NCBI GenBank assembly: GCA_963840855.1
Contig: CAWJBB010000079.1
Span: forward strand, 1 to 64,000
Origin: an uncultured delta proteobacterium
GTDB taxonomy: Bacteria; Desulfobacterota; Binatia; UBA9968
Direction of reading: 5' to 3'
DNA length: 64,000 nucleotides
The notes beneath the pieces are model-generated. The model saw nothing but the letters and a program-made list of their open reading frames with translations. It did not search any database and was not told the origin of the DNA. The position numbers and the translations under genes were made by a program. Positions 1-64,000 of the stretch are shown here, in pieces (within the stretch, counting starts at the first letter, position 1; each line of letters opens with the position of its first letter).

Positions 1-88
1 ACGCTCCGTATTTGACAAACAAGAACCTCTCTCTATATGCTCTGGCGCCATAAAGATTTATCGTCCGCGCCTCCGATCATTTCCGTTT

Positions 89-1429
89 GTGACTCAATCA
101 CCGACGCCAACTGCTGATCATCCATCGCCGCAACCGCGCCGCGCGCTCAATCTGGCCGGCCTCGTCGCATTGACATTTTTTTGCGTCGCCGGCGGCGCTT
201 ATGGTTTGGAAGACGCCATCGGCGCCGCGGGGCCAATGATCGTCCTGGTGGGAATATTGACGCTTCCCTGGCTCTGGAGCTTTCCCACGGCGCTCATGAC
301 CGCCGAGCTGGCAACAGCGATGCCGGAAGACGGCGGTTACGTCGTCTGGGTAGAGCGAGCCTTCGGCCGCTTCTGGGGATTTCAAGAAGGCTGGCTAAGC
401 TGGCTCTGTAGCTTCGCCGACAATGCGCTTTATCCCGTGATGTTCGTGGACTATCTCGTGTATCTGAACGGCGACATGTCGCCTGCCGAGCGCTGGCTCA
501 TCGGCGTCGGTGTCATCAGTTTCGTCAGTTGGCTCAACGTCCGCGGCATCCGCGTCGTCGGTTTCACTTCCGTTGTTTTTACCTTCCTGGTGCTCGCGCC
601 CTTCGTGGTCATGGTCTGGTTGGGCGCGCCCAAGGTGGAAACCATTCACTGGTTCGCGCGCGCGGCGGTCATCGATTGGCCGCTTCTTTTGAGCACGCTC
701 TTGTGGAACACATCCGGTTGGGATAACGCCGGCTGCTGCGCCGGCGAGGTGATAAGACCCAATCGCACATATCCGCGTGCCATGGCGCTCACGGTGGCGC
801 TCGTAACCGCTGTTTATTTGCTGCCGGTGGCCGTCGGCGTGAGCGCCGACACCCAGTGGGCCAATTGGCAGGAAGGACAATTTCCCAAGATCGCCGCCGC
901 CATCGGCGGCGGTTGGCTGGGCGCCTGGCTTGCCGCCGCCGGATTGATCAGCGCGGTAGGTCTATTCAACGCTTTACTTTGCACGTCATCGCGGGTCTCC
1001 TACGCCATGGCGCGCCGCGCGATGCTGCCCCGGCCTTTGGCTGATTTGCACCCACGTCATGCCACACCGGCCAAGAGCATTATCGTCAACGCCGGCGGCG
1101 TGGCGCTCTTGATTCCCTTTTCCTTCCAGGAGTTGATTCAGGTAGACATGTTTCTCTATGCCCTGGCGCTGTTGCTCGAATTCGCCGCGCTCATTTGGCT
1201 GCGCATCAAAGAACCGGGCATGGCTCGGCCCTACCGCGTTCCCTTCGGTATGCCCGGTGTCGTCGCCATCAGCATTCCGCCGGCGGCGCTTTGCATGGCG
1301 AGCATTGTGATGTCTAATGAAGTTACCAAATACGCCGCGCTGTTGGGCATCGTTATCGGCGTGGTCTATTACTGGTGGCGATGCAAAACGAGCTCGTCGC
1401 ATGAACCGGAGATCGCCCCGACGGTCTAA
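89..1429 (+). CDS. APC-family amino acid/polyamine permease
   Basis: 446 aa with many hydrophobic segments; GGAYGLED, EDGGYVVWV..AFGRFWGFQEGW and RPYRVP motifs typical of APC/PUT-like transporters. Confidence 0.9.
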   Translation: MTQSPTPTADHPSPQPRRALNLAGLVALTFFCVAGGAYGLEDAIGAAGPMIVLVGILTLPWLWSFPTALMTAELATAMPEDGGYVVWVERAFGRFWGFQEGWLSWLCSFADNALYPVMFVDYLVYLNGDMSPAERWLIGVGVISFVSWLNVRGIRVVGFTSVVFTFLVLAPFVVMVWLGAPKVETIHWFARAAVIDWPLLLSTLLWNTSGWDNAGCCAGEVIRPNRTYPRAMALTVALVTAVYLLPVAVGVSADTQWANWQEGQFPKIAAAIGGGWLGAWLAAAGLISAVGLFNALLCTSSRVSYAMARRAMLPRPLADLHPRHATPAKSIIVNAGGVALLIPFSFQELIQVDMFLYALALLLEFAALIWLRIKEPGMARPYRVPFGMPGVVAISIPPAALCMASIVMSNEVTKYAALLGIVIGVVYYWWRCKTSSSHEPEIAPTV

Positions 1430-1588
1430 CCCCGGATTCACAGGCGAAGTGGTACAACGCGCCGTCAAATTCCAATCGAAACGCAAGCGCCGCCGGCGCT
1501 TGGAGTTGGATTGACATCATGGCCTGTTACCGCATATTGTTTACGCCCAAAGCAGGAATTCATAATACTCTATGGAAGGAGACTCCTT

Positions 1589-2647
1589 GTGAGTGACGTC
1601 AATATGGTGCTGGTGGGCGATACCTTCGTGGGTCGACCCGACCCTGATTCCGCCTTCGCCACAGCCCAGCATTTGCTCAAAGACGCAGACATCGCCTTCT
1701 GCAACCTGGAAACCGTGGTGGCTGATGCCAAGTATCTGGCGCCCCACGACCACGACCACCACCCTCGAACCGATGAGTGGATGTTCGACTCCTACGTGCG
1801 GGCAGGCTTCAATGTCATGAACCTCGCCAACAATCCCAGCACATGGCACGGCCTAGATCCTTTTTTGCGTTGCCTGGATGTTCTCGATAAGGCCGGCATT
1901 GTGCGCGGGGGCGGCGGCCGCAATTTCGCCGAAGCACGCAAGCCTGCCATCATCGAGCGCAACGGGACTAAGGTCGCTTTCGTCTGCCGCGCCTCGGTGT
2001 GCGACCCGATAACGGCGGCAGCCACAGAAGACAGGGGCGGTATCGCGTACTATCCCGTCCAGACTTTCTATGAGCCCCGGCTTCGGGTTCACCATGTGCC
2101 GGGCTCTCCACCGATCATCCACACTGTTCCTGATCGCGGCGCGGACCGTGCGGCTCTGGAAGAGGATATTCGCAAAGCGCGCAAAGAAGCGGACGTAGTG
2201 ATCGTGTCCTGGCACTGGGGCGTGTCACCCACTACCGGGGGAACCGGCGATCTCACGGAATACCAGACAGAGATGGGCCATTTCGCTATCGACGCCGGCG
2301 CGGACATGGTGGCCGGCCATCACTCTCACGTTCTCCAGGCCATAGAGGTCTACAAGGGCAAGCCCATACTCTACTCGCTGGGCAATTTTGTCCACGACCT
2401 TCACTACCAGAAGCGCCCCAACCATATCCTCTTGGCCATGCTGGTGCGCTGCCATATCCACGATGGCAAACTCCAACGTCTCGCCTTTGTCCCTGGACTG
2501 TACAAGGGGAACGGTCCTCCCGACTTCTTTCAACCGTCCCAGGCTCCGGAGATTGTCAAGGACATACAGAAAATCTCCGGCCGCTTTGGCACACGCTTCG
2601 AGGCGAGCAAGGACGACGTGGTCGTGACTCTGGCAGAAGCCGGCTAA
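1589..2647 (+). CDS. CapA/PgsA-family metallophosphoesterase-like protein
   Basis: VGD, CNLE, LANN, SWHWG, GHHSH and YSLGNF motifs; GTG start at 1589 after AGGAG. Confidence 0.85.
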   Translation: MSDVNMVLVGDTFVGRPDPDSAFATAQHLLKDADIAFCNLETVVADAKYLAPHDHDHHPRTDEWMFDSYVRAGFNVMNLANNPSTWHGLDPFLRCLDVLDKAGIVRGGGGRNFAEARKPAIIERNGTKVAFVCRASVCDPITAAATEDRGGIAYYPVQTFYEPRLRVHHVPGSPPIIHTVPDRGADRAALEEDIRKARKEADVVIVSWHWGVSPTTGGTGDLTEYQTEMGHFAIDAGADMVAGHHSHVLQAIEVYKGKPILYSLGNFVHDLHYQKRPNHILLAMLVRCHIHDGKLQRLAFVPGLYKGNGPPDFFQPSQAPEIVKDIQKISGRFGTRFEASKDDVVVTLAEAG

Positions 2648-2731
2648 CAAAATCGGCGGTTCTTTGAGCTATCTTCGAGGAAGTTTTCGAGTCCACTCTT
2701 AACATCCGCCTTCAGAGGCGATATTCCCACT

Positions 2732-3478
2732 TCACGGTTCGGTATTCTGGCTTTTTCCGGGCAGCGCGGGCCACGTCGCCAGGAGCTTGCCATGGCCGAT
2801 CACCGGATGTTTCCTTCCGAGTCTGGAGAGTATGTTCCAGAGCATTGCCGGATTACTGGCCACCACCGGAACCTTCAGCTCGGCTTCCATCGCGTCCAAA
2901 CAATCCACAGGATCGAGCACGGCACCCTGAAAATATATCGCGTCTACAGGCTGCAGTTCCGCCATCGCCCGCCCGGCATAGGCCACGACATCGTCTGGCG
3001 TCATTTGCAGCGCGTCGGTGTAGTGACGCAGAACTTCTGCGGGCGACACGCCCGAGATTCCGAAGTCCGTCAGGAAATCGCGGATGCCCGCGTTCAACGC
3101 GGCGTCGAAGGGTGTCAGCAAGAGAACGCGTGTTGCGCCAAACGTTTGCAGCGCCGACGCCGACGCTCTGAGCGCCGTCGTCACGGGAATCTTCAATGCG
3201 GCGGAGAAGGCCGCAAACAAGCCGGGGTTGAGAACTTCTCGCGGCGCGCCGGGGAAAATCAAACCATCCAATCCCTGCGCCTCCGCAAAGCGCACGGCGC
3301 GCTCGACGATAAAATCCAGCTTGCCGCGCACATCGTTAAGCACACCCTCATGAAGAATCAATCGCTCGTAAACGATCTCAACCCCCGCTGGAATGAGTTT
3401 GTGAAACTTTTGAATATGCGAGCTGGAAGGCAAGCTCGGTCCCAACCAACCAACTTTTACGGCCGACTGATTTGCCAT
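2732..3478 (-). CDS. Asp/Glu racemase / maleate isomerase / arylmalonate decarboxylase family protein
   Basis: LLTPF, VDAIYF and LKVPVVASNPAMLW..L...GHGKLL pattern; catalytic Cys positions appear to be Gly. Confidence 0.8.
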   Translation of the reverse strand: MANQSAVKVGWLGPSLPSSSHIQKFHKLIPAGVEIVYERLILHEGVLNDVRGKLDFIVERAVRFAEAQGLDGLIFPGAPREVLNPGLFAAFSAALKIPVTTALRASASALQTFGATRVLLLTPFDAALNAGIRDFLTDFGISGVSPAEVLRHYTDALQMTPDDVVAYAGRAMAELQPVDAIYFQGAVLDPVDCLDAMEAELKVPVVASNPAMLWNILSRLGRKHPVIGHGKLLATWPALPGKSQNTEP

Positions 3479-3619
3479 GTCAGATTTGAACTCTTGAACT
3501 TTGCGCCGCCGTTAAGTTTTGAACGGCTTGAATGTTTTTACCCCTCCCGCCTGTTGCCTCACGCCTCATGCCTATTTGTTGCCTGTTGGCCTCCCGCCTT
3601 ACGCCTTTTCTATTGCCTA

Positions 3620-4697
3620 TCACCTTTGCGGTAACGGGTCGGGACCGGTGAGCTTTTTGAACAGATCTACGGCTTCCCGGTCGCGGGGCATGTCTCTGAT
3701 CGTTTGCTCCAGCTCCTCCGGCATTTGCGGTTCGGCCTCCAGGCCGCTGAGTTTTTTATATTCTTTGAAAAACTCGGGATCTCTATAGGTCTTGCGCATC
3801 GCTTCCTGCAGGATCTGGACCCGGTCTTTGGGCGTGCCAGGAGGCAGGATATACGGGTTTCCGCTGCCCACGAAGGTCCGGTACATCGCAACAAGTTTCC
3901 GGTCCATGGCCGACCTGGCAAAGGTCTCGATGTCGGAGAGTTCGGCAAAGCGGCGATGGCTGTGTTTCCGTCCCTTCGGGATCTCGATAATGCCATGGAA
4001 GTCCATAAGACCTTTATCGACCCATTGACGGCTTCTCGTGCAGGAGTGAGTCCGCCACGGTTGTCCTGGCGTCTATCTCACCCTGCTCGATCGCGATATC
4101 GAGTTCGGGTGAGTTGTATCCGGTGACGAATTTGGGTTGTTTCAGGCCGATCAGATACGTGAACATTCGGCCGGAGATGTAAATCAGGTGCCCCACCGAC
4201 TGCGAGCCGATTCTCACACCTGAAGCCGCGCGCAGCTTCTCCCGACTGTCGAGGCCCGCCTCCTTGCGCGTTAAAAAAACATGGTAGCCGCCGCTATAGC
4301 TGGTTCCCAGGTAGCTCACTTTATCGATGTCATAGAGAACCCCGCTCTCTCCGAGAATGGGGTGCATCACGAATGGGGTCGACATACGGCCAATGGTCAG
4401 CCCGTCCGGACGGACCGATTTATAAAGGTGGTTTGCGGCCTTCCGCCCACCGCCGCCGTCCATGTATTCCATAACAATGGTGGGATTTCCCGGAATATAT
4501 TTCTGGAGAAAAGGAACAATGGCTTTGGTCCGCATGTCCCCGACTCCGCCGGGCGCGCTGCTCTGAATGATGGTAATGGTTTTCCCTTGGAAGAAAGAAG
4601 TTTGCGGAAAAGCGACGCCGCCTATGAAGAGACCGAGCAAGTGCGCGCCGAGAAAGATTTGGAGAAACATCACCGACTTGGACGTGTCGCGTCTCAT
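3620..4697 (-). CDS. TctC/Bug-like tripartite tricarboxylate transporter receptor, +1 frameshift near 4028
   Basis: FQGKTITII..APGG.GD, IPGNP...GGGG, PDGLT and PYILPPGTP motifs; removing one base joins ORFs 4014-4703 and 3620-4006 (KPQWVDKGLMDF); paralog of 30904 and 33982. Confidence 0.85.
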
Positions 4698-4974
4698 GTG
4701 CACCTCCGTAATATGAGAACTCCCGCTTTCGTCAACTCTCTCCCCGTAATCCTCCAGGTAAACCGATATGGCTCGGTGTTATACGAAGCCCGATTAACAC
4801 CTCTGGAAAGTCGTGTCAATGAAACAATCAAATCTTGCCGTACGAAACGGGCGGCCGCGTGGCCTGAACGATTTGAACTCTGCCAAGTAATACTCGAGTT
4901 CTAAAACTGTCGCGGACAAAAAAAGCAAATGCCTTTATTTTGTTCTTATACAAGCTACACTTGAATTATTCGAA

Positions 4975-5136
4975 ACTGAGGCCATATCGTTCGTCGTAAA
5001 TTGCCAGACACAGGAAGAGGTAGATGAATATTGGAAGAGACTCTCCGACGGAGGTCAGGAAGTACAATGCGGCTGGCTCAAAGACAAATACGGTTTATCA
5101 TGGCAAGTTGTTCCTACTGTTTTAGGCGAAATGTTG
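4975..5136 (+). pseudogene. C-terminal remnant of a VOC/PhnB (3-demethylubiquinone-9 3-methyltransferase-like) gene
   Basis: My translation: [54 protein letters not shown]; upstream in-frame stop at 4888-4890 with no start codon in between; absent from the ORF track. Confidence 0.85.
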
Positions 5137-5144
5137 CCCTGCTT

Positions 5145-5159
5145 TGGCGCACCTCTTGC
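5145..5159 (+). promoter_or_regulatory. Candidate sigma-54 (-24/-12) promoter
   Basis: TGGCGC-ACCTC-TTGC with GG-N10-GC spacing, about 95 bp upstream of the methyltransferase start. Confidence 0.5.
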
Positions 5160-5253
5160 CTATTTGAGAAAATTCCCGAAGACTAGAAGTGTTTGATTCG
5201 GGTCATGGCGTTGCGCATGGCCTCATTACCGTGAATGCGGAAGGAGGAAATCA

Positions 5254-5874
5254 GTGAAAATCAAAAGCATCTTGTATCTGCTGACATTGTCGCTCTGTTT
5301 CATTGGGTATGACGCAGGTGCCCAGTCGACTGGTCAGGAACAACAACCATCCGGCAAGCAACTGCGCTCGCCCGATGTCGTTTTTGTCCCGACGCCCTAT
5401 GAAGCCGTGGACGCGATGCTCAAAGTCGCCAAGGTGGGCAAGAGCGACGTTGTGTATGATCTGGGTTCGGGCGACGGGCGCATCCCGATTATGGCGGTGC
5501 AGAAGTACAATGCCGCGCGCGCCATCGGCATCGACATCAATCCTGATCGCATCAAAGAGGCGGAGGCCAACCTCAAGGCCGCCGGCGTCGGCGACCGCGT
5601 GCGTTTCTTGAACGAAGATTTGTTCGAAGCGAACATCAGCGATGCGACGGTCGTAACCCTCTATCTGCTGCCGAGCCTCAATCTGAAATTGCTGCCGAAA
5701 TTGCTGGCTGATCTAAAGCCGGGAACCCGAATCGTCTCGCACGCCTTCGACATGGGCAGTTGGAAACCTCAGCAGACGCTGAACGCGGGTGGGAGCACCG
5801 TTTATTTCTGGACGATTCCCGCCAAGGGAACGCCCGAATATGCGGCTGCCGCCGAAGCGGCAAAGCCAAACTGA
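5254..5874 (+). CDS. Class I SAM-dependent methyltransferase with an N-terminal signal peptide
   Basis: DVVFVPTP, YDLGSGDGRI, VVTLYLL and LKPGTRIVSH motifs; AAGGAGG RBS; K-rich/hydrophobic/AGA N-terminus. Confidence 0.9.
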   Translation: MKIKSILYLLTLSLCFIGYDAGAQSTGQEQQPSGKQLRSPDVVFVPTPYEAVDAMLKVAKVGKSDVVYDLGSGDGRIPIMAVQKYNAARAIGIDINPDRIKEAEANLKAAGVGDRVRFLNEDLFEANISDATVVTLYLLPSLNLKLLPKLLADLKPGTRIVSHAFDMGSWKPQQTLNAGGSTVYFWTIPAKGTPEYAAAAEAAKPN

Positions 5875-6057
5875 AGGATTGCTCTGTTATTCTGAAAGCC
5901 GGGAAATCCTCTTCCGATCAGACCACCGTTTTCGGGCGAGGCTTCGTAATCTTTGAAGCTTGAACCGTTGAATTGAACGAGTCTCGATCCGTTAACGTCT
6001 TTGAACGCACCGGCTGGACTGGCGTGCGACTTGGTTTGCTCGTGGTTCAGAACGCCG

Positions 6058-7260
6058 CTACTTTGCGCTTCTCCTTCCCAAAAGCTCCTCGATGAGTTTG
6101 GTAGGAGGCTCCGGATCCAGGAAACCGGTAAAAGTATATTTCACGGCGTCGTCCCGTCGCGCTCCGGGGAGCACCTTATCTTTCGGGATATCGACCCTCA
6201 TCGAATTTGATGGTTCTCCGACCTTTGTGTTCATGACCTCCTGCCAGACCGTCTGCCCTCTACGGGAGAGAAACCAGTTAATAAAAACCGTGGCTGCGTG
6301 CGGGTGAGTCGCCTTGCTAACGAGGCCGATCCCGCTGTTGCCATTGAGGGTTATGTTGTTTCCGGCCTCCTTGAAGTGCCCGCGGTCCAACTCGCTCACC
6401 GGCATGCCGTCTCTGCTGGCGCGCTCCACGTCGCCGCAACCGATGCACAGAACAAACTTGCCGGTGCCCAGCCAGTCCGTGGCTTGCCGCCGGTCGCGCG
6501 AAACCGTCACGTTCATTTCGCCGAACAGGCGCTTTATAAAATCAGGCCCGAGATTGGAATTGTAATAGACCGGCGTCAAACTCGGAAAACTGGAACCGGC
6601 TCTCTCGAATATGGCAATTTTTCCCTTCCATTTCGGCGCAAGGAGATCCCAATAAGAGCTGAAGTCAGTGGGTTTTACCGACTGGGTGTTGTAGTAGATG
6701 CTCGTGCCCGCAACATTGCCCTCGTACAGGATCATATAGTTGTCGGCGTCGACGTAATGATGTTTGCCACCGAGCCATGCGGACTCACCGGTAACCTCAG
6801 GCAAAATAAGTGTGGATTTGATCGGATTGAAGACGCCGGAGCGATAAAATTCATAGAATGTGGCGCCGCTCATCGTCCCGCTGTAAACGTCGGCCAAGTA
6901 TTTCCCCGCTCGCCTCTCCGATAACATACGCACCGTGAGGTCGCCGCCCTTTCCGGTGACCGTGATCGGTTTTATGAATGGAAATTCTTTCGTAAAGGCC
7001 GCTACGATATCCGGGTGAGTGATCTCCGCATCGCCCCACAGAGACACCGCGCCTTCTTTCTTGGCGCCGGCAAGCGTTCGCTCCCACTCCGATTGCCAGC
7101 CGGGCTTCTCCGCTGCCATTGCGGCCGGCGTGGCTTGTGCCACATTGAAACTCAGCAGCAAAAGAGCGCAGCTTGCAATCTGGCGGAGCAAAAGAAGTTT
7201 CGTTCTGGACGACCGTGATCGGTCAGCTCGTATAGCCATCAAATGCCGGAACTGGTTCAT
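6058..7260 (-). CDS. ABC extracellular solute-binding protein (Fe3+/thiamine/polyamine-like cluster)
   Basis: AKKEG, YNTQ.V, DLLAPKWKGKI and HPHAATVFINWFLS..GQ motifs; signal peptide. Confidence 0.85.
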   Translation of the reverse strand: MNQFRHLMAIRADRSRSSRTKLLLLRQIASCALLLLSFNVAQATPAAMAAEKPGWQSEWERTLAGAKKEGAVSLWGDAEITHPDIVAAFTKEFPFIKPITVTGKGGDLTVRMLSERRAGKYLADVYSGTMSGATFYEFYRSGVFNPIKSTLILPEVTGESAWLGGKHHYVDADNYMILYEGNVAGTSIYYNTQSVKPTDFSSYWDLLAPKWKGKIAIFERAGSSFPSLTPVYYNSNLGPDFIKRLFGEMNVTVSRDRRQATDWLGTGKFVLCIGCGDVERASRDGMPVSELDRGHFKEAGNNITLNGNSGIGLVSKATHPHAATVFINWFLSRRGQTVWQEVMNTKVGEPSNSMRVDIPKDKVLPGARRDDAVKYTFTGFLDPEPPTKLIEELLGRRSAK

Positions 7261-7489
7261 GAGCGACTCCCTTCCTTCTGCCAGAACTAATCCCATGTTT
7301 TCAATCTTTTGCCAAGACACATGATTGATCGGAAATCATTTTTCCTTGACGACCTACTGCCCCAGGTGCCGGCGTACTCGGAATCGTTGGCCTGATCGCC
7401 GAGACCGCGACTTGAACGGACTTCGTCTTTTGAGATACCGCTGAAGCAAGATCTCGCACGGGTCCGCCTCTATCGCTCACAGACAAGAG

Positions 7490-7873
7490 TCAATCGGGGA
7501 TGCAAGCGGTTACGGTGATCTCCACCAGAAGATCGGGCGAGTTTAACATCACTTCCACGGTGGTCCTGGCTGGCTTGTTGGTCGGGAAGAACTTGGCGTA
7601 CTCCTCGTTATAGGCCGCCAGGTCCTCTCGTTGGGTGAGATGTGTTGTCACGGTCAGGACGTTATCGAGGGATGTGCCGGCGGCTTCCAAGATCGTGTTG
7701 ACGCGCTGCAGGGCATAATTGGTCTGCTCGCAAACGCCTTTACCGACTTCCCCCGAAACCGGGTGTCTCCCCGTCTGGCCGGCCACGAAGACCAGATTGC
7801 CGAACCGGGTGGCCGGGGACAGATTGGGATTGGCCGCAGCGAGATTCACCTGAATCACTTCTTTCTTAGGCAT
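7490..7873 (-). CDS. RidA/YjgF/UK114 family protein
   Basis: LVFVAGQ, LEAAGTSLDNV, YNEEY..FF...PARTTV and LVEI motifs. Confidence 0.9.
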   Translation of the reverse strand: MPKKEVIQVNLAAANPNLSPATRFGNLVFVAGQTGRHPVSGEVGKGVCEQTNYALQRVNTILEAAGTSLDNVLTVTTHLTQREDLAAYNEEYAKFFPTNKPARTTVEVMLNSPDLLVEITVTACIPD

Positions 7874-8068
7874 CTCCGTCTCTTGTCGGACCGAACGCTC
7901 CGCGATTCGTTGAGTCCGTCTAACTTTTTCTCCTAAATTGAAACGGCCAAACGTCGGAGGGCAAGCCACCTCGATCGTCTTATTCACTCACGCAAACCTG
8001 GCCGTTCCGCTGCCCGTTAGAGCGTGCGTTTCAACGCAAGGAGAAACAACCGAAGACACGTGAAAGCA

Positions 8069-10027
8069 TTAAGTAGATTCCGATCTCCTGGGATTCGAGT
8101 TGGCCAAGTTGTCGGAGCGAGTTCCGGTCGGAGCTCTGGGATAGCCCAACGTCTTCAAATCCGCCGTGATTTCATCGAGGATCATCGGATCGTCGATAGT
8201 TGGTGGACTTCGGTATTCGACTCCGTCGGCGATCTTCTTGATTGTGCCGCGCAGAATCTTCCCCGAGCGCGTCTTGGGCAGCCGCTTGACTATCGTCGCG
8301 ATTCTGAACGAAGCCACCGGGCCGATTCTCTCGCGCACCATCTGGATCAGCTCCGTTACGATCTCATCATGAGAACGCCGCACGCCGGCCTTGAGGACGA
8401 TAAAGCCTAGCGGCATCTCTCCCTTGATTTCGTCCGCCACTCCCACCACGGCGCATTCGGCCACATCGTTATGAGACGCTAGCACCTCTTCCATGGCGCC
8501 GGTGGAAAGACGATGCCCGGCCACGTTGATGATGTCATCGATGCGGGTCATGACCCAAAGGAAGCCATCTTCATCCTTGTAGCCTGCATCCGCGGTCAGG
8601 TAGTAGCCGGGAAAAGCGCTGAGGTATGACTTCTGGTAACCTTCGTCGTTGTTCCACAACGTCGGTAGACAACCGGGCGGCAAAGGACGCTTGATCACGA
8701 GACTGCCGATCTGACCTGGAGGCAGCTCTTTCCCATCGTCGCCAAGCACGCGGACATCATAGCCGGGCACAGGCTTTGTGCACGATCCCGGCTTCACGGA
8801 AAGCATCCCCAACCCAACGCAGTTTGCGCCGATCGGCCAACCTGTTTCGGTTTGCCACCAGTGATCAATCACCGGCACACCGAGATGCTTTTCTGCCCAT
8901 CGCAGCGTGTCGGGATCGCACCGCTCTCCTGCGAGGAAGAGAGTGCGAAAGCCGCTCAAATCGTACTTGCGAATGTGATTGCCGTTCGGGTCTTCGCGCT
9001 TAATGGCTCGAAACGCCGTCGGCGCAGTAAACAAGACCTTCACGCCATGCTGCGAGATCAGCCGCCAAAACGCACCCGGATCAGGAGTGCCGACCGGCTT
9101 CCCCTCATAGAGTACTGTCGTGTTCCCATTGAACAGCGGCGCATAGACGATGTACGAGTGCCCGACTACCCATCCCACATCTGAGGCTGCCCAATAAACC
9201 TCTCCCGGCTCAACTCCGTAGATGTGTTTCATGCTCCATTTGAGAGCCACCACGTGCCCGCCATTATCGCGCACAATCCCTTTGGGAATGCCCGTCGTGC
9301 CCGAGGTGTAGAGGATGTACAGCGGATCAGTTGCGGCTACCGGCACGCACTCGGTTTCTTTCGCGCTCGCCATGAGCTCCAACCAATCGAGATCGCGTCC
9401 CGCGATCATGGATGCTTTAGCCTGGGGACGCTGGAAAACGATGCACCGCTCGGGCTTCACGGAAGCGAGTTCAATGGCCTTGTCGAGCAACGGCTTGTAG
9501 AGGACTACGCGGTCCACTTCAATGCCGCAGGAACCCAAAACGATCAGCTTCGGCTGGGCATCGTTAATGCGGCTCGCGAGCTCGTGAGCGGCAAAGCCTC
9601 CAAAGACCACTGAGTGAATCGCTCCGATCCGCGCGCAGGCCAGCATCGTAACGACCGCCTCCGGCACCATCGGCATGTAGATGATGATCCGATCGCCTTT
9701 TTGAACCCCCTGGCCCACGAGCACTCCTGCAAAGCGCGCCACGTCGTCCAGCAGCTCGCGATAAGTGAACGTCTTGATCGTTTCTGTGACGGGGCTGTCG
9801 TAAATAAGCGCTGGCTGGTTCGCCCGACCGCTTTCTACGTGCCGATCAAGGGCGTTATAGCAACTATTCACCATCGCTCCGCTGAACCAGCGGTAAAAGG
9901 GAGGTCTTGAAGCATCAAGCACGCTGTCCCATTTTTTAAACCAATGAACCGCTTCAGCCGCGTCCTCCCAGAAGGCTTGCGGATCGTCTTGCCATCGCGC
10001 GTAGACCGCGTCATATGTGCTCTTCAT
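8069..10027 (-). CDS. prpE: Propionyl-CoA synthetase (propionate--CoA ligase)
   Basis: YILYTSGTTGIPKG, DHWWQTETG, NVAGHRLSTG and LPKTRSGKILR motifs; AGERCDPDT typical of the PrpE-like subfamily. Confidence 0.85.
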   Translation of the reverse strand: MKSTYDAVYARWQDDPQAFWEDAAEAVHWFKKWDSVLDASRPPFYRWFSGAMVNSCYNALDRHVESGRANQPALIYDSPVTETIKTFTYRELLDDVARFAGVLVGQGVQKGDRIIIYMPMVPEAVVTMLACARIGAIHSVVFGGFAAHELASRINDAQPKLIVLGSCGIEVDRVVLYKPLLDKAIELASVKPERCIVFQRPQAKASMIAGRDLDWLELMASAKETECVPVAATDPLYILYTSGTTGIPKGIVRDNGGHVVALKWSMKHIYGVEPGEVYWAASDVGWVVGHSYIVYAPLFNGNTTVLYEGKPVGTPDPGAFWRLISQHGVKVLFTAPTAFRAIKREDPNGNHIRKYDLSGFRTLFLAGERCDPDTLRWAEKHLGVPVIDHWWQTETGWPIGANCVGLGMLSVKPGSCTKPVPGYDVRVLGDDGKELPPGQIGSLVIKRPLPPGCLPTLWNNDEGYQKSYLSAFPGYYLTADAGYKDEDGFLWVMTRIDDIINVAGHRLSTGAMEEVLASHNDVAECAVVGVADEIKGEMPLGFIVLKAGVRRSHDEIVTELIQMVRERIGPVASFRIATIVKRLPKTRSGKILRGTIKKIADGVEYRSPPTIDDPMILDEITADLKTLGYPRAPTGTRSDNLANSNPRRSEST

Positions 10028-10227
10028 CGCGTACCTCTCCTGGTTTCGGTTACCCGCCAACACGGGACCCACAAACGTGCCGGAGATTGTCGCCGCTTTG
10101 CGCCTGTCGATGATCGGCCTGTAGCCTATTTCGTCCGCCGACGACCGTCAAGTCGATGCAACGAACGCCAGGGCGGCTGAGCGGGAGGTGCTGGTCCGAC
10201 CCGGAGGGGGCCACAGTAGGGTCGCGC

Positions 10228-10262
10228 TTGACTGTCGCGGCGGATTAGCTGACATTAGCTAA
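10228..10262 (+). promoter_or_regulatory. Toxin-antitoxin promoter with putative operator
   Basis: TTGACT-N17-GACATT overlapped by TTAGCT-gaca-TTAGCTAA (direct repeat plus palindrome), just upstream of the antitoxin. Confidence 0.5.
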
Positions 10263-10287
10263 CTGCTGTCCAGTACAGGTCCGACAA

Positions 10288-10530
10288 ATGAAACAGGTCA
10301 ATATTCATGAAGCGAAGACCGAGCTGTCGAAGCTTGTCGACCGCGCCGAGGCCGGCGAGGAGATCGTCATCGCGCGAGCGGGCAAGCCTGCCGCGAAGCT
10401 CGTTCCGTTGACTAAATCTCGGCGCCATCGGCGGCTGGGACTGCTAGATGGCAAGTTCCGGATTCCGGACGACTTCAACGCAGCATTGCCGGATTCGGTT
10501 GTTCGCGCTTTCGAGGGCCGGAGTCGGTGA
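10288..10530 (+). CDS. Phd/YefM-family antitoxin
   Basis: VNIHEAKTELSKLV..AEAGEEIVIARAGKP.AKLVP...G...IPDDF pattern. Confidence 0.92.
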   Translation: MKQVNIHEAKTELSKLVDRAEAGEEIVIARAGKPAAKLVPLTKSRRHRRLGLLDGKFRIPDDFNAALPDSVVRAFEGRSR

Positions 10531-10643
10531 GGCTCCTGCTCGACACGCACTTGCTTCTTTGGGTGGCGGCGAGCAGCAAGCGATTGCCACGTGAAGCGCG
10601 CGAGCTCATAGCACAGCGACGTAGTGAAGATCCCAGAGCTTGA
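10527..10643 (+). pseudogene. Truncated VapC/PIN toxin
   Basis: GTGA overlap with the antitoxin stop; reads MRLLLDTHLLLWVAASSKRLPREARELI, then runs into the opposite gene and stops after 38 aa. Confidence 0.85.
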
Positions 10644-11529
10644 CCGGATTGCCCTTTTCTTCCAGTTCCGGATAGACGAGCTCGGCGATGCGGTAGGCGT
10701 TGTAAAGGGAGTTCATCTTAGGACAGAGCCGGGGCTCGAGGCTGGCGCGCAGTTTCTGATAAAAACTCTCCAGTTCGATGTCATCGCGTATGCCGAGCCG
10801 GTCCGCGACATTTCCGGCGAGCAGCTCAAGCGTTTTTTCCTTATCTCTATTAACCATCGCGATTCCCGTTGCAATGGCCTTGATCATGCGGATGTAGAGC
10901 TCCGGATTGTCCTGGACCAACGGGACCAAACTAGTGAGCGTGATCGAGTTGACCATGGGATAGCGCGGCAACAAGCGGGTGTGGAGCCCGAGGCGTTGGC
11001 AGGCTCGCTCTTGCGAGCCTGGGGCGAATGTCACGTCCGCCTTGCCATCGAGGAGGAGCTGCGTTTTGTTCCCGCCATCCACGGCCTTGACCTCGAGCAT
11101 GTCTGAGGACAGTCCGGCGTCCCGCAAATAAAGCTCGTAAGTGCCGCGCACGTGGCTTGTGAGATGACCTTCCTCGTCGCAAAGTTCCTGTTCGGCCAGC
11201 ACCCGCTCCTTCAAATCGTTGACGCCATCCAGCGGCTTTGTGCTGACGAGCATGTCCTGCGCCGTGTTAACCGTCTGCGCCATGCAGACCATTGGAACGC
11301 CGTGCGCGACGCGCCAATGGGGCGTGATGTGGCAACCGAAAATCATGTTGCACCGGCCGTCAAGAAGTTGATCTTCGGCGGGGAGCGCCCGCCGCTCCAA
11401 ATCCAGGCGAGTCACCTCGAGTCCCAGCCGGTCCCAGATGCCGCCGTATTTCATTATAGAGATCATGGCGAGCTGCGAGTGGTTGGAACGATAGATCACT
11501 TTTGCTTCTAAAGTCTTGGGTTGGCTCAT
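10606..11529 (-). CDS. NMT1/SsuA-fold substrate-binding-like protein, no signal peptide, C-terminus probably clipped
   Basis: GIWDRLGLEV, LLDGKADVTF and NPELY.RMIKA motifs; ends ...NPVKLWDLHY at the junction with the vapC remnant. Confidence 0.7.
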   Translation of the reverse strand: MSQPKTLEAKVIYRSNHSQLAMISIMKYGGIWDRLGLEVTRLDLERRALPAEDQLLDGRCNMIFGCHITPHWRVAHGVPMVCMAQTVNTAQDMLVSTKPLDGVNDLKERVLAEQELCDEEGHLTSHVRGTYELYLRDAGLSSDMLEVKAVDGGNKTQLLLDGKADVTFAPGSQERACQRLGLHTRLLPRYPMVNSITLTSLVPLVQDNPELYIRMIKAIATGIAMVNRDKEKTLELLAGNVADRLGIRDDIELESFYQKLRASLEPRLCPKMNSLYNAYRIAELVYPELEEKGNPVKLWDLHYVAVL

Positions 11530-11800
11530 GAGCTGTATCTCCTTTGCAAGTCGATGATATGTGTTCGAGCTGCGTCAATACGAAGCGCACTAAAGATCAT
11601 CGCGACTTTTCAATCCCTCAAGTCGTCACGTATTTTAAAGGAAACCTGAACCGCCAACGGCGTCCTGCGGTGAATCTATATCAATTTGAAACGTTAATGA
11701 AAGGGATCACAGCAGCTAGATAATTCACCTCGAAGGTCCAATTCTGAATCCTTCGTTTTCTTCGCATGCTTCGTCGTGCAATCGTATTTTCTTGTCAGAC

Positions 11801-11915
11801 CAAGCATCGGGGTCAAATCACCTATGACAGAACCGATACTTCGATCTCGATTAATCTTTTCTTCAGAGCCTTATCGGATTCGATCCGGTCACGCAGCCGC
11901 TTTCTCTCCCGAGCG
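11801..11915 (-). mobile_element. Putative 3' remnant of a Y1/RAYT-type transposase with TTTGACCCC end motif
   Basis: Reads RKRLRDRIESDKALKKRLIEIEVSVLS; clearly homologous at DNA level to 32028-32090; the transposase assignment is from recalled similarity only. Confidence 0.5.
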
Positions 11916-11922
11916 TGCCTGC

Positions 11923-13215
11923 TCAGACACGTGCCGGCGCTTCGCCCGTTCCTGCTCCCGCGCTCTCGCGAACCTCGAATCTCCGGACAGATGCAACGGT
12001 CGCAAGCCCGCCGGCGATCAACGTGACGAGCAATCCTCCCACGGCAGTCGCGCCAACAGCGCCGATCGCCGAGGCCAGGGCACCTGCTCCGAACTGTCCG
12101 AGTTGTGGACCCGTATTTGTAAACATGTTGTTCACGCTCGTGACCCGGCCACGAATCTCGTCGGGCGTTAACAGCTGATTGATTGTGTTGCGTAGAACGA
12201 AGCTTACCATGTTGGCCGCCCCTGCGGCCGCGAGCATCAGGAACGAGAACCAGAAGAAGTGCGAGACGCCGAAGAGAATCATGAAGGCCCCATACATAGC
12301 CACGCTCATGAGAACCCACGCTCCTGCTCGCCGCACGTGTGTCCGGACGCTCATCACTGTTGCCATACCGAGGGCTCCTGCCGAGGTCGCTGAGTAGAGG
12401 AGCCCAAGTCCCTGAGGTCCGACGCCGAGAATGTCGCGTGCATAGATCGGTAGCAGAGCTCGACCGCTTCCGAAGAAGTTCTGGCTGAAATCCAGCGCCA
12501 TCATTGACAATATAACCGGGTGCGTCCACACGAACTCCACCCCCTCGCGCAGAGCCCGCATGGAGACAGCGCCGCGCCCGCGGGCGACTTGGGCGAGGGG
12601 CCGCATGATGGCAAGCGCGGCGAGCATCGCGAGCCATGACACAGCGTCCACCGCGTAGCAAAGTGTGGGTCCGCTGTGAGCGAGCAGGAGTCCTGCCAGA
12701 GAGGGGCCGAGAACAGTTGCCACATGGCGTTGCGTGCCACTCAGGGCAAGCGCACTGGTCAGATCTCCGCGCGGGACAAGGTTCGGGATAATTGCTGTCC
12801 GCGCTGGCTGCTCCAGCGAGCTGAATAGCGCGAGAAACAGGCTGGCGGCATACAGGATCGGTGGCGAGACCCACCCCACAAGGGTCATTATGGCGAGACT
12901 GGCCGACACACACATTTGGCCAATCTGCGTCGCCATCATGAGATGACGCCGGTTCACCGCGTCGGCTAGGAGTCCTCCAAAAAGGAGCAATACCAGCATC
13001 GGGGCGCCGCGGGCCAACCCCAGGAGGCCGAGTTGAAGCGGTGAGTTGGTCAGCTCGTAGATCTGCCAGGCCATCGCCACCGTGGTGAACTGAGTTCCCA
13101 CCAGTGATACGACTGATCCGCTCCAGTAAATGGCGAAATCGCGGTGACGCAGCGCGGCGACTGGTGTCCGTCCTGCACGCTCATCCCCTGGTACATCCCT
13201 CGGTTTTCGCGCCAT
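11923..13215 (-). CDS. MFS transporter (MFS_3/EntS-like)
   Basis: ALRHRDF, WQIYELTNSPLQLGL.GL, GGLLADAVNRR and Q..TPDEIRGRV motifs. Confidence 0.9.
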   Translation of the reverse strand: MARKPRDVPGDERAGRTPVAALRHRDFAIYWSGSVVSLVGTQFTTVAMAWQIYELTNSPLQLGLLGLARGAPMLVLLLFGGLLADAVNRRHLMMATQIGQMCVSASLAIMTLVGWVSPPILYAASLFLALFSSLEQPARTAIIPNLVPRGDLTSALALSGTQRHVATVLGPSLAGLLLAHSGPTLCYAVDAVSWLAMLAALAIMRPLAQVARGRGAVSMRALREGVEFVWTHPVILSMMALDFSQNFFGSGRALLPIYARDILGVGPQGLGLLYSATSAGALGMATVMSVRTHVRRAGAWVLMSVAMYGAFMILFGVSHFFWFSFLMLAAAGAANMVSFVLRNTINQLLTPDEIRGRVTSVNNMFTNTGPQLGQFGAGALASAIGAVGATAVGGLLVTLIAGGLATVASVRRFEVRESAGAGTGEAPARV

Positions 13216-13344
13216 TGCGTCCCTATATCCGAATTCAGCTTGATGAAGCAATACGAAAGCCCGACTCACCGGCGCACTTGGCGCAGCGATGTTCCGTTTT
13301 GAGCTACTGGAACGTTTGGAATGGCCTCAGTATATTAAATTGGT

Positions 13345-14436
13345 ATGCGCATCATCGTGCACGTCGATATGGACGCGTTCTATGCAGCGGTGGAGGAGCG
13401 CCTCAATCCTGCTCTACGAGACCTTCCGGTGGCGGTGGGCGCCGACCCGAAAGAAGGCAAAGGCAGAGGCGTCGTCACGACGGCCAATTATATGGCCCGG
13501 AAGTACGGCATCCGCTCGGCCTTGCCGATCTCGCGAGCGTGGCGATTTGCCGAGGCTGCGCGCAAACGCGGCGAACCGGCAACAGTTTTCATCCAGCCGA
13601 ACATGGCTTTGTACCGAGAAGTCTCGAGCCGTATCATGCAAATCATGCAGCGCTATGCCGATACTTTCGAGGATGCGAGTATAGACGAAGCGTACCTCGA
13701 CCTCTCGTCGAGAGAAAATTTCGCGGCTGCTACAGAACACATGAGCCTGCTCAAAGCAGAGATCCGTGACCAGGAGGGACTCGGCTGCTCCGTCGGTATC
13801 GCCCCGAACAAGCTCATCGCCAAGATCGCGTCGGGTCATCAAAAGCCGGATGGTTTGACTGTTATCGAGCCCGAGATGGTCGAAAGCTTCCTCAACTCCC
13901 TGCCAATTCGAGTCATTCCGGGGATCGGCCCCAAAAGCGAAAGTTTTCTTCACGAACAAAATCTGCGCACGGTTGATGACTTGCGCCAGGTTCCGCAGCC
14001 GACGCTCGTGGAATGGTTCGGCAAGTGGGGCGAGCGGCTGTTTGAGCTAGCGCGCGGCATCGATGAATCTGAAGTTTCCAACGAATGGACGCGAAAGTCG
14101 CTCGGCGAACAGGAAACATTCGAAGAGGATACGAGTAATCAGTCGATCGTCACCGGGCGCCTCGATCTGATGGCGGAACGAATAATCGCGAAGCTGCGAG
14201 GAAAAGAGTTCAAGGGTTTTCGTACCGTGACGGTCACCGTTCGCTTCGGTGACTTTCAAACCAGCAACCGCTCCCGCACTCTCAAGGATGGCATTCGCGT
14301 CGACGACGAGAACCATGTGCTGCGCCGTTTCAAAGAAGAAGCGTTATCGCTCATTCTTCCTTTCTTCGATGCCCGCGAGAATCCCCGCGGAAAACCATTT
14401 CGTCTGATCGGGCTGCGAGTTGAGAAGCTGTTCTGA
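13345..14436 (+). CDS. dinB: DNA polymerase IV (Y-family)
   Basis: HVDMDAFYAAVE, ANY.ARKYGIRSA, SIDEAYLD, NKLIAKIAS..KPDG and IPGIG motifs. Confidence 0.95.
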   Translation: MRIIVHVDMDAFYAAVEERLNPALRDLPVAVGADPKEGKGRGVVTTANYMARKYGIRSALPISRAWRFAEAARKRGEPATVFIQPNMALYREVSSRIMQIMQRYADTFEDASIDEAYLDLSSRENFAAATEHMSLLKAEIRDQEGLGCSVGIAPNKLIAKIASGHQKPDGLTVIEPEMVESFLNSLPIRVIPGIGPKSESFLHEQNLRTVDDLRQVPQPTLVEWFGKWGERLFELARGIDESEVSNEWTRKSLGEQETFEEDTSNQSIVTGRLDLMAERIIAKLRGKEFKGFRTVTVTVRFGDFQTSNRSRTLKDGIRVDDENHVLRRFKEEALSLILPFFDARENPRGKPFRLIGLRVEKLF

Positions 14437-14444
14437 AACTTGAA

Positions 14445-14526
14445 AGGATAAAATTCCGATCGACACCCTGGAAAATCAGTGGGAACGCAGTCCAAACTCT
14501 TTATCCTTCATCCCTTATCCTTTATG
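14445..14526. repeat. AAGGAT(A/G)A-type ~7-bp tandem motif, inverted pair
   Basis: aaggataaa ... tttatccttcatcccttatccttt; same family at about 42604-42633 and 61352-61382. Confidence 0.55.
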
Positions 14527-14534
14527 CTTTAGCT

Positions 14535-15311
14535 ATGGCTCTTCTGAAGATCGCCACCTGGAACGTTAATGGGATACGCGCGCGCGAGGCCCAGGTCTGC
14601 GAATGGGTCGAGCGCGAGCGGCCTGACGTCATCTGCCTCCAGGAGCTCAAATCGACCGTGGCGCAGGTGCCGGCAGCGCTTTGCGAGCTACAGGGATATC
14701 GCTGTTATTGGCACGGCGCGCGCGCCTACTCGGGCGTCGGCCTGCACATCCGACGCGATGCCTTCGCTGAGGAGCCGTTCTTCCGCCATCCCGCGTTTGA
14801 TTTTGAAACTCGCATCGTGAGTGCGCATATCGGAAATCTGATCTTTGTTTCCGTCTATGTGCCCAACGGGGGCAAGGATTTCCCGGCGAAAATGGAATTT
14901 CTCCGGCAGATGGAGACATTCGTCGGCGAAGCCCACGCCGGTGGCCTGCAGGTCGTGATCTGCGGTGACATCAACATCGCACGCAGCGAGCGCGACGTTC
15001 ATCCGAAGGAGCGCAACCCCGCCCTCGTCGGGCAGCGACCGGAAGAAAGAGAAATCTTCGAGCGAATCCTCGCGCGCGGACTCGTTGATGTCGGCCGCGC
15101 GCTCGATCCAGACAACGACAATCTCTTCACCTGGTGGGCGCCCTGGCGCAAGTTACGGGAACGCAACATCGGTTGGCGACTCGATTACGTCCTGGCGAGC
15201 GAATCGCTGGCGTCCAAGGCCGTCCAATGCGCTGCGTATCGCGAGGTCGGGACCAGCGATCACGCGCCGGTGATCGCGCTGTTCGATCTCGGCGCGGAGG
15301 CAACCAAATAG
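14535..15311 (+). CDS. xth: Exodeoxyribonuclease III / AP endonuclease
   Basis: ATWNVNGIRAR, CLQELK, YSGV, YVPNG, GDINIA, GWRLDY and SDHAPV motifs. Confidence 0.95.
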   Translation: MALLKIATWNVNGIRAREAQVCEWVERERPDVICLQELKSTVAQVPAALCELQGYRCYWHGARAYSGVGLHIRRDAFAEEPFFRHPAFDFETRIVSAHIGNLIFVSVYVPNGGKDFPAKMEFLRQMETFVGEAHAGGLQVVICGDINIARSERDVHPKERNPALVGQRPEEREIFERILARGLVDVGRALDPDNDNLFTWWAPWRKLRERNIGWRLDYVLASESLASKAVQCAAYREVGTSDHAPVIALFDLGAEATK

Positions 15312-15392
15312 AACAAAAGCGGGAGCCTTCGCCTCCGCACGGCAACTGTCCCCGGAATTGTTCTCAAGTGGCCCGCCAATAACGCGCTACGG

Positions 15393-15414
15393 CAAGCATC
15401 GGGGTCAAATCACC
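15393..15414 (+). repeat. 22-bp direct repeat identical to 11801-11822
   Basis: CAAGCATCGGGGTCAAATCACC at both positions. Confidence 0.85.
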
Positions 15415-15519
15415 GTTAATTGCCGGCCGCACCGCGCACAGTCCTCATCATGATCGAATAGCGAAGCTCCTTCACCGGCGGAATTGAATGCTGCCAGATC
15501 TCTCGCGAAGCGCCGCTCA

Positions 15520-15610
15520 TTAGCGAAGCGGTTGAACGACTGAAACGATTGGAACCGAGTTCTCCTATGAAAGAGCGCAGCGATTGAACGGCTTGAACGA
15601 TTTGAACGAG
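15520..15610 (+). repeat. TTGAAC-family ~9-bp-period repeat tract
   Basis: gagcgcagcgattgaacggcttgaacgatttgaacg; related tracts elsewhere in the window. Confidence 0.75.
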
Positions 15611-15806
15611 TTTTTGCGATCTTATACCGCTGATTCAATCCGTTTCACTAGGCACGACCGCACTCAACGCAACTACCAGCACCGAGTCCTCACCACCGAA
15701 CTAAGAGCAGCAGCTATGTGGATGACGGCAGCCCCGTTTCATACACTTATCAGGTAGAATTGTCTGGAGCTCTCGCGTTCCGCTCTCGTGTTCATTGCTG
15801 ATTGCA

Positions 15807-16226
15807 TTAGCCATTGTCCAGTAGATAACTGCGCCGATCGATCTTTACGATACCGTTGGTAAAGCTGATCGAAATGCTGATGTCTCCTTCCCCCCGGAGC
15901 CACGGCACGACCTTCATCGTTCGAAGACCGGCTTTGGTATTGGGCTCCTCGAAAGCAATCGCTTCGGCCTCCGCCCTGCTTTCAGCGCGCAAGATGAACA
16001 TTCCGTAACCGAGATCAGACGTTTCATTCTCCCTATCGTTCTTGAGCAAGCCCGCACCAAACAAACGTCCCTCGCTTTCAAGTCTGGCCATGTACTCCTT
16101 GTGCGGACGGCGCACGTCGGCACGGGATGGGGCGTTCGCCGGAGGAGGCTCAACGAGCGTCGTGAAACAAAGATAACATTGCTCATGCTTTAACGGATGC
16201 ATGACGTCTTGCTTTAGCTCGGACAT
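15807..16226 (-). CDS. YciI-like protein
   Basis: RRPHKEYM..LESEGRLFGAG, GMFILRAES.AEAEAIA..EP...G.R....VPW pattern. Confidence 0.8.
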   Translation of the reverse strand: MSELKQDVMHPLKHEQCYLCFTTLVEPPPANAPSRADVRRPHKEYMARLESEGRLFGAGLLKNDRENETSDLGYGMFILRAESRAEAEAIAFEEPNTKAGLRTMKVVPWLRGEGDISISISFTNGIVKIDRRSYLLDNG

Positions 16227-16432
16227 GGTATTTTTCCTCCTCAAATTCTGCTTCTTGTGAGAGTACTCTAATCAAAAAGACAAAAGATAGTGCTCATCGG
16301 CTGAATAGCGGAAGATGGTAGCAGCCATGCTTGCGGGCCGGGTCAGTGATGAGCCCAAGGTCGCAATTTGTGGCCGGTTCGCGGAAGAACATTCGCGCAC
16401 TTCCTCAGAGCTCCTAGGCTCTGCAAGCTCGG

Positions 16433-17320
16433 CTAATTGAGCTTTACCTGGAGCAGTTCCAAAAAGGGTTTCACCGGACCCGAGAGACTCTTGTTCTTGT
16501 GCATGATGACGCGAAACTCTCGCGCGATCCGATGACCCGGGACTTCGTGGCAGCGCAATACGCCCGTTTTTACCTCCGTCTCGATACTGCAGCGCGGGAC
16601 AAACGAGCATCCGAGCCCCTCCGCTACGGCTCTCTTGAGTCCTTCCGTCGTTTCGATTTCCATCATGCACTGGCAAGGCACCCGCGCCGCCCGGAAGGTT
16701 TCCTCAATGAGCGTTCGCGTCAGTGATCCTTTCTCTCTCAGAATCAAGGGCGCCTTGGCGATTTGCTTCAGCGATACCGTACGGAGCTTCGCCAGCGGAT
16801 GAGCTAGCGGAGTAATGAAGACAAACTCGTCGGTCAGAAGGTGAAAAATTTTCAAGTTAGCCGGAGTGGCCAGTGTGCCGGTGACGATGCCGACATCCAG
16901 CTCATCGGCCAATATTCTTCTTTCCGTCTCCATGGTGCGTCCGACCAGCAATCGGATGTCGATATTCGGAAACGCTTTCTTGAACCGGACTAGCACGCCC
17001 GGTAACAGGTGAACCGCGATGGTGGTTGCAGCCCCGCAACGCAGCTGCCCCTTCCGCACCCCCTTCAATTCCTCGATGGTCTCAGTCATTTCACGGAGCA
17101 CAATCATGAGCCGCGTCGCGTATTCCGCGACGATTCTCCCGGCCTCCGTCAGCTGGTTGCGTCGGCCCAAGCGAATAAAAAGCTTTACGCCGAGCTGTTT
17201 TTCGAGCTCTTTGACTCGCAGCGAGACCGCCGGCTGGCTGACGTGGAGAGACTCGCAGGCGGGTTCGAAACCGCCATGCTTTACGACCGCATGAAATGCT
17301 TCCAGCTGCTCTAACATCAT
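16433..17320 (-). CDS. LysR-family transcriptional regulator
   Basis: LHVSQPAVS..VKELE..LGVKLF HTH; LILREKGSLTR and KRAVAEGLG; divergent from the 17462 gene cluster. Confidence 0.93.
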   Translation of the reverse strand: MMLEQLEAFHAVVKHGGFEPACESLHVSQPAVSLRVKELEKQLGVKLFIRLGRRNQLTEAGRIVAEYATRLMIVLREMTETIEELKGVRKGQLRCGAATTIAVHLLPGVLVRFKKAFPNIDIRLLVGRTMETERRILADELDVGIVTGTLATPANLKIFHLLTDEFVFITPLAHPLAKLRTVSLKQIAKAPLILREKGSLTRTLIEETFRAARVPCQCMMEIETTEGLKRAVAEGLGCSFVPRCSIETEVKTGVLRCHEVPGHRIAREFRVIMHKNKSLSGPVKPFLELLQVKLN

Positions 17321-17461
17321 AAGTTTTCCAAATGAATATGATTGGAATTATTTATTTGACTTAATACAACCACCCTGCACAAATCAAACGGGGAAGACCG
17401 AGCCAAGGTCGATTCGTTCAGCCTGTACCGTTTAGTCCGGCTAACCTGGACGGGGGACGCC

Positions 17462-18583
17462 ATGAAAAAGATGGTCTTTTGCTTGACCGTGCTGGTTATA
17501 GTGTCTTCGCTCGGCATGATGAGCGCCTTTGGCGCCGCCGGCCCGAGCCAATCGACAAGCGTAAAACAGACGGCTGATAGCAAAGGTTATCTCTTTCTCG
17601 CGAGTCACGATGAGATTGTCGCGCAGGCCAAGAAAGAGGGGAAGCTGCACGTTCTGACGTCCATCGATCGCGACGTTCTCAAGGCCTCCGCCGACGCCTT
17701 CAAGAAAAAATACCCGTTCATAAACATCCGCTATGAAGAGGTGGGCGGCACCGAAACCTACCAGCGCATGCTTCAGGAGATGAAGACAGGAACGGCAAAG
17801 TGGGACGTCAACTATGTCGCCTTCGACAACTATGAAGACTACCTTCCCTATCAGAAGAAATATGATCTCTTGGGTATGGCACAGCAGGGGGTGCTCAAAA
17901 TCAACCCGGAGTTGGTGGATCCCATCAATCGCCACATCATCGCTCTAGGGGGACATTTTCAGGCGGTGGCGTACAACAAGGAACTCATCCCGGCAGATCG
18001 AGTTCCCGATGCTTGGGAAGGCTTTCTCAAGCCGGAACTCAAAGACAAAAAAATCGCGACGGATGTCAGATCTGTGATGTTTGCCGCGCTCGTCCCGGCC
18101 TGGGGCCTGGAAAAAACGGTGGAGTTCGCCAGGAAATTAGCTGCTCAGAAACCGATCTGGCTCAGGGGCGTGAGCCGCATCATCAATTCTGTCAGGGCCG
18201 GCGAGGTGCCCCTTGGGTTGGGACTCAATGGCAAGAGCATTCTCAGAGAACAGAAAAAAGAAAAAGATCCGAGGGGTGTGTTGGGACTCAAGATCGTGGA
18301 GCCGGTTCCCGTGCGCATGAGCGGCACCGAGGCGGTTTTAGCCAGTGCGGAAAATCCTAACGCTGCGCTGTTATGGCTCGAATTTCAGGGGAGCGCCGAG
18401 GGACAAAAGGTTCTCGATGACGCCGATTTGAACGCATCATTGCTGACTCCCGGGTCCATTCAGGGCGAAATGATTCGCGGCAAGAAAGTTTCCCTCCTCG
18501 GGTGGAAACATTATCGCGACATGGGACGCTACCAGGAAGAAGTCGTCGCCGCTTTCGGGTTCCCCCGAACGGATAAAAAATAA
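17462..18583 (+). CDS. ABC extracellular solute-binding protein
   Basis: Signal peptide; AKKEGKL, AYNKELI...VPDAWE.FL.PELK and PNAALLWLEF motifs; paralog of 36823-37946. Confidence 0.85.
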   Translation: MKKMVFCLTVLVIVSSLGMMSAFGAAGPSQSTSVKQTADSKGYLFLASHDEIVAQAKKEGKLHVLTSIDRDVLKASADAFKKKYPFINIRYEEVGGTETYQRMLQEMKTGTAKWDVNYVAFDNYEDYLPYQKKYDLLGMAQQGVLKINPELVDPINRHIIALGGHFQAVAYNKELIPADRVPDAWEGFLKPELKDKKIATDVRSVMFAALVPAWGLEKTVEFARKLAAQKPIWLRGVSRIINSVRAGEVPLGLGLNGKSILREQKKEKDPRGVLGLKIVEPVPVRMSGTEAVLASAENPNAALLWLEFQGSAEGQKVLDDADLNASLLTPGSIQGEMIRGKKVSLLGWKHYRDMGRYQEEVVAAFGFPRTDKK

Positions 18584-18627
18584 ACGGCCGCTTTCGCTTC
18601 AGGCGGGTTTCGAGAGGAGAAACAAAG

Positions 18628-19770
18628 ATGGCTCGCAACGGTTTCAAAATTTTCGACGCCGACACACACTCGGGCGCTCCCATGGATATTCTCATGCGCT
18701 ATCTCACCCACGCAGAGATCGACAAGCTTGGCGCCTTCGAGCCCTACAAAGTCGTCCACCGCCGCACCGGTCACATCAACTACCACATTGGATCGCGGCA
18801 TTATAAGCGCCGTCTCGGCGCCGCCGGCCCCGATGAAAAACGCGCGGCGCGGATTTACATGGCTCGCAAGGGCGATAATCCTAACCCGCTGCTGGACGAC
18901 GATCCGGCGGAACGCATCAAGGATATGGACCGCGAGGGCGTGGACGTTAATCTGATGCTTCCCGGATCTCTAGGAGCCTTTACGGTCATCGAGGATGTGG
19001 CATTGGAGACGGCGATCTATCGCGCTTATCATCGCTGGATGGCGGATTACTGCGCGGCGTTCCCGCAACGGCTCAAAGGCGTCATCCTGGTGGGCTGCCG
19101 CGATTTGCCGGCGAGCCTTGCCGAGCTTGAACGCTGCGCCAAAGAGAATTGGCCCTTGGCCGTTTTCGTCTTTGCCCCAACCGAGTTTCCTCTCGATCAC
19201 CCGGATCTCGAGTCAGTCTGGGCCGCTTGCCAGCACCATGAGCTAGCTGTGGCGCTGCATACTTTTTCGATCACACCGCCTTACTCACCCGGCGGCCTGG
19301 ACACCTGGCAAAACGAATTTTTGCAGCGCTCTGCCGCGCATCCGTGGTGCGGGCAACGCAACATGGCGGCGCTCATAGGCTCTGGGGTCATGGATCGTTA
19401 TCCCAAGCTGAGACTTGGTGTCTTGGAAGCAGGCCACAGCTGGCTTCCCTTCTGGATGGCCAGAATCGACGAACAAGCGCGCGGCAAGCCTGCCGCCCTT
19501 CCCCAGCTCGGGATGAAGCCCAGCGAATATGTGATGAGCGGCCGTTACTTCCAAAGCATCGAGATTTCCGAAGGCGAGAGACTCACCCAAGTTACCCTCG
19601 ACTTGTTGGGAGAAGATATTCTCATGTACGCCTCGGATTATCCGCACAGCGAGAGTTGGTTCCCCAACTCGGTTGAAACCGTCATGGGATGGAAACTGCC
19701 TGAAGGTGTGAAGCGCAAGTTGTTTTGGGATAACGCGGTGAGGTATTACGCGAGGTATCCGAATGACTGA
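18628..19770 (+). CDS. Amidohydrolase family 2 protein
   Basis: DADTH, DMDREGVD, ALH, LEAG and ASDYPH motifs. Confidence 0.9.
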   Translation: MARNGFKIFDADTHSGAPMDILMRYLTHAEIDKLGAFEPYKVVHRRTGHINYHIGSRHYKRRLGAAGPDEKRAARIYMARKGDNPNPLLDDDPAERIKDMDREGVDVNLMLPGSLGAFTVIEDVALETAIYRAYHRWMADYCAAFPQRLKGVILVGCRDLPASLAELERCAKENWPLAVFVFAPTEFPLDHPDLESVWAACQHHELAVALHTFSITPPYSPGGLDTWQNEFLQRSAAHPWCGQRNMAALIGSGVMDRYPKLRLGVLEAGHSWLPFWMARIDEQARGKPAALPQLGMKPSEYVMSGRYFQSIEISEGERLTQVTLDLLGEDILMYASDYPHSESWFPNSVETVMGWKLPEGVKRKLFWDNAVRYYARYPND

Positions 19771-19836
19771 ACGCACAACCGTTCGAGCTTCGTGACGGCG
19801 CTTGTGAGTAGCCCGGAGTTCAAAGGAGCATCGCCC

Positions 19837-21207
19837 ATGGGAGCGACAGAAAAGCTTGCCGCCTTTGTTGTTGAGTATCCCACCGAGAAAATTCCGAGCC
19901 CCATTCTCCACCTCGGCAAACGCTGCTTGATGAATTTTTTGGCGGTGGCCCTGAATGCCAGCCGCGACCCGTCGCTCGATATTCTCTTGAATTTTTTCCA
20001 GGCCGAGGGAGGCGCGCCGCGGGCTTCCGTGATCGGCCGGAATTTTCGGACAAGCCTGCAAAACGCCACCATGGCTAACGGCTACCTCGGCCATTTTCTC
20101 GATTATGACGACACCCATTATTTGAACATGATCCACGCCTCGTCACCGATTTACCCCGCCTGTTTGGCGGTTGCGGAAACCCACGGCGTGAGCGGCAAAG
20201 AGTTCCTGGCGGCTTACGTGCTAGGCATTGAAGCGGCATGCCGCATCGGTTCCGTGGTGGCGGCGCATTACCGAGAAACCGCCTCTTTCTGGCACATCAC
20301 CAGCATCTGTGGCGTCTTCGGCGCGGCGGCTGCGGCGGGCCGCTTGCTCAAGCTTCAGCCTGAGCCGATGACCTTCGCCTTTGGCATCGCCGCCACTCAA
20401 GCATCCGGTCTAAGGCAAGTATTCGGTTCCATGTGCAAGCCGTTTCACACCGGACATGCCGCGAGAAGCGGCGTCACGGCGGCGCTCCTGGCGCAGGGCG
20501 GCTTTACCTCGACCAAGAACGTTCTTGAAGGCAAGCGCGGCTTTGTCGCAGTGATGGCCAAGGACTACGACCTGGACAAAGCGCTGGAGGGTTTAGGCGA
20601 ACGCTGGGAGCTTCCCCTGGTCGGCATCAAACCGTATCCGTGCGGGGTCGGCAAGCATGGTCTCATCGACGCAATGCTCTGTCTCAGGTCGAAAGACGGC
20701 GTGACGCCGGAAAACGTGGCGAGTATCACCGGCGCGGTGCGCGCTTTCAAAAGTGAGGAAACGCTGCGCCATCCCGCCACCGGCGTGCAGGCAACGTTCT
20801 CGTACCATCATTCGATGGCGGTGGCACTTGTGGACGGCGCCGCGTTCCCGGCCCAGTACAGTGATGAAAAAGCCAACGATCCGTCGATTGCGGCCGTTCG
20901 TGACAAGATCGAGGTCATCGCCGACCCGTCGCTGCCGCGCGGCGTTGTTGCGGCGACGGTGAAACTCAACGATGGCCGGAGCTACAAAGAAGTGCTCGAA
21001 CACCCCACCGGGTCACCCGAGCGACCCATGAGCGATGCCCAAGTCGAGGCCAAGTTTCGCGCCTTGACGGCAGGAGCGCTTGCCACGTCGCGCAGCGAAC
21101 GATTGCTCGAGGCCTGCTGGCAAATCGATCGCCTCGCTGACCTGCGCGATCTTGTGGATTTGTGGCGCGTCGATGGTAACGGCGAACAGATGAGCCAAGT
21201 GGCATAG
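19837..21207 (+). CDS. MmgE/PrpD family protein
   Basis: HFLDYDDTH...IH, KPFHTG.AA..GV.AA and KPYPC...H motifs; AAGGAG RBS. Confidence 0.92.
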   Translation: MGATEKLAAFVVEYPTEKIPSPILHLGKRCLMNFLAVALNASRDPSLDILLNFFQAEGGAPRASVIGRNFRTSLQNATMANGYLGHFLDYDDTHYLNMIHASSPIYPACLAVAETHGVSGKEFLAAYVLGIEAACRIGSVVAAHYRETASFWHITSICGVFGAAAAAGRLLKLQPEPMTFAFGIAATQASGLRQVFGSMCKPFHTGHAARSGVTAALLAQGGFTSTKNVLEGKRGFVAVMAKDYDLDKALEGLGERWELPLVGIKPYPCGVGKHGLIDAMLCLRSKDGVTPENVASITGAVRAFKSEETLRHPATGVQATFSYHHSMAVALVDGAAFPAQYSDEKANDPSIAAVRDKIEVIADPSLPRGVVAATVKLNDGRSYKEVLEHPTGSPERPMSDAQVEAKFRALTAGALATSRSERLLEACWQIDRLADLRDLVDLWRVDGNGEQMSQVA

Positions 21208-21447
21208 AAACGTGCCGGCGCTCAGTTCCTTCGGGATTTTGACCAGGCTGCGCATGAACCTGACTTCTCTCGTCCAATCATTACGCGCTTGCATTTAGAT
21301 TAACCTATCCGATCAACAGAATCCTGGCATAAAAATGATCCTCTCCTCGCCTTGACCGCACTGCTCCAGAATTGATATCAGCAGTGGTCTTGCGGGTTCA
21401 GCCGTGACATAATCCGCGCCACAAATAACCCTTCGGGGAGACCAACC

Positions 21448-23133
21448 ATGAAAAAACAGTTCGACGGCGGCGAAGCCATAGTGGAAGCATTCCGCAAGCT
21501 CGGAGTCGAATACATCTTATCTTCACCGGGGACCGAATGGGCGCCGGTCTGGGAAGCCATGGCCAATCAGATCCACCGGCGCAAGGAGGGCCCCAAGCTC
21601 CTGGATGTGTGGCACGAAACGCTCGCCGTCGACATGGCCGCGGGCTACACGCTGGCCACCGGTCGGATCCAGGGCGTATTGCTGCACGCGGGTTCCGGCC
21701 TGCTGCAGGGCGCCATGGGTATCCACGGCGCCTTCGTCGCCGGGGTCCCGATGGTGGTGATCTCCGGAGAGTCGATGACCTACGGCGAGCAGCCGGAGTT
21801 CGATCCAGGCGCCCAGTGGATCAACAACCTTAGCATCGTAGGCGGAACGACCCACCTGGTCGATTCGATCGTCAAGTATGCCTCGGTCGCGGGCAGCGCC
21901 CACACGCTCTATGAAAGCGTCATCCGCGCCGGCGAGCTGGCGCAGCGGCAACCGACCGGACCCACCTACCTGTCCGTTTCCACGGAAACGCTGATGGATG
22001 CCTGGACGCCTCCGGCCAATCCACGCACGGTTCCGCCCGCGCCGCGCATGCTGACTGCGCCGGAGGACATCGAAAAGCTCGCCGCCCAGATCTCCAAAGC
22101 GAAGCACCCGGTCGTGCTCACCGAGGGCGCCGGCCAGGAGGTCGAGACCTACGAGGCTCTGGTGGCGCTGTGCGAGAGGTTCGCTCTGCCAGTGGTCGAG
22201 AAGCCCGGCGCTCTGTTCGCCAACTTCCCCAAGGATCATCCGCTTTATCAGGGAACCGACATCAAACCGTTCTGGACCGACATGGACCTTGCGATCGTCG
22301 TCCGGGCGCGCGTACCCTGGTATCCGCCGAGCAACCGCCCGCCCAAGGCCGTGATCGCCATGGTGGACGAGGCGCCGCACAACTCGGCCATGGTCTACCA
22401 GAGCCATCAGGCCGACATGTACCTGGAAGGCAATGCGGCACAGACGCTGCGCGATCTGGTCGAAGCCGCCAGGCTGGACAAAGCCACTGTCGACGCAAGA
22501 CGCAAGGAGCTCACTGCTGCGCACGATGCGATGGTCGAGAAAAAGAATGCGGCACAGGCGGCGGCGCGCAAGAAAACACCAATCGATCCGGTGTGGCTGT
22601 GCGCATCGATGAACGCGGTGCTCCCCAAGGATACGATCTATATCGACGAAGTCACCACCCACACCGCCATGCTGCGCCAGCACCTCGTATGGAACCAACC
22701 GCAGAGCCTGTTTACCCGCCAGGGCGGTCTCGGCCAGGGGCTGGGCCTGTCGCTGGGGATCAAGCTGGCGAAGCCGGAACGGCCGGTCGTGACACTGATC
22801 GGCGACGGCGCGTTTCTGTACAACCCGGCGCTCGGCAGCCTCGGCGCGGCGCGCGATTACAACCTTCCGATCATGGCGGTCATCTTCAACAACAAGAAAT
22901 ACGCCGCGATGCAGGGCATGCATCAGAAGATGTATCCGGACGGGATTGCGGTGGAAATCGATCTCTACCACGGCACCCACATCAACACGCCCGACTTCGT
23001 GAAGGTCGCTGAATCCGTTGGCGGCTACGGCGAGCAGGTGACGGATCCGGAAAAGCTCCAGGATGCGCTGAGGCGCGGCCTCGAAGCCAACCGCGGCGGC
23101 AAGCCAGCGATCATCGACGTGGTCGTTGCATAG
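21448..23133 (+). CDS. Thiamine-diphosphate-dependent enzyme (acetolactate synthase/decarboxylase-like)
   Basis: PGTE, catalytic Glu in HE, and GDGA...NN ThDP motif. Confidence 0.9.
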   Translation: MKKQFDGGEAIVEAFRKLGVEYILSSPGTEWAPVWEAMANQIHRRKEGPKLLDVWHETLAVDMAAGYTLATGRIQGVLLHAGSGLLQGAMGIHGAFVAGVPMVVISGESMTYGEQPEFDPGAQWINNLSIVGGTTHLVDSIVKYASVAGSAHTLYESVIRAGELAQRQPTGPTYLSVSTETLMDAWTPPANPRTVPPAPRMLTAPEDIEKLAAQISKAKHPVVLTEGAGQEVETYEALVALCERFALPVVEKPGALFANFPKDHPLYQGTDIKPFWTDMDLAIVVRARVPWYPPSNRPPKAVIAMVDEAPHNSAMVYQSHQADMYLEGNAAQTLRDLVEAARLDKATVDARRKELTAAHDAMVEKKNAAQAAARKKTPIDPVWLCASMNAVLPKDTIYIDEVTTHTAMLRQHLVWNQPQSLFTRQGGLGQGLGLSLGIKLAKPERPVVTLIGDGAFLYNPALGSLGAARDYNLPIMAVIFNNKKYAAMQGMHQKMYPDGIAVEIDLYHGTHINTPDFVKVAESVGGYGEQVTDPEKLQDALRRGLEANRGGKPAIIDVVVA

Positions 23134-23141
23134 ATGAGAGG

Positions 23142-23175
23142 GTAGGGGCGGTTGTTCCGACGGAGCAACCGCCCT
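23142..23175 (+). repeat. GTAG-led palindrome (REP-like, may act as a terminator)
   Basis: GTAG-GGGCGGTTG-ttccgacggag-CAACCGCCC right after the ThDP gene stop. Confidence 0.6.
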
Positions 23176-23258
23176 TCACACGCTCTATCTATCGTGTCGC
23201 AGCCATTGAGGCTTTAACATTTTGAACAAGCGCAGGCCTAACCGACGACGTCGTATCC

Positions 23259-24298
23259 CTAATAACCACAGCGTTCCGCTACAGCTTTGACGCGCTGGTA
23301 CTCCGGCTCCAGTTCTTTTCGCTCTCTGAGTTCCTTGAAAGCTTCCTCGAGCAGGTCCTGTGCGCACACATCTTTGATGGACGGGACGTTGTAATCGAGC
23401 CCGCCAATCTTCTCCTCGTCCGCTAACATCTGCTCGAATCCCGTCGCTTTGCCATCGATGGGAAACGGCATCACCTCCAGGTCATGTGGCGAGCGCCACG
23501 TGACTCTCTCCCGTTCCTCCGGATCCGCACTCCCGTTCAGCAGCCGCCTGTGCAGCTGACAGAGATACTCAAAATTTTTCGGCATATCGCGGCAGAACCA
23601 ATAGCATCGTATCAGCGCTTTGAGAAAGCTCTTGACCAGATCGGGGCGCTCCTCGAGGATTCGTCCAGTAGCAGCGATGATGCGTTCGGGTCGTCCGTCG
23701 GGCCATTGATCCTTAGGTGTGGCAAGGATGTTAAAACCTTCTTCTTGAGATCTTCCGCATCCGAAGACCCGAGCGGGGCACACTCCACTTTTCCGCCCAG
23801 CAATGCATCCAGATGACGCTTCCTGGAAGGTCCGATCCTCACCCACTCCACGTCGCGCTCTAAGTCCAATCCCGCTTTACGTAGGTTAACCTGCAGCGCC
23901 CAGTGGCGAATGCTGTTGTAGTCGCTGATGCCGACCCGCTGGCCCTTTACATCCTGTAGCGATTTGATATGGGGCGGACCAATAATCACACCCGGTCGCT
24001 GGTTTCTCCAGCCGGCGATGATGTAGACGTCTGCGCCCCGCGCGCGCTGGAAAAAGATCGTTCGGGATTGGACGTCGAGAGCGATATCCACTGATCTTTC
24101 CTTCATTCCCTGCGCGATCCCCAACTTCTCCAGGCCGAAAGGGACCATGGGATCCCGAAGGATCTCATAACCCGGTAATCCCTCCGCGGTTTTGAGTCCC
24201 TCGTCGTACAAAAAATTCATCTCGTGGGCCGCCATGATGGGGACGATGTGAAGCGTATGATAACAAGTCGGACCTATTCTGAGTTTTCCGTCTAGCAT
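23259..24298 (-). CDS. NMT1/SsuA/DszB-fold protein copy 1, -1 frameshift near 23740
   Basis: Near-identical to 28959-29999 and 38052-39092; aaccttcttcttg here versus aaccttgcttcttg in the other copies. Confidence 0.8.
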
Positions 24299-24404
24299 AA
24301 TGCCTCCTTAGAGAACTGCCATAGAATCATAAAGGACCTATTTACTTTTCATTCTCTGGCGCCCGCGTGCTCGTAACGTACTTTGAAGTCCACACACCCG
24401 TGCT

Positions 24405-24545
24405 AGCAGCGACCGCATGAACCCGCTCAGAACCGTTTCGTGAACTGGCTCCAGAACCGAGTGGAAGTGATTTGGCATCAGGCAGAAAGCAAAAATCTTG
24501 ACCGAGTGCCGTCCCTTCGCGTCTCGCACTAAAAAAAGCAATGCA
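24405..24545 (-). pseudogene. Internal remnant of a Y1 HUH (RAYT/IS200-like) transposase
   Basis: AKGRHSVKIFAFCLMPNHFHSVLEP...LSGFM with the HUH motif MPNHFH. Confidence 0.8.
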
Positions 24546-24761
24546 CAAGCGCGCTTCTAGCACGATCAAGACAATCTTAGCAATGAAAAAGCCACTTTTT
24601 TCGCCGTGTCGGTTCGGATTCAAAGATTTGGAAGCCTGCCCCGGGCCCGTTTCCGATCTAAAAAATCTTAGCAATAAACAGTCTCCGCTTACCCTTTAGG
24701 GAACTACGGCAAGACCCAGAGCAACAGCGTCCACCGGGGCCCAACGCAGAACGTGCCTCGA

Positions 24762-26533
24762 TCAATTCTGCTGGCCGCTCACGCGCACGATAAAACCCCG
24801 CATGAAAAGGGTCAGCGGAATCAGCACGAGGATCAACAGGACGCCCAGAGACGACGCCATCGGCACTTCGCCGGCTTCCCAGTACTCCCACATGAGAATG
24901 GCAAACACTTGATTTCCCTTGCTCGCCAGCATCAACGGGGCTGAAAACGCGCGCAGGGTGTGCACCGCGACCCAGACCCAGCCGGCCGCAAACGCGGGAA
25001 ACAGGAGCGGCAACGTGATGGCGAAGAGCGTGCGTGTGACCGTCGCGCCGCATACGTAGGCTGCATGCTCAAGCTCTTTGTGGATCTGCACGATCGCGGT
25101 GTTCATCAGGCGCGTTGCGAAAGCGATGTATCCCGCGATCAAAGCCATGGCCACAATCCACACAGTGCCGTAGATGCGCAGTTGATTCAGGGGCGGTGTG
25201 AGATAAGCCATCACGAGGGCCAGCGCAACGACGATGCCGGGAATGGCGTGGGGTAAAAACAAAAAGGTATCCAGGAAAGCTCTCCCACGCACCTGAGTCC
25301 GCACGATCACCCACGAGACCACAAAGGCGAGCACCATGGTGGCCGTGGCGCATATGGCCATCAGCGAGAGGGTGTTCCAAATGACCGAGAAAATGCCGGG
25401 TTGCGAGAAGACCTCGGCGTAGTTTCGCAGCGACACCAAGCTCAAAAACTGCATTGATGGAATGCGATAGCTCGGCAGAAGCGAAGCCCATAAAAGGATC
25501 GCAAAAGGCGCTGCAACCGTGAGCAGAAAATAGACGACGAAAATGCCGAGGGCGGCATAGCGCCACCTTCCCAACGAGATCACGCGCGGTCGATAGCCTT
25601 TGCCCGTGACGGTGGAGAAGCGGTCGGAATAACGCACGGCGCGGCGGTAGCCGATCAAGAGCAGGATCATCAGGACCATGTAGAGCACGCTGAAAGCGGC
25701 TCCCAGGCCGTAGTTTATCGGAGCTTGCATGCGCGTCGTAAAGTAAATCAACGTGCTCAGGAGAAAGATCCCCGCGGGTAGGCCCACCGCCAGCGGCGCC
25801 TCGAACGAATCCATGCTCGAAATGAACGAGTACATGCCGGCGGTCAGAATCGCCGGGAGCAACACAGGCAACGTGACACGAAAAAAGGTGCTTCGACTGC
25901 TGGCTTTGGCCACTCGCGCCGCCTCCTCGAGAGTGGGGTCCATCATGCGAAAAGCGCCCACTAGCATGAGGAAAATCGTTGTGACGCCGCGTAGCCCATC
26001 CAGAAAGATAAGCCCTCCCAGAGAGTAGATGTTCGAGCGGGCCTGCGTTGATGCTGATGCCGATCCATTCCAACGAGTTTCGCAGGACGACGTTGATCAC
26101 GCCGGTCCTCGGCGAAAGGAGGAGCGACCAGCCGAGAGCAAACAAGACCCCGGGTATCGCCATTGGGATCAAAATCAGCGTCCACGCGAGATTCCTGAGC
26201 GGCATGTCGGTGCGCTCGATCAGCCACGCGAACAGGACAGCGATGGCCAAAGTTGATGAATGTACCGACAGCCGAGAGCAAAACCGTCGTCCCCAGGGCT
26301 TCGTAGAACCGGGGCATGGTGTAGGCGGCGATGTAGTTTTGCAAAGTCCAGCCGGCGGGAATTGCCGGATGGCCTAGTTGAAAACTGCTAAGCAGCAAGC
26401 GAACAAGAGGGATCAAGACCAGAAAGAGAAGGAAGGCCGTGATCGCGATGAGAACCGCATGGCTTCGGATTCGGTCCCATGACAGGAGTATCCTTGAATA
26501 GGGGAGCGCGCCCCGAGCCGTTATGATGGACAT
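24762..26533 (-). CDS. ABC permease (FbpB-like, two EAA repeats), frameshifts near 26250 and 26035
   Basis: AWLIERTDMP, DPTLEEAARV, TVTGKGYRP and HKELEHAA motifs; paralog of 44776-46554; two single-base insertions split it over three ORFs. Confidence 0.85.
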
Positions 26534-26663
26534 GTTTTGACTTTATCCGCTATTCACGCAAGAGGTCTGGTGTTCATTGAGCACAGGTCGGTTTATGATT
26601 CCACTTCCTTCTCGACCGAAGTGGGTTGCAATAGAGCGCGCCGTACCCGCACTTGCGCTCTTC

Positions 26664-27704
26664 CTATTTGGCGACGGGAAGACCCCAGGTGGCGATGATC
26701 TTATCGAGCAGCATGGGTTCATACTCCGCGCGGTCCCACCCCTCAAAGATCGGTGTGGCGCCGGATTCTTTGATGAGCTTCGACTTTTCACTCCCTTCAA
26801 TGAAGGGCGAACCTCTGCCGGTCCGATCCAAAGCCTTCTGTCCTTCAGCGGAAGCCAACCAGCCGGCAAGAAGCACAGCGGCGTTCGGGCTCCGGGAGCC
26901 TTTCAGCACTGCCAGCGTCTCTCCCAGAGGGACGGGGACCTCTCGAGGTAGTGCCAGTGCGGCGTTCGCTTTGGGGTCGCGTCTTAACAACGTCTGCAAG
27001 CTCGCATAGTTGGCGCCGCAGATGATGGGGAACTCGCCCACCGCAAGTTGAGTCATAGCCTTTGTTTGGTCCCTAACCCAGATCGGCTGGTTGTTTTTCA
27101 AATCGGCGGCAAACTTCAAGATTCGTTTTTCTCCCCATGCCTTGTATAAGCCGCTCAAAGGCTTGGGCTGCGAATCTACCGCGAGTTTTCCTCTCCAATA
27201 CGGATCGAGACAATCCACCCAATCTTTTGGCACACGAGCCCGCGGGACGAGAGAAGGATTGTACGCAAAGACGCGCAGATTGAAGCCGGCGGCAACGAAG
27301 TGTCCACCCGGACTGAAGTGCACCTCGGGAACATCGGGGAAAAGCTTCCGCCACTCTATAGGACCGGCGATGACTCCTGCTTTCATGAAGTTCTCTTGCA
27401 TCGGCGCGCCAACGTCGAAAACGTCAAATTGGACGACTCCCGCAAGCGCTTCGCTCAAGACCCGCTCCTGAATGCCGGCGCCGCTCGTGTAAGTGGCCTC
27501 GACTTTGATAGTCGGGAATTTTTTTGTAAAACCGTCGAAAAGCCATTTGTCGCGCCCCAACGAGCCGGCAATGCTTACCGCGCCTTCCTTGACTGCCAGC
27601 TTCTCGATTTCTGCCCGGGTCTTACCGATCTTTGTCTGAGAGATTCCCTCTGTTGAGAAAGCCAAAACATAGACGGCAACCACAAAGAGATAAACCGTTA
27701 TCAT
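26664..27704 (-). CDS. ABC extracellular solute-binding protein
   Basis: Signal peptide; AYNPSLV...VPKDW.DCLDPYWRGK and PNAAVLLAGWL motifs. Confidence 0.85.
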   Translation of the reverse strand: MITVYLFVVAVYVLAFSTEGISQTKIGKTRAEIEKLAVKEGAVSIAGSLGRDKWLFDGFTKKFPTIKVEATYTSGAGIQERVLSEALAGVVQFDVFDVGAPMQENFMKAGVIAGPIEWRKLFPDVPEVHFSPGGHFVAAGFNLRVFAYNPSLVPRARVPKDWVDCLDPYWRGKLAVDSQPKPLSGLYKAWGEKRILKFAADLKNNQPIWVRDQTKAMTQLAVGEFPIICGANYASLQTLLRRDPKANAALALPREVPVPLGETLAVLKGSRSPNAAVLLAGWLASAEGQKALDRTGRGSPFIEGSEKSKLIKESGATPIFEGWDRAEYEPMLLDKIIATWGLPVAK

Positions 27705-27780
27705 GGATCACCTCCGTCGTCGCAAAGTCGGCGCGGCAATTTGGAGAGGCCGCCCAGCAAAGCTAGAAGCTCCCTCTGTC

Positions 27781-28848
27781 CTACTTCGAAACGGGAAGGC
27801 CCCAAGCAGCATGAATCTTCGACGTAAGTAGTGGTTCCAGCTCGGCGCGGTCCCACCCCTGGAAAACGGGCTTCGCGCCCGCGGCCTTGATCAGCTTCGA
27901 TGTCGTGGTCCCGTCAGCGGAGGGCGAACCCCTCCCGAGCCGTTCCATCGCCTCTTGTCCTTCTTTGGAAGCAGTCAGCCAGCCGACCAGGAGTACGGCG
28001 GCATTGGGATTCTGAGCGCCCTTCATCAGCGCCATATTTTCGGTCATGGCGACCGGCACGTCGCGCGGTATAGCCAGTGCTACGTTCGCCTTAGGGTCTT
28101 TTCTCAATACCCGCAGCATGCTGTTAGAGTGCGCGCCGCAAAGCATGGAAAATTCGCCCGTCGCGAGCTGGGTGACAGCCTGTGTCTGATTGCTCACCCA
28201 GATGGGCTGGTTGTTCTTTAGCCGCGCAGCGTACTCCAATATCTTTGATTCCCCCCAGGCGTTGTATAAGCCGACAAAAGACCTTGGGGTCGTGTCCACC
28301 GCCATTTTTCCTTTCCAATAAGGATCGAGACAATCGGACCAGTCCTTGGGAATACGCTCCTTGGGCACTAAAGCAGGATTGTAACCGATCACGCGCAAGT
28401 TGAAGCCGAGCGCGTTAAAGAAGCCGTCCGGGCTGATGTGGACCTTGGGAATGCTCGGAAAAAGCTTTTGCCACTCCACGCGTTCGAGGATCTTTTTCTC
28501 GACAAACGCCTTTACCATGCCTCCGGGAACGTCATAGATATCGAATTCGACCAATCCCCCGAGCGCCTCATTCAGGACGCGCTCCGCCCGGCGCGTGCCG
28601 CTGGCCTGGGTATGCTCGACCTTTATCATCGGGTATTTTTGACTGAAGCCTTTCAGGGCCTGTTTGGCGTCTTCGGCACTGAAGGAGTTGGCCATGCGCA
28701 CCTTGCCCTCTTTGGCCGCCAACTTCTCGACCTGTTCCAGCGTATTGCCGACGCGCGTCTGCGAGATTCCGTCTGCAGAAAATCCCGGCAACGCAAACAC
28801 AATGGACGCGAACAACGCTGTCCTGAAATACCGGGTTATTGTCGCCAT
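27781..28848 (-). CDS. ABC extracellular solute-binding protein (tandem paralog of 26664)
   Basis: Signal peptide; GYNPALV...IPKDWSDCLDPYWKGK and PNAAVLLVGWL motifs. Confidence 0.85.
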   Translation of the reverse strand: MATITRYFRTALFASIVFALPGFSADGISQTRVGNTLEQVEKLAAKEGKVRMANSFSAEDAKQALKGFSQKYPMIKVEHTQASGTRRAERVLNEALGGLVEFDIYDVPGGMVKAFVEKKILERVEWQKLFPSIPKVHISPDGFFNALGFNLRVIGYNPALVPKERIPKDWSDCLDPYWKGKMAVDTTPRSFVGLYNAWGESKILEYAARLKNNQPIWVSNQTQAVTQLATGEFSMLCGAHSNSMLRVLRKDPKANVALAIPRDVPVAMTENMALMKGAQNPNAAVLLVGWLTASKEGQEAMERLGRGSPSADGTTTSKLIKAAGAKPVFQGWDRAELEPLLTSKIHAAWGLPVSK

Positions 28849-28958
28849 AACTCACCTGCCTCGCTTCGGTTTGTAAGAACGACGGGCTGCGACTGCGATC
28901 AAGATTGCTTCGCACCGGAAGACGTGCTGCTCGGTACAGCGCAATCTATGATGATTCC

Positions 28959-29999
28959 CTAATAGCCCCAGCGGTCCGCTACAGCTTTGACGCGCTGATA
29001 CTCGGGCTCCAGTTCTTTTCGCTCTCTGAGTTCCTTGAAAGCTTCCTCGACCAGGTCCTGGGCGCACACTTCTTTGACGGCCGGGACATTGTAATCGAGC
29101 CCGCCGATCTTCTCCTCATCCGCTAGCATCTGCTCGAATCCCGTCGCTTTGCCGTCGATGGGAAACGGCATCGCCTCCAGATCACGTGGCGCGCGCCAAG
29201 TGGCTCTCTCCCGTTCCTCCGGGTCCGCGCTCGTGAACAGCAGCCGCCTGTGCAGGTTACGCAGATACTCGAAGTTCTTCGGCATATCACGGGAGAACCA
29301 ATACGACCGTATCAACGCTTTCAGAAAGCTCTTGACCAGATCGGGGCGCTCCTCAAGGATTCGTCCAGTAGCAGCGATGATGCGTTCGGGGCGTCCGTCG
29401 GGATATTGATCCTTGGGTGTGGCAAGGATGTTAAAACCTTGCTTCTTGAGATCTTCCGCATCCGAAGACCCGAGCGGGGCACACTCCACTTTTCCGCCCA
29501 GCAATGCATCCAGATGCCGCTCCCTGGCAGGTCCTATCCGCACCCACTCCACGTCGCGCTCTAAGTCCAATCCCGCTTTACGTAGCTGAATCTGCAGCGC
29601 CCAGTGGCGAATGCTATTGTAGTCGCTGATGCCGACCCGCTGGCCCTTTACATCCTTTAGCGATTTGATATGGGGCGGACCAATGATCACACCGGGTACC
29701 TGGTTTCTCCAGCCGGCGATAATGTAGACGTCTGCGCCCCGCGCGCGCTGGAAAAAGATCGTTCGGGATTGGACGTCCAGAGCGATATCCACTGATCTTT
29801 CCTTCATTCCCTGCGCTATCCCGAGCTTCTCCAGACCAAAAGGGACCATGGGATCCCGAAGGATCTCATAACCCTGAAATCCGTCCGCGGTTTTGAGTCC
29901 CTCGTCGTACAAAAAATTCATCTCGTGAGCCGCCATGATGGGGACGATGTGAAGCGTATGATAACAAGTCGGACCTATTCTGAGTTTTCCGTCTAGCAT
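28959..29999 (-). CDS. NMT1/SsuA/DszB-fold protein copy 2 (intact, no signal peptide)
   Basis: IKSLKDVKGQRVGI, LRKAGLDLERDVEWV.IG and ERPDLVKSFLKAL motifs; GGAGG RBS before MLDGK. Confidence 0.8.
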   Translation of the reverse strand: MLDGKLRIGPTCYHTLHIVPIMAAHEMNFLYDEGLKTADGFQGYEILRDPMVPFGLEKLGIAQGMKERSVDIALDVQSRTIFFQRARGADVYIIAGWRNQVPGVIIGPPHIKSLKDVKGQRVGISDYNSIRHWALQIQLRKAGLDLERDVEWVRIGPARERHLDALLGGKVECAPLGSSDAEDLKKQGFNILATPKDQYPDGRPERIIAATGRILEERPDLVKSFLKALIRSYWFSRDMPKNFEYLRNLHRRLLFTSADPEERERATWRAPRDLEAMPFPIDGKATGFEQMLADEEKIGGLDYNVPAVKEVCAQDLVEEAFKELRERKELEPEYQRVKAVADRWGY

Positions 30000-30158
30000 A
30001 ATGCCTCCTTCGAGAACTGCCATACAATCATAAAGGACCTATTTTCTTTTCATTTCTCTGGCGCCCGCGTGCTCGCAACGTACTTTGAAGTCCATACACC
30101 AGTGTCAGCAGCACTGCATCGCTCATTCAAGCCGAATCACAATTTGTCGTCCTCTTTG

Positions 30159-30725
30159 TCATGAACCGATGGTTACCGGCACTTTGCGCCCGTTCAAAAT
30201 TAGGTGCGCCACGACTTCGACGGGCTGGCGCAGCGTGTTCGTTGCGTAACAGGAACGTTCCATGAATTCCACAAGCTCAACAACTCGTTCTTCTTTTTCC
30301 AGACTCTGCAGGTCGAGTTCGTACGTGAAACGGCGGCAGGCTGAAGGAACATCGGTGAGACCAAATTTGCCTCTCTGGTCGAATTCTCCCTTTACCGTAA
30401 GCTCCGCCTTGTCGATCCGCACGCCGAGATATGACGCACACTGCGTCAACTGGCTCAGCAGTCAAAGGCCGACCGAGGAGACCAGATATTGGAGGGGCGC
30501 GGGGCCCTTGCCCGTCCCTCCCCGCTCCGCCGGCTCGTCGCACCCGATGACGTAGCCGCCGGGGACCTTGGCTTCCTTGTAGTGGTCCCGGATCAAGCGG
30601 ATCGTCGCCTGATGCGTCGTCACCGCTTTGTCCGGATCCTTCAGGAAAGCCTGCCGTCGTTTTTCAAAGATCTCCTTGTGATGCTCATAGTCTATCGTAC
30701 AACAGCTCTCTTCCTTCTCATCCAT
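30159..30725 (-). CDS. OsmC-family peroxiredoxin-like protein, probable selenoprotein (in-frame UGA at 30462-30464)
   Basis: ORFs 30462-30734 and 30159-30449 are in the same frame: DEPAERGGTGKGPAPLQYLVSSVGL-[TGA]-LLSQLTQCA...ERSCYATNTL; the UGA falls at the OsmC catalytic Cys; GAGGTG RBS before ATG 30725. Confidence 0.85.
30423..30459 (-). promoter_or_regulatory. Bacterial SECIS-like hairpin
   Basis: Starts 2 nt after the UGA: GCUGAG-ccagu-UGACGCA-gug-UGCGUCA-uau-CUCGGC (6-bp lower stem with one GU pair, perfect 7-bp upper stem, G in the apical loop). Confidence 0.75.
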
Positions 30726-30903
30726 TTGATTCACCTCTTTCGTCCTTCTAGTAGAGTCGGTACCGTCTTACTGCGTCACATTTTCTCACCCCGACGGAGT
30801 CGCTGGGTCACCCGCATGATAAAACGCCCCCGCATATTCCACCCTCGGTTTTCGCGCCGGTTCACCGCTCTGATCCGTACCAAACATTGAACGTTGAACC
30901 AGA

Positions 30904-31956
30904 TTACCGCGGCGGGAGCGGTCCCGCACCCGAGAGTTGCTTCAGCTGATCGATCACCTCGGGATCGCGGGGAATGTCCGCCACGATCTTCTTCAGCTCT
31001 TCCGGTCCGAGCGGTGAAGCGTCATCGGCGACGAGCTTATGAAAATAGACCGGGAACTCGGGATCTTTGGCGATTCTGCGAAAAGCGGCTTCGAGTATCT
31101 GGACTGTGTCCTTGGGCGTGCCCGGAGGAAGAATAAAGGGAGAGCCGACCGCGCGGAAACCGCGAAACAAGCTGATGAGCCTTCTTTCTCTTTCGCTTCT
31201 GGCGAAGGTTTCGATTTCCGGCAGGTGCCCCAGACGCGGGTGGTGTTCGCCCTTCGGCACTTCCACGATGCTGTGAAAGTTCATCAGCTTCTTGTCGAGC
31301 CACTCGGGGTTGCGGCGCAGCACCGAGATGGCGTTGTTGGCGCGCGCGTCCAGCTCACCCCGGGTCAAGGCGGCATCGATCTCCAGCGACGTGTAGCCGG
31401 CGATGAACTTAGCATCCTTTAACCCGATCAAGTAAGCGAACATCCGGCCGGCGACATAGGAGACAGCGCCCACCGATTGCGCGCCGATCCTCAGACCCGA
31501 AGCGGCGCGCAGCTTCTCGATGGTGTCCAGCCCCAGTTCCCTGCGGGTGTAGATCACGTTGCTATTTTCGTGGTCGGGTGTGCCGAGATAAATGAACTTG
31601 TCGATGTCGTAGTTCACGCCCGACTCACCCATAACAGCCAAGGAGATCATCGTGCCGCTGGCTGCGCCGATGGTGAGACCGTCCGGTTTGACGGAGCTGT
31701 AGAGGTGGTTGGCGCCCTTGCGCCCGCCGCCCCCGTCCATGTATGCCATCACGATGTTTGGATTTCCGGGGATATGCTTTTTGAGAAACGTCAGCACCGC
31801 CCGGGTGCGCAGATCGCTCGTTCCTCCGGCGGCCCTGGTTGCCAGCAAGGTGATCGTCTTGCCTTCGTAGAAATTCACCTGCGCATGAGCGAGCGCGGGC
31901 GTGAGTCCACCCAAAATGATCATTGCGAGCGCAGCGATGAATTGGGGCTTTTTCAT
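30904..31956 (-). CDS. TctC/Bug-like receptor protein
   Basis: Signal peptide; FYEGKTIT, IPGNP...GGGG, KPDGLT and PFILPPGTP motifs. Confidence 0.88.
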   Translation of the reverse strand: MKKPQFIAALAMIILGGLTPALAHAQVNFYEGKTITLLATRAAGGTSDLRTRAVLTFLKKHIPGNPNIVMAYMDGGGGRKGANHLYSSVKPDGLTIGAASGTMISLAVMGESGVNYDIDKFIYLGTPDHENSNVIYTRRELGLDTIEKLRAASGLRIGAQSVGAVSYVAGRMFAYLIGLKDAKFIAGYTSLEIDAALTRGELDARANNAISVLRRNPEWLDKKLMNFHSIVEVPKGEHHPRLGHLPEIETFARSERERRLISLFRGFRAVGSPFILPPGTPKDTVQILEAAFRRIAKDPEFPVYFHKLVADDASPLGPEELKKIVADIPRDPEVIDQLKQLSGAGPLPPR

Positions 31957-32027
31957 AGGCTAGTCTCCTTTCATTTTGCAACTATCTCCGGGCAAGCCGC
32001 CTTGAACTTTTGCTTGGTTGACCATCC

Positions 32028-32090
32028 GGGGTCAAATCTTTACCTGAGACAGAACCGATATTTCGAGCTCCCGTAATCTCCTCTTCAGCC
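32028..32090 (-). mobile_element. Second putative Y1-transposase 3' remnant ending in TTTGACCCC
   Basis: Reads LKRRLRELEISVLSQVKI-stop; DNA homologous to 11809-11870. Confidence 0.5.
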
Positions 32091-32092
32091 TA

Positions 32093-33256
32093 CTACACTC
32101 CGATTTCCTTTACGTGCTCATCATCACATGGATAACGCAACTCCCAACCCGTAAGCATCGGTATCGCATATTCAAATGGAACATTCTCGATGACAATCTC
32201 TTCAGTCTTCGCATATTGTTCCTGTGCAGGAACGCAATTATTAATGTCCTCACTTGGCAGGATCGAAAAAGGCGGTTGCAATACGCCAACATCATTGCCG
32301 CCCAATGCAGAAACTATTTCGCCGAAGTTGTAATCCCTTCTTCCAGCATTATCTTTAAAAATGCTATAGGTGTTCCAACTCACGAAGCCCGAATTTGCTA
32401 AGTTACTGGGACCAGACAATGGAGCAGGTACCTCTTGATTTGCCTTTTGGTACTTCTTGCCATACTCAACAAATGTTTCGCTGTGATCCAAATTGTATGC
32501 CACTTGGAGCACCTCGTCGTCGCTACACAAAGCGAATCCAAATCCACGCGGGAGAATGGCAATCGACCCGCTTGGAGGAAAATCGGGGTTCTGGAGGAAA
32601 GAACTAAAAGATGAAAGAGCAGTAGTCGTTTGTGTGTTCCCGTACCAATTTCCGGCGAAATAGAAGTTGTCCGAACTACCCGTACCGGCTTTACAGAAGT
32701 TGTCCGCGTCGTCGTGGTTCACTAGCAGATTAATCGCTGCGTCGTTCCAGGCAATGATCGTATAGTGGTAGGTCCACTTATACCCTTCATCGCCACCATC
32801 ATCTCTCAGTATACCCACTGCATTCCATGTCAGCTTTTTGCCCTCGAGTCTGATCTTACCGACTAAAGTTCCGAGGCCTGCAATATGTTGGTCGTCATCA
32901 CCCAAGTACTCCGATTTCCAACCATTAAGAAAAACCGTCGCTCTGTTGGCGTATTCCGGAATTTCCAAACTTTGTTCGACCTTTATGAAATCTCCGTGAT
33001 CAAGTGTTGCAGTGCCTGATCCGTGTATCACTTTGATCGTCCCTGGAGTTTCAAATCCGACGGTAGGAGTCGGAAGATCCACTGTGGTAAGAGGAAGTTC
33101 GTCGAATTTTTCACAAATGTTAAATCTTGGAAATGCGCAAGCACCAAAACCGCATGAGACTAAAAAAGCGAGAATTAGAACTGGAGGAAAGGTCAAAAGT
33201 AGAACTGGAAGAAAAGTCAAGAAAGCCCGTTTCAAAAGTGAATCATTTGTATCCAT
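32093..33256 (-). CDS. Low-GC hypothetical exported/membrane-anchored protein with three internal repeats, 3'-truncated
   Basis: Visibly AT-richer than its flanks; hydrophobic N-terminus; repeats FLNGWKSEYLGDDDQHIAGLG, LPRGFGFALCSDDEVLQVA and MLTGWELRYPCDDEHVKEIGV. Confidence 0.7.
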   Translation of the reverse strand: MDTNDSLLKRAFLTFLPVLLLTFPPVLILAFLVSCGFGACAFPRFNICEKFDELPLTTVDLPTPTVGFETPGTIKVIHGSGTATLDHGDFIKVEQSLEIPEYANRATVFLNGWKSEYLGDDDQHIAGLGTLVGKIRLEGKKLTWNAVGILRDDGGDEGYKWTYHYTIIAWNDAAINLLVNHDDADNFCKAGTGSSDNFYFAGNWYGNTQTTTALSSFSSFLQNPDFPPSGSIAILPRGFGFALCSDDEVLQVAYNLDHSETFVEYGKKYQKANQEVPAPLSGPSNLANSGFVSWNTYSIFKDNAGRRDYNFGEIVSALGGNDVGVLQPPFSILPSEDINNCVPAQEQYAKTEEIVIENVPFEYAIPMLTGWELRYPCDDEHVKEIGV

Positions 33257-33418
33257 CTCGCTTTCCTCTTACGAACTGCTTTCAGCAATCGATTTAGGCT
33301 TCCCCTCTCACATTTGAGGAATCGGGAAGAAGCGAGCCGCGACTTTGATTCTCTTAACGCATAGACGGCATTCGCGCGAGATTTACCTTTTTCCTCAACG
33401 AGTTGTCAATGCCGGGTC

Positions 33419-33560
33419 GGCGTCGAGCAAGCCTTTTACCGGAAGCACGCTCCCAATGTCGAGGCCATCTACATGCGGGTTAAATCGCCACGGCGTCTGC
33501 CTTGGTTTTCGGTGACGTCAATGCGGTCGTGAGCGGTTCCAACGCGGTTTTGAGTTCGCT
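33419..33560 (+). pseudogene. Eroded N-terminal fragment of an NMT1/SsuA-type binding protein gene
   Basis: GVEQAFYRKHAPNVEAIYMR, then after a frame change ALVFGDVNAVVSGSNAVLSS. Confidence 0.55.
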
Positions 33561-33615
33561 TGCAAGATGTTCGTCGGCCTGGATTGACCCCCGCAAATTT
33601 GAGATTGCACGGGGT

Positions 33616-33875
33616 CCACATCAGTCATTGAACGATTGAACCGTTAAACCTTTGAACTGTTGAACCGGCTTGGGCGCTCCTGTTTGAACGGCTGGAACCG
33701 GTGTTTCCGGATCATGTTTTGACTGAGTGGAACGGTTGAACGATTTGAACGACTGTGCCGTGAATCATTGAACCCTTGAATTGTTGAACTTTTGAACCGC
33801 CGTCAGGCCTTGAACCGAGCGCAGCGTTTGAACGACTTGAACGGTTTGAACGCGGCCGCATCAGTCGTTGAACGG
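33616..33875 (+). repeat. Largest TTGAAC-family tract, bounded by an imperfect direct repeat
   Basis: Dense T(T/G)GAAC units; ccacatcagtcattgaacg (33616) and ccgcatcagtcgttgaacg (33856) lie 240 bp apart. Confidence 0.8.
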
Positions 33876-33981
33876 CTCCTGTCAGATCACATAAAAACGG
33901 CACCGCTTTGCGCCAGGAATAGTCAATATCAAACCTGATACCTTGTTTGCTTATTTGTGCGTTTCCTTGATTGGGTTGGTT

Positions 33982-35034
33982 TTACCGCGGGGGAAGAGCG
34001 TCCGGGCCTGCGATCTTCTGAAAGATGTCCACGATCTCGCGCTCCCGCGGCAACTCCCTGACGGCCTTTTCCATCTCCTCAGGCAGGAGCGGCGTGGCGT
34101 CGTCGTTCGTGAGCTTTTTGTACTCCTTGTGGAACTCCGGATCTCGGAACGTCTTGCGAAACGCCTCTCTAAGAATCTCCGCCCGGTCCGGGGGCGTGCC
34201 CGGAGGGAGAATGTAAGGGGAGCCTACCAGGCGAAATGCGCGGAACATGGCCAGGACCCTGCTCTCCTTATCGCTCCGGGCGAAGCTCTCGATCTCCGGC
34301 AGGGATGCGAAACGGGGATAGGGGTGCTTATCCCCCTTGGGAATTTCCAGGATGGCGTGGACGTGGACCAGGCCTTTGGTCAGTGAATCGGCGCCGCGCT
34401 GCAGCACGGTATCGGCGATGTTGGCGCGCGAGTCGATCTCTCCCCGAAGCAGGTTTACGTCCAGCTCTACTCCCGAGTAGCCGGTCACGAAGCGAGGGTC
34501 TCTGAGTCCGATGAGCCAAGCGAACAACCGGCCGGTGATGTAAACGAAATGCCCTACGGCGTGGGCGCCGACGCGGAGGCCGGCGTGGGCGCGCAGTTTC
34601 TCAAGCGAGTTGAGGCCGAGCTCGCCGCGGGTCACGAAGACGTAGTGGCTCGCGGTGTTGGGCGCGCCCAAGTAAATAAACTTGTCGATGTCGTACTGCA
34701 CCCCCGCCTGCCCCTGAATGGCGTTGGCCACAACGCCTCCCACGTGGCCTACGGTCAGACCATCCGGGCGAGCCGAGCTGAAAACGTAGTTGCCCGCTTT
34801 ACGCCCTCCTCCCCCTGGCATGTACTCCGCCAAGATGTAGGGGTTGCCGGGAATGTACTTGCGCAGAAATGGGATCACCGCTTTAACGCGCATGTCGCCG
34901 GTTCCCCCTGCCTCGCCCGATTGGATCAGCGTAATGGTTTTGCCTTGGTAAAAAGGGGCCTGGCCATGGACCTGACGGCCAAGCAACAAAGGCAGGACAA
35001 GGCCTCCCACAAGAAGGCTAGTTTTGAATTTCAT
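33982..35034 (-). CDS. TctC/Bug-like receptor protein
   Basis: Signal peptide; FYQGKTIT, IPGNP..PGGGG, RPDGLT and PYILPPGTP motifs. Confidence 0.88.
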   Translation of the reverse strand: MKFKTSLLVGGLVLPLLLGRQVHGQAPFYQGKTITLIQSGEAGGTGDMRVKAVIPFLRKYIPGNPYILAEYMPGGGGRKAGNYVFSSARPDGLTVGHVGGVVANAIQGQAGVQYDIDKFIYLGAPNTASHYVFVTRGELGLNSLEKLRAHAGLRVGAHAVGHFVYITGRLFAWLIGLRDPRFVTGYSGVELDVNLLRGEIDSRANIADTVLQRGADSLTKGLVHVHAILEIPKGDKHPYPRFASLPEIESFARSDKESRVLAMFRAFRLVGSPYILPPGTPPDRAEILREAFRKTFRDPEFHKEYKKLTNDDATPLLPEEMEKAVRELPREREIVDIFQKIAGPDALPPR

Positions 35035-35421
35035 CTGCCCCTACCGCGGGATTTGCTGTGTTTCTAATCTTCGAACCGCCCTTTTGTCAAACGCCAGGAA
35101 AGGATCAGACTACGCCGTCGCGTCAAGCGTTTTGAGAACTTCATTCTGCGGTGGCGTCCCATTTCCTGTGAAACTTCCTTAGCCAACGGAAAAAAAACAC
35201 CGATCGGCAGGATCTCCAGGCCTTTGCGCGCGTCATCCAGGTCCGAGTAATTGCTCACCTAGATCCTCATGCCATTCAGCAAAGTCACGGATCCCGTGGG
35301 CATTTGCGAGGGAGAGTTCCAGATGATTCCACATTTGCTTGACTGGAAATTGCCGGCGTGGTAACCGAGCGGAGGTTTTATCCATCTGCGTGCGCTGCAG
35401 AAACGAACCACGAGGGAAGCT

Positions 35422-36543
35422 ATGGAAGCAAAAAATTGCAGACTCATCGGTCACCTGGACATTCCCGGTGGCGGCCAGGTTGTGGTGCAGGGAAAACAGG
35501 CCTTCATTGGGCATATCAAATGGCCCCACGGAACATCCATCGTCGATGTTTCCGACCTCAAGCATCCTCGTCTCGTCAGCACCATCGAAACGCCCCAAGG
35601 TACCCACCGGCACAAGGTGCGCGTGCGCGGCGATATCATGATGGTGAATGTCGAGCGGTTGGGGAAGGATATGCAACCGTTCCAAGGGGGACTCAAGATT
35701 TACGACATCAGCAAGCCGGAAAAGCCGCGCGAGATAGCCTTTTTCAAGACCGGCGGAAAAGGTGTGCACCGCTTCACCGTCGATGAGCGCTACGCGTACA
35801 TTTCGACCGAGCTCGACGGCTATCGAGGCGGTTTCACGATGATACTGGACGTTAAAGATCCGGAGCGGCCGGAGGAGGTAGGGCGCTGGTGGTTGCCTGG
35901 ACAGTGGATCGCTGGGGGCGAAACTCCGACCTGGCGAGGTTCAGCCTACCACACCCATCACCCGATGCGCCTGGGCGACCGTCTCTACGTGAGCCTTAAG
36001 TACGGGGGGCTGGCCATTCTAGACATCTCCGATCTGCGCCAGCCCAAGATGATCGGCCGGCTGAACTGGCTCGAGTCCTATCAAAACTCCGCCCATACAA
36101 CGCTACCACTTCCTTTCAAAATCCGGAATCGAAACTGGTTAGTGGTAGTCGAAGAAGACTCTACGGACGAGATTTATGAGGATCCTTCCGCAGGCGTATG
36201 GATGGTAGACATCACCGCCGAGCACCTGCCTGTTACCGTGGAGACTTTCCACGTTCCTGACGGGGATTTCACCAAATTCAAGCGCAGGTTTGGCGCCCAC
36301 CAGCCGGCGGAGCAGGTCAAGGGAACGGTTATTCCTGTTACTTGGTTTTGCGCCGGGTTACGCTTTGTCGACATCTCCGACCCCTATCAGCTTAAAGAAG
36401 TCGGCCATTTCATTCCCGATCCCTGCGGAGGCCAGAATGTCCCTCAGAGCAACGATGTTTTCATAGACGATCAAGGGCTGATTTACTTGATTGATCGCTA
36501 TAACGGATTGGACATCCTCGAGTTTACAGGCTCCTGGAGCTGA
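35422..36543 (+). CDS. LVIVD-repeat beta-propeller protein
   Basis: Repeated I(V/L)DVSD..P units (TSIVDVSDLKHP, LKIYDISKPEKP, LAILDISDLRQP, LRFVDISDPYQL); conserved His residues and SNDV. Confidence 0.85.
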   Translation: MEAKNCRLIGHLDIPGGGQVVVQGKQAFIGHIKWPHGTSIVDVSDLKHPRLVSTIETPQGTHRHKVRVRGDIMMVNVERLGKDMQPFQGGLKIYDISKPEKPREIAFFKTGGKGVHRFTVDERYAYISTELDGYRGGFTMILDVKDPERPEEVGRWWLPGQWIAGGETPTWRGSAYHTHHPMRLGDRLYVSLKYGGLAILDISDLRQPKMIGRLNWLESYQNSAHTTLPLPFKIRNRNWLVVVEEDSTDEIYEDPSAGVWMVDITAEHLPVTVETFHVPDGDFTKFKRRFGAHQPAEQVKGTVIPVTWFCAGLRFVDISDPYQLKEVGHFIPDPCGGQNVPQSNDVFIDDQGLIYLIDRYNGLDILEFTGSWS

Positions 36544-36699
36544 TCGGGCCATTCTTCCCAGGAACGTGGTCGAGTGAAGCTGCCAATTGGATCAGCCTCA
36601 TACCGGCCTCCTATTGCTAAAGAGAAATCTTGGCAGGTCTAGATCGCTAGTTCTGCGCTCGCGAGCGGGGCTTGTACAATTCCTCTGGCCGGCGATTCC

Positions 36700-36790
36700 C
36701 TATTTCTACTCTGCCTTGGGAAAGCCAAACGCCTTAAATGCCATCTCCTCGCACCTGGAGGTATTTTGGCGGGTATCCCGTTGTCGCCGC
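36700..36790 (-). pseudogene. 3' remnant of another solute-binding protein gene
   Basis: Reads QNTSRCEEMAFKAFGFPKAE-stop, matching the C-termini of 36823 (HNTDKFLQQVFKAFGLPRAD) and 17462 (AAFGFPRTDKK). Confidence 0.65.
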
Positions 36791-36822
36791 GAGAAACTCT
36801 TGGGCTATTGTTAGATCCGGCG

Positions 36823-37946
36823 TCAGTCCGCTCTGGGTAAGCCGAAGGCCTTAAATACTTGCTGGAGAAATTTGTCGGTGTTGTGGAGCGTATTCCAGTC
36901 GTTCATCGACAGCTTCTTTCCTTGGATCACCTTTGCCAGCCCCGATTCCGGAGAATAGATCGACGTATTGAACGGCTCATAGTTGCTAATTATCTTTTGG
37001 CCTTCAGGGGTGGCCTGAAATTCCATCCACAGCAGGCTTGCATTGGGATGAGGAGCTGTACGGCTTATTGCGCCAAATTCTTGAAGTCTACCCGGCACCG
37101 GCTCAATAACCTTGCACTGCATAGAACCGCTGGCGTCTTTCTTCGCAGCTCTCATACAGGAGTGATAGTACGCCAGGTGAAACATAGTGTGCTCCCCACC
37201 GACAATCGCCGTAAGGGGCCGCGCGTCTGGCCACGAACCCAGACGGGTTCCTGCGCGGCAATTTTCTCGGCATAGTTCAGCGCCCACTTCTCACCCAGGC
37301 CCGCAGCCAGGGCGGCAAACCCCTGGGGACGGATGTCGACGAGAAATTTCTTCCCTTTAAGATCCGGCCTAAGAAATTCCTCCCACCCGTTCGGAACTTT
37401 GTCGTCCGAAATCAACTTTCGGTTGTATCCGATGGCGTGAATGGAGCTGCCCATACTCACGATGGTGCGATGCTTAGGGTCAATCATTGCCGGTGGAATC
37501 GCCAGCACTTTGTGCGTCGCCATGCCCAGGAAATCGAATTTCTTGATGTAGGGAATGACTGCAGTCCAGAAATCCGGCGATATGTTGAAGACATCCCAGT
37601 CCTTTGCTCCTCCCGCCTTTAACTCCAAGTAAAATCTTTGTGGGTCAGTGGTGCCCGTCATCTCTGCCACCTGAACGTCGATGAATGGATAATGCTTCCT
37701 GAAAGCGTTGATCACCGCTTTATAAGTGTCCGGTTCGAAGGAGCCCAGGACACGCAGTTTCCCCTCCTTCTTGGCCCCAGCCACGATCTCGTCGTGACTG
37801 GTCAGAAAAGTATAACCGGCAGCCTCAGCTTCCTGCCTGGCTTTGGGCAGTACGGGGTCAAGCGATGCGGCAAAGACATCCGCGCCGATCAGGCAACAGA
37901 ACACCACAAAGGACAAGGGAGCCGTCCGTAAAAAGCGTGCTTTCAT
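36823..37946 (-). CDS. ABC extracellular solute-binding protein, frameshift near 37215
   Basis: SHDEIVAGAKKEGKL, GYNRKLI and PHPNASLLWMEF motifs; ORFs 37152-37946 and 36823-37287 join at WVRGQTR/ALTAIVGGE. Confidence 0.82.
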
Positions 37947-38051
37947 TGGATATCTCCATTCCTACATGCTTGAGCTTGGCGAAAATCGATTTGCCCGACG
38001 GCGCGCTGCAGTTGTCATAGACTCTTGAGCAGCGTGCCGGGCCTCATATCC

Positions 38052-39092
38052 CTAATAACCCCAGCGTTCCGCTACAGCTTTGACTCGCTGGTACTCCGGC
38101 TCCAGTTCTTTTCGCGCTCTGAGTTCCTTGAAAGCTTCCTCGAGCAGGTCCTGTGCGCACACATCTTTGACGGCCGGGACATTGTAATCGAGTCCGCCGA
38201 TTCTCTGCTCATCCGCCAGCATCTGCTCGAGCCCCGTCGCTTTGCCGTCGATGGGAAACGGCATCACCTCCAGGTCGCGTGGCGCGCTCCACGTGGCTCT
38301 CTCCCGTTCCTCCGGATCCGCACTCCCGTTCAGCAGCCGCCTGTGCAGCTGACAGAGATACTCAAAATTCTTTGGCATATCGCGGCAGAACCAATAGCAT
38401 CGTATCAGCGCTTTGAGAAAGTTCTTGACCAAATCGGGGCGCTCCTCAAGGATTCGCCCAGTAGCAGCGATGATGCGTTCGGGCCGTCCGTCGGGATATT
38501 GATCCTTCGGTGTGGCAAGGATGTTGAAACCTTGCTTCTTGAGATCTTCCGCATCCGACGACGATATCGGGGCGCACTCCACTTTTCCGCCCAACAATGC
38601 ATCCAGATGCCGCTTCCTCGAAGGTCCTATCCTCACCCACTCCACGTCGCGCTCTAAGTCCAATCCCGCTTTACGTAGCTGAATCTGCAGCGACCAGTGG
38701 CGAATGCTATTGTAGTCGCTGATGCCGACTCGCTGGCCCTTTACATCCTTTAGGGATTTGATATGGGGCGGACCAATAATCACACCCGGTACCTGGTTTC
38801 TCCAGCCGGCGATAATGTAGACGTCTGCGCCCCGCGCGCGCTGAAAAAAGATCGTCCGCGATTGGACGTCCAGAGCGATATCCACTGATCTTTCCTTCAT
38901 TCCCTGCGCGATCCCCAACTTCTCCAGGCCAAAAGGGACCATCGGATCCCGAAGGATCTCATAACCCGGTAATCCCTCCGCGGTTTTGAGTCCCTCGTCG
39001 TACAAAAAATTCATCTCGTGAGCCGCCATGATGGGGACGATGTGAAGCGTATGATAACAAGTCGGACCTATTCTCAGTTTTCCGTCTAACAT
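38052..39092 (-). CDS. NMT1/SsuA/DszB-fold protein copy 3 (intact, no signal peptide)
   Basis: Near-identical to copies 1 and 2. Confidence 0.8.
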   Translation of the reverse strand: MLDGKLRIGPTCYHTLHIVPIMAAHEMNFLYDEGLKTAEGLPGYEILRDPMVPFGLEKLGIAQGMKERSVDIALDVQSRTIFFQRARGADVYIIAGWRNQVPGVIIGPPHIKSLKDVKGQRVGISDYNSIRHWSLQIQLRKAGLDLERDVEWVRIGPSRKRHLDALLGGKVECAPISSSDAEDLKKQGFNILATPKDQYPDGRPERIIAATGRILEERPDLVKNFLKALIRCYWFCRDMPKNFEYLCQLHRRLLNGSADPEERERATWSAPRDLEVMPFPIDGKATGLEQMLADEQRIGGLDYNVPAVKDVCAQDLLEEAFKELRARKELEPEYQRVKAVAERWGY

Positions 39093-39196
39093 GATGCCTC
39101 CCTCTAGAACTGACATACAATCATAAAGGACCTATTTTCTTTTCATTTCTCTGGCGCCCGCGCGCTCGCAACGTACTTTGAAGCTCATACACCCCT

Positions 39197-39315
39197 GTCA
39201 GCAGCCACTGCATGAACTGGCTCCAGAAACGAGTGGAAGTGATTTGGCATCAGGCAGAAAGCAAAAATCTTGGCCGAATGCCGTCCCTTCGCGTCTCCCA
39301 CTAAAAAAAACAATG
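39197..39315 (-). pseudogene. Y1/RAYT transposase remnant, copy of 24405-24545 with an internal deletion
   Basis: AKGRHSAKIFAFCLMPNHFHSFLEP followed by SQFMQWLLT. Confidence 0.78.
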
Positions 39316-39680
39316 CACAAGTGCGCTTCTAGCACGATCGCGACAATCGTAGCAATGACTCCAGCGATAAGTGCTGCCTGCATCGGCGAGCGCACCGTTC
39401 CGGAAGCCACGCTGATGCGAAATGATCAATAAGTAACTGCTGAAGATTGACTCGACCGTGCGGTTTCGGATAATCTCGCTCTCCGCATCAGGGCTGAGCG
39501 TTTTAGATCGTCGCGACCACTCTCACGGATGCGCTGTTATCTTGACCTTCGCACCTTGAACCGGGCATCAGCCTTGAACGACTGGAACATCTGGAACTGA
39601 GCGTAGCGGCTTCGCATTCCGAAACGATTGGAACCTTTGGAACAAGTAAGAATTTAACCTTTAAGAAGGAGGTTATCGTT

Positions 39681-40841
39681 ATGAATCACCGGAAGGCAAG
39701 AAGGATCGGATTGATGCTAGGGATGGCTGTCGGCTTCTTCAACTTTGCTTCAATATTTTCTTTTTCGGAAGTAATGTCCGCCGACGCGCCGAAACCCAGA
39801 ATCATGTTCATTACCACTGGCGGCACGATCGCGCACCGGGAGAACCCGGATGGATCAAATAGCAGAATCGAGTTGCCAGAGGTTATTGCCAATATTCGAA
39901 AACGCTACCCCCAACCGGACGTGATAGCCCTTTTGGAAAGTATCCAGCCCACTTTCAAAGAAGTCACGCTTGTGGGTTCCAGCTCTTTGCGGTTGCAGGA
40001 CTTTCTGCACATCGCCTGGGAGACGCAGAAAGCGCTTGACCAAAACTTCGATGCGGCGATCGTAACGCACGGGACAACGACTTCTGAGGACACGTGTTAT
40101 TTCCTGAATTTGCTGGTGAATTCAAGAAAGCCTATCGTGGTCACCAATTCGCAGCGCCAACACCTTTCCGTCGGCAACGAAGGCGACAGGAATTTGCTAG
40201 ACGCCATCATGGTTGCGACTAATCGCGAATCTAACGGTAAAGGCGCGCTGCTGGTCGAGGGAGCCAAGATTGTGGCCTGTCGAGAGGTGCTAAAGAATTC
40301 AGATCGTCCCGGCGCCTTCCTAGCGCAAAACCTTGGAGTCCTTGGATGGCTGGCGGGCGGCACCTTCAGCTTGGAACAGCGGGAAGCCGTTAGATACTAT
40401 CGCGAACCAGCGCGCAAACATACGTTCAAGAGCGAACTCTCGATCAAGGACATCGTCAATCCGGACGGCACGTTCAAGCCTCTACACCGTGTGGAGGTGC
40501 TGCCTTCGTATTACGACGCTAAGCCAGACGTGGTCGATGCCCTCGTGAATTTGGGCGTGCAAGGATTTGTAATCCACGGCTTGGCTCCGAGTGGCAGCAT
40601 CTTTAGAGATCAAGCGCCTCGCCTCACCGAATTGGCGAAACAAGGAATGCCCATCGTGCAGACAACACGCAACGCTGCCAGTTACGATGCTCCGGTGCGC
40701 GCCCGCCCGCCCTTTATCGGCGGTGACGATCTCCCTTCTCACAAGGCGCGCATTTTGTTGCAACTGGCAATGCAGAAAACCGAACGATTGACAGGAGGCG
40801 CTCGCCGCGACCAGATCCAGCAGCTGTTCGACACTCACTAA
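39681..40841 (+). CDS. Exported asparaginase/glutaminase-family protein (atypical active site)
   Basis: TTGGTIA, THGTTTSEDT, KPIVVT.SQR, NLLDAI and L..HKARILLQL motifs; signal-like N-terminus; AAGGAGG RBS. Confidence 0.85.
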   Translation: MNHRKARRIGLMLGMAVGFFNFASIFSFSEVMSADAPKPRIMFITTGGTIAHRENPDGSNSRIELPEVIANIRKRYPQPDVIALLESIQPTFKEVTLVGSSSLRLQDFLHIAWETQKALDQNFDAAIVTHGTTTSEDTCYFLNLLVNSRKPIVVTNSQRQHLSVGNEGDRNLLDAIMVATNRESNGKGALLVEGAKIVACREVLKNSDRPGAFLAQNLGVLGWLAGGTFSLEQREAVRYYREPARKHTFKSELSIKDIVNPDGTFKPLHRVEVLPSYYDAKPDVVDALVNLGVQGFVIHGLAPSGSIFRDQAPRLTELAKQGMPIVQTTRNAASYDAPVRARPPFIGGDDLPSHKARILLQLAMQKTERLTGGARRDQIQQLFDTH

Positions 40842-41114
40842 GACTCGCCGGCAGCTTTGATACCAGAACGATAAAAAAAGACCAAACTGCTGACGATCCA
40901 TTACGGTGGAATCGGATGATGCAGGTGACGAGAGCGGCATTTCAGGCTCAAGCGAGGACTAAACAGGCCACTGATCCCAAGAGCCCTCACCCTCGTCAGG
41001 ACCTTTTTACATCAATCGGTCTCGTCCTGCTACCTGCTATAAATTCGATGGTAGACCCTTATGCTACGCTCTGGACTCCAATGGCATCTCGCTCATTCAA
41101 GTATCCGTGTAATC

Positions 41115-41603
41115 TCACCCGGGATCGGACGGTCTACGAAGAACCAAGTCTATTTCGTGCCTTGCTAGCAGGCTCTTCATGTCTTCGTCTTTGTCACTGA
41201 GTTTTGCGTCGTAGTAGCCATAATGCACGATCATCGCGATCACGTGAGGATAGCGAACCTTATAAATTAATGCCTGGCCTAGTGTCTCAGAAATCCTCGC
41301 CGAAGCTCGGTGGTCTTTCTTAACGAGCTTGAGCCCTATACCTATCAGTGGAGTGCTGCCCTCGTACACTTCGATATCGGGCCAAAAACTGGTCCCAAGC
41401 AGTTTTATGCTCGGCTTTGGTCTCCCAGGTCCGACACTAACGTTGCAGCCGTATTGTGTCCCATAATTACAAGTGAGGAGCGACTTGATGGCTTCGTGAA
41501 CGTGAGGCTGAAGATCGCGTTGCTCGTCGAAGTATTCGCCGCGAAGCGCCATTGATTGTAGCGTGTTAAGAATAGCGTCCTTGAGTTCCGGGTAGGTATT
41601 CAC
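41115..41603 (-). CDS. Hypothetical protein, PD-(D/E)XK nuclease-like
   Basis: FWPDIEV...IGIGLK...LGQALIY; lower GC than flanks. Confidence 0.55.
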   Translation of the reverse strand: MNTYPELKDAILNTLQSMALRGEYFDEQRDLQPHVHEAIKSLLTCNYGTQYGCNVSVGPGRPKPSIKLLGTSFWPDIEVYEGSTPLIGIGLKLVKKDHRASARISETLGQALIYKVRYPHVIAMIVHYGYYDAKLSDKDEDMKSLLARHEIDLVLRRPSDPG

Positions 41604-41729
41604 GTTGCATCAATCAGTAAAGGACTAACTTTAACACAGCGCTCACCTCAACAGGTCGCTTACGAGTTCTCAGCACACGCGCCTTCTAGCACAGTTTTGG
41701 CGCGCTCGACAATCGGGCACGTGGCTAAG

Positions 41730-41930
41730 CTAGGGACGTTGTTGACCAGCAAACTGCCGTTGGCTGAGCCCAGCCTCAGTTCGGAGAGCCGCGATTTTAC
41801 GCGCGACATGATCGTCGGCCCGAACCCTCTCCAAGGCAGCCAATCGCCCAGGTTTACCTCGATAATACCGGCGATGGAGAATCTCCACGGCGTCGGTGGT
41901 CGCTTTTCGCTTCTTTTTCTGCACGATCAA
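41730..41930 (-). pseudogene. Truncated XRE/HigA-like HTH antitoxin
   Basis: TTDAVEILHRRYY...VARKIAALRTEAGLSQRQFA, breaking off inside the HTH; AAGGAG RBS. Confidence 0.7.
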
Positions 41931-41962
41931 CTCTCCTTATAAGTATGCCGGATGGGTGGTAC

Positions 41963-42319
41963 CTAAAGCCTGACATAAGCCTCAAGTTCCAGGTGCAGTA
42001 TGAGGCCCCGGTCTATCCTGCCGAGCAACTCAGAGCTTAAAACCCCAGCGCTCCCTCGGATACGTCCCTTGTCGATGGTTCTCACTTGATCACAAAGCGC
42101 CCGTGAATCCTTCGATAAACGAGTGTCTTTAGCCGCCAACACGGGCTGCACCAGGCGTTCCGCCGCACGTCCGGTCACCGACGACAGCGGCACGACAGTC
42201 ACAGTTGATGACACATCGTTTGCTTCGGTCCGGGAAGCAATAACGCACGGACGGGTCTTTGGAACCTCTGCTCCGCGTGCTGGGTCTAGGCTAACCCACA
42301 CCAGCAAGTCCCTTACCAC
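41963..42319 (-). CDS. PemK/MazF-family toxin
   Basis: VWVSLDPARGAE..KTRPCVI, TVTVVPLSS and S.ALCDQVRTIDK.RI motifs. Confidence 0.92.
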   Translation of the reverse strand: MVRDLLVWVSLDPARGAEVPKTRPCVIASRTEANDVSSTVTVVPLSSVTGRAAERLVQPVLAAKDTRLSKDSRALCDQVRTIDKGRIRGSAGVLSSELLGRIDRGLILHLELEAYVRL

Positions 42320-42546
42320 GAAGGCCAGCCTTCTTTATCGATTTGACCAAAGTCGCGACTAATCCGACGTGACTCCTGGCGCGCGGCACGGTATTCGTCC
42401 AATAGGCGCGATTTTAGTTCCCTGGCACCGTGTTGAGCGATCCAATCGGCCAAACAGTTGTTCAAAAGCGCGCTCAAAGTTGTTTCGCCGGCCAGCTTCT
42501 TTGCCTTTTTTACCAGATCATCCTTCAGGACCACTGTGGTTCTCAT
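42313..42546 (-). CDS. Cognate antitoxin (RHH/VapB-like)
   Basis: MRTTVVLKDDLVKKAKKLAG...; overlaps the toxin start; GGAGG RBS. Confidence 0.8.
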   Translation of the reverse strand: MRTTVVLKDDLVKKAKKLAGETTLSALLNNCLADWIAQHGARELKSRLLDEYRAARQESRRISRDFGQIDKEGWPSW

Positions 42547-42555
42547 ATGCACCTC

Positions 42556-42587
42556 CAGCATACGACGATCATACAATAATCATACAC
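42556..42587 (-). promoter_or_regulatory. Triple GTATG repeat, candidate antitoxin operator and -10 region
   Basis: Minus strand gtgtatgattattgtatgatcgtcgtatgc directly upstream of the antitoxin RBS. Confidence 0.45.
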
Positions 42588-43034
42588 CAGTTATCGACTT
42601 CTAAAGGATGAGGGCAAAGGGATAACGGATAAAATGTCGGAGAACTATGCGCACCAAAGAATCGATGCCCGTTCCAATAGTTCAAATCGTTCAACCGCTG
42701 CGCTCCGTTCAAATCGTTCGAGGAATGAGAAAAACCAACGGGGAGCTTGCACGTTTTGAGAATTCTCAAACCGTTGAAATAAAGCGTTTTACTTTTCATC
42801 CGTAACTGCTCGTGGTAGCCGGCATTCGCGAGCCAGCTCTATATAAGGATACGGATCCCGCCGGCGCATCGAAGGTAAGCGGGAGGAGGATTTAGGAACT
42901 CTTGGGATATTGCGGGAGCGGGAAGGGAAACGTGATCGTGGCCCCAAGATGGATAAAGCCAAAAGGACAATAGGAAGATCTGTTCGTGACACGTGAGCGT
43001 GGAAAAAAAGATGTGATTTTGGAGCGTGCTCTAA

Positions 43035-43200
43035 AACTCAACGCCAATCGTTCTTTTTTGGCCCGCTCTCGCGAATTATACCGATCCATGCGCGCATATC
43101 CATGGGCCGTGTCGTAACGGATCACCGGCTTCCATTCGTCGCGGACTTCGCTCTGTAACTGGACGACGAGCTCGACTACCCTGCGCGCCTGGTTCGATGG
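43035..43200 (-). pseudogene. Remnant of a small 'RYDTAHG' family gene (TA-associated-like)
   Basis: VVELVVQLQSEVRDEWKPVIRYDTAHGYARMDRY; no clean start or end. Confidence 0.55.
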
Positions 43201-43234
43201 CCGCTGCGCGATGAAAACCGGCAAGCCGCAATGC

Positions 43235-43906
43235 TCAGCGCGGCTGCTCCGCGAGCTGCTCGACAACGTCTTTGGCGATAACCAATTCTTCGCCGGAGAC
43301 CTTGGCGTAGTGTTTGATCGCCTCGACGCGCCGGCCGTCACGGTAGAGATTCACGACGGTCTGCTTCAGTTCAGGCGCCATCGCGGCGACGAGTTCCGCG
43401 ACTTTCGCTGCCCGCCGCCCGCGCTCCTGCTTCGCGATGCGCGCCGCTTCGACGGTTTCCGGCGTAGGACAGCCGGTGATTTCCTGGAAGCGATTTCCCT
43501 CGTACACCAGTTGCAAAAGAATCATCGTAGATTTGGCCGGCGTCGAATTGAAATCGATTTGTAAGCGGTGCGTGGGCCGCACCGAGTAGTCGAACTTGTC
43601 GGCGAAAAGTGGCAATTCTCCCGCCGGCGATTTGGTGACTCGCCACTTGAAATCGGCGGGTATCCTATGGCGAGTCTGACGCTTGATCATTTCCTCGGTC
43701 ATGGAGCGGAAATCCTGATTGCCGCAGGCAAGGGCTCGCGGGTGCATAAGCGCCTTGCGCCGCTCGACGCTGCCGCTGTTAATGGCGTCCACCAGGCTCG
43801 CGGCAAACGCGCGTTCCTGTTCGGCGTTTTGCGCTTGAACAAGCCCCGTCATGCAAAATAGTAGAACGAACTGACAAGCGGCCTGAAGGACTGATTTCTT
43901 CATCAT
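43235..43906 (-). CDS. Exported hypothetical protein with a C-terminal ribosomal L7/L12-CTD-like motif
   Basis: Signal peptide (VQA/Q); C-terminal GRRVEAIKHYAKVSGEELVIAKDVVEQL; AGGAG RBS. Confidence 0.7.
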   Translation of the reverse strand: MMKKSVLQAACQFVLLFCMTGLVQAQNAEQERAFAASLVDAINSGSVERRKALMHPRALACGNQDFRSMTEEMIKRQTRHRIPADFKWRVTKSPAGELPLFADKFDYSVRPTHRLQIDFNSTPAKSTMILLQLVYEGNRFQEITGCPTPETVEAARIAKQERGRRAAKVAELVAAMAPELKQTVVNLYRDGRRVEAIKHYAKVSGEELVIAKDVVEQLAEQPR

Positions 43907-43997
43907 GGCTCTCCTGGATTTTTGCGCCGCGTTTGCGCGCGGCGCATACAGGAAGGAAATCGGCGCCTATCCCCGTCGGTTTAGCCGGTTGAGTGAA

Positions 43998-44723
43998 TCA
44001 AACGGGAATTAATAGACCCCGGCTGGCGAGGGCGACCAGACGATCCAGATTGGTGAGAAAATCGTCGCGAAGCGCCGGCGCGCGGGTCAAGCGCCAGAGA
44101 ATCTCTCCATTCGACCAGGCGGTTTCGCGCGCCTTGCGCACGGAGAAGTTCGCGATGCGGTCATCGAGCCGGCCCAGATCTTCGTCGATGAGGCCGACGA
44201 TTCCCGTCGCGATGAATTGTTTCGCCTGCTCCTGCGCGGCATCGATAATCGCGTTAACCTTATCGAAGTCCCGGTGTTCGCGGTTGCCGCGCTTTGGCGC
44301 AAGGCGAAGTTCTTTGCCGGTTTGTACCAAGGCGATGGGCAAGTCGTGATTGATGTGCGCGTTGATCCCGGCCAGGGCGAACTGTACCCGCATGATGCCC
44401 CGCTTGTCTCGTAGTTCGAGCAGCGGCGACCAGGATCTCGCCATGTGGCTACGGTCGGAGTGCCAATGCGTAAGGGCGGCGAAATAGAGTTTTGCGAATA
44501 TTACGTCGAGCCGCTCCAACCACTTGGGGTTCTCCCACTGAACCACGGCTGACCGGTCCCGGACTCCTTCCGACACTGAAAGGTAAAGCAAGTTGAACCA
44601 TTTGAGACCATCTTCATCGACCAGCTCGCCGTCCAGCGCGCGCAGGAGTGAAATGACGTCGTGGACCGTGTCTATCGATGTGGAGGCGATCAGCTCGGCA
44701 ACTTTATGTTCGTCAGTCGGCAT
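43998..44723 (-). CDS. DUF5995-like protein
   Basis: DGLKWFNLLYL.V, RLDVIFA.LYF.A and QFALAGINAHINHDLP.AL motifs. Confidence 0.8.
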   Translation of the reverse strand: MPTDEHKVAELIASTSIDTVHDVISLLRALDGELVDEDGLKWFNLLYLSVSEGVRDRSAVVQWENPKWLERLDVIFAKLYFAALTHWHSDRSHMARSWSPLLELRDKRGIMRVQFALAGINAHINHDLPIALVQTGKELRLAPKRGNREHRDFDKVNAIIDAAQEQAKQFIATGIVGLIDEDLGRLDDRIANFSVRKARETAWSNGEILWRLTRAPALRDDFLTNLDRLVALASRGLLIPV

Positions 44724-44775
44724 ATCGCGAAAATATATGAGCACAGTCGAAGGATGGGTCTTTTTCGGCAGCCCG

Positions 44776-46554
44776 TTAGCTTTGCTGAATGCCGTAGCGG
44801 CGCGCGAAAGCGTAGTAAAGGATCGCAACGGCGACCAGGATCACCGTCCAGATCACGCCGAAAGCCGCCAGCTCGCCGATTTGCGCGTTTTCCCAGAGTT
44901 CGAAGATGGCAACGGACACCACCGGTGTTTGCGGGCTGACCAGCAGTACTGACATCGATAGCTCTTTTGCGGACAGTAGAAAAACGAATATCCATCCGCC
45001 CAGAAACGACGGCGTAATCAGCGGCAGAATAATCCGGCGCATGGAGTTAAACCATGACGCGCCTGAAACATAGGAAGCCTCCTCCAATTCCTTGTGCAGC
45101 GACAACAGGCCGGAATGAGTGTAGCGGATGCCATAGGGAATGTAGCGGGTGGCGAAGGCTATCAACAGTATCCAGAGTGTTCCGTATACCGGTATGGGCA
45201 CGAAGAGATAAAACCTGAGAATTGCCAGTCCCATCACGATGCCGGGAAACAAGAGCGGCAGCGTCGTTAAAAAATCGAGCAGCCAGCGCCCGCGTATTTT
45301 GGTTCGCACCAAAATCCACGAGGCGAGCAGGGTCAGGATCATCACGAAACTGGCGCTGCCGAGCCCAAGGAGGATGCTGTTTTTTATGGAGTCGGTGATC
45401 TTCGGAAAGTTGAACGCGGTGACGTAGTTCTTGAGGGTAAATTTGCCAATCGCCTCCACCGACGGCTGCATGTAAAACGGCAGAAACGACGCCCAGAGAA
45501 TGATCAGAAATGGCAGCACCAGGAGCACCAAAGAATAAATCAAAAGGCCGGACGCCGCGACGTATCGCCAGCGGCCGAGATGGATCAGCGCGGGCCGGTA
45601 GCCTTTGCCGGTCACGGTGTGAAACCGTTCGCCCTCGCGCGTGATGCGGAAGTAGAGATAGAGCATGCCCGCGACCACGAGCATGAGCAGCACGGCGAAC
45701 GCGCCGGCGCTGCCGTAGCGGGGCGGCAGTTTTTGCGCGTCCAGATAGATCGAAGTCGTCAGCACTCGAATGTCGCCGGGAAGACCGACCAGCGCGGGAA
45801 TCTCGAAGGACTCGAAAGTGCGAATGAAAATCAGCAGCAGAACCGAGAAAAAAGCCGGCAGCATCAAACGCAGGGAGACGCGCCGCAGCGTCTGCCAGAG
45901 GCGGGCGCCGCAAACTGACGAAGCCTCTTCCAGGGCCGGGTCCATGGAGCGAAACGCCGCGGCGAGCATGAGAAAAACAAACGGCGACCACAAGAGCGAT
46001 TCGATGAGAATCATGCCCAAGAGGGAATAGATATTGATGACCGGACTGGTTTGATTGAGCAGGATCTTGAGCCAGTAATTGATCGGTCCGGCTCTGCCGA
46101 GCAGCAGCAGCCAACCGATGGTGTACAAAATGAACGGCGTGCCGAATGACGCGAAGGCGGTGAAGTATCCCAAGCCGCGTAGCGGCACGTCCGTGCGCGT
46201 CACGACCCAGGCGATGGAGCCGCCCAACAGCGTCGCGAAGACCGCGCTGCCGATGGAAAAATAGAGGCTATTTAAGAACGGTCCGATGATGCTCAGCTCG
46301 GCGAGAAGCTGGCGATAATATTGGAATGTAAACTGGTCGATTTCGCCGGTGAGCTTGGTAGTAAACAGGCTTGTTTGGATCACCGAATAAAGCGGCGGCA
46401 AAACGAGATAGGCCGTGACCACCGAAACGGCGATCATCACGCAGGTGGCGGCATCCAGGCGCGATGTCAGACCGAGAGCGAACCCCCGCGCTCCCGGCGC
46501 CGCTTGAGACTTGATCGGAGCATTATAGGTTTGCGACGATGGTTGTTTTGCCAT
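44776..46554 (-). CDS. ABC permease (FbpB-like)
   Basis: AWVVTRTDVP, DPALEEASSVCGA, TVTGKGYRP and HKELEEASYVSGA motifs. Confidence 0.9.
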   Translation of the reverse strand: MAKQPSSQTYNAPIKSQAAPGARGFALGLTSRLDAATCVMIAVSVVTAYLVLPPLYSVIQTSLFTTKLTGEIDQFTFQYYRQLLAELSIIGPFLNSLYFSIGSAVFATLLGGSIAWVVTRTDVPLRGLGYFTAFASFGTPFILYTIGWLLLLGRAGPINYWLKILLNQTSPVINIYSLLGMILIESLLWSPFVFLMLAAAFRSMDPALEEASSVCGARLWQTLRRVSLRLMLPAFFSVLLLIFIRTFESFEIPALVGLPGDIRVLTTSIYLDAQKLPPRYGSAGAFAVLLMLVVAGMLYLYFRITREGERFHTVTGKGYRPALIHLGRWRYVAASGLLIYSLVLLVLPFLIILWASFLPFYMQPSVEAIGKFTLKNYVTAFNFPKITDSIKNSILLGLGSASFVMILTLLASWILVRTKIRGRWLLDFLTTLPLLFPGIVMGLAILRFYLFVPIPVYGTLWILLIAFATRYIPYGIRYTHSGLLSLHKELEEASYVSGASWFNSMRRIILPLITPSFLGGWIFVFLLSAKELSMSVLLVSPQTPVVSVAIFELWENAQIGELAAFGVIWTVILVAVAILYYAFARRYGIQQS

Positions 46555-46724
46555 GGCGGCGAGCGATGAGAACCCATCCCCGTTAATTCTCACGCGAAGC
46601 TAGTCTGATCGACTTCGTCTGTCAAGGCAGAACGCGAACGTCGTTGCAGCAAAATCAAACCACGGGACAAGCTATAGAAGATTGCGGCGTACGGCAGCGG
46701 CGCGGGGCACAGACGCGTGCAGGT

Positions 46725-47807
46725 TCACTTCAAGAAGTTATTCTCGAAATACTCAACCCACGCGTTCCCTTCATTCAATTGTGAGTCGGGGGTAAAATAG
46801 AGCGCCCGCTTGAACCGGCCGCCGCCGGGCTTCAGATCCGGTTGCTTCGCCGGAACTTTCGGATGTGACGGCAAATAGTTGACCGATTGGAATACCCTCT
46901 GTCCTTTTTCAGACAAAATGAAATCGATTAAAAGCATCGTGGCATGAGGGTGCGGCGATCTCGTCACCGGCGAGATCGTATTGATGGTGGCCGATGCCGG
47001 CTCCAACGCGTACCAATCCACCGGCGCGCCGGCGGATTTGCTGATGTGGGCATGATGATTGAAGATGTGCAACGCGATCGGATACTCGCCGGCGATCACG
47101 AGATCCAGGAGCTGCCGGTTGCTGGCGGTGGTCTTGGCGACGTTCTGTCCTTTTAACTTTTGCAGGTACGCCCGGGCCTTCTCCTGCCCCATGGTCTGGA
47201 AAAGGTTGCCGATCATCATCGGCGCGCCGGAGCCGCGGCTGGTGGACCACATCATCTGGCCTTTCCAGCGCGGGTTGAGCAGGTCTTCATAAGTCTTTGG
47301 AACTTCATTAGGCTTGACCATGCGGGTGTTGTAGCCGAGGGAAAAGAAATAGACATTGCTCACTGCCCAAAAACCCTGAGGGTCTTTCAACTCAGCGGGA
47401 TATTCGGCGAGATGCGGCGAATAAAAGCGCTGCAAGTAGCCCGCCTGCTTGATCATCGGCGCCGTCACCGTGCCATCGGCAATGTCCACCTCGTATTTCT
47501 TGGCCTGATATTCGGCGAACATTCTCTGCACCAGCCGTTCGGAGTTGCCGCGGAAGAATTCAATCTGTAGAAAAGGATACTCTTTTTCGAAGGCGTCTTT
47601 CACCGGCCTGACCACCTGATCGACGATGAGCGAGGTGTACCACGTTATCTTCCCTTCCTTGCGCGCCCCTTCGACGAGCATCTTTCGGCGGTCGGGTTTA
47701 TTATAGAGGCTGATTTCCTCCACCGACGCGGCGCGGGAAAGCGCAACCGGCGACAAACCAACGATGCTCATGATAACGGCCGTAAAAAGAACTTTCGGAA
47801 GTTTCAT
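46725..47807 (-). CDS. ABC extracellular solute-binding protein
   Basis: Signal peptide; GARKEGK, GYNTRMV...PKTYEDLLNPRWKG and PHPHA motifs; close paralog of 57911. Confidence 0.88.
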   Translation of the reverse strand: MKLPKVLFTAVIMSIVGLSPVALSRAASVEEISLYNKPDRRKMLVEGARKEGKITWYTSLIVDQVVRPVKDAFEKEYPFLQIEFFRGNSERLVQRMFAEYQAKKYEVDIADGTVTAPMIKQAGYLQRFYSPHLAEYPAELKDPQGFWAVSNVYFFSLGYNTRMVKPNEVPKTYEDLLNPRWKGQMMWSTSRGSGAPMMIGNLFQTMGQEKARAYLQKLKGQNVAKTTASNRQLLDLVIAGEYPIALHIFNHHAHISKSAGAPVDWYALEPASATINTISPVTRSPHPHATMLLIDFILSEKGQRVFQSVNYLPSHPKVPAKQPDLKPGGGRFKRALYFTPDSQLNEGNAWVEYFENNFLK

Positions 47808-47841
47808 TTTTTATCTCCAGAAGTCTAGAAGAACCGCTCGC

Positions 47842-48966
47842 TTATTTCAGAATCGTCTCGGCGAACCGGCCGGCCGGTACTCTGACTTTGGTGTACTTGT
47901 CTTCCAGATGATTTCTCAGCCGGTGATAATCTTGCAGCGTAAGAACGTCCTTGGCAGCGGTGACGCCGATCTCATTCAGCCATTTGGTATCGACATCGAG
48001 ACGGCGCGATCCGTTCTCCATGATCCTGCCGTACCAATCTTGCCCTTCTCGGCTTAGGAACCAGTTAATAAAAACCTTCGTGGCATTGGGATGCGGCGGA
48101 TTTTTAACGATGCCGATCACGCCGAAGCTGTTGCTCGCCGGCAAACCCTCTTTCGGCGCCGGCACCGGTTTGAGCGGCAAACCCGCGCTGACGAAAGGAT
48201 CGGTCTGACTTCGCCCCAAGCCGAACGCGATGGCAACTTTACCTTTGCCCAGGGCGTCGGCGAGTTGGCGCAAGTCACGGGTGATGAACAGCTCCTGCTG
48301 CACCAGTTTTTTCAGAAATTCCTCGCCTTTGAGCTCCCACATAAATGACCAGATGGATTGTCCGGAGCTCGGCACGCGCGGGTCGCTGAAACCGATCTTG
48401 CCTTTCCATTTCGGATTGAGGTAGTCGTCGAAAACGCGCAATTCTTCCGGCTTTGCCAGGCTGGTGTTATACCACACGCCATGAGTGCTGACATCCGCCA
48501 GGAATGAATAAAGGAATTTATGCGTGCTCACGTTATCTTCCCAGATATGGCCGCCCCACCACTGTTTGGCATCTTTGACCTCGGGAACAAACCAGAATGG
48601 CTCCATGGGTTCGAGCATGCCGTCGTGGGTGAGACCCGCCGCGGTGCCGGTGCCACAGATGATGGCGTCGAAATAGCGCACTCCGGCCTTCTGTTCCGCT
48701 GCGATCCGGCTTGCGTTTTTCGGCCCCGGCGCCGGCACCAACTCAGCTTCCAGGCCTAATTTTTGCCGCAACACCGTTTCCATTTCTTTGCGCAACTCGC
48801 TCGCCGGTGGTATCGCGAGCACGATCTTGCCTTCCTTTTTAGCGGCCTCAATGGCTTTGTCCCAATCCGGCGAGCGCTTGGCGTCAGCTCCGTGAGCCCC
48901 ACCGGAGAAAACCAGCATTAAACCAATAATAATGATAGCGCACCAATCACGCTTCTCCATGCGCAT
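47842..48966 (-). CDS. ABC extracellular solute-binding protein
   Basis: Signal peptide; AAKKEGK, LNPKWKGKI and PHPNATKVFINWFLSREGQ motifs; paralog of 6058. Confidence 0.88.
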   Translation of the reverse strand: MRMEKRDWCAIIIIGLMLVFSGGAHGADAKRSPDWDKAIEAAKKEGKIVLAIPPASELRKEMETVLRQKLGLEAELVPAPGPKNASRIAAEQKAGVRYFDAIICGTGTAAGLTHDGMLEPMEPFWFVPEVKDAKQWWGGHIWEDNVSTHKFLYSFLADVSTHGVWYNTSLAKPEELRVFDDYLNPKWKGKIGFSDPRVPSSGQSIWSFMWELKGEEFLKKLVQQELFITRDLRQLADALGKGKVAIAFGLGRSQTDPFVSAGLPLKPVPAPKEGLPASNSFGVIGIVKNPPHPNATKVFINWFLSREGQDWYGRIMENGSRRLDVDTKWLNEIGVTAAKDVLTLQDYHRLRNHLEDKYTKVRVPAGRFAETILK

Positions 48967-49101
48967 CGACTCACCTCCGTGGTAAGGGTTGCTCACCGGA
49001 CCTCTAGTTTACATCCCGAAAGCGTAGGCGGAAAAGAGCAACCAGAATCCGGCTGCGAGAAATTCTTTCTTCATCGAACGTTGACGGCAGACTGTTGGCT
49101 T

Positions 49102-50619
49102 TTAAAGGTGATTTTTGACGAACTCCGCCGCCCGTTCGCCGATCATCATGCTGGTCAGATTGGTGTTGGAATGCGCTACCGCCGGCATAATCGACGCGTC
49201 ACTGACCCAGAGATTTTCAATGCCGTGCACGCGCAAGCGTTGGTCCACCACCGCCATCCGGTCCGATGCCGGCCCCATCTTGCAGGTGCCGGCGCCGTGA
49301 AAATAACTCGTGTAACTGGAGCGCGCGAATTTGCTCCAATCTTCATCCGGGCTCGGCGAGAACAGCTCGCCGCAGAATTTATCCAACGGCGCAGTTTTCG
49401 CCAGTCGCTCGACGAATTTCATCGCCGACAGCATTGCCTGAATGTCCTTTGGGTGTTCCAACATCCGCGGATCGATGACCGGCAAGTCGCCCGCTTCCGC
49501 GCTTTGCAACGTGAGCCGCCCCCGGTTGGTCTGCTCCAACAAATGACAAGAAAATGAAATCATATCGCCGATGCCGGACACGGTGGTGATTTCGCGCAGA
49601 ATGATGTGAAAGTCGAGGTGCGCGCGCGCCGGGTCGCTTTTGAAATACATCTTGAGGGTCGAGCGGCCGCGCGCCTGGAGCTGTCGGCCGCCGGTCTTCG
49701 CCTTGAGCGTCATGGTTACCACCGGGTGATCCTGATAATTTTCCCCGACACCGTCCAGGGAGTGAACGACGGAAATTCCGTGACGCTCCAGTTCAGCCCG
49801 CGGGCCGATGCCGGAGAGCATCAGAATCTGCGGCGAATGATAAACACCGGCGCTGAGCACGATGCGATCACCCATGACCGTTTGTTCATTGCCATCTTTG
49901 CTGTAACGCACGCCTTCAGCTCTTTTCCCGTCAAGAATTAGCCCTGCCACCTGCGCGTCGCCGATGATCGTCAGGTTGGACCGCCGCCGCGCGGGTCCAA
50001 GGTAAGCGACCGCCGAGGATTGTCGCTTGCCATCCTTAATGTTGCGCGCCGTCGGCGCAATGCCGTGGGGGTTGGGCTCGTTTTGGTCATCGAACTTGGG
50101 AAGGCCGAGCCGCGTCACGGCCTCCAGCAAAGCTTGCTCCTGGCCCTCGAGTTGCGTGTCAAAGACATGTTTGCGCCCGACATAGATCGGGCCTGAGTTG
50201 CCGTGAATGGGACTATCTGGAAAGTCGTGATCCGATTCCATGCGCTTCAACACCGGCAGGACGTTTTCCCACGACCATTCGGGGTTGCCCTGCGCGGCCC
50301 AAGCGTCGAGATCGGCCTTGATCGGCCGCGGGATCGACATCATGTTGACTGACGAGCCGCCGCCCATGATTCTGCCGGCCAGCGAATAGAATTCGCTGCC
50401 GTCAAAATTGCGTTTGGTTGGATACATGAGAATGTACGGGCTTTCGAGAAGAACGTTGGTCGCCTGATCGGCGTCGAGCACGGTTTCCGGAATCGGCTGC
50501 GGATCAGGCCCCGCTTCGAGCAACAGCACCGTTCGGTTTGAATCCTCAGAAAGTCGTGATGCGATGACACAACCAGCGGAACCGCCGCCGGCGACGATGA
50601 CATCATAATGATCGGACAT
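49102..50619 (-). CDS. GMC-family oxidoreductase (choline dehydrogenase-like)
   Basis: GGGSAG..LLEAG, GGGSSVN, SPQILMLSGIG, GENYQDH, H..GTCKMG and DASIMP...NTN motifs. Confidence 0.93.
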   Translation of the reverse strand: MSDHYDVIVAGGGSAGCVIASRLSEDSNRTVLLLEAGPDPQPIPETVLDADQATNVLLESPYILMYPTKRNFDGSEFYSLAGRIMGGGSSVNMMSIPRPIKADLDAWAAQGNPEWSWENVLPVLKRMESDHDFPDSPIHGNSGPIYVGRKHVFDTQLEGQEQALLEAVTRLGLPKFDDQNEPNPHGIAPTARNIKDGKRQSSAVAYLGPARRRSNLTIIGDAQVAGLILDGKRAEGVRYSKDGNEQTVMGDRIVLSAGVYHSPQILMLSGIGPRAELERHGISVVHSLDGVGENYQDHPVVTMTLKAKTGGRQLQARGRSTLKMYFKSDPARAHLDFHIILREITTVSGIGDMISFSCHLLEQTNRGRLTLQSAEAGDLPVIDPRMLEHPKDIQAMLSAMKFVERLAKTAPLDKFCGELFSPSPDEDWSKFARSSYTSYFHGAGTCKMGPASDRMAVVDQRLRVHGIENLWVSDASIMPAVAHSNTNLTSMMIGERAAEFVKNHL

Positions 50620-50695
50620 TCGATTCTCCTAATCTCGGACTCGTCGCAATCGCATCTTATTCCTAGCCGCTCTCTTCATTGGCTCCTTTTGCTCT

Positions 50696-50796
50696 TCGAC
50701 CTTGCTCAGAGCGGTGAGTTTGTCGAACCACGCCTTTGCGCGTGATGCTCTCCCCATCGCCCTCCCCGCTTGCGGGAGAGGGAAAGGTGAGGGTCG
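50696..50796. repeat. Stacked REP-like palindromes
   Basis: ttcgac-cttgctcagagcggtgagttt-gtcgaa and ccctccccgc-tt-gcgggagaggg-aaaggtgagggt. Confidence 0.6.
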
Positions 50797-50971
50797 CGCC
50801 AAAAATTCCTTCTCCTCCGAGCAAGGCCGTTAAATTTAGTCATAACTTTTAGCAGATGACCGGGCGCTGCTGTCAAGGCTCCGTTAGGCCTCGCTGCTGG
50901 CGCATACGATCCGGCGATGACGAGTCACTCGCCCGCTTGAGGACTCCCAAGGGTTAGGATATCTTGCAGGA

Positions 50972-51205
50972 ATGGCAACGACGGTCGAACAGTTGGCGAA
51001 ACAGGCAATGGACCTACCGGCCGAATCGCGTGCGCGGCTTGCAGACCTGTTGGTGGAGAGCTTGGACGCGGAAGAACTTGGGCAGATCGACCGGCTGTGG
51101 ATTGAGGAAGCGCGGCGCAGGCGAGACGAAGTACGCAGCGGCCACGTCGAGACAATCCCTGGAGAAGAGGGGCTCCGAAAGGTGCGTGATGCCCTTCGCC
51201 GATGA
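50972..51205 (+). CDS. Addiction-module antitoxin (TIGR02574-like)
   Basis: LPAESRARLADLLVESLD...W.EEARRR..E..SG.V..IP.EE pattern. Confidence 0.88.
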   Translation: MATTVEQLAKQAMDLPAESRARLADLLVESLDAEELGQIDRLWIEEARRRRDEVRSGHVETIPGEEGLRKVRDALRR

Positions 51206-51501
51206 CATATCGATTCCACCCAGAAGCGCTCGAAGAGTATCGAGAGGCATCCCGCTACTACGCGGAGCGCGATCCAGCACTTGCGCTACGGTTTATCGAG
51301 GCTGTTGAGGACGCGATCCAACGCATTCTAGAAGCGCCAGAACGTTGGCGAGTTCTCGATGACGACGTTCGTCGCTGCCTTACGCATGTCTTCCCGTACG
51401 GAATCCTGTACACAATCGAAGCGGAATTCATCCTTGTTGTTGCTGTGATGCATGGCAGCCGCAAGCCGGGCTATTGGAAGGCGCGAGTCGGCACGTCCTA
51501 A
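51202..51501 (+). CDS. RelE/ParE-family toxin
   Basis: FHPEA.EEY.EA..YY, RRCL..FPYGILY and VAVMH..RKPGYW motifs; ATGA overlap with the antitoxin. Confidence 0.9.
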   Translation: MTYRFHPEALEEYREASRYYAERDPALALRFIEAVEDAIQRILEAPERWRVLDDDVRRCLTHVFPYGILYTIEAEFILVVAVMHGSRKPGYWKARVGTS

Positions 51502-51616
51502 AAATGCATTGAGAACGGGGCTCGCAATCTCCTCGCGGCTTGACCGAAGGTTGACTTGGACGCTTGAGACCTCGACTTTTGGACCTGTCCCCAAGGGCAA
51601 CCGAGGCACAAGTAAG

Positions 51617-52603
51617 ATGAACATCGATCTCCACTCTCATTTTTTTCCCGTTGAGGCGCTGCAAAATCCCGGCAAGTACCGGGATCGCGCGCCGAAAGTC
51701 GTACTGGAAAACGGCAAGTTGTCCGTTACGTCTCAGATCGGATTCCGCCCGGGGCTTGGTCCAGGCGCATACGATCCGGTGGCGCGGATCAAAGCGCTGG
51801 ATGAGATGAGCATTGATTTGCAAGCGATCTCGCCGTCGCCGATCTTGCTCTTTTACTGGGAAGAGCCGGCGGTGGCGGCGCATTTTTCGCGTAAGCAAAA
51901 CGAGGCGATTCAAGAGGTCGTAAAGAAACACCCCGATCGCTTCATCGGTTTCGGTAGCGTGCCGCTGCAGAGCGTTTCTGACGCCATCGCCATTGCGCAA
52001 GAAGCGAAAAGCATGGGGCTTAAAGGCCTGGAGATCGGCAACGCCGTTGGTGACAAACCCCTCGACGATCTCATGTTCGAGCCGTTTTTCGACGCGGCCC
52101 AGGAATTGGACATGCTTTTGTTCGTTCATCCGCTCGAAGGCGGATTGGACGCCGATGATCCGCTATCGCCGATTCTCGGCAACGTACTGCAATTCACTTT
52201 TCGCACGACGATGATGGTCGAGCGCATGATTCTCAAGGGCATGTTCGAGAAGTATCCCAATCTCAGGTTGTGCCTATCCCACGGCGGCGGTCTGCTCGCG
52301 TTCAACATCTGGCGTCTCGACCATTCTTATGGGCTGCGATCTGAATTGAGAAAACAGCTGCCGCGAAAACCTTCCGAGTATCTCAAGAAAATGTATTTCG
52401 ATTCCATCGTTCATTCGGCCACCGCTCTACAGTATCTGGTCAAAGTCGCCGGCGCCGACCGGGTTGTCATCGGCACGGATTACCCAATGGCGATGGGCGA
52501 CTTCGAGCCGGTCGCCAAAGTCAAGGAACTCGATCTTTCAACGCCGGAGCGCGAGCTGATTCTCGGCGGCAATGCGGCGCGGGCCTTGAATCTTGAGAAG
52601 TGA
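51617..52603 (+). CDS. Amidohydrolase family 2 (ACMSD-like decarboxylase/hydratase)
   Basis: IDLHSH, FVHP, LSHGGG and GTDYP motifs. Confidence 0.9.
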   Translation: MNIDLHSHFFPVEALQNPGKYRDRAPKVVLENGKLSVTSQIGFRPGLGPGAYDPVARIKALDEMSIDLQAISPSPILLFYWEEPAVAAHFSRKQNEAIQEVVKKHPDRFIGFGSVPLQSVSDAIAIAQEAKSMGLKGLEIGNAVGDKPLDDLMFEPFFDAAQELDMLLFVHPLEGGLDADDPLSPILGNVLQFTFRTTMMVERMILKGMFEKYPNLRLCLSHGGGLLAFNIWRLDHSYGLRSELRKQLPRKPSEYLKKMYFDSIVHSATALQYLVKVAGADRVVIGTDYPMAMGDFEPVAKVKELDLSTPERELILGGNAARALNLEK

Positions 52604-52736
52604 AGATAGCAACACCCTCGTGTCGCAAGCTCAATGCTTGACTGTCTCTCTTCGTCCTTGACGGGCACAAGTCACTTGGAATATGGTCCGTTTCGGTTTG
52701 CCATATTCGGTTTAATCCGTGACCAAAGGAGGTCCT

Positions 52737-53220
52737 ATGCCGGCATTAAGAGCCATTTTTCCAAAGCTCGCTTCTTGTAGGTGTCATTATCTTCACTTCA
52801 CTCGCCTCGGCGCAAAGCCCTTCGTACGGGCCCGATATCACCCTCGACGCCGCGAAAAAGCTTGCCGCAGGAGCGCTCGCCGAGGCGCAGAAAAATAAAT
52901 GGAACGTCGCCGTTGCGATCGTCGACAACCACGGCGCGCTCGTTTACTACGAACGCATGGACGATACCCAGAGCGCTAGCCCGGTGATCGCCATTGAAAA
53001 GGCGCGCAGCGCTGCGATGTTTCGCCGTACGACGCGGGCCATGGAGGACACGGTCAACAAGGGACGAACGTCGTTCTTGGGTATACCTCTTGCCACGCCA
53101 ATCGCCGGCGGGCTGCCCATCGTGGTCGCTGGAAAAATCGCTGGAGGCATCGGTGTGAGCGGCGTCACTTCAGATCAAGACGAGCAAGTCGCCAAGGCCG
53201 GCCTCGAAGGGCTGAAATAA
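52737..53220 (+). CDS. Exported GlcG/HbpS-family heme-binding protein, +1 frameshift in a T5 run near 52758
   Basis: GGAGG RBS plus ATG 52737; removing one T gives MPALRAIFQSSLLVGVIIFTSLASAQ..ITLDAAKK..AVAIVDNHG..RMD..AIEKARSA..GGLPI..GGIGVSG. Confidence 0.85.
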
Positions 53221-53222
53221 GA

Positions 53223-53999
53223 GTGCCGTTACTCTCTATTGAGGGTGTCCGCAAAGAATATCAGGTTCGAGGTAAACGGGTCTTGGCCCTCGACTCCGTG
53301 GATCTCAACATCGGTGAGGGTGAGTTCGTCACCATCGTCGGTCCGTCGGGCTGCGGCAAGTCGACCCTGCTGAACTTGATCGTCGGCCTGCTCCGTTCGA
53401 CCGTCGGGCGCATCGTTTTTCGCGGCAATCTCATTGACGGCATTTGCCCGCAAATCGGTTACGTTACCCAGAAGGACAATCTATTTCCCTGGCGCACCTT
53501 GGTAAAAAACGTCGAGATCGCGCTGGAAATTAGAGGCATCGACAAAAGCGCCCGGCGGCGCCAAGCGGAGGCATTGATCGAGCGCGTCGGCCTGCGCGGA
53601 TTTGAAGACCATTATCCCCATGAGCTGTCCGGCGGCATGCGCCAGCGCGCCAATATCATCCGCACGCTCATCTACGATCCGGAATTGATCCTCATGGACG
53701 AGCCTTTCGGCCCGCTGGACGCCCAGACCCGCATCGTCTTGCAGGATGAGCTTTTGAAGCTCTGGTCGGCGACTAATAAAACTATTATCTTCATCACCCA
53801 CGATTTGATCGAAGCGATCACCTTGGCGGACCGAGTCGTGCTGATGAGCTCCCGGCCCGGCCGGATCAAGTCTGTCGAGCCGGTCAACATCGCGCGGCCT
53901 AGAGACGTGTTCAAGATTCACGAAAGCGAGCAGTTTCGCGCTGTCCATGAAAAGTTGTGGAGAGAATTGCGCCCCGAAGTGAAGTTGGCAGAAGCGTAG
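53223..53999 (+). CDS. ABC ATP-binding protein (TauB/SsuB-like)
   Basis: GPSGCGKST, LSGGMRQR, MDEPF and ITHD motifs. Confidence 0.95.
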   Translation: MPLLSIEGVRKEYQVRGKRVLALDSVDLNIGEGEFVTIVGPSGCGKSTLLNLIVGLLRSTVGRIVFRGNLIDGICPQIGYVTQKDNLFPWRTLVKNVEIALEIRGIDKSARRRQAEALIERVGLRGFEDHYPHELSGGMRQRANIIRTLIYDPELILMDEPFGPLDAQTRIVLQDELLKLWSATNKTIIFITHDLIEAITLADRVVLMSSRPGRIKSVEPVNIARPRDVFKIHESEQFRAVHEKLWRELRPEVKLAEA

Positions 54000-54014
54000 A
54001 AAGGAGACTTCCTT

Positions 54015-55025
54015 ATGAAACAGTTCATGGCCATCGTTTGCGCAGCGCTTTGGTGCCTTGGCGTTGCGCTGTCGGCGGACGCGCAAGCGCCGAGACAAGT
54101 GAAAATGACGATTCCCGTCGTGGCCCACTCCATGACGCCGGTTTACATCGCCCAGAGCAAGGGGTTCTTCGCGGAGGAGAAACTGGAACCGGACATCACT
54201 TCCACGGGCGGCGGCGGGCCCGATATCCGGGCGCTCATCGCCGGCGATGTTGAATTTAGTTTTACCACCGGGGACAACGTGATTCTCGCCCAGCAAGAAG
54301 GCAAGAGACTCTTGATGGTCATGAGCGGCCTCAACAAGGTTTTTATCAATTGGGCGATGCACAGGGAGACGGCCAAGGCGAAAGGCATCACCGAGTCGAT
54401 GCCCTTGGCGGAGAAAATCAAAGCGCTCAAAGGGCTGACCGTGGGAGTCACCAATCCCGGCGCGCTGACCGCACACCTTGCCGCGTTCGTCATACGCAAG
54501 GCGGGCTACATCCCGCAGCAAGACGTGCAGATCGTTCCCATCGGCGCCGGGCCCACTTGGCTCGCCGCCCTGGAGAATCGCAAGGTCGACGTCGCCTTGA
54601 CCGCGCCGCCGGTGCCCGAGACCGCGATCAGCCGGGGTTTCGCGATCATGTTCATCAACAATGCCAAAGGCGAGGACCCGTCGATCCCTGAATTCCTCAT
54701 GGAAAATCTCATCGCTCGTCCTGAGACCGTCGCCAAAGATCCCGATCTCGTGCGCCGCATGGTGCGGGCGCTGACTAGGGCCAACCGATGGGCATTGCAA
54801 AATTCCGCTGAGCAGGTGGCCGACGCTCTCAAGCCATTCATGGCGAAGACGCCGCCCGAGCTGTTGTTGGCGGGGGCTGCCGCGGTGCTGCCGACCTTGA
54901 GCCCGGACGGCCGCACCAGCGAACGGAGCTTCCAGATAACACAAGACATCCTCGAACAGGCGGGACTCCTGAAAAAGCGCGTGTCCTACGCGGATCTCGT
55001 GACGAATGAGTTCCTGACCAAATGA
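54015..55025 (+). CDS. ABC substrate-binding protein (NMT1/SsuA-like, with signal peptide)
   Basis: Signal peptide; YIAQSKGFFAEEKL, ALIAGDVEF and LKGLTVGVT.PG motifs. Confidence 0.9.
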   Translation: MKQFMAIVCAALWCLGVALSADAQAPRQVKMTIPVVAHSMTPVYIAQSKGFFAEEKLEPDITSTGGGGPDIRALIAGDVEFSFTTGDNVILAQQEGKRLLMVMSGLNKVFINWAMHRETAKAKGITESMPLAEKIKALKGLTVGVTNPGALTAHLAAFVIRKAGYIPQQDVQIVPIGAGPTWLAALENRKVDVALTAPPVPETAISRGFAIMFINNAKGEDPSIPEFLMENLIARPETVAKDPDLVRRMVRALTRANRWALQNSAEQVADALKPFMAKTPPELLLAGAAAVLPTLSPDGRTSERSFQITQDILEQAGLLKKRVSYADLVTNEFLTK

Positions 55026-55807
55026 TCAGCCGCGGACGACTTTTTCTTTACCGGCTGATTTTCGGTCTCTTCCTGCTCGCTCTCTGGGAGTTGAGCTCAG
55101 GGCGATTGATCGATCCGTTTTGGGTATCGAGCCCATCGAAGGTTTTCATGTATATCTACGAAGTGTTTGCCGACGGCTCGATCTACGGCCACCTCGGGAT
55201 CACTCTCTACGAGACCTTTACCGGCTTTTTTATCGGCTCCATCTTCGGCATCGGACTCGGCTTTGTCCTCGGGCGCCGAGAAACCCTGGCGGATATCCTG
55301 GACCCTTATGTCGTCGCTTTTAACGGCATTCCGCGCATCGCGCTGGCGCCGCTGTTCATAATCTGGTTCGGTATCGGTCCGACTTCGAAGGTTATTCTGG
55401 TCATCAGCGTGGTGTTTTTTCTGACCTTTTTCAATACTTTTGCCGGGGTCAAGGGCGTGGATGCGGAGCTTAAGAACGTCCTGCGCATTATGGGGGCCAC
55501 GGAGCGCCAGATTCTCATGAAAGTCACCCTGCCGGCGATCGTGCCGTGGATCACCACGGGCCTAAAGATCGGCCTTCCTTACGCCATCGTCGCCGCCGTG
55601 GTGGGAGAATTTATCGCCGCCAGCAAGGGCCTGGGTTACCTGATCAATTACAACACGTCGCTTTTTTCGACTACAGGCGCGCTGGGCGGCATATTGATCC
55701 TCGCGCTCGTGGTCGTAGTGTGCAACGAGGCGATCAACCGCGCGGAATCCTATCTTCTGCGCTGGCGTCCGCGGGAAGAGAAAAAGAGCGAGGGCGAATT
55801 GTATTAG
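55022..55807 (+). CDS. ABC permease (TauC/SsuC-like)
   Basis: IPRIALAPLFIIWFGIG and VVGEFIAASKGLG motifs. Confidence 0.93.
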   Translation: MISRGRLFLYRLIFGLFLLALWELSSGRLIDPFWVSSPSKVFMYIYEVFADGSIYGHLGITLYETFTGFFIGSIFGIGLGFVLGRRETLADILDPYVVAFNGIPRIALAPLFIIWFGIGPTSKVILVISVVFFLTFFNTFAGVKGVDAELKNVLRIMGATERQILMKVTLPAIVPWITTGLKIGLPYAIVAAVVGEFIAASKGLGYLINYNTSLFSTTGALGGILILALVVVVCNEAINRAESYLLRWRPREEKKSEGELY

Positions 55808-55808
55808 A

Positions 55809-55933
55809 GCAGGCCGCTGAAAAAGACCCATATGCTTCGTTGCGCTCGACCGATTTCGCGTCAACGTACAGGAGTACGCCTCCGCTCATCGATCTTCGCG
55901 CGCCTTGCCTCTGGATCTTTTTGAGCGGCCTGC
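55809..55933. mobile_element. 125-bp MITE-like element with 18-bp terminal inverted repeats
   Basis: GCAGGCCGCTGAAAAAGA ... TCTTTTTGAGCGGCCTGC (1 mismatch); degenerate copy at 60025-60144. Confidence 0.7.
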
Positions 55934-56071
55934 AAAGAGCTTTCTTATTTGCAATTCGTGCGCTGCTGAAGCTTGCCACAGGCAACGGCGCGCACTGTTC
56001 GTGGTTCGGGTTAGAAAAACGAGCACGATCACGAGCAACGAGCACGACAACCAGCCTGCCAGGTGTGAAAA

Positions 56072-57514
56072 TCATTTTCCGAGGGCGCGCTTTAACACGC
56101 TTCTTTGCGCCTCGGTGGCGTCGCGAATCACCTGGGCGACGTCGATGGCGGTCAGCCGGCGGTCGCGTTTGAGGATGCGGCCATCGACGACGACAGTGTC
56201 GACGTTGAACGGCTGCGCCGACTGGACGATGAGCAGCGCGGGGTCGTAAAACGGCGCGGTATTCAAATCGTCGGTGCGAATGAGAATCAAATCGGCGCGC
56301 TTCCCTGGTGTGAGAGATCCGACACGGTCCGCGATGCCCAACGACTTGGCGCCGTCCAGGGTCGCTAATTCGACAACGCGCCGCGGCTGCACCTCCAGCA
56401 CATTCATTGAGCGCAAGTGGTTCAATTGCAGCGCCAGGCGCATGATGCCGAACATATCGACGTTGCCGCCTACGGTGGTCGTGTCAACCGAAAGACTGCA
56501 CTGCACGCCGCGCTTCATGAGATCGCCAAGATAGGGCAGCCCCGATGCCAGCCGCGACGCCGTGTAGGGCGCGACGCTCACCATCGTGCGCGTCTCGGCC
56601 ATGATCTGCCGCTCCTGTTCGGTGGCGTTGTAGGTATGAATCAGCAGCATGTCGGGTCCTAAAAGCCGGTCTTTGTGCAACATGCCGATGCGGCTGAATT
56701 TCTTGACCTCGCCGATGGAGCGGTTGCTGTGAATGGTGATCGGTAAACCGAGCTTGCGCGACAGCTCGATCTCGCGGCGGTAGACATCCGGCGGCGTGCT
56801 GCCCGGCCCGCGCGCGGCGAATCCCATCGTAATTAATGGATCGCCGGTCAATTCTTTTTTCACCCGTTCGATGTCGGCAAAGTTAGTGACCTGATCGGGC
56901 CGCTCCTGCAACTCACGGCTGTAGCCATAGGAAAAACGTGAGCGCACGCCGCTTTCGCGCAATGCGCGTAGATCCGCGTCCGCGTGCGCCGGCGTGCTGA
57001 GGTTATGCGACCAATCGTGAATCGTCGTCAGACCGGAGTCGAGCGCTTCAGCGATCCCCAAGCGCACGCTCCGGTAAGCAATGTCCGGCGTAATATCCGG
57101 GCCGATGCGCGTCATTACCGGGAAGTAGTCCATGTCGCCGTCACCAACCACGCCGCGAACGAAACAATTCCATAGATGGAAATGAGTTTCGACGAAGCCG
57201 GGCAGGGCGATCATGTTCCGCCCATCGATGGCTTCCGCTCCCGGCGCCGCTACTTCGCTGCCCACGGCGACAATTGCGCCGTTTTGCACATGAACGTCGC
57301 CGCGCGGCAAATCGCCGATCTTGGGGTCCATGCTCATGACGTAGGCGTTGCGCACGACAAATTCATCGCGCGGCGGCAGGCCGCCCGCGGCGGAGCGTCG
57401 CGCCGCGCCGGTCTGCGCCGGCGCGCAGCCAAACTGCCCGATCATCCCCGCGGCGCCCAGCGCAGCGCTCGCTCCCAAAAATCCACGGCGGCTAAATTTT
57501 CTGTCATCGTCCAT
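56072..57514 (-). CDS. Tat-exported metal-dependent amidohydrolase (SsnA/chlorohydrolase/deaminase-like)
   Basis: SRRGFLG Tat motif; PGFVETHFH, TIH, LIH, SVD and GSLTPGKRADL motifs. Confidence 0.88.
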   Translation of the reverse strand: MDDDRKFSRRGFLGASAALGAAGMIGQFGCAPAQTGAARRSAAGGLPPRDEFVVRNAYVMSMDPKIGDLPRGDVHVQNGAIVAVGSEVAAPGAEAIDGRNMIALPGFVETHFHLWNCFVRGVVGDGDMDYFPVMTRIGPDITPDIAYRSVRLGIAEALDSGLTTIHDWSHNLSTPAHADADLRALRESGVRSRFSYGYSRELQERPDQVTNFADIERVKKELTGDPLITMGFAARGPGSTPPDVYRREIELSRKLGLPITIHSNRSIGEVKKFSRIGMLHKDRLLGPDMLLIHTYNATEQERQIMAETRTMVSVAPYTASRLASGLPYLGDLMKRGVQCSLSVDTTTVGGNVDMFGIMRLALQLNHLRSMNVLEVQPRRVVELATLDGAKSLGIADRVGSLTPGKRADLILIRTDDLNTAPFYDPALLIVQSAQPFNVDTVVVDGRILKRDRRLTAIDVAQVIRDATEAQRSVLKRALGK

Positions 57515-57910
57515 GGCCAGATTTCTCCTTTGCGTCGCGCGGCCCCTCCGTTGCAATTCTCCTGCGCGAGGGCGCCCGTTAGGTTCGCCGTTTTTCTCCA
57601 ATAGCGCAGCGTATCGCAGCGCGTCAAACGATATTCCGCGTGTTCTGAATGCCACGCTCGGAACTCAGCTGCGATGGGTGCGAGAATCCGCTCGCCGTAG
57701 AGTCGAACCATAGACAGGCTTTTCAAAGGTCAGGCAGGTCTTTGTGACAGCTTCTTTGCTTGACAAAGAAGCGCGCCAGGGACTAGCGTTCAGCGAAACC
57801 CATAGTTAGCCGGTTGGGGCTTTCTGGCTGAGGAATTCTTCGCCAATTTGGAACATTGCCGGAATAATAGCGAGAGCCGTCGAAACCCAATTGGAAGGGA
57901 ACAACTGAAC

Positions 57911-59011
57911 ATGACGATTCGAGGCCGTTCTTCGACAATCGCCGGAACCACAACATGGGCTTTCATCGTAGCCACTCTTTTATCCACCGCAGGAGCATCC
58001 GTAGCGGCGAGCGTGGAGGAGGTGGCGCTGCTCAAGTCTGCCAACCGCGAAAAAGTCCTTATTGAAGGCGCGAAAAAGGAAGGCAAGGTCATGTTCTATA
58101 CCGGCCTCATCGTCGATCAGGTGGTGCGGCCGCTAAAGCAGGCCTTTGAAAAAGAATATCCTTATCTCCAGGTAGAGTTTTTCCGCGGCAACTCGGAGCG
58201 CATCGCCCAGAGAGTGCTCGCCGAATACCAGGCCAAGCGTTATGACGTCGACCTCATCAGCGGCAGCGCCGCGACGACCATGGTGAAGCAGGCCGGCTAC
58301 ATGCAGCGTTTTTATTCGCCCCATTTAGCGGAATATCCCGCCGAGCTCAAAGACGCCAAGGGTTTCTGGGGCACTACGAATGTTTATTTCATGACTCTCG
58401 GCTACAATACTCGCATGGTCAAAGCCGCCGAAGTGCCGAAAACCTACGAAGACCTGCTCCACCCCCGGTGGAAAGGCCAGATGATGTGGTCCACCAGTAC
58501 CGGCTCCGGCGCGCCGCAGTTCATCGGCAACATTCTGCTCACGATGGGGGAAGAAAAAGGCAAAGCCTATATACAAAAACTAAAAAGCCAGAATATCGCC
58601 AAGAGCACCGCCAGCGCGCGGCAGATACTCGACCTGGTGATCGCCGGCGAATATCCATTGGCAATCCAGATTTTCAATCATCACGCGTATATCAGCAAGC
58701 AAGCCGGGGCGCCGGTGGAGTGGCAGCCCCTCGAGCCGGTCACCGCCACGATCAATACCGTCGGCCTGGCGCGACACGCCCCGCGTCCTTATGCGTCGAT
58801 GCTGTTCCTCGATTTTCTGCTTTCGAAGAGAGGCCAGAAAGTCGTGCAACTTTCGAATTATCTCCCATCGCATCCGGAGATGCCCGCGCTCCAAGCAGAC
58901 CTCAAGCCGGGAGGCGGGCGAATCAAAAAAGCCCATTATCTAAGCCCGGAAATCATCCAGGACAAGAGCGACGCATGGGGCGATTATTTTCAGAAGGAAT
59001 TCATGAAATGA
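57911..59011 (+). CDS. ABC extracellular solute-binding protein
   Basis: Close paralog of 46725-47807 in inverted orientation (LIVDQVVRP.K.AFEKEYP, LKPGGGR). Confidence 0.88.
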   Translation: MTIRGRSSTIAGTTTWAFIVATLLSTAGASVAASVEEVALLKSANREKVLIEGAKKEGKVMFYTGLIVDQVVRPLKQAFEKEYPYLQVEFFRGNSERIAQRVLAEYQAKRYDVDLISGSAATTMVKQAGYMQRFYSPHLAEYPAELKDAKGFWGTTNVYFMTLGYNTRMVKAAEVPKTYEDLLHPRWKGQMMWSTSTGSGAPQFIGNILLTMGEEKGKAYIQKLKSQNIAKSTASARQILDLVIAGEYPLAIQIFNHHAYISKQAGAPVEWQPLEPVTATINTVGLARHAPRPYASMLFLDFLLSKRGQKVVQLSNYLPSHPEMPALQADLKPGGGRIKKAHYLSPEIIQDKSDAWGDYFQKEFMK

Positions 59012-60135
59012 GCGGATCTATGAAGAACATGACACGCCGCATCGGCATCGACTTCAAAGACGAAGGAACCGGCAGCGAGTTGTCCGCGCGAGATGTTCTC
59101 GACCTGGCGCGCCAGGCGGAAGCGGCCGGCTTCGAAAGCATGTGGCTCAACGAGGACATCGGCAGGGATTCGGTGGCCATGCTTTCCGCCATCGCGACGA
59201 CCACCAAGTCCATTGGAGTAGGCACGGCGATCATCAACGTTTATACCCGCTCCGCGTTTCAGATCGCGATGGCGGCGGCGACCCTCGATGACCTCTCTCA
59301 GGGTCGCACGCGCCTGGGATTGAGCGTTGGCCATCATCCCTGGAACGATCTAGCGCATGGCATTCCGCTCGAAGCGCCGCTCGCCCGGCTGCGCGAATAT
59401 GTGCAGTTCATCCGCAAAGCGCTGACCGGCAAACAATTCACCCATGACGGCCGCTTCTTTTCCGGCGTCAATAGCAAACTCGGCGTTAGCCAGCCGCGGC
59501 CGGATTTGCCGATTTACATTGGGGGGACCCGGCCTCGCATGGTGGCCCTGGCCGGCGAGATTGCCGACGGGTTATTGACCAACGTCGTGTCGCCTTACTA
59601 CATCGCCAACTTCTCGGCGCAGCAGTTCCATGACGCCGCCCGCAAAGCGGGACGCGATCCGAACCGGCTGGAATTCACGGCCATTGCCACCTGTTGCGCC
59701 CATGACGATCGCTCAACGGCTCTCGACCATGCCCGCGCTACTTTTATACAACGCTTGCGCGGCAACCCGGACCGCATGATCGAAACCCAGCGTCCGGAAC
59801 ACCGCGATGAGCTGCTCGCTCTAAAAGATCTAGTGGCGCGAGGCGAAATCGAGCGCGCTCAAGAACAGGTGAGCGAACCTTTGGCGACGTCCTTCGTTGG
59901 CGCCGGAAACGGTGATGATATCCGGCGCACCCTCGATAATTATTTCACCGCCGGCTGCACCCGCGTCATCGTCGCGCCGTTTCCGCGCGGCAAAGCATCC
60001 GCGGAACGGCTGATCAGAGCGCTTGCGGATGCTGAAGACCCAGTCTTCGTTGCGCTCGTTCGATCGCTTCAACGTGTTCGCTCTGTACGCCTCCGCTCAG
60101 TCGAATCTCGCGGCCTAGCATCTAGAACATTTTGA
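59008..60135 (+). CDS. LLM-class flavin/F420-dependent oxidoreductase
   Basis: ARQAEAAGFESMWLNE, GTAIINVYTR, LSQGR.RLGL.VG and P.MVALAGEIADG motifs; ATGA overlap at 59008; the longer ORF 58468-60135 is an upstream shadow extension. Confidence 0.88.
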   Translation: MSGSMKNMTRRIGIDFKDEGTGSELSARDVLDLARQAEAAGFESMWLNEDIGRDSVAMLSAIATTTKSIGVGTAIINVYTRSAFQIAMAAATLDDLSQGRTRLGLSVGHHPWNDLAHGIPLEAPLARLREYVQFIRKALTGKQFTHDGRFFSGVNSKLGVSQPRPDLPIYIGGTRPRMVALAGEIADGLLTNVVSPYYIANFSAQQFHDAARKAGRDPNRLEFTAIATCCAHDDRSTALDHARATFIQRLRGNPDRMIETQRPEHRDELLALKDLVARGEIERAQEQVSEPLATSFVGAGNGDDIRRTLDNYFTAGCTRVIVAPFPRGKASAERLIRALADAEDPVFVALVRSLQRVRSVRLRSVESRGLASRTF

Positions 60136-60144
60136 TTAGCCTGC
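60025..60144. mobile_element. Degenerate second copy of the MITE-like element, overlapping the LLM gene 3' end
   Basis: Shares cttcgttgcgctcg, tcaacgt, gtacgcctccgctca and ttttga...gcctgc with 55809-55933. Confidence 0.65.
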
Positions 60145-60169
60145 AAACTCGAAACTCGACACAACGTCG

Positions 60170-61333
60170 CTATTTCACTACCCCTTGCGATCGCAGATCG
60201 GCAAGCTCCGCAGCCTTCAAACCTAGAATTCCGGTCAGAACCTCGTCGGTATGTTGGCCGATGGCGGGCGAATCGGCGCGGATGCTCGCTGGCGTCTTGG
60301 ACATATGAATCCACGGCGCCAGCAATTTAATTGGTCCGGCGGTGGTATGGTTGCGGTCGATGAACGCGTTTCGTTCTTTGATATGCGGATCTTCGATCAC
60401 CTCGCCCATCGACAATACCGGCGCGCCGAAATAGTCGATGTGGCGCAGCCCGTCCCAGAGTTCCTGGCGCGTTTTGCCGCGCGCCCACGCTCTGATCAGT
60501 TCTTGCAGCTGTGCGCGATTCTGCCGACGCGCCGGCGCGCTCCCGAAGCGATCGTCTTCGATCAGATCGTTCCGTTCCATGAGCTTTGCTAGCTTCACCC
60601 AGCCGCTGTCGCTGAGGTCCGGAATGCGCAAAGTAAAATAGCCGTCGGCCGCCGGAACGGGCTTATTGCCGATTTCGATGCCGATAAAGTGTTCGTGAAA
60701 TTCGCTGATCATGAAACCGAGTAGCGCTTCTTGCATCGAGACGACGATTCTTTGCCCTTCGCCGGTGCGCTCGCGGGCGTGGAGCGCTGCTAAAATTCCG
60801 CACACCATGCTGACGCCGGCGGCCTCGTCGCCGATGCCGATAGCTTTAGTTCCCGGCGCGCCGTTGTAGTTCCATCCGGTGTGGGTCCAACCGGTCATGC
60901 TGTTATTCGTGTGCGCGGTGCTGCCATAGTCTTTGTAGGGTCCCGATTCGCCGAAGCCGCGGGAGCAGGCGTAGATGAGCCGCGGATTGATTTTCTTGAG
61001 ATCGTCGTAGCCGAGGCCGAATTTCTCCATCGTTCCGGTGTGGTAGTTTTCCACCACTATATCAGCGCGGGCAATCAACTGACGCGCCAGCTCGACACCT
61101 CGCGCGGTTTTTAAATTGAGCACCACGCTCTTCTTGTTGGCGTTGATCCATAAAAACTCGTAGCCATCTATTTTTGCATCGGGCGGCATCCATGAGCGGC
61201 GAAAGCCGTCGCCGGTGGGGGGCTCGACCTTTATGATCTCCGCGCCCATGTGACCGAGCATCATAGTGCAGAACGGTCCATTTAACGCGTGCGTGAAATC
61301 GATAACGCGAATATCATCCAGAGCGCCAGGCAT
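60170..61333 (-). CDS. CoA-transferase family III (CaiB/BaiF)
   Basis: GPFCTM.LG.MGAEIIKVE, NANKKS..LNLK, ADIVVEN, and catalytic Asp in GDEAAG. Confidence 0.93.
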   Translation of the reverse strand: MPGALDDIRVIDFTHALNGPFCTMMLGHMGAEIIKVEPPTGDGFRRSWMPPDAKIDGYEFLWINANKKSVVLNLKTARGVELARQLIARADIVVENYHTGTMEKFGLGYDDLKKINPRLIYACSRGFGESGPYKDYGSTAHTNNSMTGWTHTGWNYNGAPGTKAIGIGDEAAGVSMVCGILAALHARERTGEGQRIVVSMQEALLGFMISEFHEHFIGIEIGNKPVPAADGYFTLRIPDLSDSGWVKLAKLMERNDLIEDDRFGSAPARRQNRAQLQELIRAWARGKTRQELWDGLRHIDYFGAPVLSMGEVIEDPHIKERNAFIDRNHTTAGPIKLLAPWIHMSKTPASIRADSPAIGQHTDEVLTGILGLKAAELADLRSQGVVK

Positions 61334-61496
61334 GATGCCTCCTTTGTTAAGAAAGGATAAGGGATAAAGGCGGAAGGATGAAGCAAACTCTGAGACCTCT
61401 CGGCCACCACCCTTTCGTCGTTTCCCATCATTCCATTATTCCATCACTCCACTTTGTGCTTATAGAGGGCGAAACTTCACGTGACTCGTGGACTGT

Positions 61497-62582
61497 TCAC
61501 AAACCGTAAAACGTTTTCGCGTTGTCGTAGAGAATCTTTTGCACGGCTGTTTGGGAAATCTCGCCTTTGTCGGCGCGTTCTTTCAACAAGCGCGGGAATT
61601 CGTATTCCATGGATGAATCCCGGTGCGTGTAGTCCGAGCCGATCATCAGACTGTCTTCACCGGCGACTTTTAGAACATAGGGCAAGTCTTCGTCGACTTG
61701 GCAGGTGACATACATGCGGTTGGACCTGAGCAATTCTGCGGACAGGTCGTAGCGCGCGAACTGGCTGAATGTCCCGGCGCCGTCGGCGGCCTTTTCCATG
61801 CGCCGTTTCAATTCCCACGCGATGAAGGGAATCCACGAGCAACCGGCCTCGATAATGCCGAAGCGCAGCTTGGGATACTTTTGCGGCAACTGATGGCGGA
61901 TGATTGTATGAAAGGCGTGCACGGTGGGCAGCTGCGAGCGCATGAACGATCCCAACGAAAATTCCCGCGCCGGGACGAAGTCCGGCGTGCCTGAGCCAAT
62001 GTGCACGCAGATCGGCAAGTCCAAGCGGTCGGCTTCTTCGTACAGTGGAAAGAAATACGGATCGGCGGGCCATTTGCCGGCTTCCAGATCGCCTTTCTTG
62101 AGAATGCCGCAGGCGCCGTGGTCTTTGGCGAACCGGAGTTCCTTGATCGCCTCTTCCAAGTTCATCAGCGGCGGCAAACACACCCAACGCAAGCGCCCGC
62201 GGGATTCGGCGCAGCGCTCGGCGAGCCAGCGGTTGTAACTGCGCCTGAGCGCCGTCGACACCTCGGGGCGCTCGGTGGCTTCCATCAAGAACAACGTGGG
62301 ATAGAGCACCTGCACCTCTGTGCCCATCTCGTCCATATCGCGCAAGCGCGCCGCCACGTCCAACAGCTCGCGGGTTGCCACCGTAGTGCGGGTATTTTTA
62401 TCGTCGCGGGTAAAGCGCATCTGGCGATGGCCGTCGATGAGCCAGTAGCGCGTCGGCGGCCGTTTGGGATCGACGCGGTTGGGGGATTGCGTGATCGGTT
62501 TGAACTCTTGTTCGTACTCCCGCAGGTATTCCCAAGTCGCTTCGGTCTCGTCGATGTGAGTATCGGCGTCGATGATCGGCAT
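61497..62582 (-). CDS. Amidohydrolase family 2 protein
   Basis: IDADTH, DMDEMG..QVLYPT, CVH, IEAG and GSDYTH motifs. Confidence 0.9.
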   Translation of the reverse strand: MPIIDADTHIDETEATWEYLREYEQEFKPITQSPNRVDPKRPPTRYWLIDGHRQMRFTRDDKNTRTTVATRELLDVAARLRDMDEMGTEVQVLYPTLFLMEATERPEVSTALRRSYNRWLAERCAESRGRLRWVCLPPLMNLEEAIKELRFAKDHGACGILKKGDLEAGKWPADPYFFPLYEEADRLDLPICVHIGSGTPDFVPAREFSLGSFMRSQLPTVHAFHTIIRHQLPQKYPKLRFGIIEAGCSWIPFIAWELKRRMEKAADGAGTFSQFARYDLSAELLRSNRMYVTCQVDEDLPYVLKVAGEDSLMIGSDYTHRDSSMEYEFPRLLKERADKGEISQTAVQKILYDNAKTFYGL

Positions 62583-62787
62583 AGCATACCTCCGCTAACG
62601 CCTGTTGATGTGGAGATATTAACCACAAAGAGTACCTAGTTCGCAAAAAGAAAGTTAACCGCAAAGAACCTAACGGGCGCAAAAAGAGGGACTCACCATG
62701 AAAAACACGAAGTTCACGAAGTTTAAGAATATAGTGTTCTTCGTGCCGCCTTTGAAAATACCGGGCGTGAGGATGGGCTTTAGAATT

Positions 62788-62898
62788 GTAGCCTGGATGG
62801 AGCGAAGCGGAATCCAGGAAGGTGACATGGGGCGTGGCAGAGGCAACGGCGTGCGTGAATGAAGAAACCCGGATTACGCTTTGCTCCATCCGGGCTAC
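62788..62898. repeat. Inverted pair of GTAG-type REP elements (REPIN-like)
   Basis: GTAGCCTGGATGGAGCGAAGCGGAATCCAGG on + and GTAGCCCGGATGGAGCAAAGCGTAATCCGGG on -, separated by about 49 bp. Confidence 0.85.
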
Positions 62899-62974
62899 GA
62901 AGGGGAATCCTCCATTTTCATGACCTGTGGGCGAGCGTAAGATCATGAATCACTTCGTGGTGAATCCCCATGCG

Positions 62975-63007
62975 AAAAAAAGGGCCACTCGGGGTGAGTG
63001 ACCCTTT
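62975..63007 (-). terminator. Rho-independent terminator
   Basis: Minus strand AAAAGGGTCACTC-acccc-GAGTGGCCC-TTTTTTT, about 30 bp after the amidohydrolase stop. Confidence 0.75.
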
Positions 63008-63038
63008 TCAACTTCGTTATTAATTTCGACGGCTTCGG

Positions 63039-64000
63039 TCAGTTATTGATGCCGTCGATTTTTAGATCGTACAGCTTGATGACGTTTTCGCGCACGACCT
63101 TTCTCAGCACGTCTTTGGGCAGGTGGCCGAGTTCTTCGGCTATGACTTTGCGCGAATGCGGCCAGGTGGAGGCGGCGTGGGGATAGTCATTGGACCACAT
63201 GAAAGTGTCTTGGCCGTAGCGGTTCATCAGCACGCCGCCGCTGGGGTCGCTAAAAAAAGTCGCGTACACCTGCTCGTTCACATATTCGCCGGGCAGCTTC
63301 TTCATGAACGGCAGCGGCACTTTGTTCTTGAAGCGAACATAATATTTATCCCACTCGTGGGTGTAGAAGGGCAGCCAGGCGCATTCATTCTCGACGTAGA
63401 CTATTTTCAGTTTAGGAAAGCGCGCCAGCACGCCGCTGAAAACAATGTCGAATAGAGTATTCGCAGCGTCATTGAGCTTGTCGTTGACCGCGGTTCTGTA
63501 GGTGTCGAGCCCCTTGCGCTCGAAGCGGCTGTAATTGAACCCGGTGAGGATGTGCAGGTTGACCGGCATGTTCATATCAGCCGCGGCTTCCCAGAACGGA
63601 TCGTAGTAATCGCTGGTGAACCTTAAATGCTCCGGCGGCACCTGCCAGATCAAACAGCCGACGAGCCCGGCCTTTTTACAGCGCTCCAGCTCTTTGACGG
63701 CATTTTTGATATTGTAAAGCGAAATCATCGGAATTCCGATCAGGCGTCCGGGTGTCACCTTGCAATAATCGATCATCCAATCGTTGGCGATTTGAAAACA
63801 GGCTTCCTGGAGTTCCGGGTCTTCGATGGCAAAAAGGCGCAATCCGAGGGTCGGATAAAGCACTTCGGCGGTGACGCCGTCGACTTCCATCTCACCGATG
63901 CGCGCCTTGGGATCCCAACCGCCGGTCTTCTCGCCGGGCGAGTTGCGTTTGGGATAATCGGGAAACTTACTCTTCAACGATTGGGGAAGGGCCTTTGTCC
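63039..64000 (-). CDS. Amidohydrolase family 2 protein (5' end outside the window)
   Basis: GGWDPKARI.EM..DGV.AEVLYPT, NLH, VENE..W and WSNDYPH motifs; frame runs to the window edge. Confidence 0.9.
   Translation of the reverse strand, partial: TKALPQSLKSKFPDYPKRNSPGEKTGGWDPKARIGEMEVDGVTAEVLYPTLGLRLFAIEDPELQEACFQIANDWMIDYCKVTPGRLIGIPMISLYNIKNAVKELERCKKAGLVGCLIWQVPPEHLRFTSDYYDPFWEAAADMNMPVNLHILTGFNYSRFERKGLDTYRTAVNDKLNDAANTLFDIVFSGVLARFPKLKIVYVENECAWLPFYTHEWDKYYVRFKNKVPLPFMKKLPGEYVNEQVYATFFSDPSGGVLMNRYGQDTFMWSNDYPHAASTWPHSRKVIAEELGHLPKDVLRKVVRENVIKLYDLKIDGINN

Follow-up and report, generated by a model that had tools for sequence, protein, structure and literature searches.

Positions 30725 to 30159 of the window (the whole stretch of 64,000 nucleotides that was analysed) very probably form, on the minus strand, one gene for a selenoprotein of the OsmC superfamily, 188 residues long, in which residue 88 is selenocysteine (Sec), decoded from an in-frame UGA. 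Sec insertion at this codon by means of a downstream SECIS element, as proposed in the initial annotation, is well supported by family membership, by a column that holds either Cys or Sec in homologs, by a covarying hairpin and by the presence of sel genes in the genome. The protein is a new member of an already described and curated family of OsmC-like selenoproteins. The features of the gene are reported in Table 1.

Table 1. Features of the selenoprotein gene, with their positions in the window.
Feature	Position	Strand	Remarks
OsmC-related selenoprotein gene (very probable)	30159..30725	minus	ATG 30725; Sec codon 88; stop TGA 30161-30159; product 188 aa
In-frame UGA, predicted to be read as Sec88	30462..30464	minus	TGA column of the family; Cys in homologs
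Shine-Dalgarno-like AGAGGTG	30732..30738	minus	6 nt before ATG 30725; seen directly in the sequence
N-terminal Cys8-Cys9 pair	30699..30704 (codons 8-9)	minus	specific to the subfamily of this gene
Cys159, second conserved Cys, presumed resolving	30249..30251	minus	near-invariant in the family alignment
Predicted bacterial SECIS element	30423..30459	minus	fold and conservation; lower stem 30459-30454/30428-30423; upper stem 30448-30442/30438-30432; loop 30441-30439

Translation of the minus strand agrees with the original description of two ORFs in the same frame (30462..30734 and 30159..30449), split by the single TGA 30464-30462; reading through from the ATG gives the full product, with Sec as residue 88. 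This ATG is taken as the start of the gene, because two orthologs show an in-frame stop immediately before the equivalent Met. At the opposite end, orthologs terminate at or near the equivalent position with TAG or TAA, the window gene with an ordinary TGA. The pair of N-terminal Cys residues, also pointed out at the outset, is present.

The read-through product matches the Pfam OsmC family (PF02566) at 54.7 bits, the gathering threshold being 27.5, and the NCBIfam model NF041052, "OsmC-related (seleno)protein", at 131.7 bits, the curated cut-off being 95, over positions 3-144 of the 144 of the model; in a six-frame scan of the genome with the same model, the window gene scores 123.4 bits. The AlphaFold2 model, obtained from a family alignment of 37 rows, features a mean pLDDT of 92.6 and a pTM of 0.84, and its best matches in the PDB, found by Foldseek, are all OsmC/Ohr structures (TM up to 0.88, normalised by target): an OsmC/Ohr fold is confidently predicted. 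In the model, residue 88 is located within a long central helix (77-100) and Cys159 at the kink between two helices (145-158 and 160-165).

The UGA was proposed to take the place of the catalytic Cys, and it does replace the first active-site Cys of OsmC proteins, which in Ohr and OsmC is the peroxidatic one. In the family profile alignment the Sec column is occupied by Cys in all five solved OsmC-family chains shown (2opl, 3cje, 9wo1, 2onf, 1vla), and the same holds for two paralogs; Cys159 aligns with a second Cys in four of these chains, 2opl having no second Cys. Alignment to homologs, for which either Cys or UGA was anticipated, gave an invariant Sec/Cys column in the 37-row family alignment, with 35 UGA and 2 Cys.

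The Ohr/OsmC hydroperoxide reductases (PDB 1n2f, 1qwi, 1vla) have the fold and both Cys positions in common with the window protein, but their sequence similarity to it is weak. The window protein is not filed as an Ohr or OsmC equivalog, because the Ohr equivalog model (NF052637: 13.9 bits, cut-off 240) and the SACOL1771 peroxiredoxin model (TIGR03563: 15 bits, cut-off 166) score far below their cut-offs. According to a passage in PMC9312934, the family sits closer to the poorly understood COG1765/YhfA branch.

Four matches to the NF041052 family are found in this genome, two with TGA and two with Cys in the Sec column. The second OsmC-like selenoprotein gene (C68:42898-43320, minus strand, 162.6 bits) falls in the main NF041052 subfamily; it carries a U-L-L-T-Q motif and a conserved SECIS of its own. 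The weaker, Cys-type paralogs are located at C18:4196-4600 and C69:40619-40981.

When this genome and 60 relatives were scanned, 60 of the 61 genomes featured a family match at E <= 1e-20, and an in-frame TGA was present in 117 of the 125 matches above cut-off, the other 8 being without it. If two unpublished genomes (G009 and G015, six rows) are excluded, TGA is found in 113 of 119 rows and the family in 58 of 59 genomes: the conclusions do not depend on these two genomes. Below the NF041052 cut-off, 8 of 21 rows carry TGA. TGA is present in the window gene and in each of 50 loci taken from relatives with published genomes, always in the context G-[FL]-U-[LM]-[LF]-[ST]-Q; because only rows already known to bear TGA supplied these loci, they illustrate the pattern and are not an unbiased sample. 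Protein identity holds on both sides of the TGA, at 73-85% within the subfamily of the window gene and 30-43% to the other subfamilies.

Among more distant members, two archaeal ones (L086 and L087, from Nitrososphaerales bins) carry Cys in the Sec column, and one from an actinobacterial Acidimicrobiaceae bin (L088) carries TGA; because of the latter, the Sec form extends beyond the lineage of the window gene. In some relatives, family genes hold TAG besides TGA (G006:C189, or L048, in which the frame stops 84 codons past the Sec codon; G033:C325; G034:C9; G035:C2:175309). These may be decaying copies or errors.

The two-tier hairpin described in the initial annotation, starting 2 nt after the UGA, is found exactly as stated. 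After the dinucleotide CU, GCUGAG pairs with CUCGGC to form the lower stem; above it, UGACGCA and UGCGUCA form an upper stem of 7 bp, closed by a GUG loop. The conserved upper part, 17 nt in length, begins 13 nt past the UGA, and the apical loop 20 nt past it. The predicted folding energy of a 66-nt stretch is -28.6 kcal/mol (z = -2.42), 5 of 200 shuffles being as good: taken alone, the fold statistic of this single sequence is only modest.

Conservation of the hairpin was evaluated on a gap-free alignment of 39 distinct family sequences, each including the UGA and the following 45 nt. In the upper helix 95.6% of cells are paired, and four of the seven pairs vary on both sides (GC/UA, AU/UG/GC, GC/CG, GC/AU); the first two bases of the loop, G and U, are invariant. 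For both helices together, 84.0% of cells are paired, as opposed to 33-53% in slid controls, where the 3' partners are displaced by 1-3 columns. The covariation score was reached by none of 500 column shuffles; since the relatedness of the sequences inflates this shuffle control, covariation is judged mainly from the slid controls and from the types of pairs. The lower helix, 70.5% paired, is far less conserved than the upper one. Thus, of the SECIS-like element proposed at the outset, the upper tier is conserved and covarying, while the lower tier is poorly conserved.

Conservation of the upper part, with compensatory changes, extends over three subfamilies. These changes of pairs accompany amino-acid changes between the subfamilies (T-Q-C-A-S, T-R-Y-A-S, S-R-Y-G-E), and RNA pairing is therefore kept as the protein drifts. 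No match was found by an Rfam scan of positions 29500-31500 at E up to 10; this is expected, because SECIS elements inside coding regions are poorly modelled. The predicted element resembles the canonical bacterial SECIS, of the E. coli fdhF type, in being a stem-loop directly 3' of the UGA, within the coding sequence, and in having a small apical loop with G-U. Bacterial SECIS elements are described in general terms in PMC9312934 and PMC1088965.

A search of the genome for the selenocysteine machinery, suggested together with the original proposal, recovered three of the four sel genes. These are selA (616.3 bits), selB (208 and 193 bits, in two pieces) and selD (382.6 bits), clustered at C1:37.5-42.1 kb. 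The selD gene (C1:37592-38518, minus strand) lies directly downstream of selA and selB and itself codes for a selenoprotein: its N-terminal Gly-rich loop contains an in-frame TGA. The assembly did not yield the fourth gene, selC, which codes for tRNA-Sec: ARAGORN reports 39 tRNAs, none with anticodon tca; the best match to RF01852, at 43 bits, is below the cut-off of 47 and sits on a tRNA-Ser; blastn with the tRNA-Sec of relatives returned nothing longer than 16 nt. In selB, a single additional base at C1:39984 (C1:39961-40007; reference, genome G002 of the same genus) splits the gene over two frames.

On these grounds, the UGA could be a plain stop in this strain, Sec decoding having been lost with the frameshift in selB and the absence of selC, and the gene a decaying relic that yields a fragment of 87 residues. 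We consider this quite unlikely. The missing tRNA-Sec says little, because the assembly is 94% complete, in 93 contigs, and lacks any tRNA-Asn too. A near-identical tRNA-Sec, at 76-78 bits, is present in four of the five ortholog-carrying relatives checked, one of them of the same genus; in one case it is located on a contig of 1.8 kb. Assembly incompleteness is the most likely reason for its absence here. The extra base in selB was checked on the Logan contigs of four metagenome runs, two of which (X2 and X5, from two studies) cover the place; the best share of the selA-selB-selD stretch in a run is 0.36, and none reaches half. In both X2 and X5 the near-identical contig, one for each run and with one other letter different in each, leaves the extra base out, so that the frameshift probably reflects an assembly error or a private variant, and not a feature of the population. 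Moreover, the two OsmC-like Sec genes and selD, with its own Sec codon, are in other respects intact, which argues against a loss of decoding.

Alternatively, an ordinary OsmC gene of the Cys type could have acquired the TGA by nonsense mutation, or through a sequencing error, the locus being then a pseudogene or an artefact. This is in agreement with the frameshifted appearance of several window genes and of selB, which points to assembly errors or decaying genes. Yet the TGA column recurs in the 50 fetched loci, which were selected for TGA, and also in the 113 of 119 rows of the unselected scan; the identity of 73-85% continues on both sides of the codon, and no full-length Cys form was found among close relatives. 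An accident at this codon is therefore extremely improbable. We give equally little credit to the decoding of UGA as Trp, Gly or Cys, through a changed code or near-cognate read-through. Nothing specific points to it, the same open frame being generated by any read-through, and it is opposed by the Cys found in the column in homologs, by a covarying hairpin of the SelB type after the codon and by the presence of selA, selB and selD. Furthermore, TGA terminates 34 of the 97 long ORFs on the contig, as well as the window gene, and, being thus an ordinary stop, excludes a global recoding or an altered genetic code. Sec insertion at the UGA is by far the preferred reading.

By the route established for bacteria, SelB, together with GTP and Sec-tRNA(Sec), would bind the hairpin on the mRNA under translation and deliver Sec to the UGA. 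By analogy with the two-Cys mechanism of OsmC/Ohr proteins, Sec88, in the long central helix, may act as the nucleophile towards a hydroperoxide or some other oxidised substrate; Cys159 would then resolve the selenenic acid so formed, giving a selenenylsulfide, to be reduced in turn by a thiol donor. A peroxidase function may be attributed to the OsmC-related selenoprotein on the basis of this analogy.

The family is a known one, since it was reported in 2005, is included in reviews and is represented by a model curated at NCBI. OsmC-like selenoproteins (COG1765/YhfA, with a UxxT motif) were described from the Sargasso Sea by Zhang, Fomenko and Gladyshev (PMC1088965), in accordance with the mention of earlier reports in the initial annotation, and are listed in reviews from 2022 and 2026 (PMC9312934, PMC13188914). 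The label of "hidden" selenoprotein, originally given to the gene, is consequently too strong: it is hidden from naive gene callers only. As described in PMC1088965, the marine family is alike in its OsmC fold, in the Sec within a UxxT-type motif and in the G of a small apical SECIS loop; the comparison, by description only, shows UxxS (U-L-L-S) in the window gene and UxxT in the C68 paralog. The published family comes from marine plankton, while the window gene belongs to a soil, Binatia-like lineage. No new kind of system is involved, the replacement of Cys by Sec in OsmC-like proteins and the SECIS mechanism being both already established. Literature matches listed for Binatia and selenoproteins were all unrelated medical papers.

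With the other proteins that match NF041052, the window protein shares the Sec/Cys column and the second conserved Cys, but its subfamily is the lowest-scoring one with Sec (in the genome scan, about 123 bits, as compared to 160-177 for the main group) and adds an N-terminal extension of about 40 residues, with the Cys-Cys pair, and a further Cys nine residues past the Sec. Among solved structures, the family profile finds its best relative in the OsmC-like protein GSU2788 from Geobacter sulfurreducens (PDB 2opl, from structural genomics; E = 1.3e-34), which at 187 aa is close in length to the window protein and has a helical extension at the N-terminus and a Foldseek TM of 0.73-0.78. It features Cys instead of Sec, however, together with the lack of a second Cys, and resembles the C69 Cys paralog more than the window gene.

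The Cys-Cys pair is found in all nine members of the subfamily for which the contig includes the N-terminus (the window gene, six orthologs, L083 and L085), and is absent from the other two subfamilies; the additional Cys (Cys97) is present in nine of the ten members. The closest named relatives are Candidatus Binatia bins, and one is labelled Syntrophobacteraceae. A Binatia-type, apparently Sec-only OsmC subfamily with a conserved N-terminal Cys-Cys is a mildly new point. It is conceivable, although rather doubtful, that in this putatively Sec-only subfamily from Binatia-like soil bacteria the Cys-Cys (followed by conserved Tyr and His) and the extra Cys form a redox relay, or a metal site, recycling the selenenylsulfide between Sec88 and Cys159; such an OsmC-type enzyme would have four redox-active chalcogen centres and would work by a mechanism unlike those of known Ohr and OsmC proteins.

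Standard pipelines had been expected to call such a gene as fragments, and this is what is observed: ten close relatives found in a large protein collection, none of them a full-length Cys form, cover 27-52% of the query and are pieces of 103-198 residues, which carry the name "hypothetical protein" or no name at all. In metagenome bins, therefore, the selenoproteins of this lineage are systematically under-called, and the value of the result is one of annotation. In a bacterial order where nearly every genome (60 of 61) has from one to several OsmC-like selenoprotein genes, the family may be, judging from gene content, a prominent part of the redox defence.

The genomic localization of the gene was described at the outset as lying between a TctC-like receptor and a binding-fold protein. 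The latter, downstream at 30023..28959 and separated by 135 nt, is indeed an NMT1/THI5-like protein; for the upstream neighbour (31956..30904, gap of 178 nt) the likeness to TctC is sub-threshold (PF03401, E = 0.065). We read the gene as free-standing, because of the gaps on its two sides, and it is probably transcribed alone, not with the surrounding binding-protein genes. A scan of 29950-31000 for promoters and terminators gave no promoter-like site and one terminator-like site, which is on the wrong strand and no more than what shuffles give; this outcome carries no information on the transcription unit.

Synteny was evaluated by tblastn, with seven neighbour proteins as queries and 12 family loci as targets: the neighbours do not recur beside the six orthologs, save for one weak solute-binding match (L056). 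A Pfam run on 23 of the 38 flanking ORFs shows six different neighbourhoods for the six orthologs: an amidase and a HepT-like protein; a metallo-beta-lactamase-fold protein; YflT and BON stress proteins; an FGE-sulfatase with an NMT1-like protein and a TctA fragment (L069); a PLP enzyme; an ornithine cyclodeaminase-like protein with ABC permeases. The NMT1-like gene and the TctA fragment of L069 are taken as a coincidence in transporter-rich genomes. A selenium-dependent redox step in a catabolic module, as initially suggested, is not borne out, neighbours being different at all six orthologous loci.

Besides the OsmC gene, 10 of the 33 pairs of ORFs bridged by a TGA in the window were scanned for further selenoproteins, and in none of the ten does a Pfam domain span the TGA. 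One candidate, at 18577-21204 on the plus strand, is made of an amidohydrolase and an MmgE/PrpD-family gene in one frame, split only by TGA 19768-19770, with Pfam domains on either side; it was rejected, as these are two adjacent genes.

The window is rich in duplicated binding-protein genes. Three copies of the NMT1/THI5-like gene are located on the minus strand (28959-30023, 38052-39116 and 23262-24322): two are intact and 93% identical, and the third, 84-90% identical to them, is split over two frames. The 350-residue protein with sub-threshold similarity to TctC likewise has three minus-strand paralogs (30904-31956, 33982-35034 and 3623-4640), sharing 50-57% identity; the last one is in two pieces, which suggests a frameshift. 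Finally, an SBP_bac_8-like solute-binding gene (36829-37799, minus strand) is found as two overlapping pieces, 37799-37194 and 37221-36829, suggesting a frameshift or an assembly indel.
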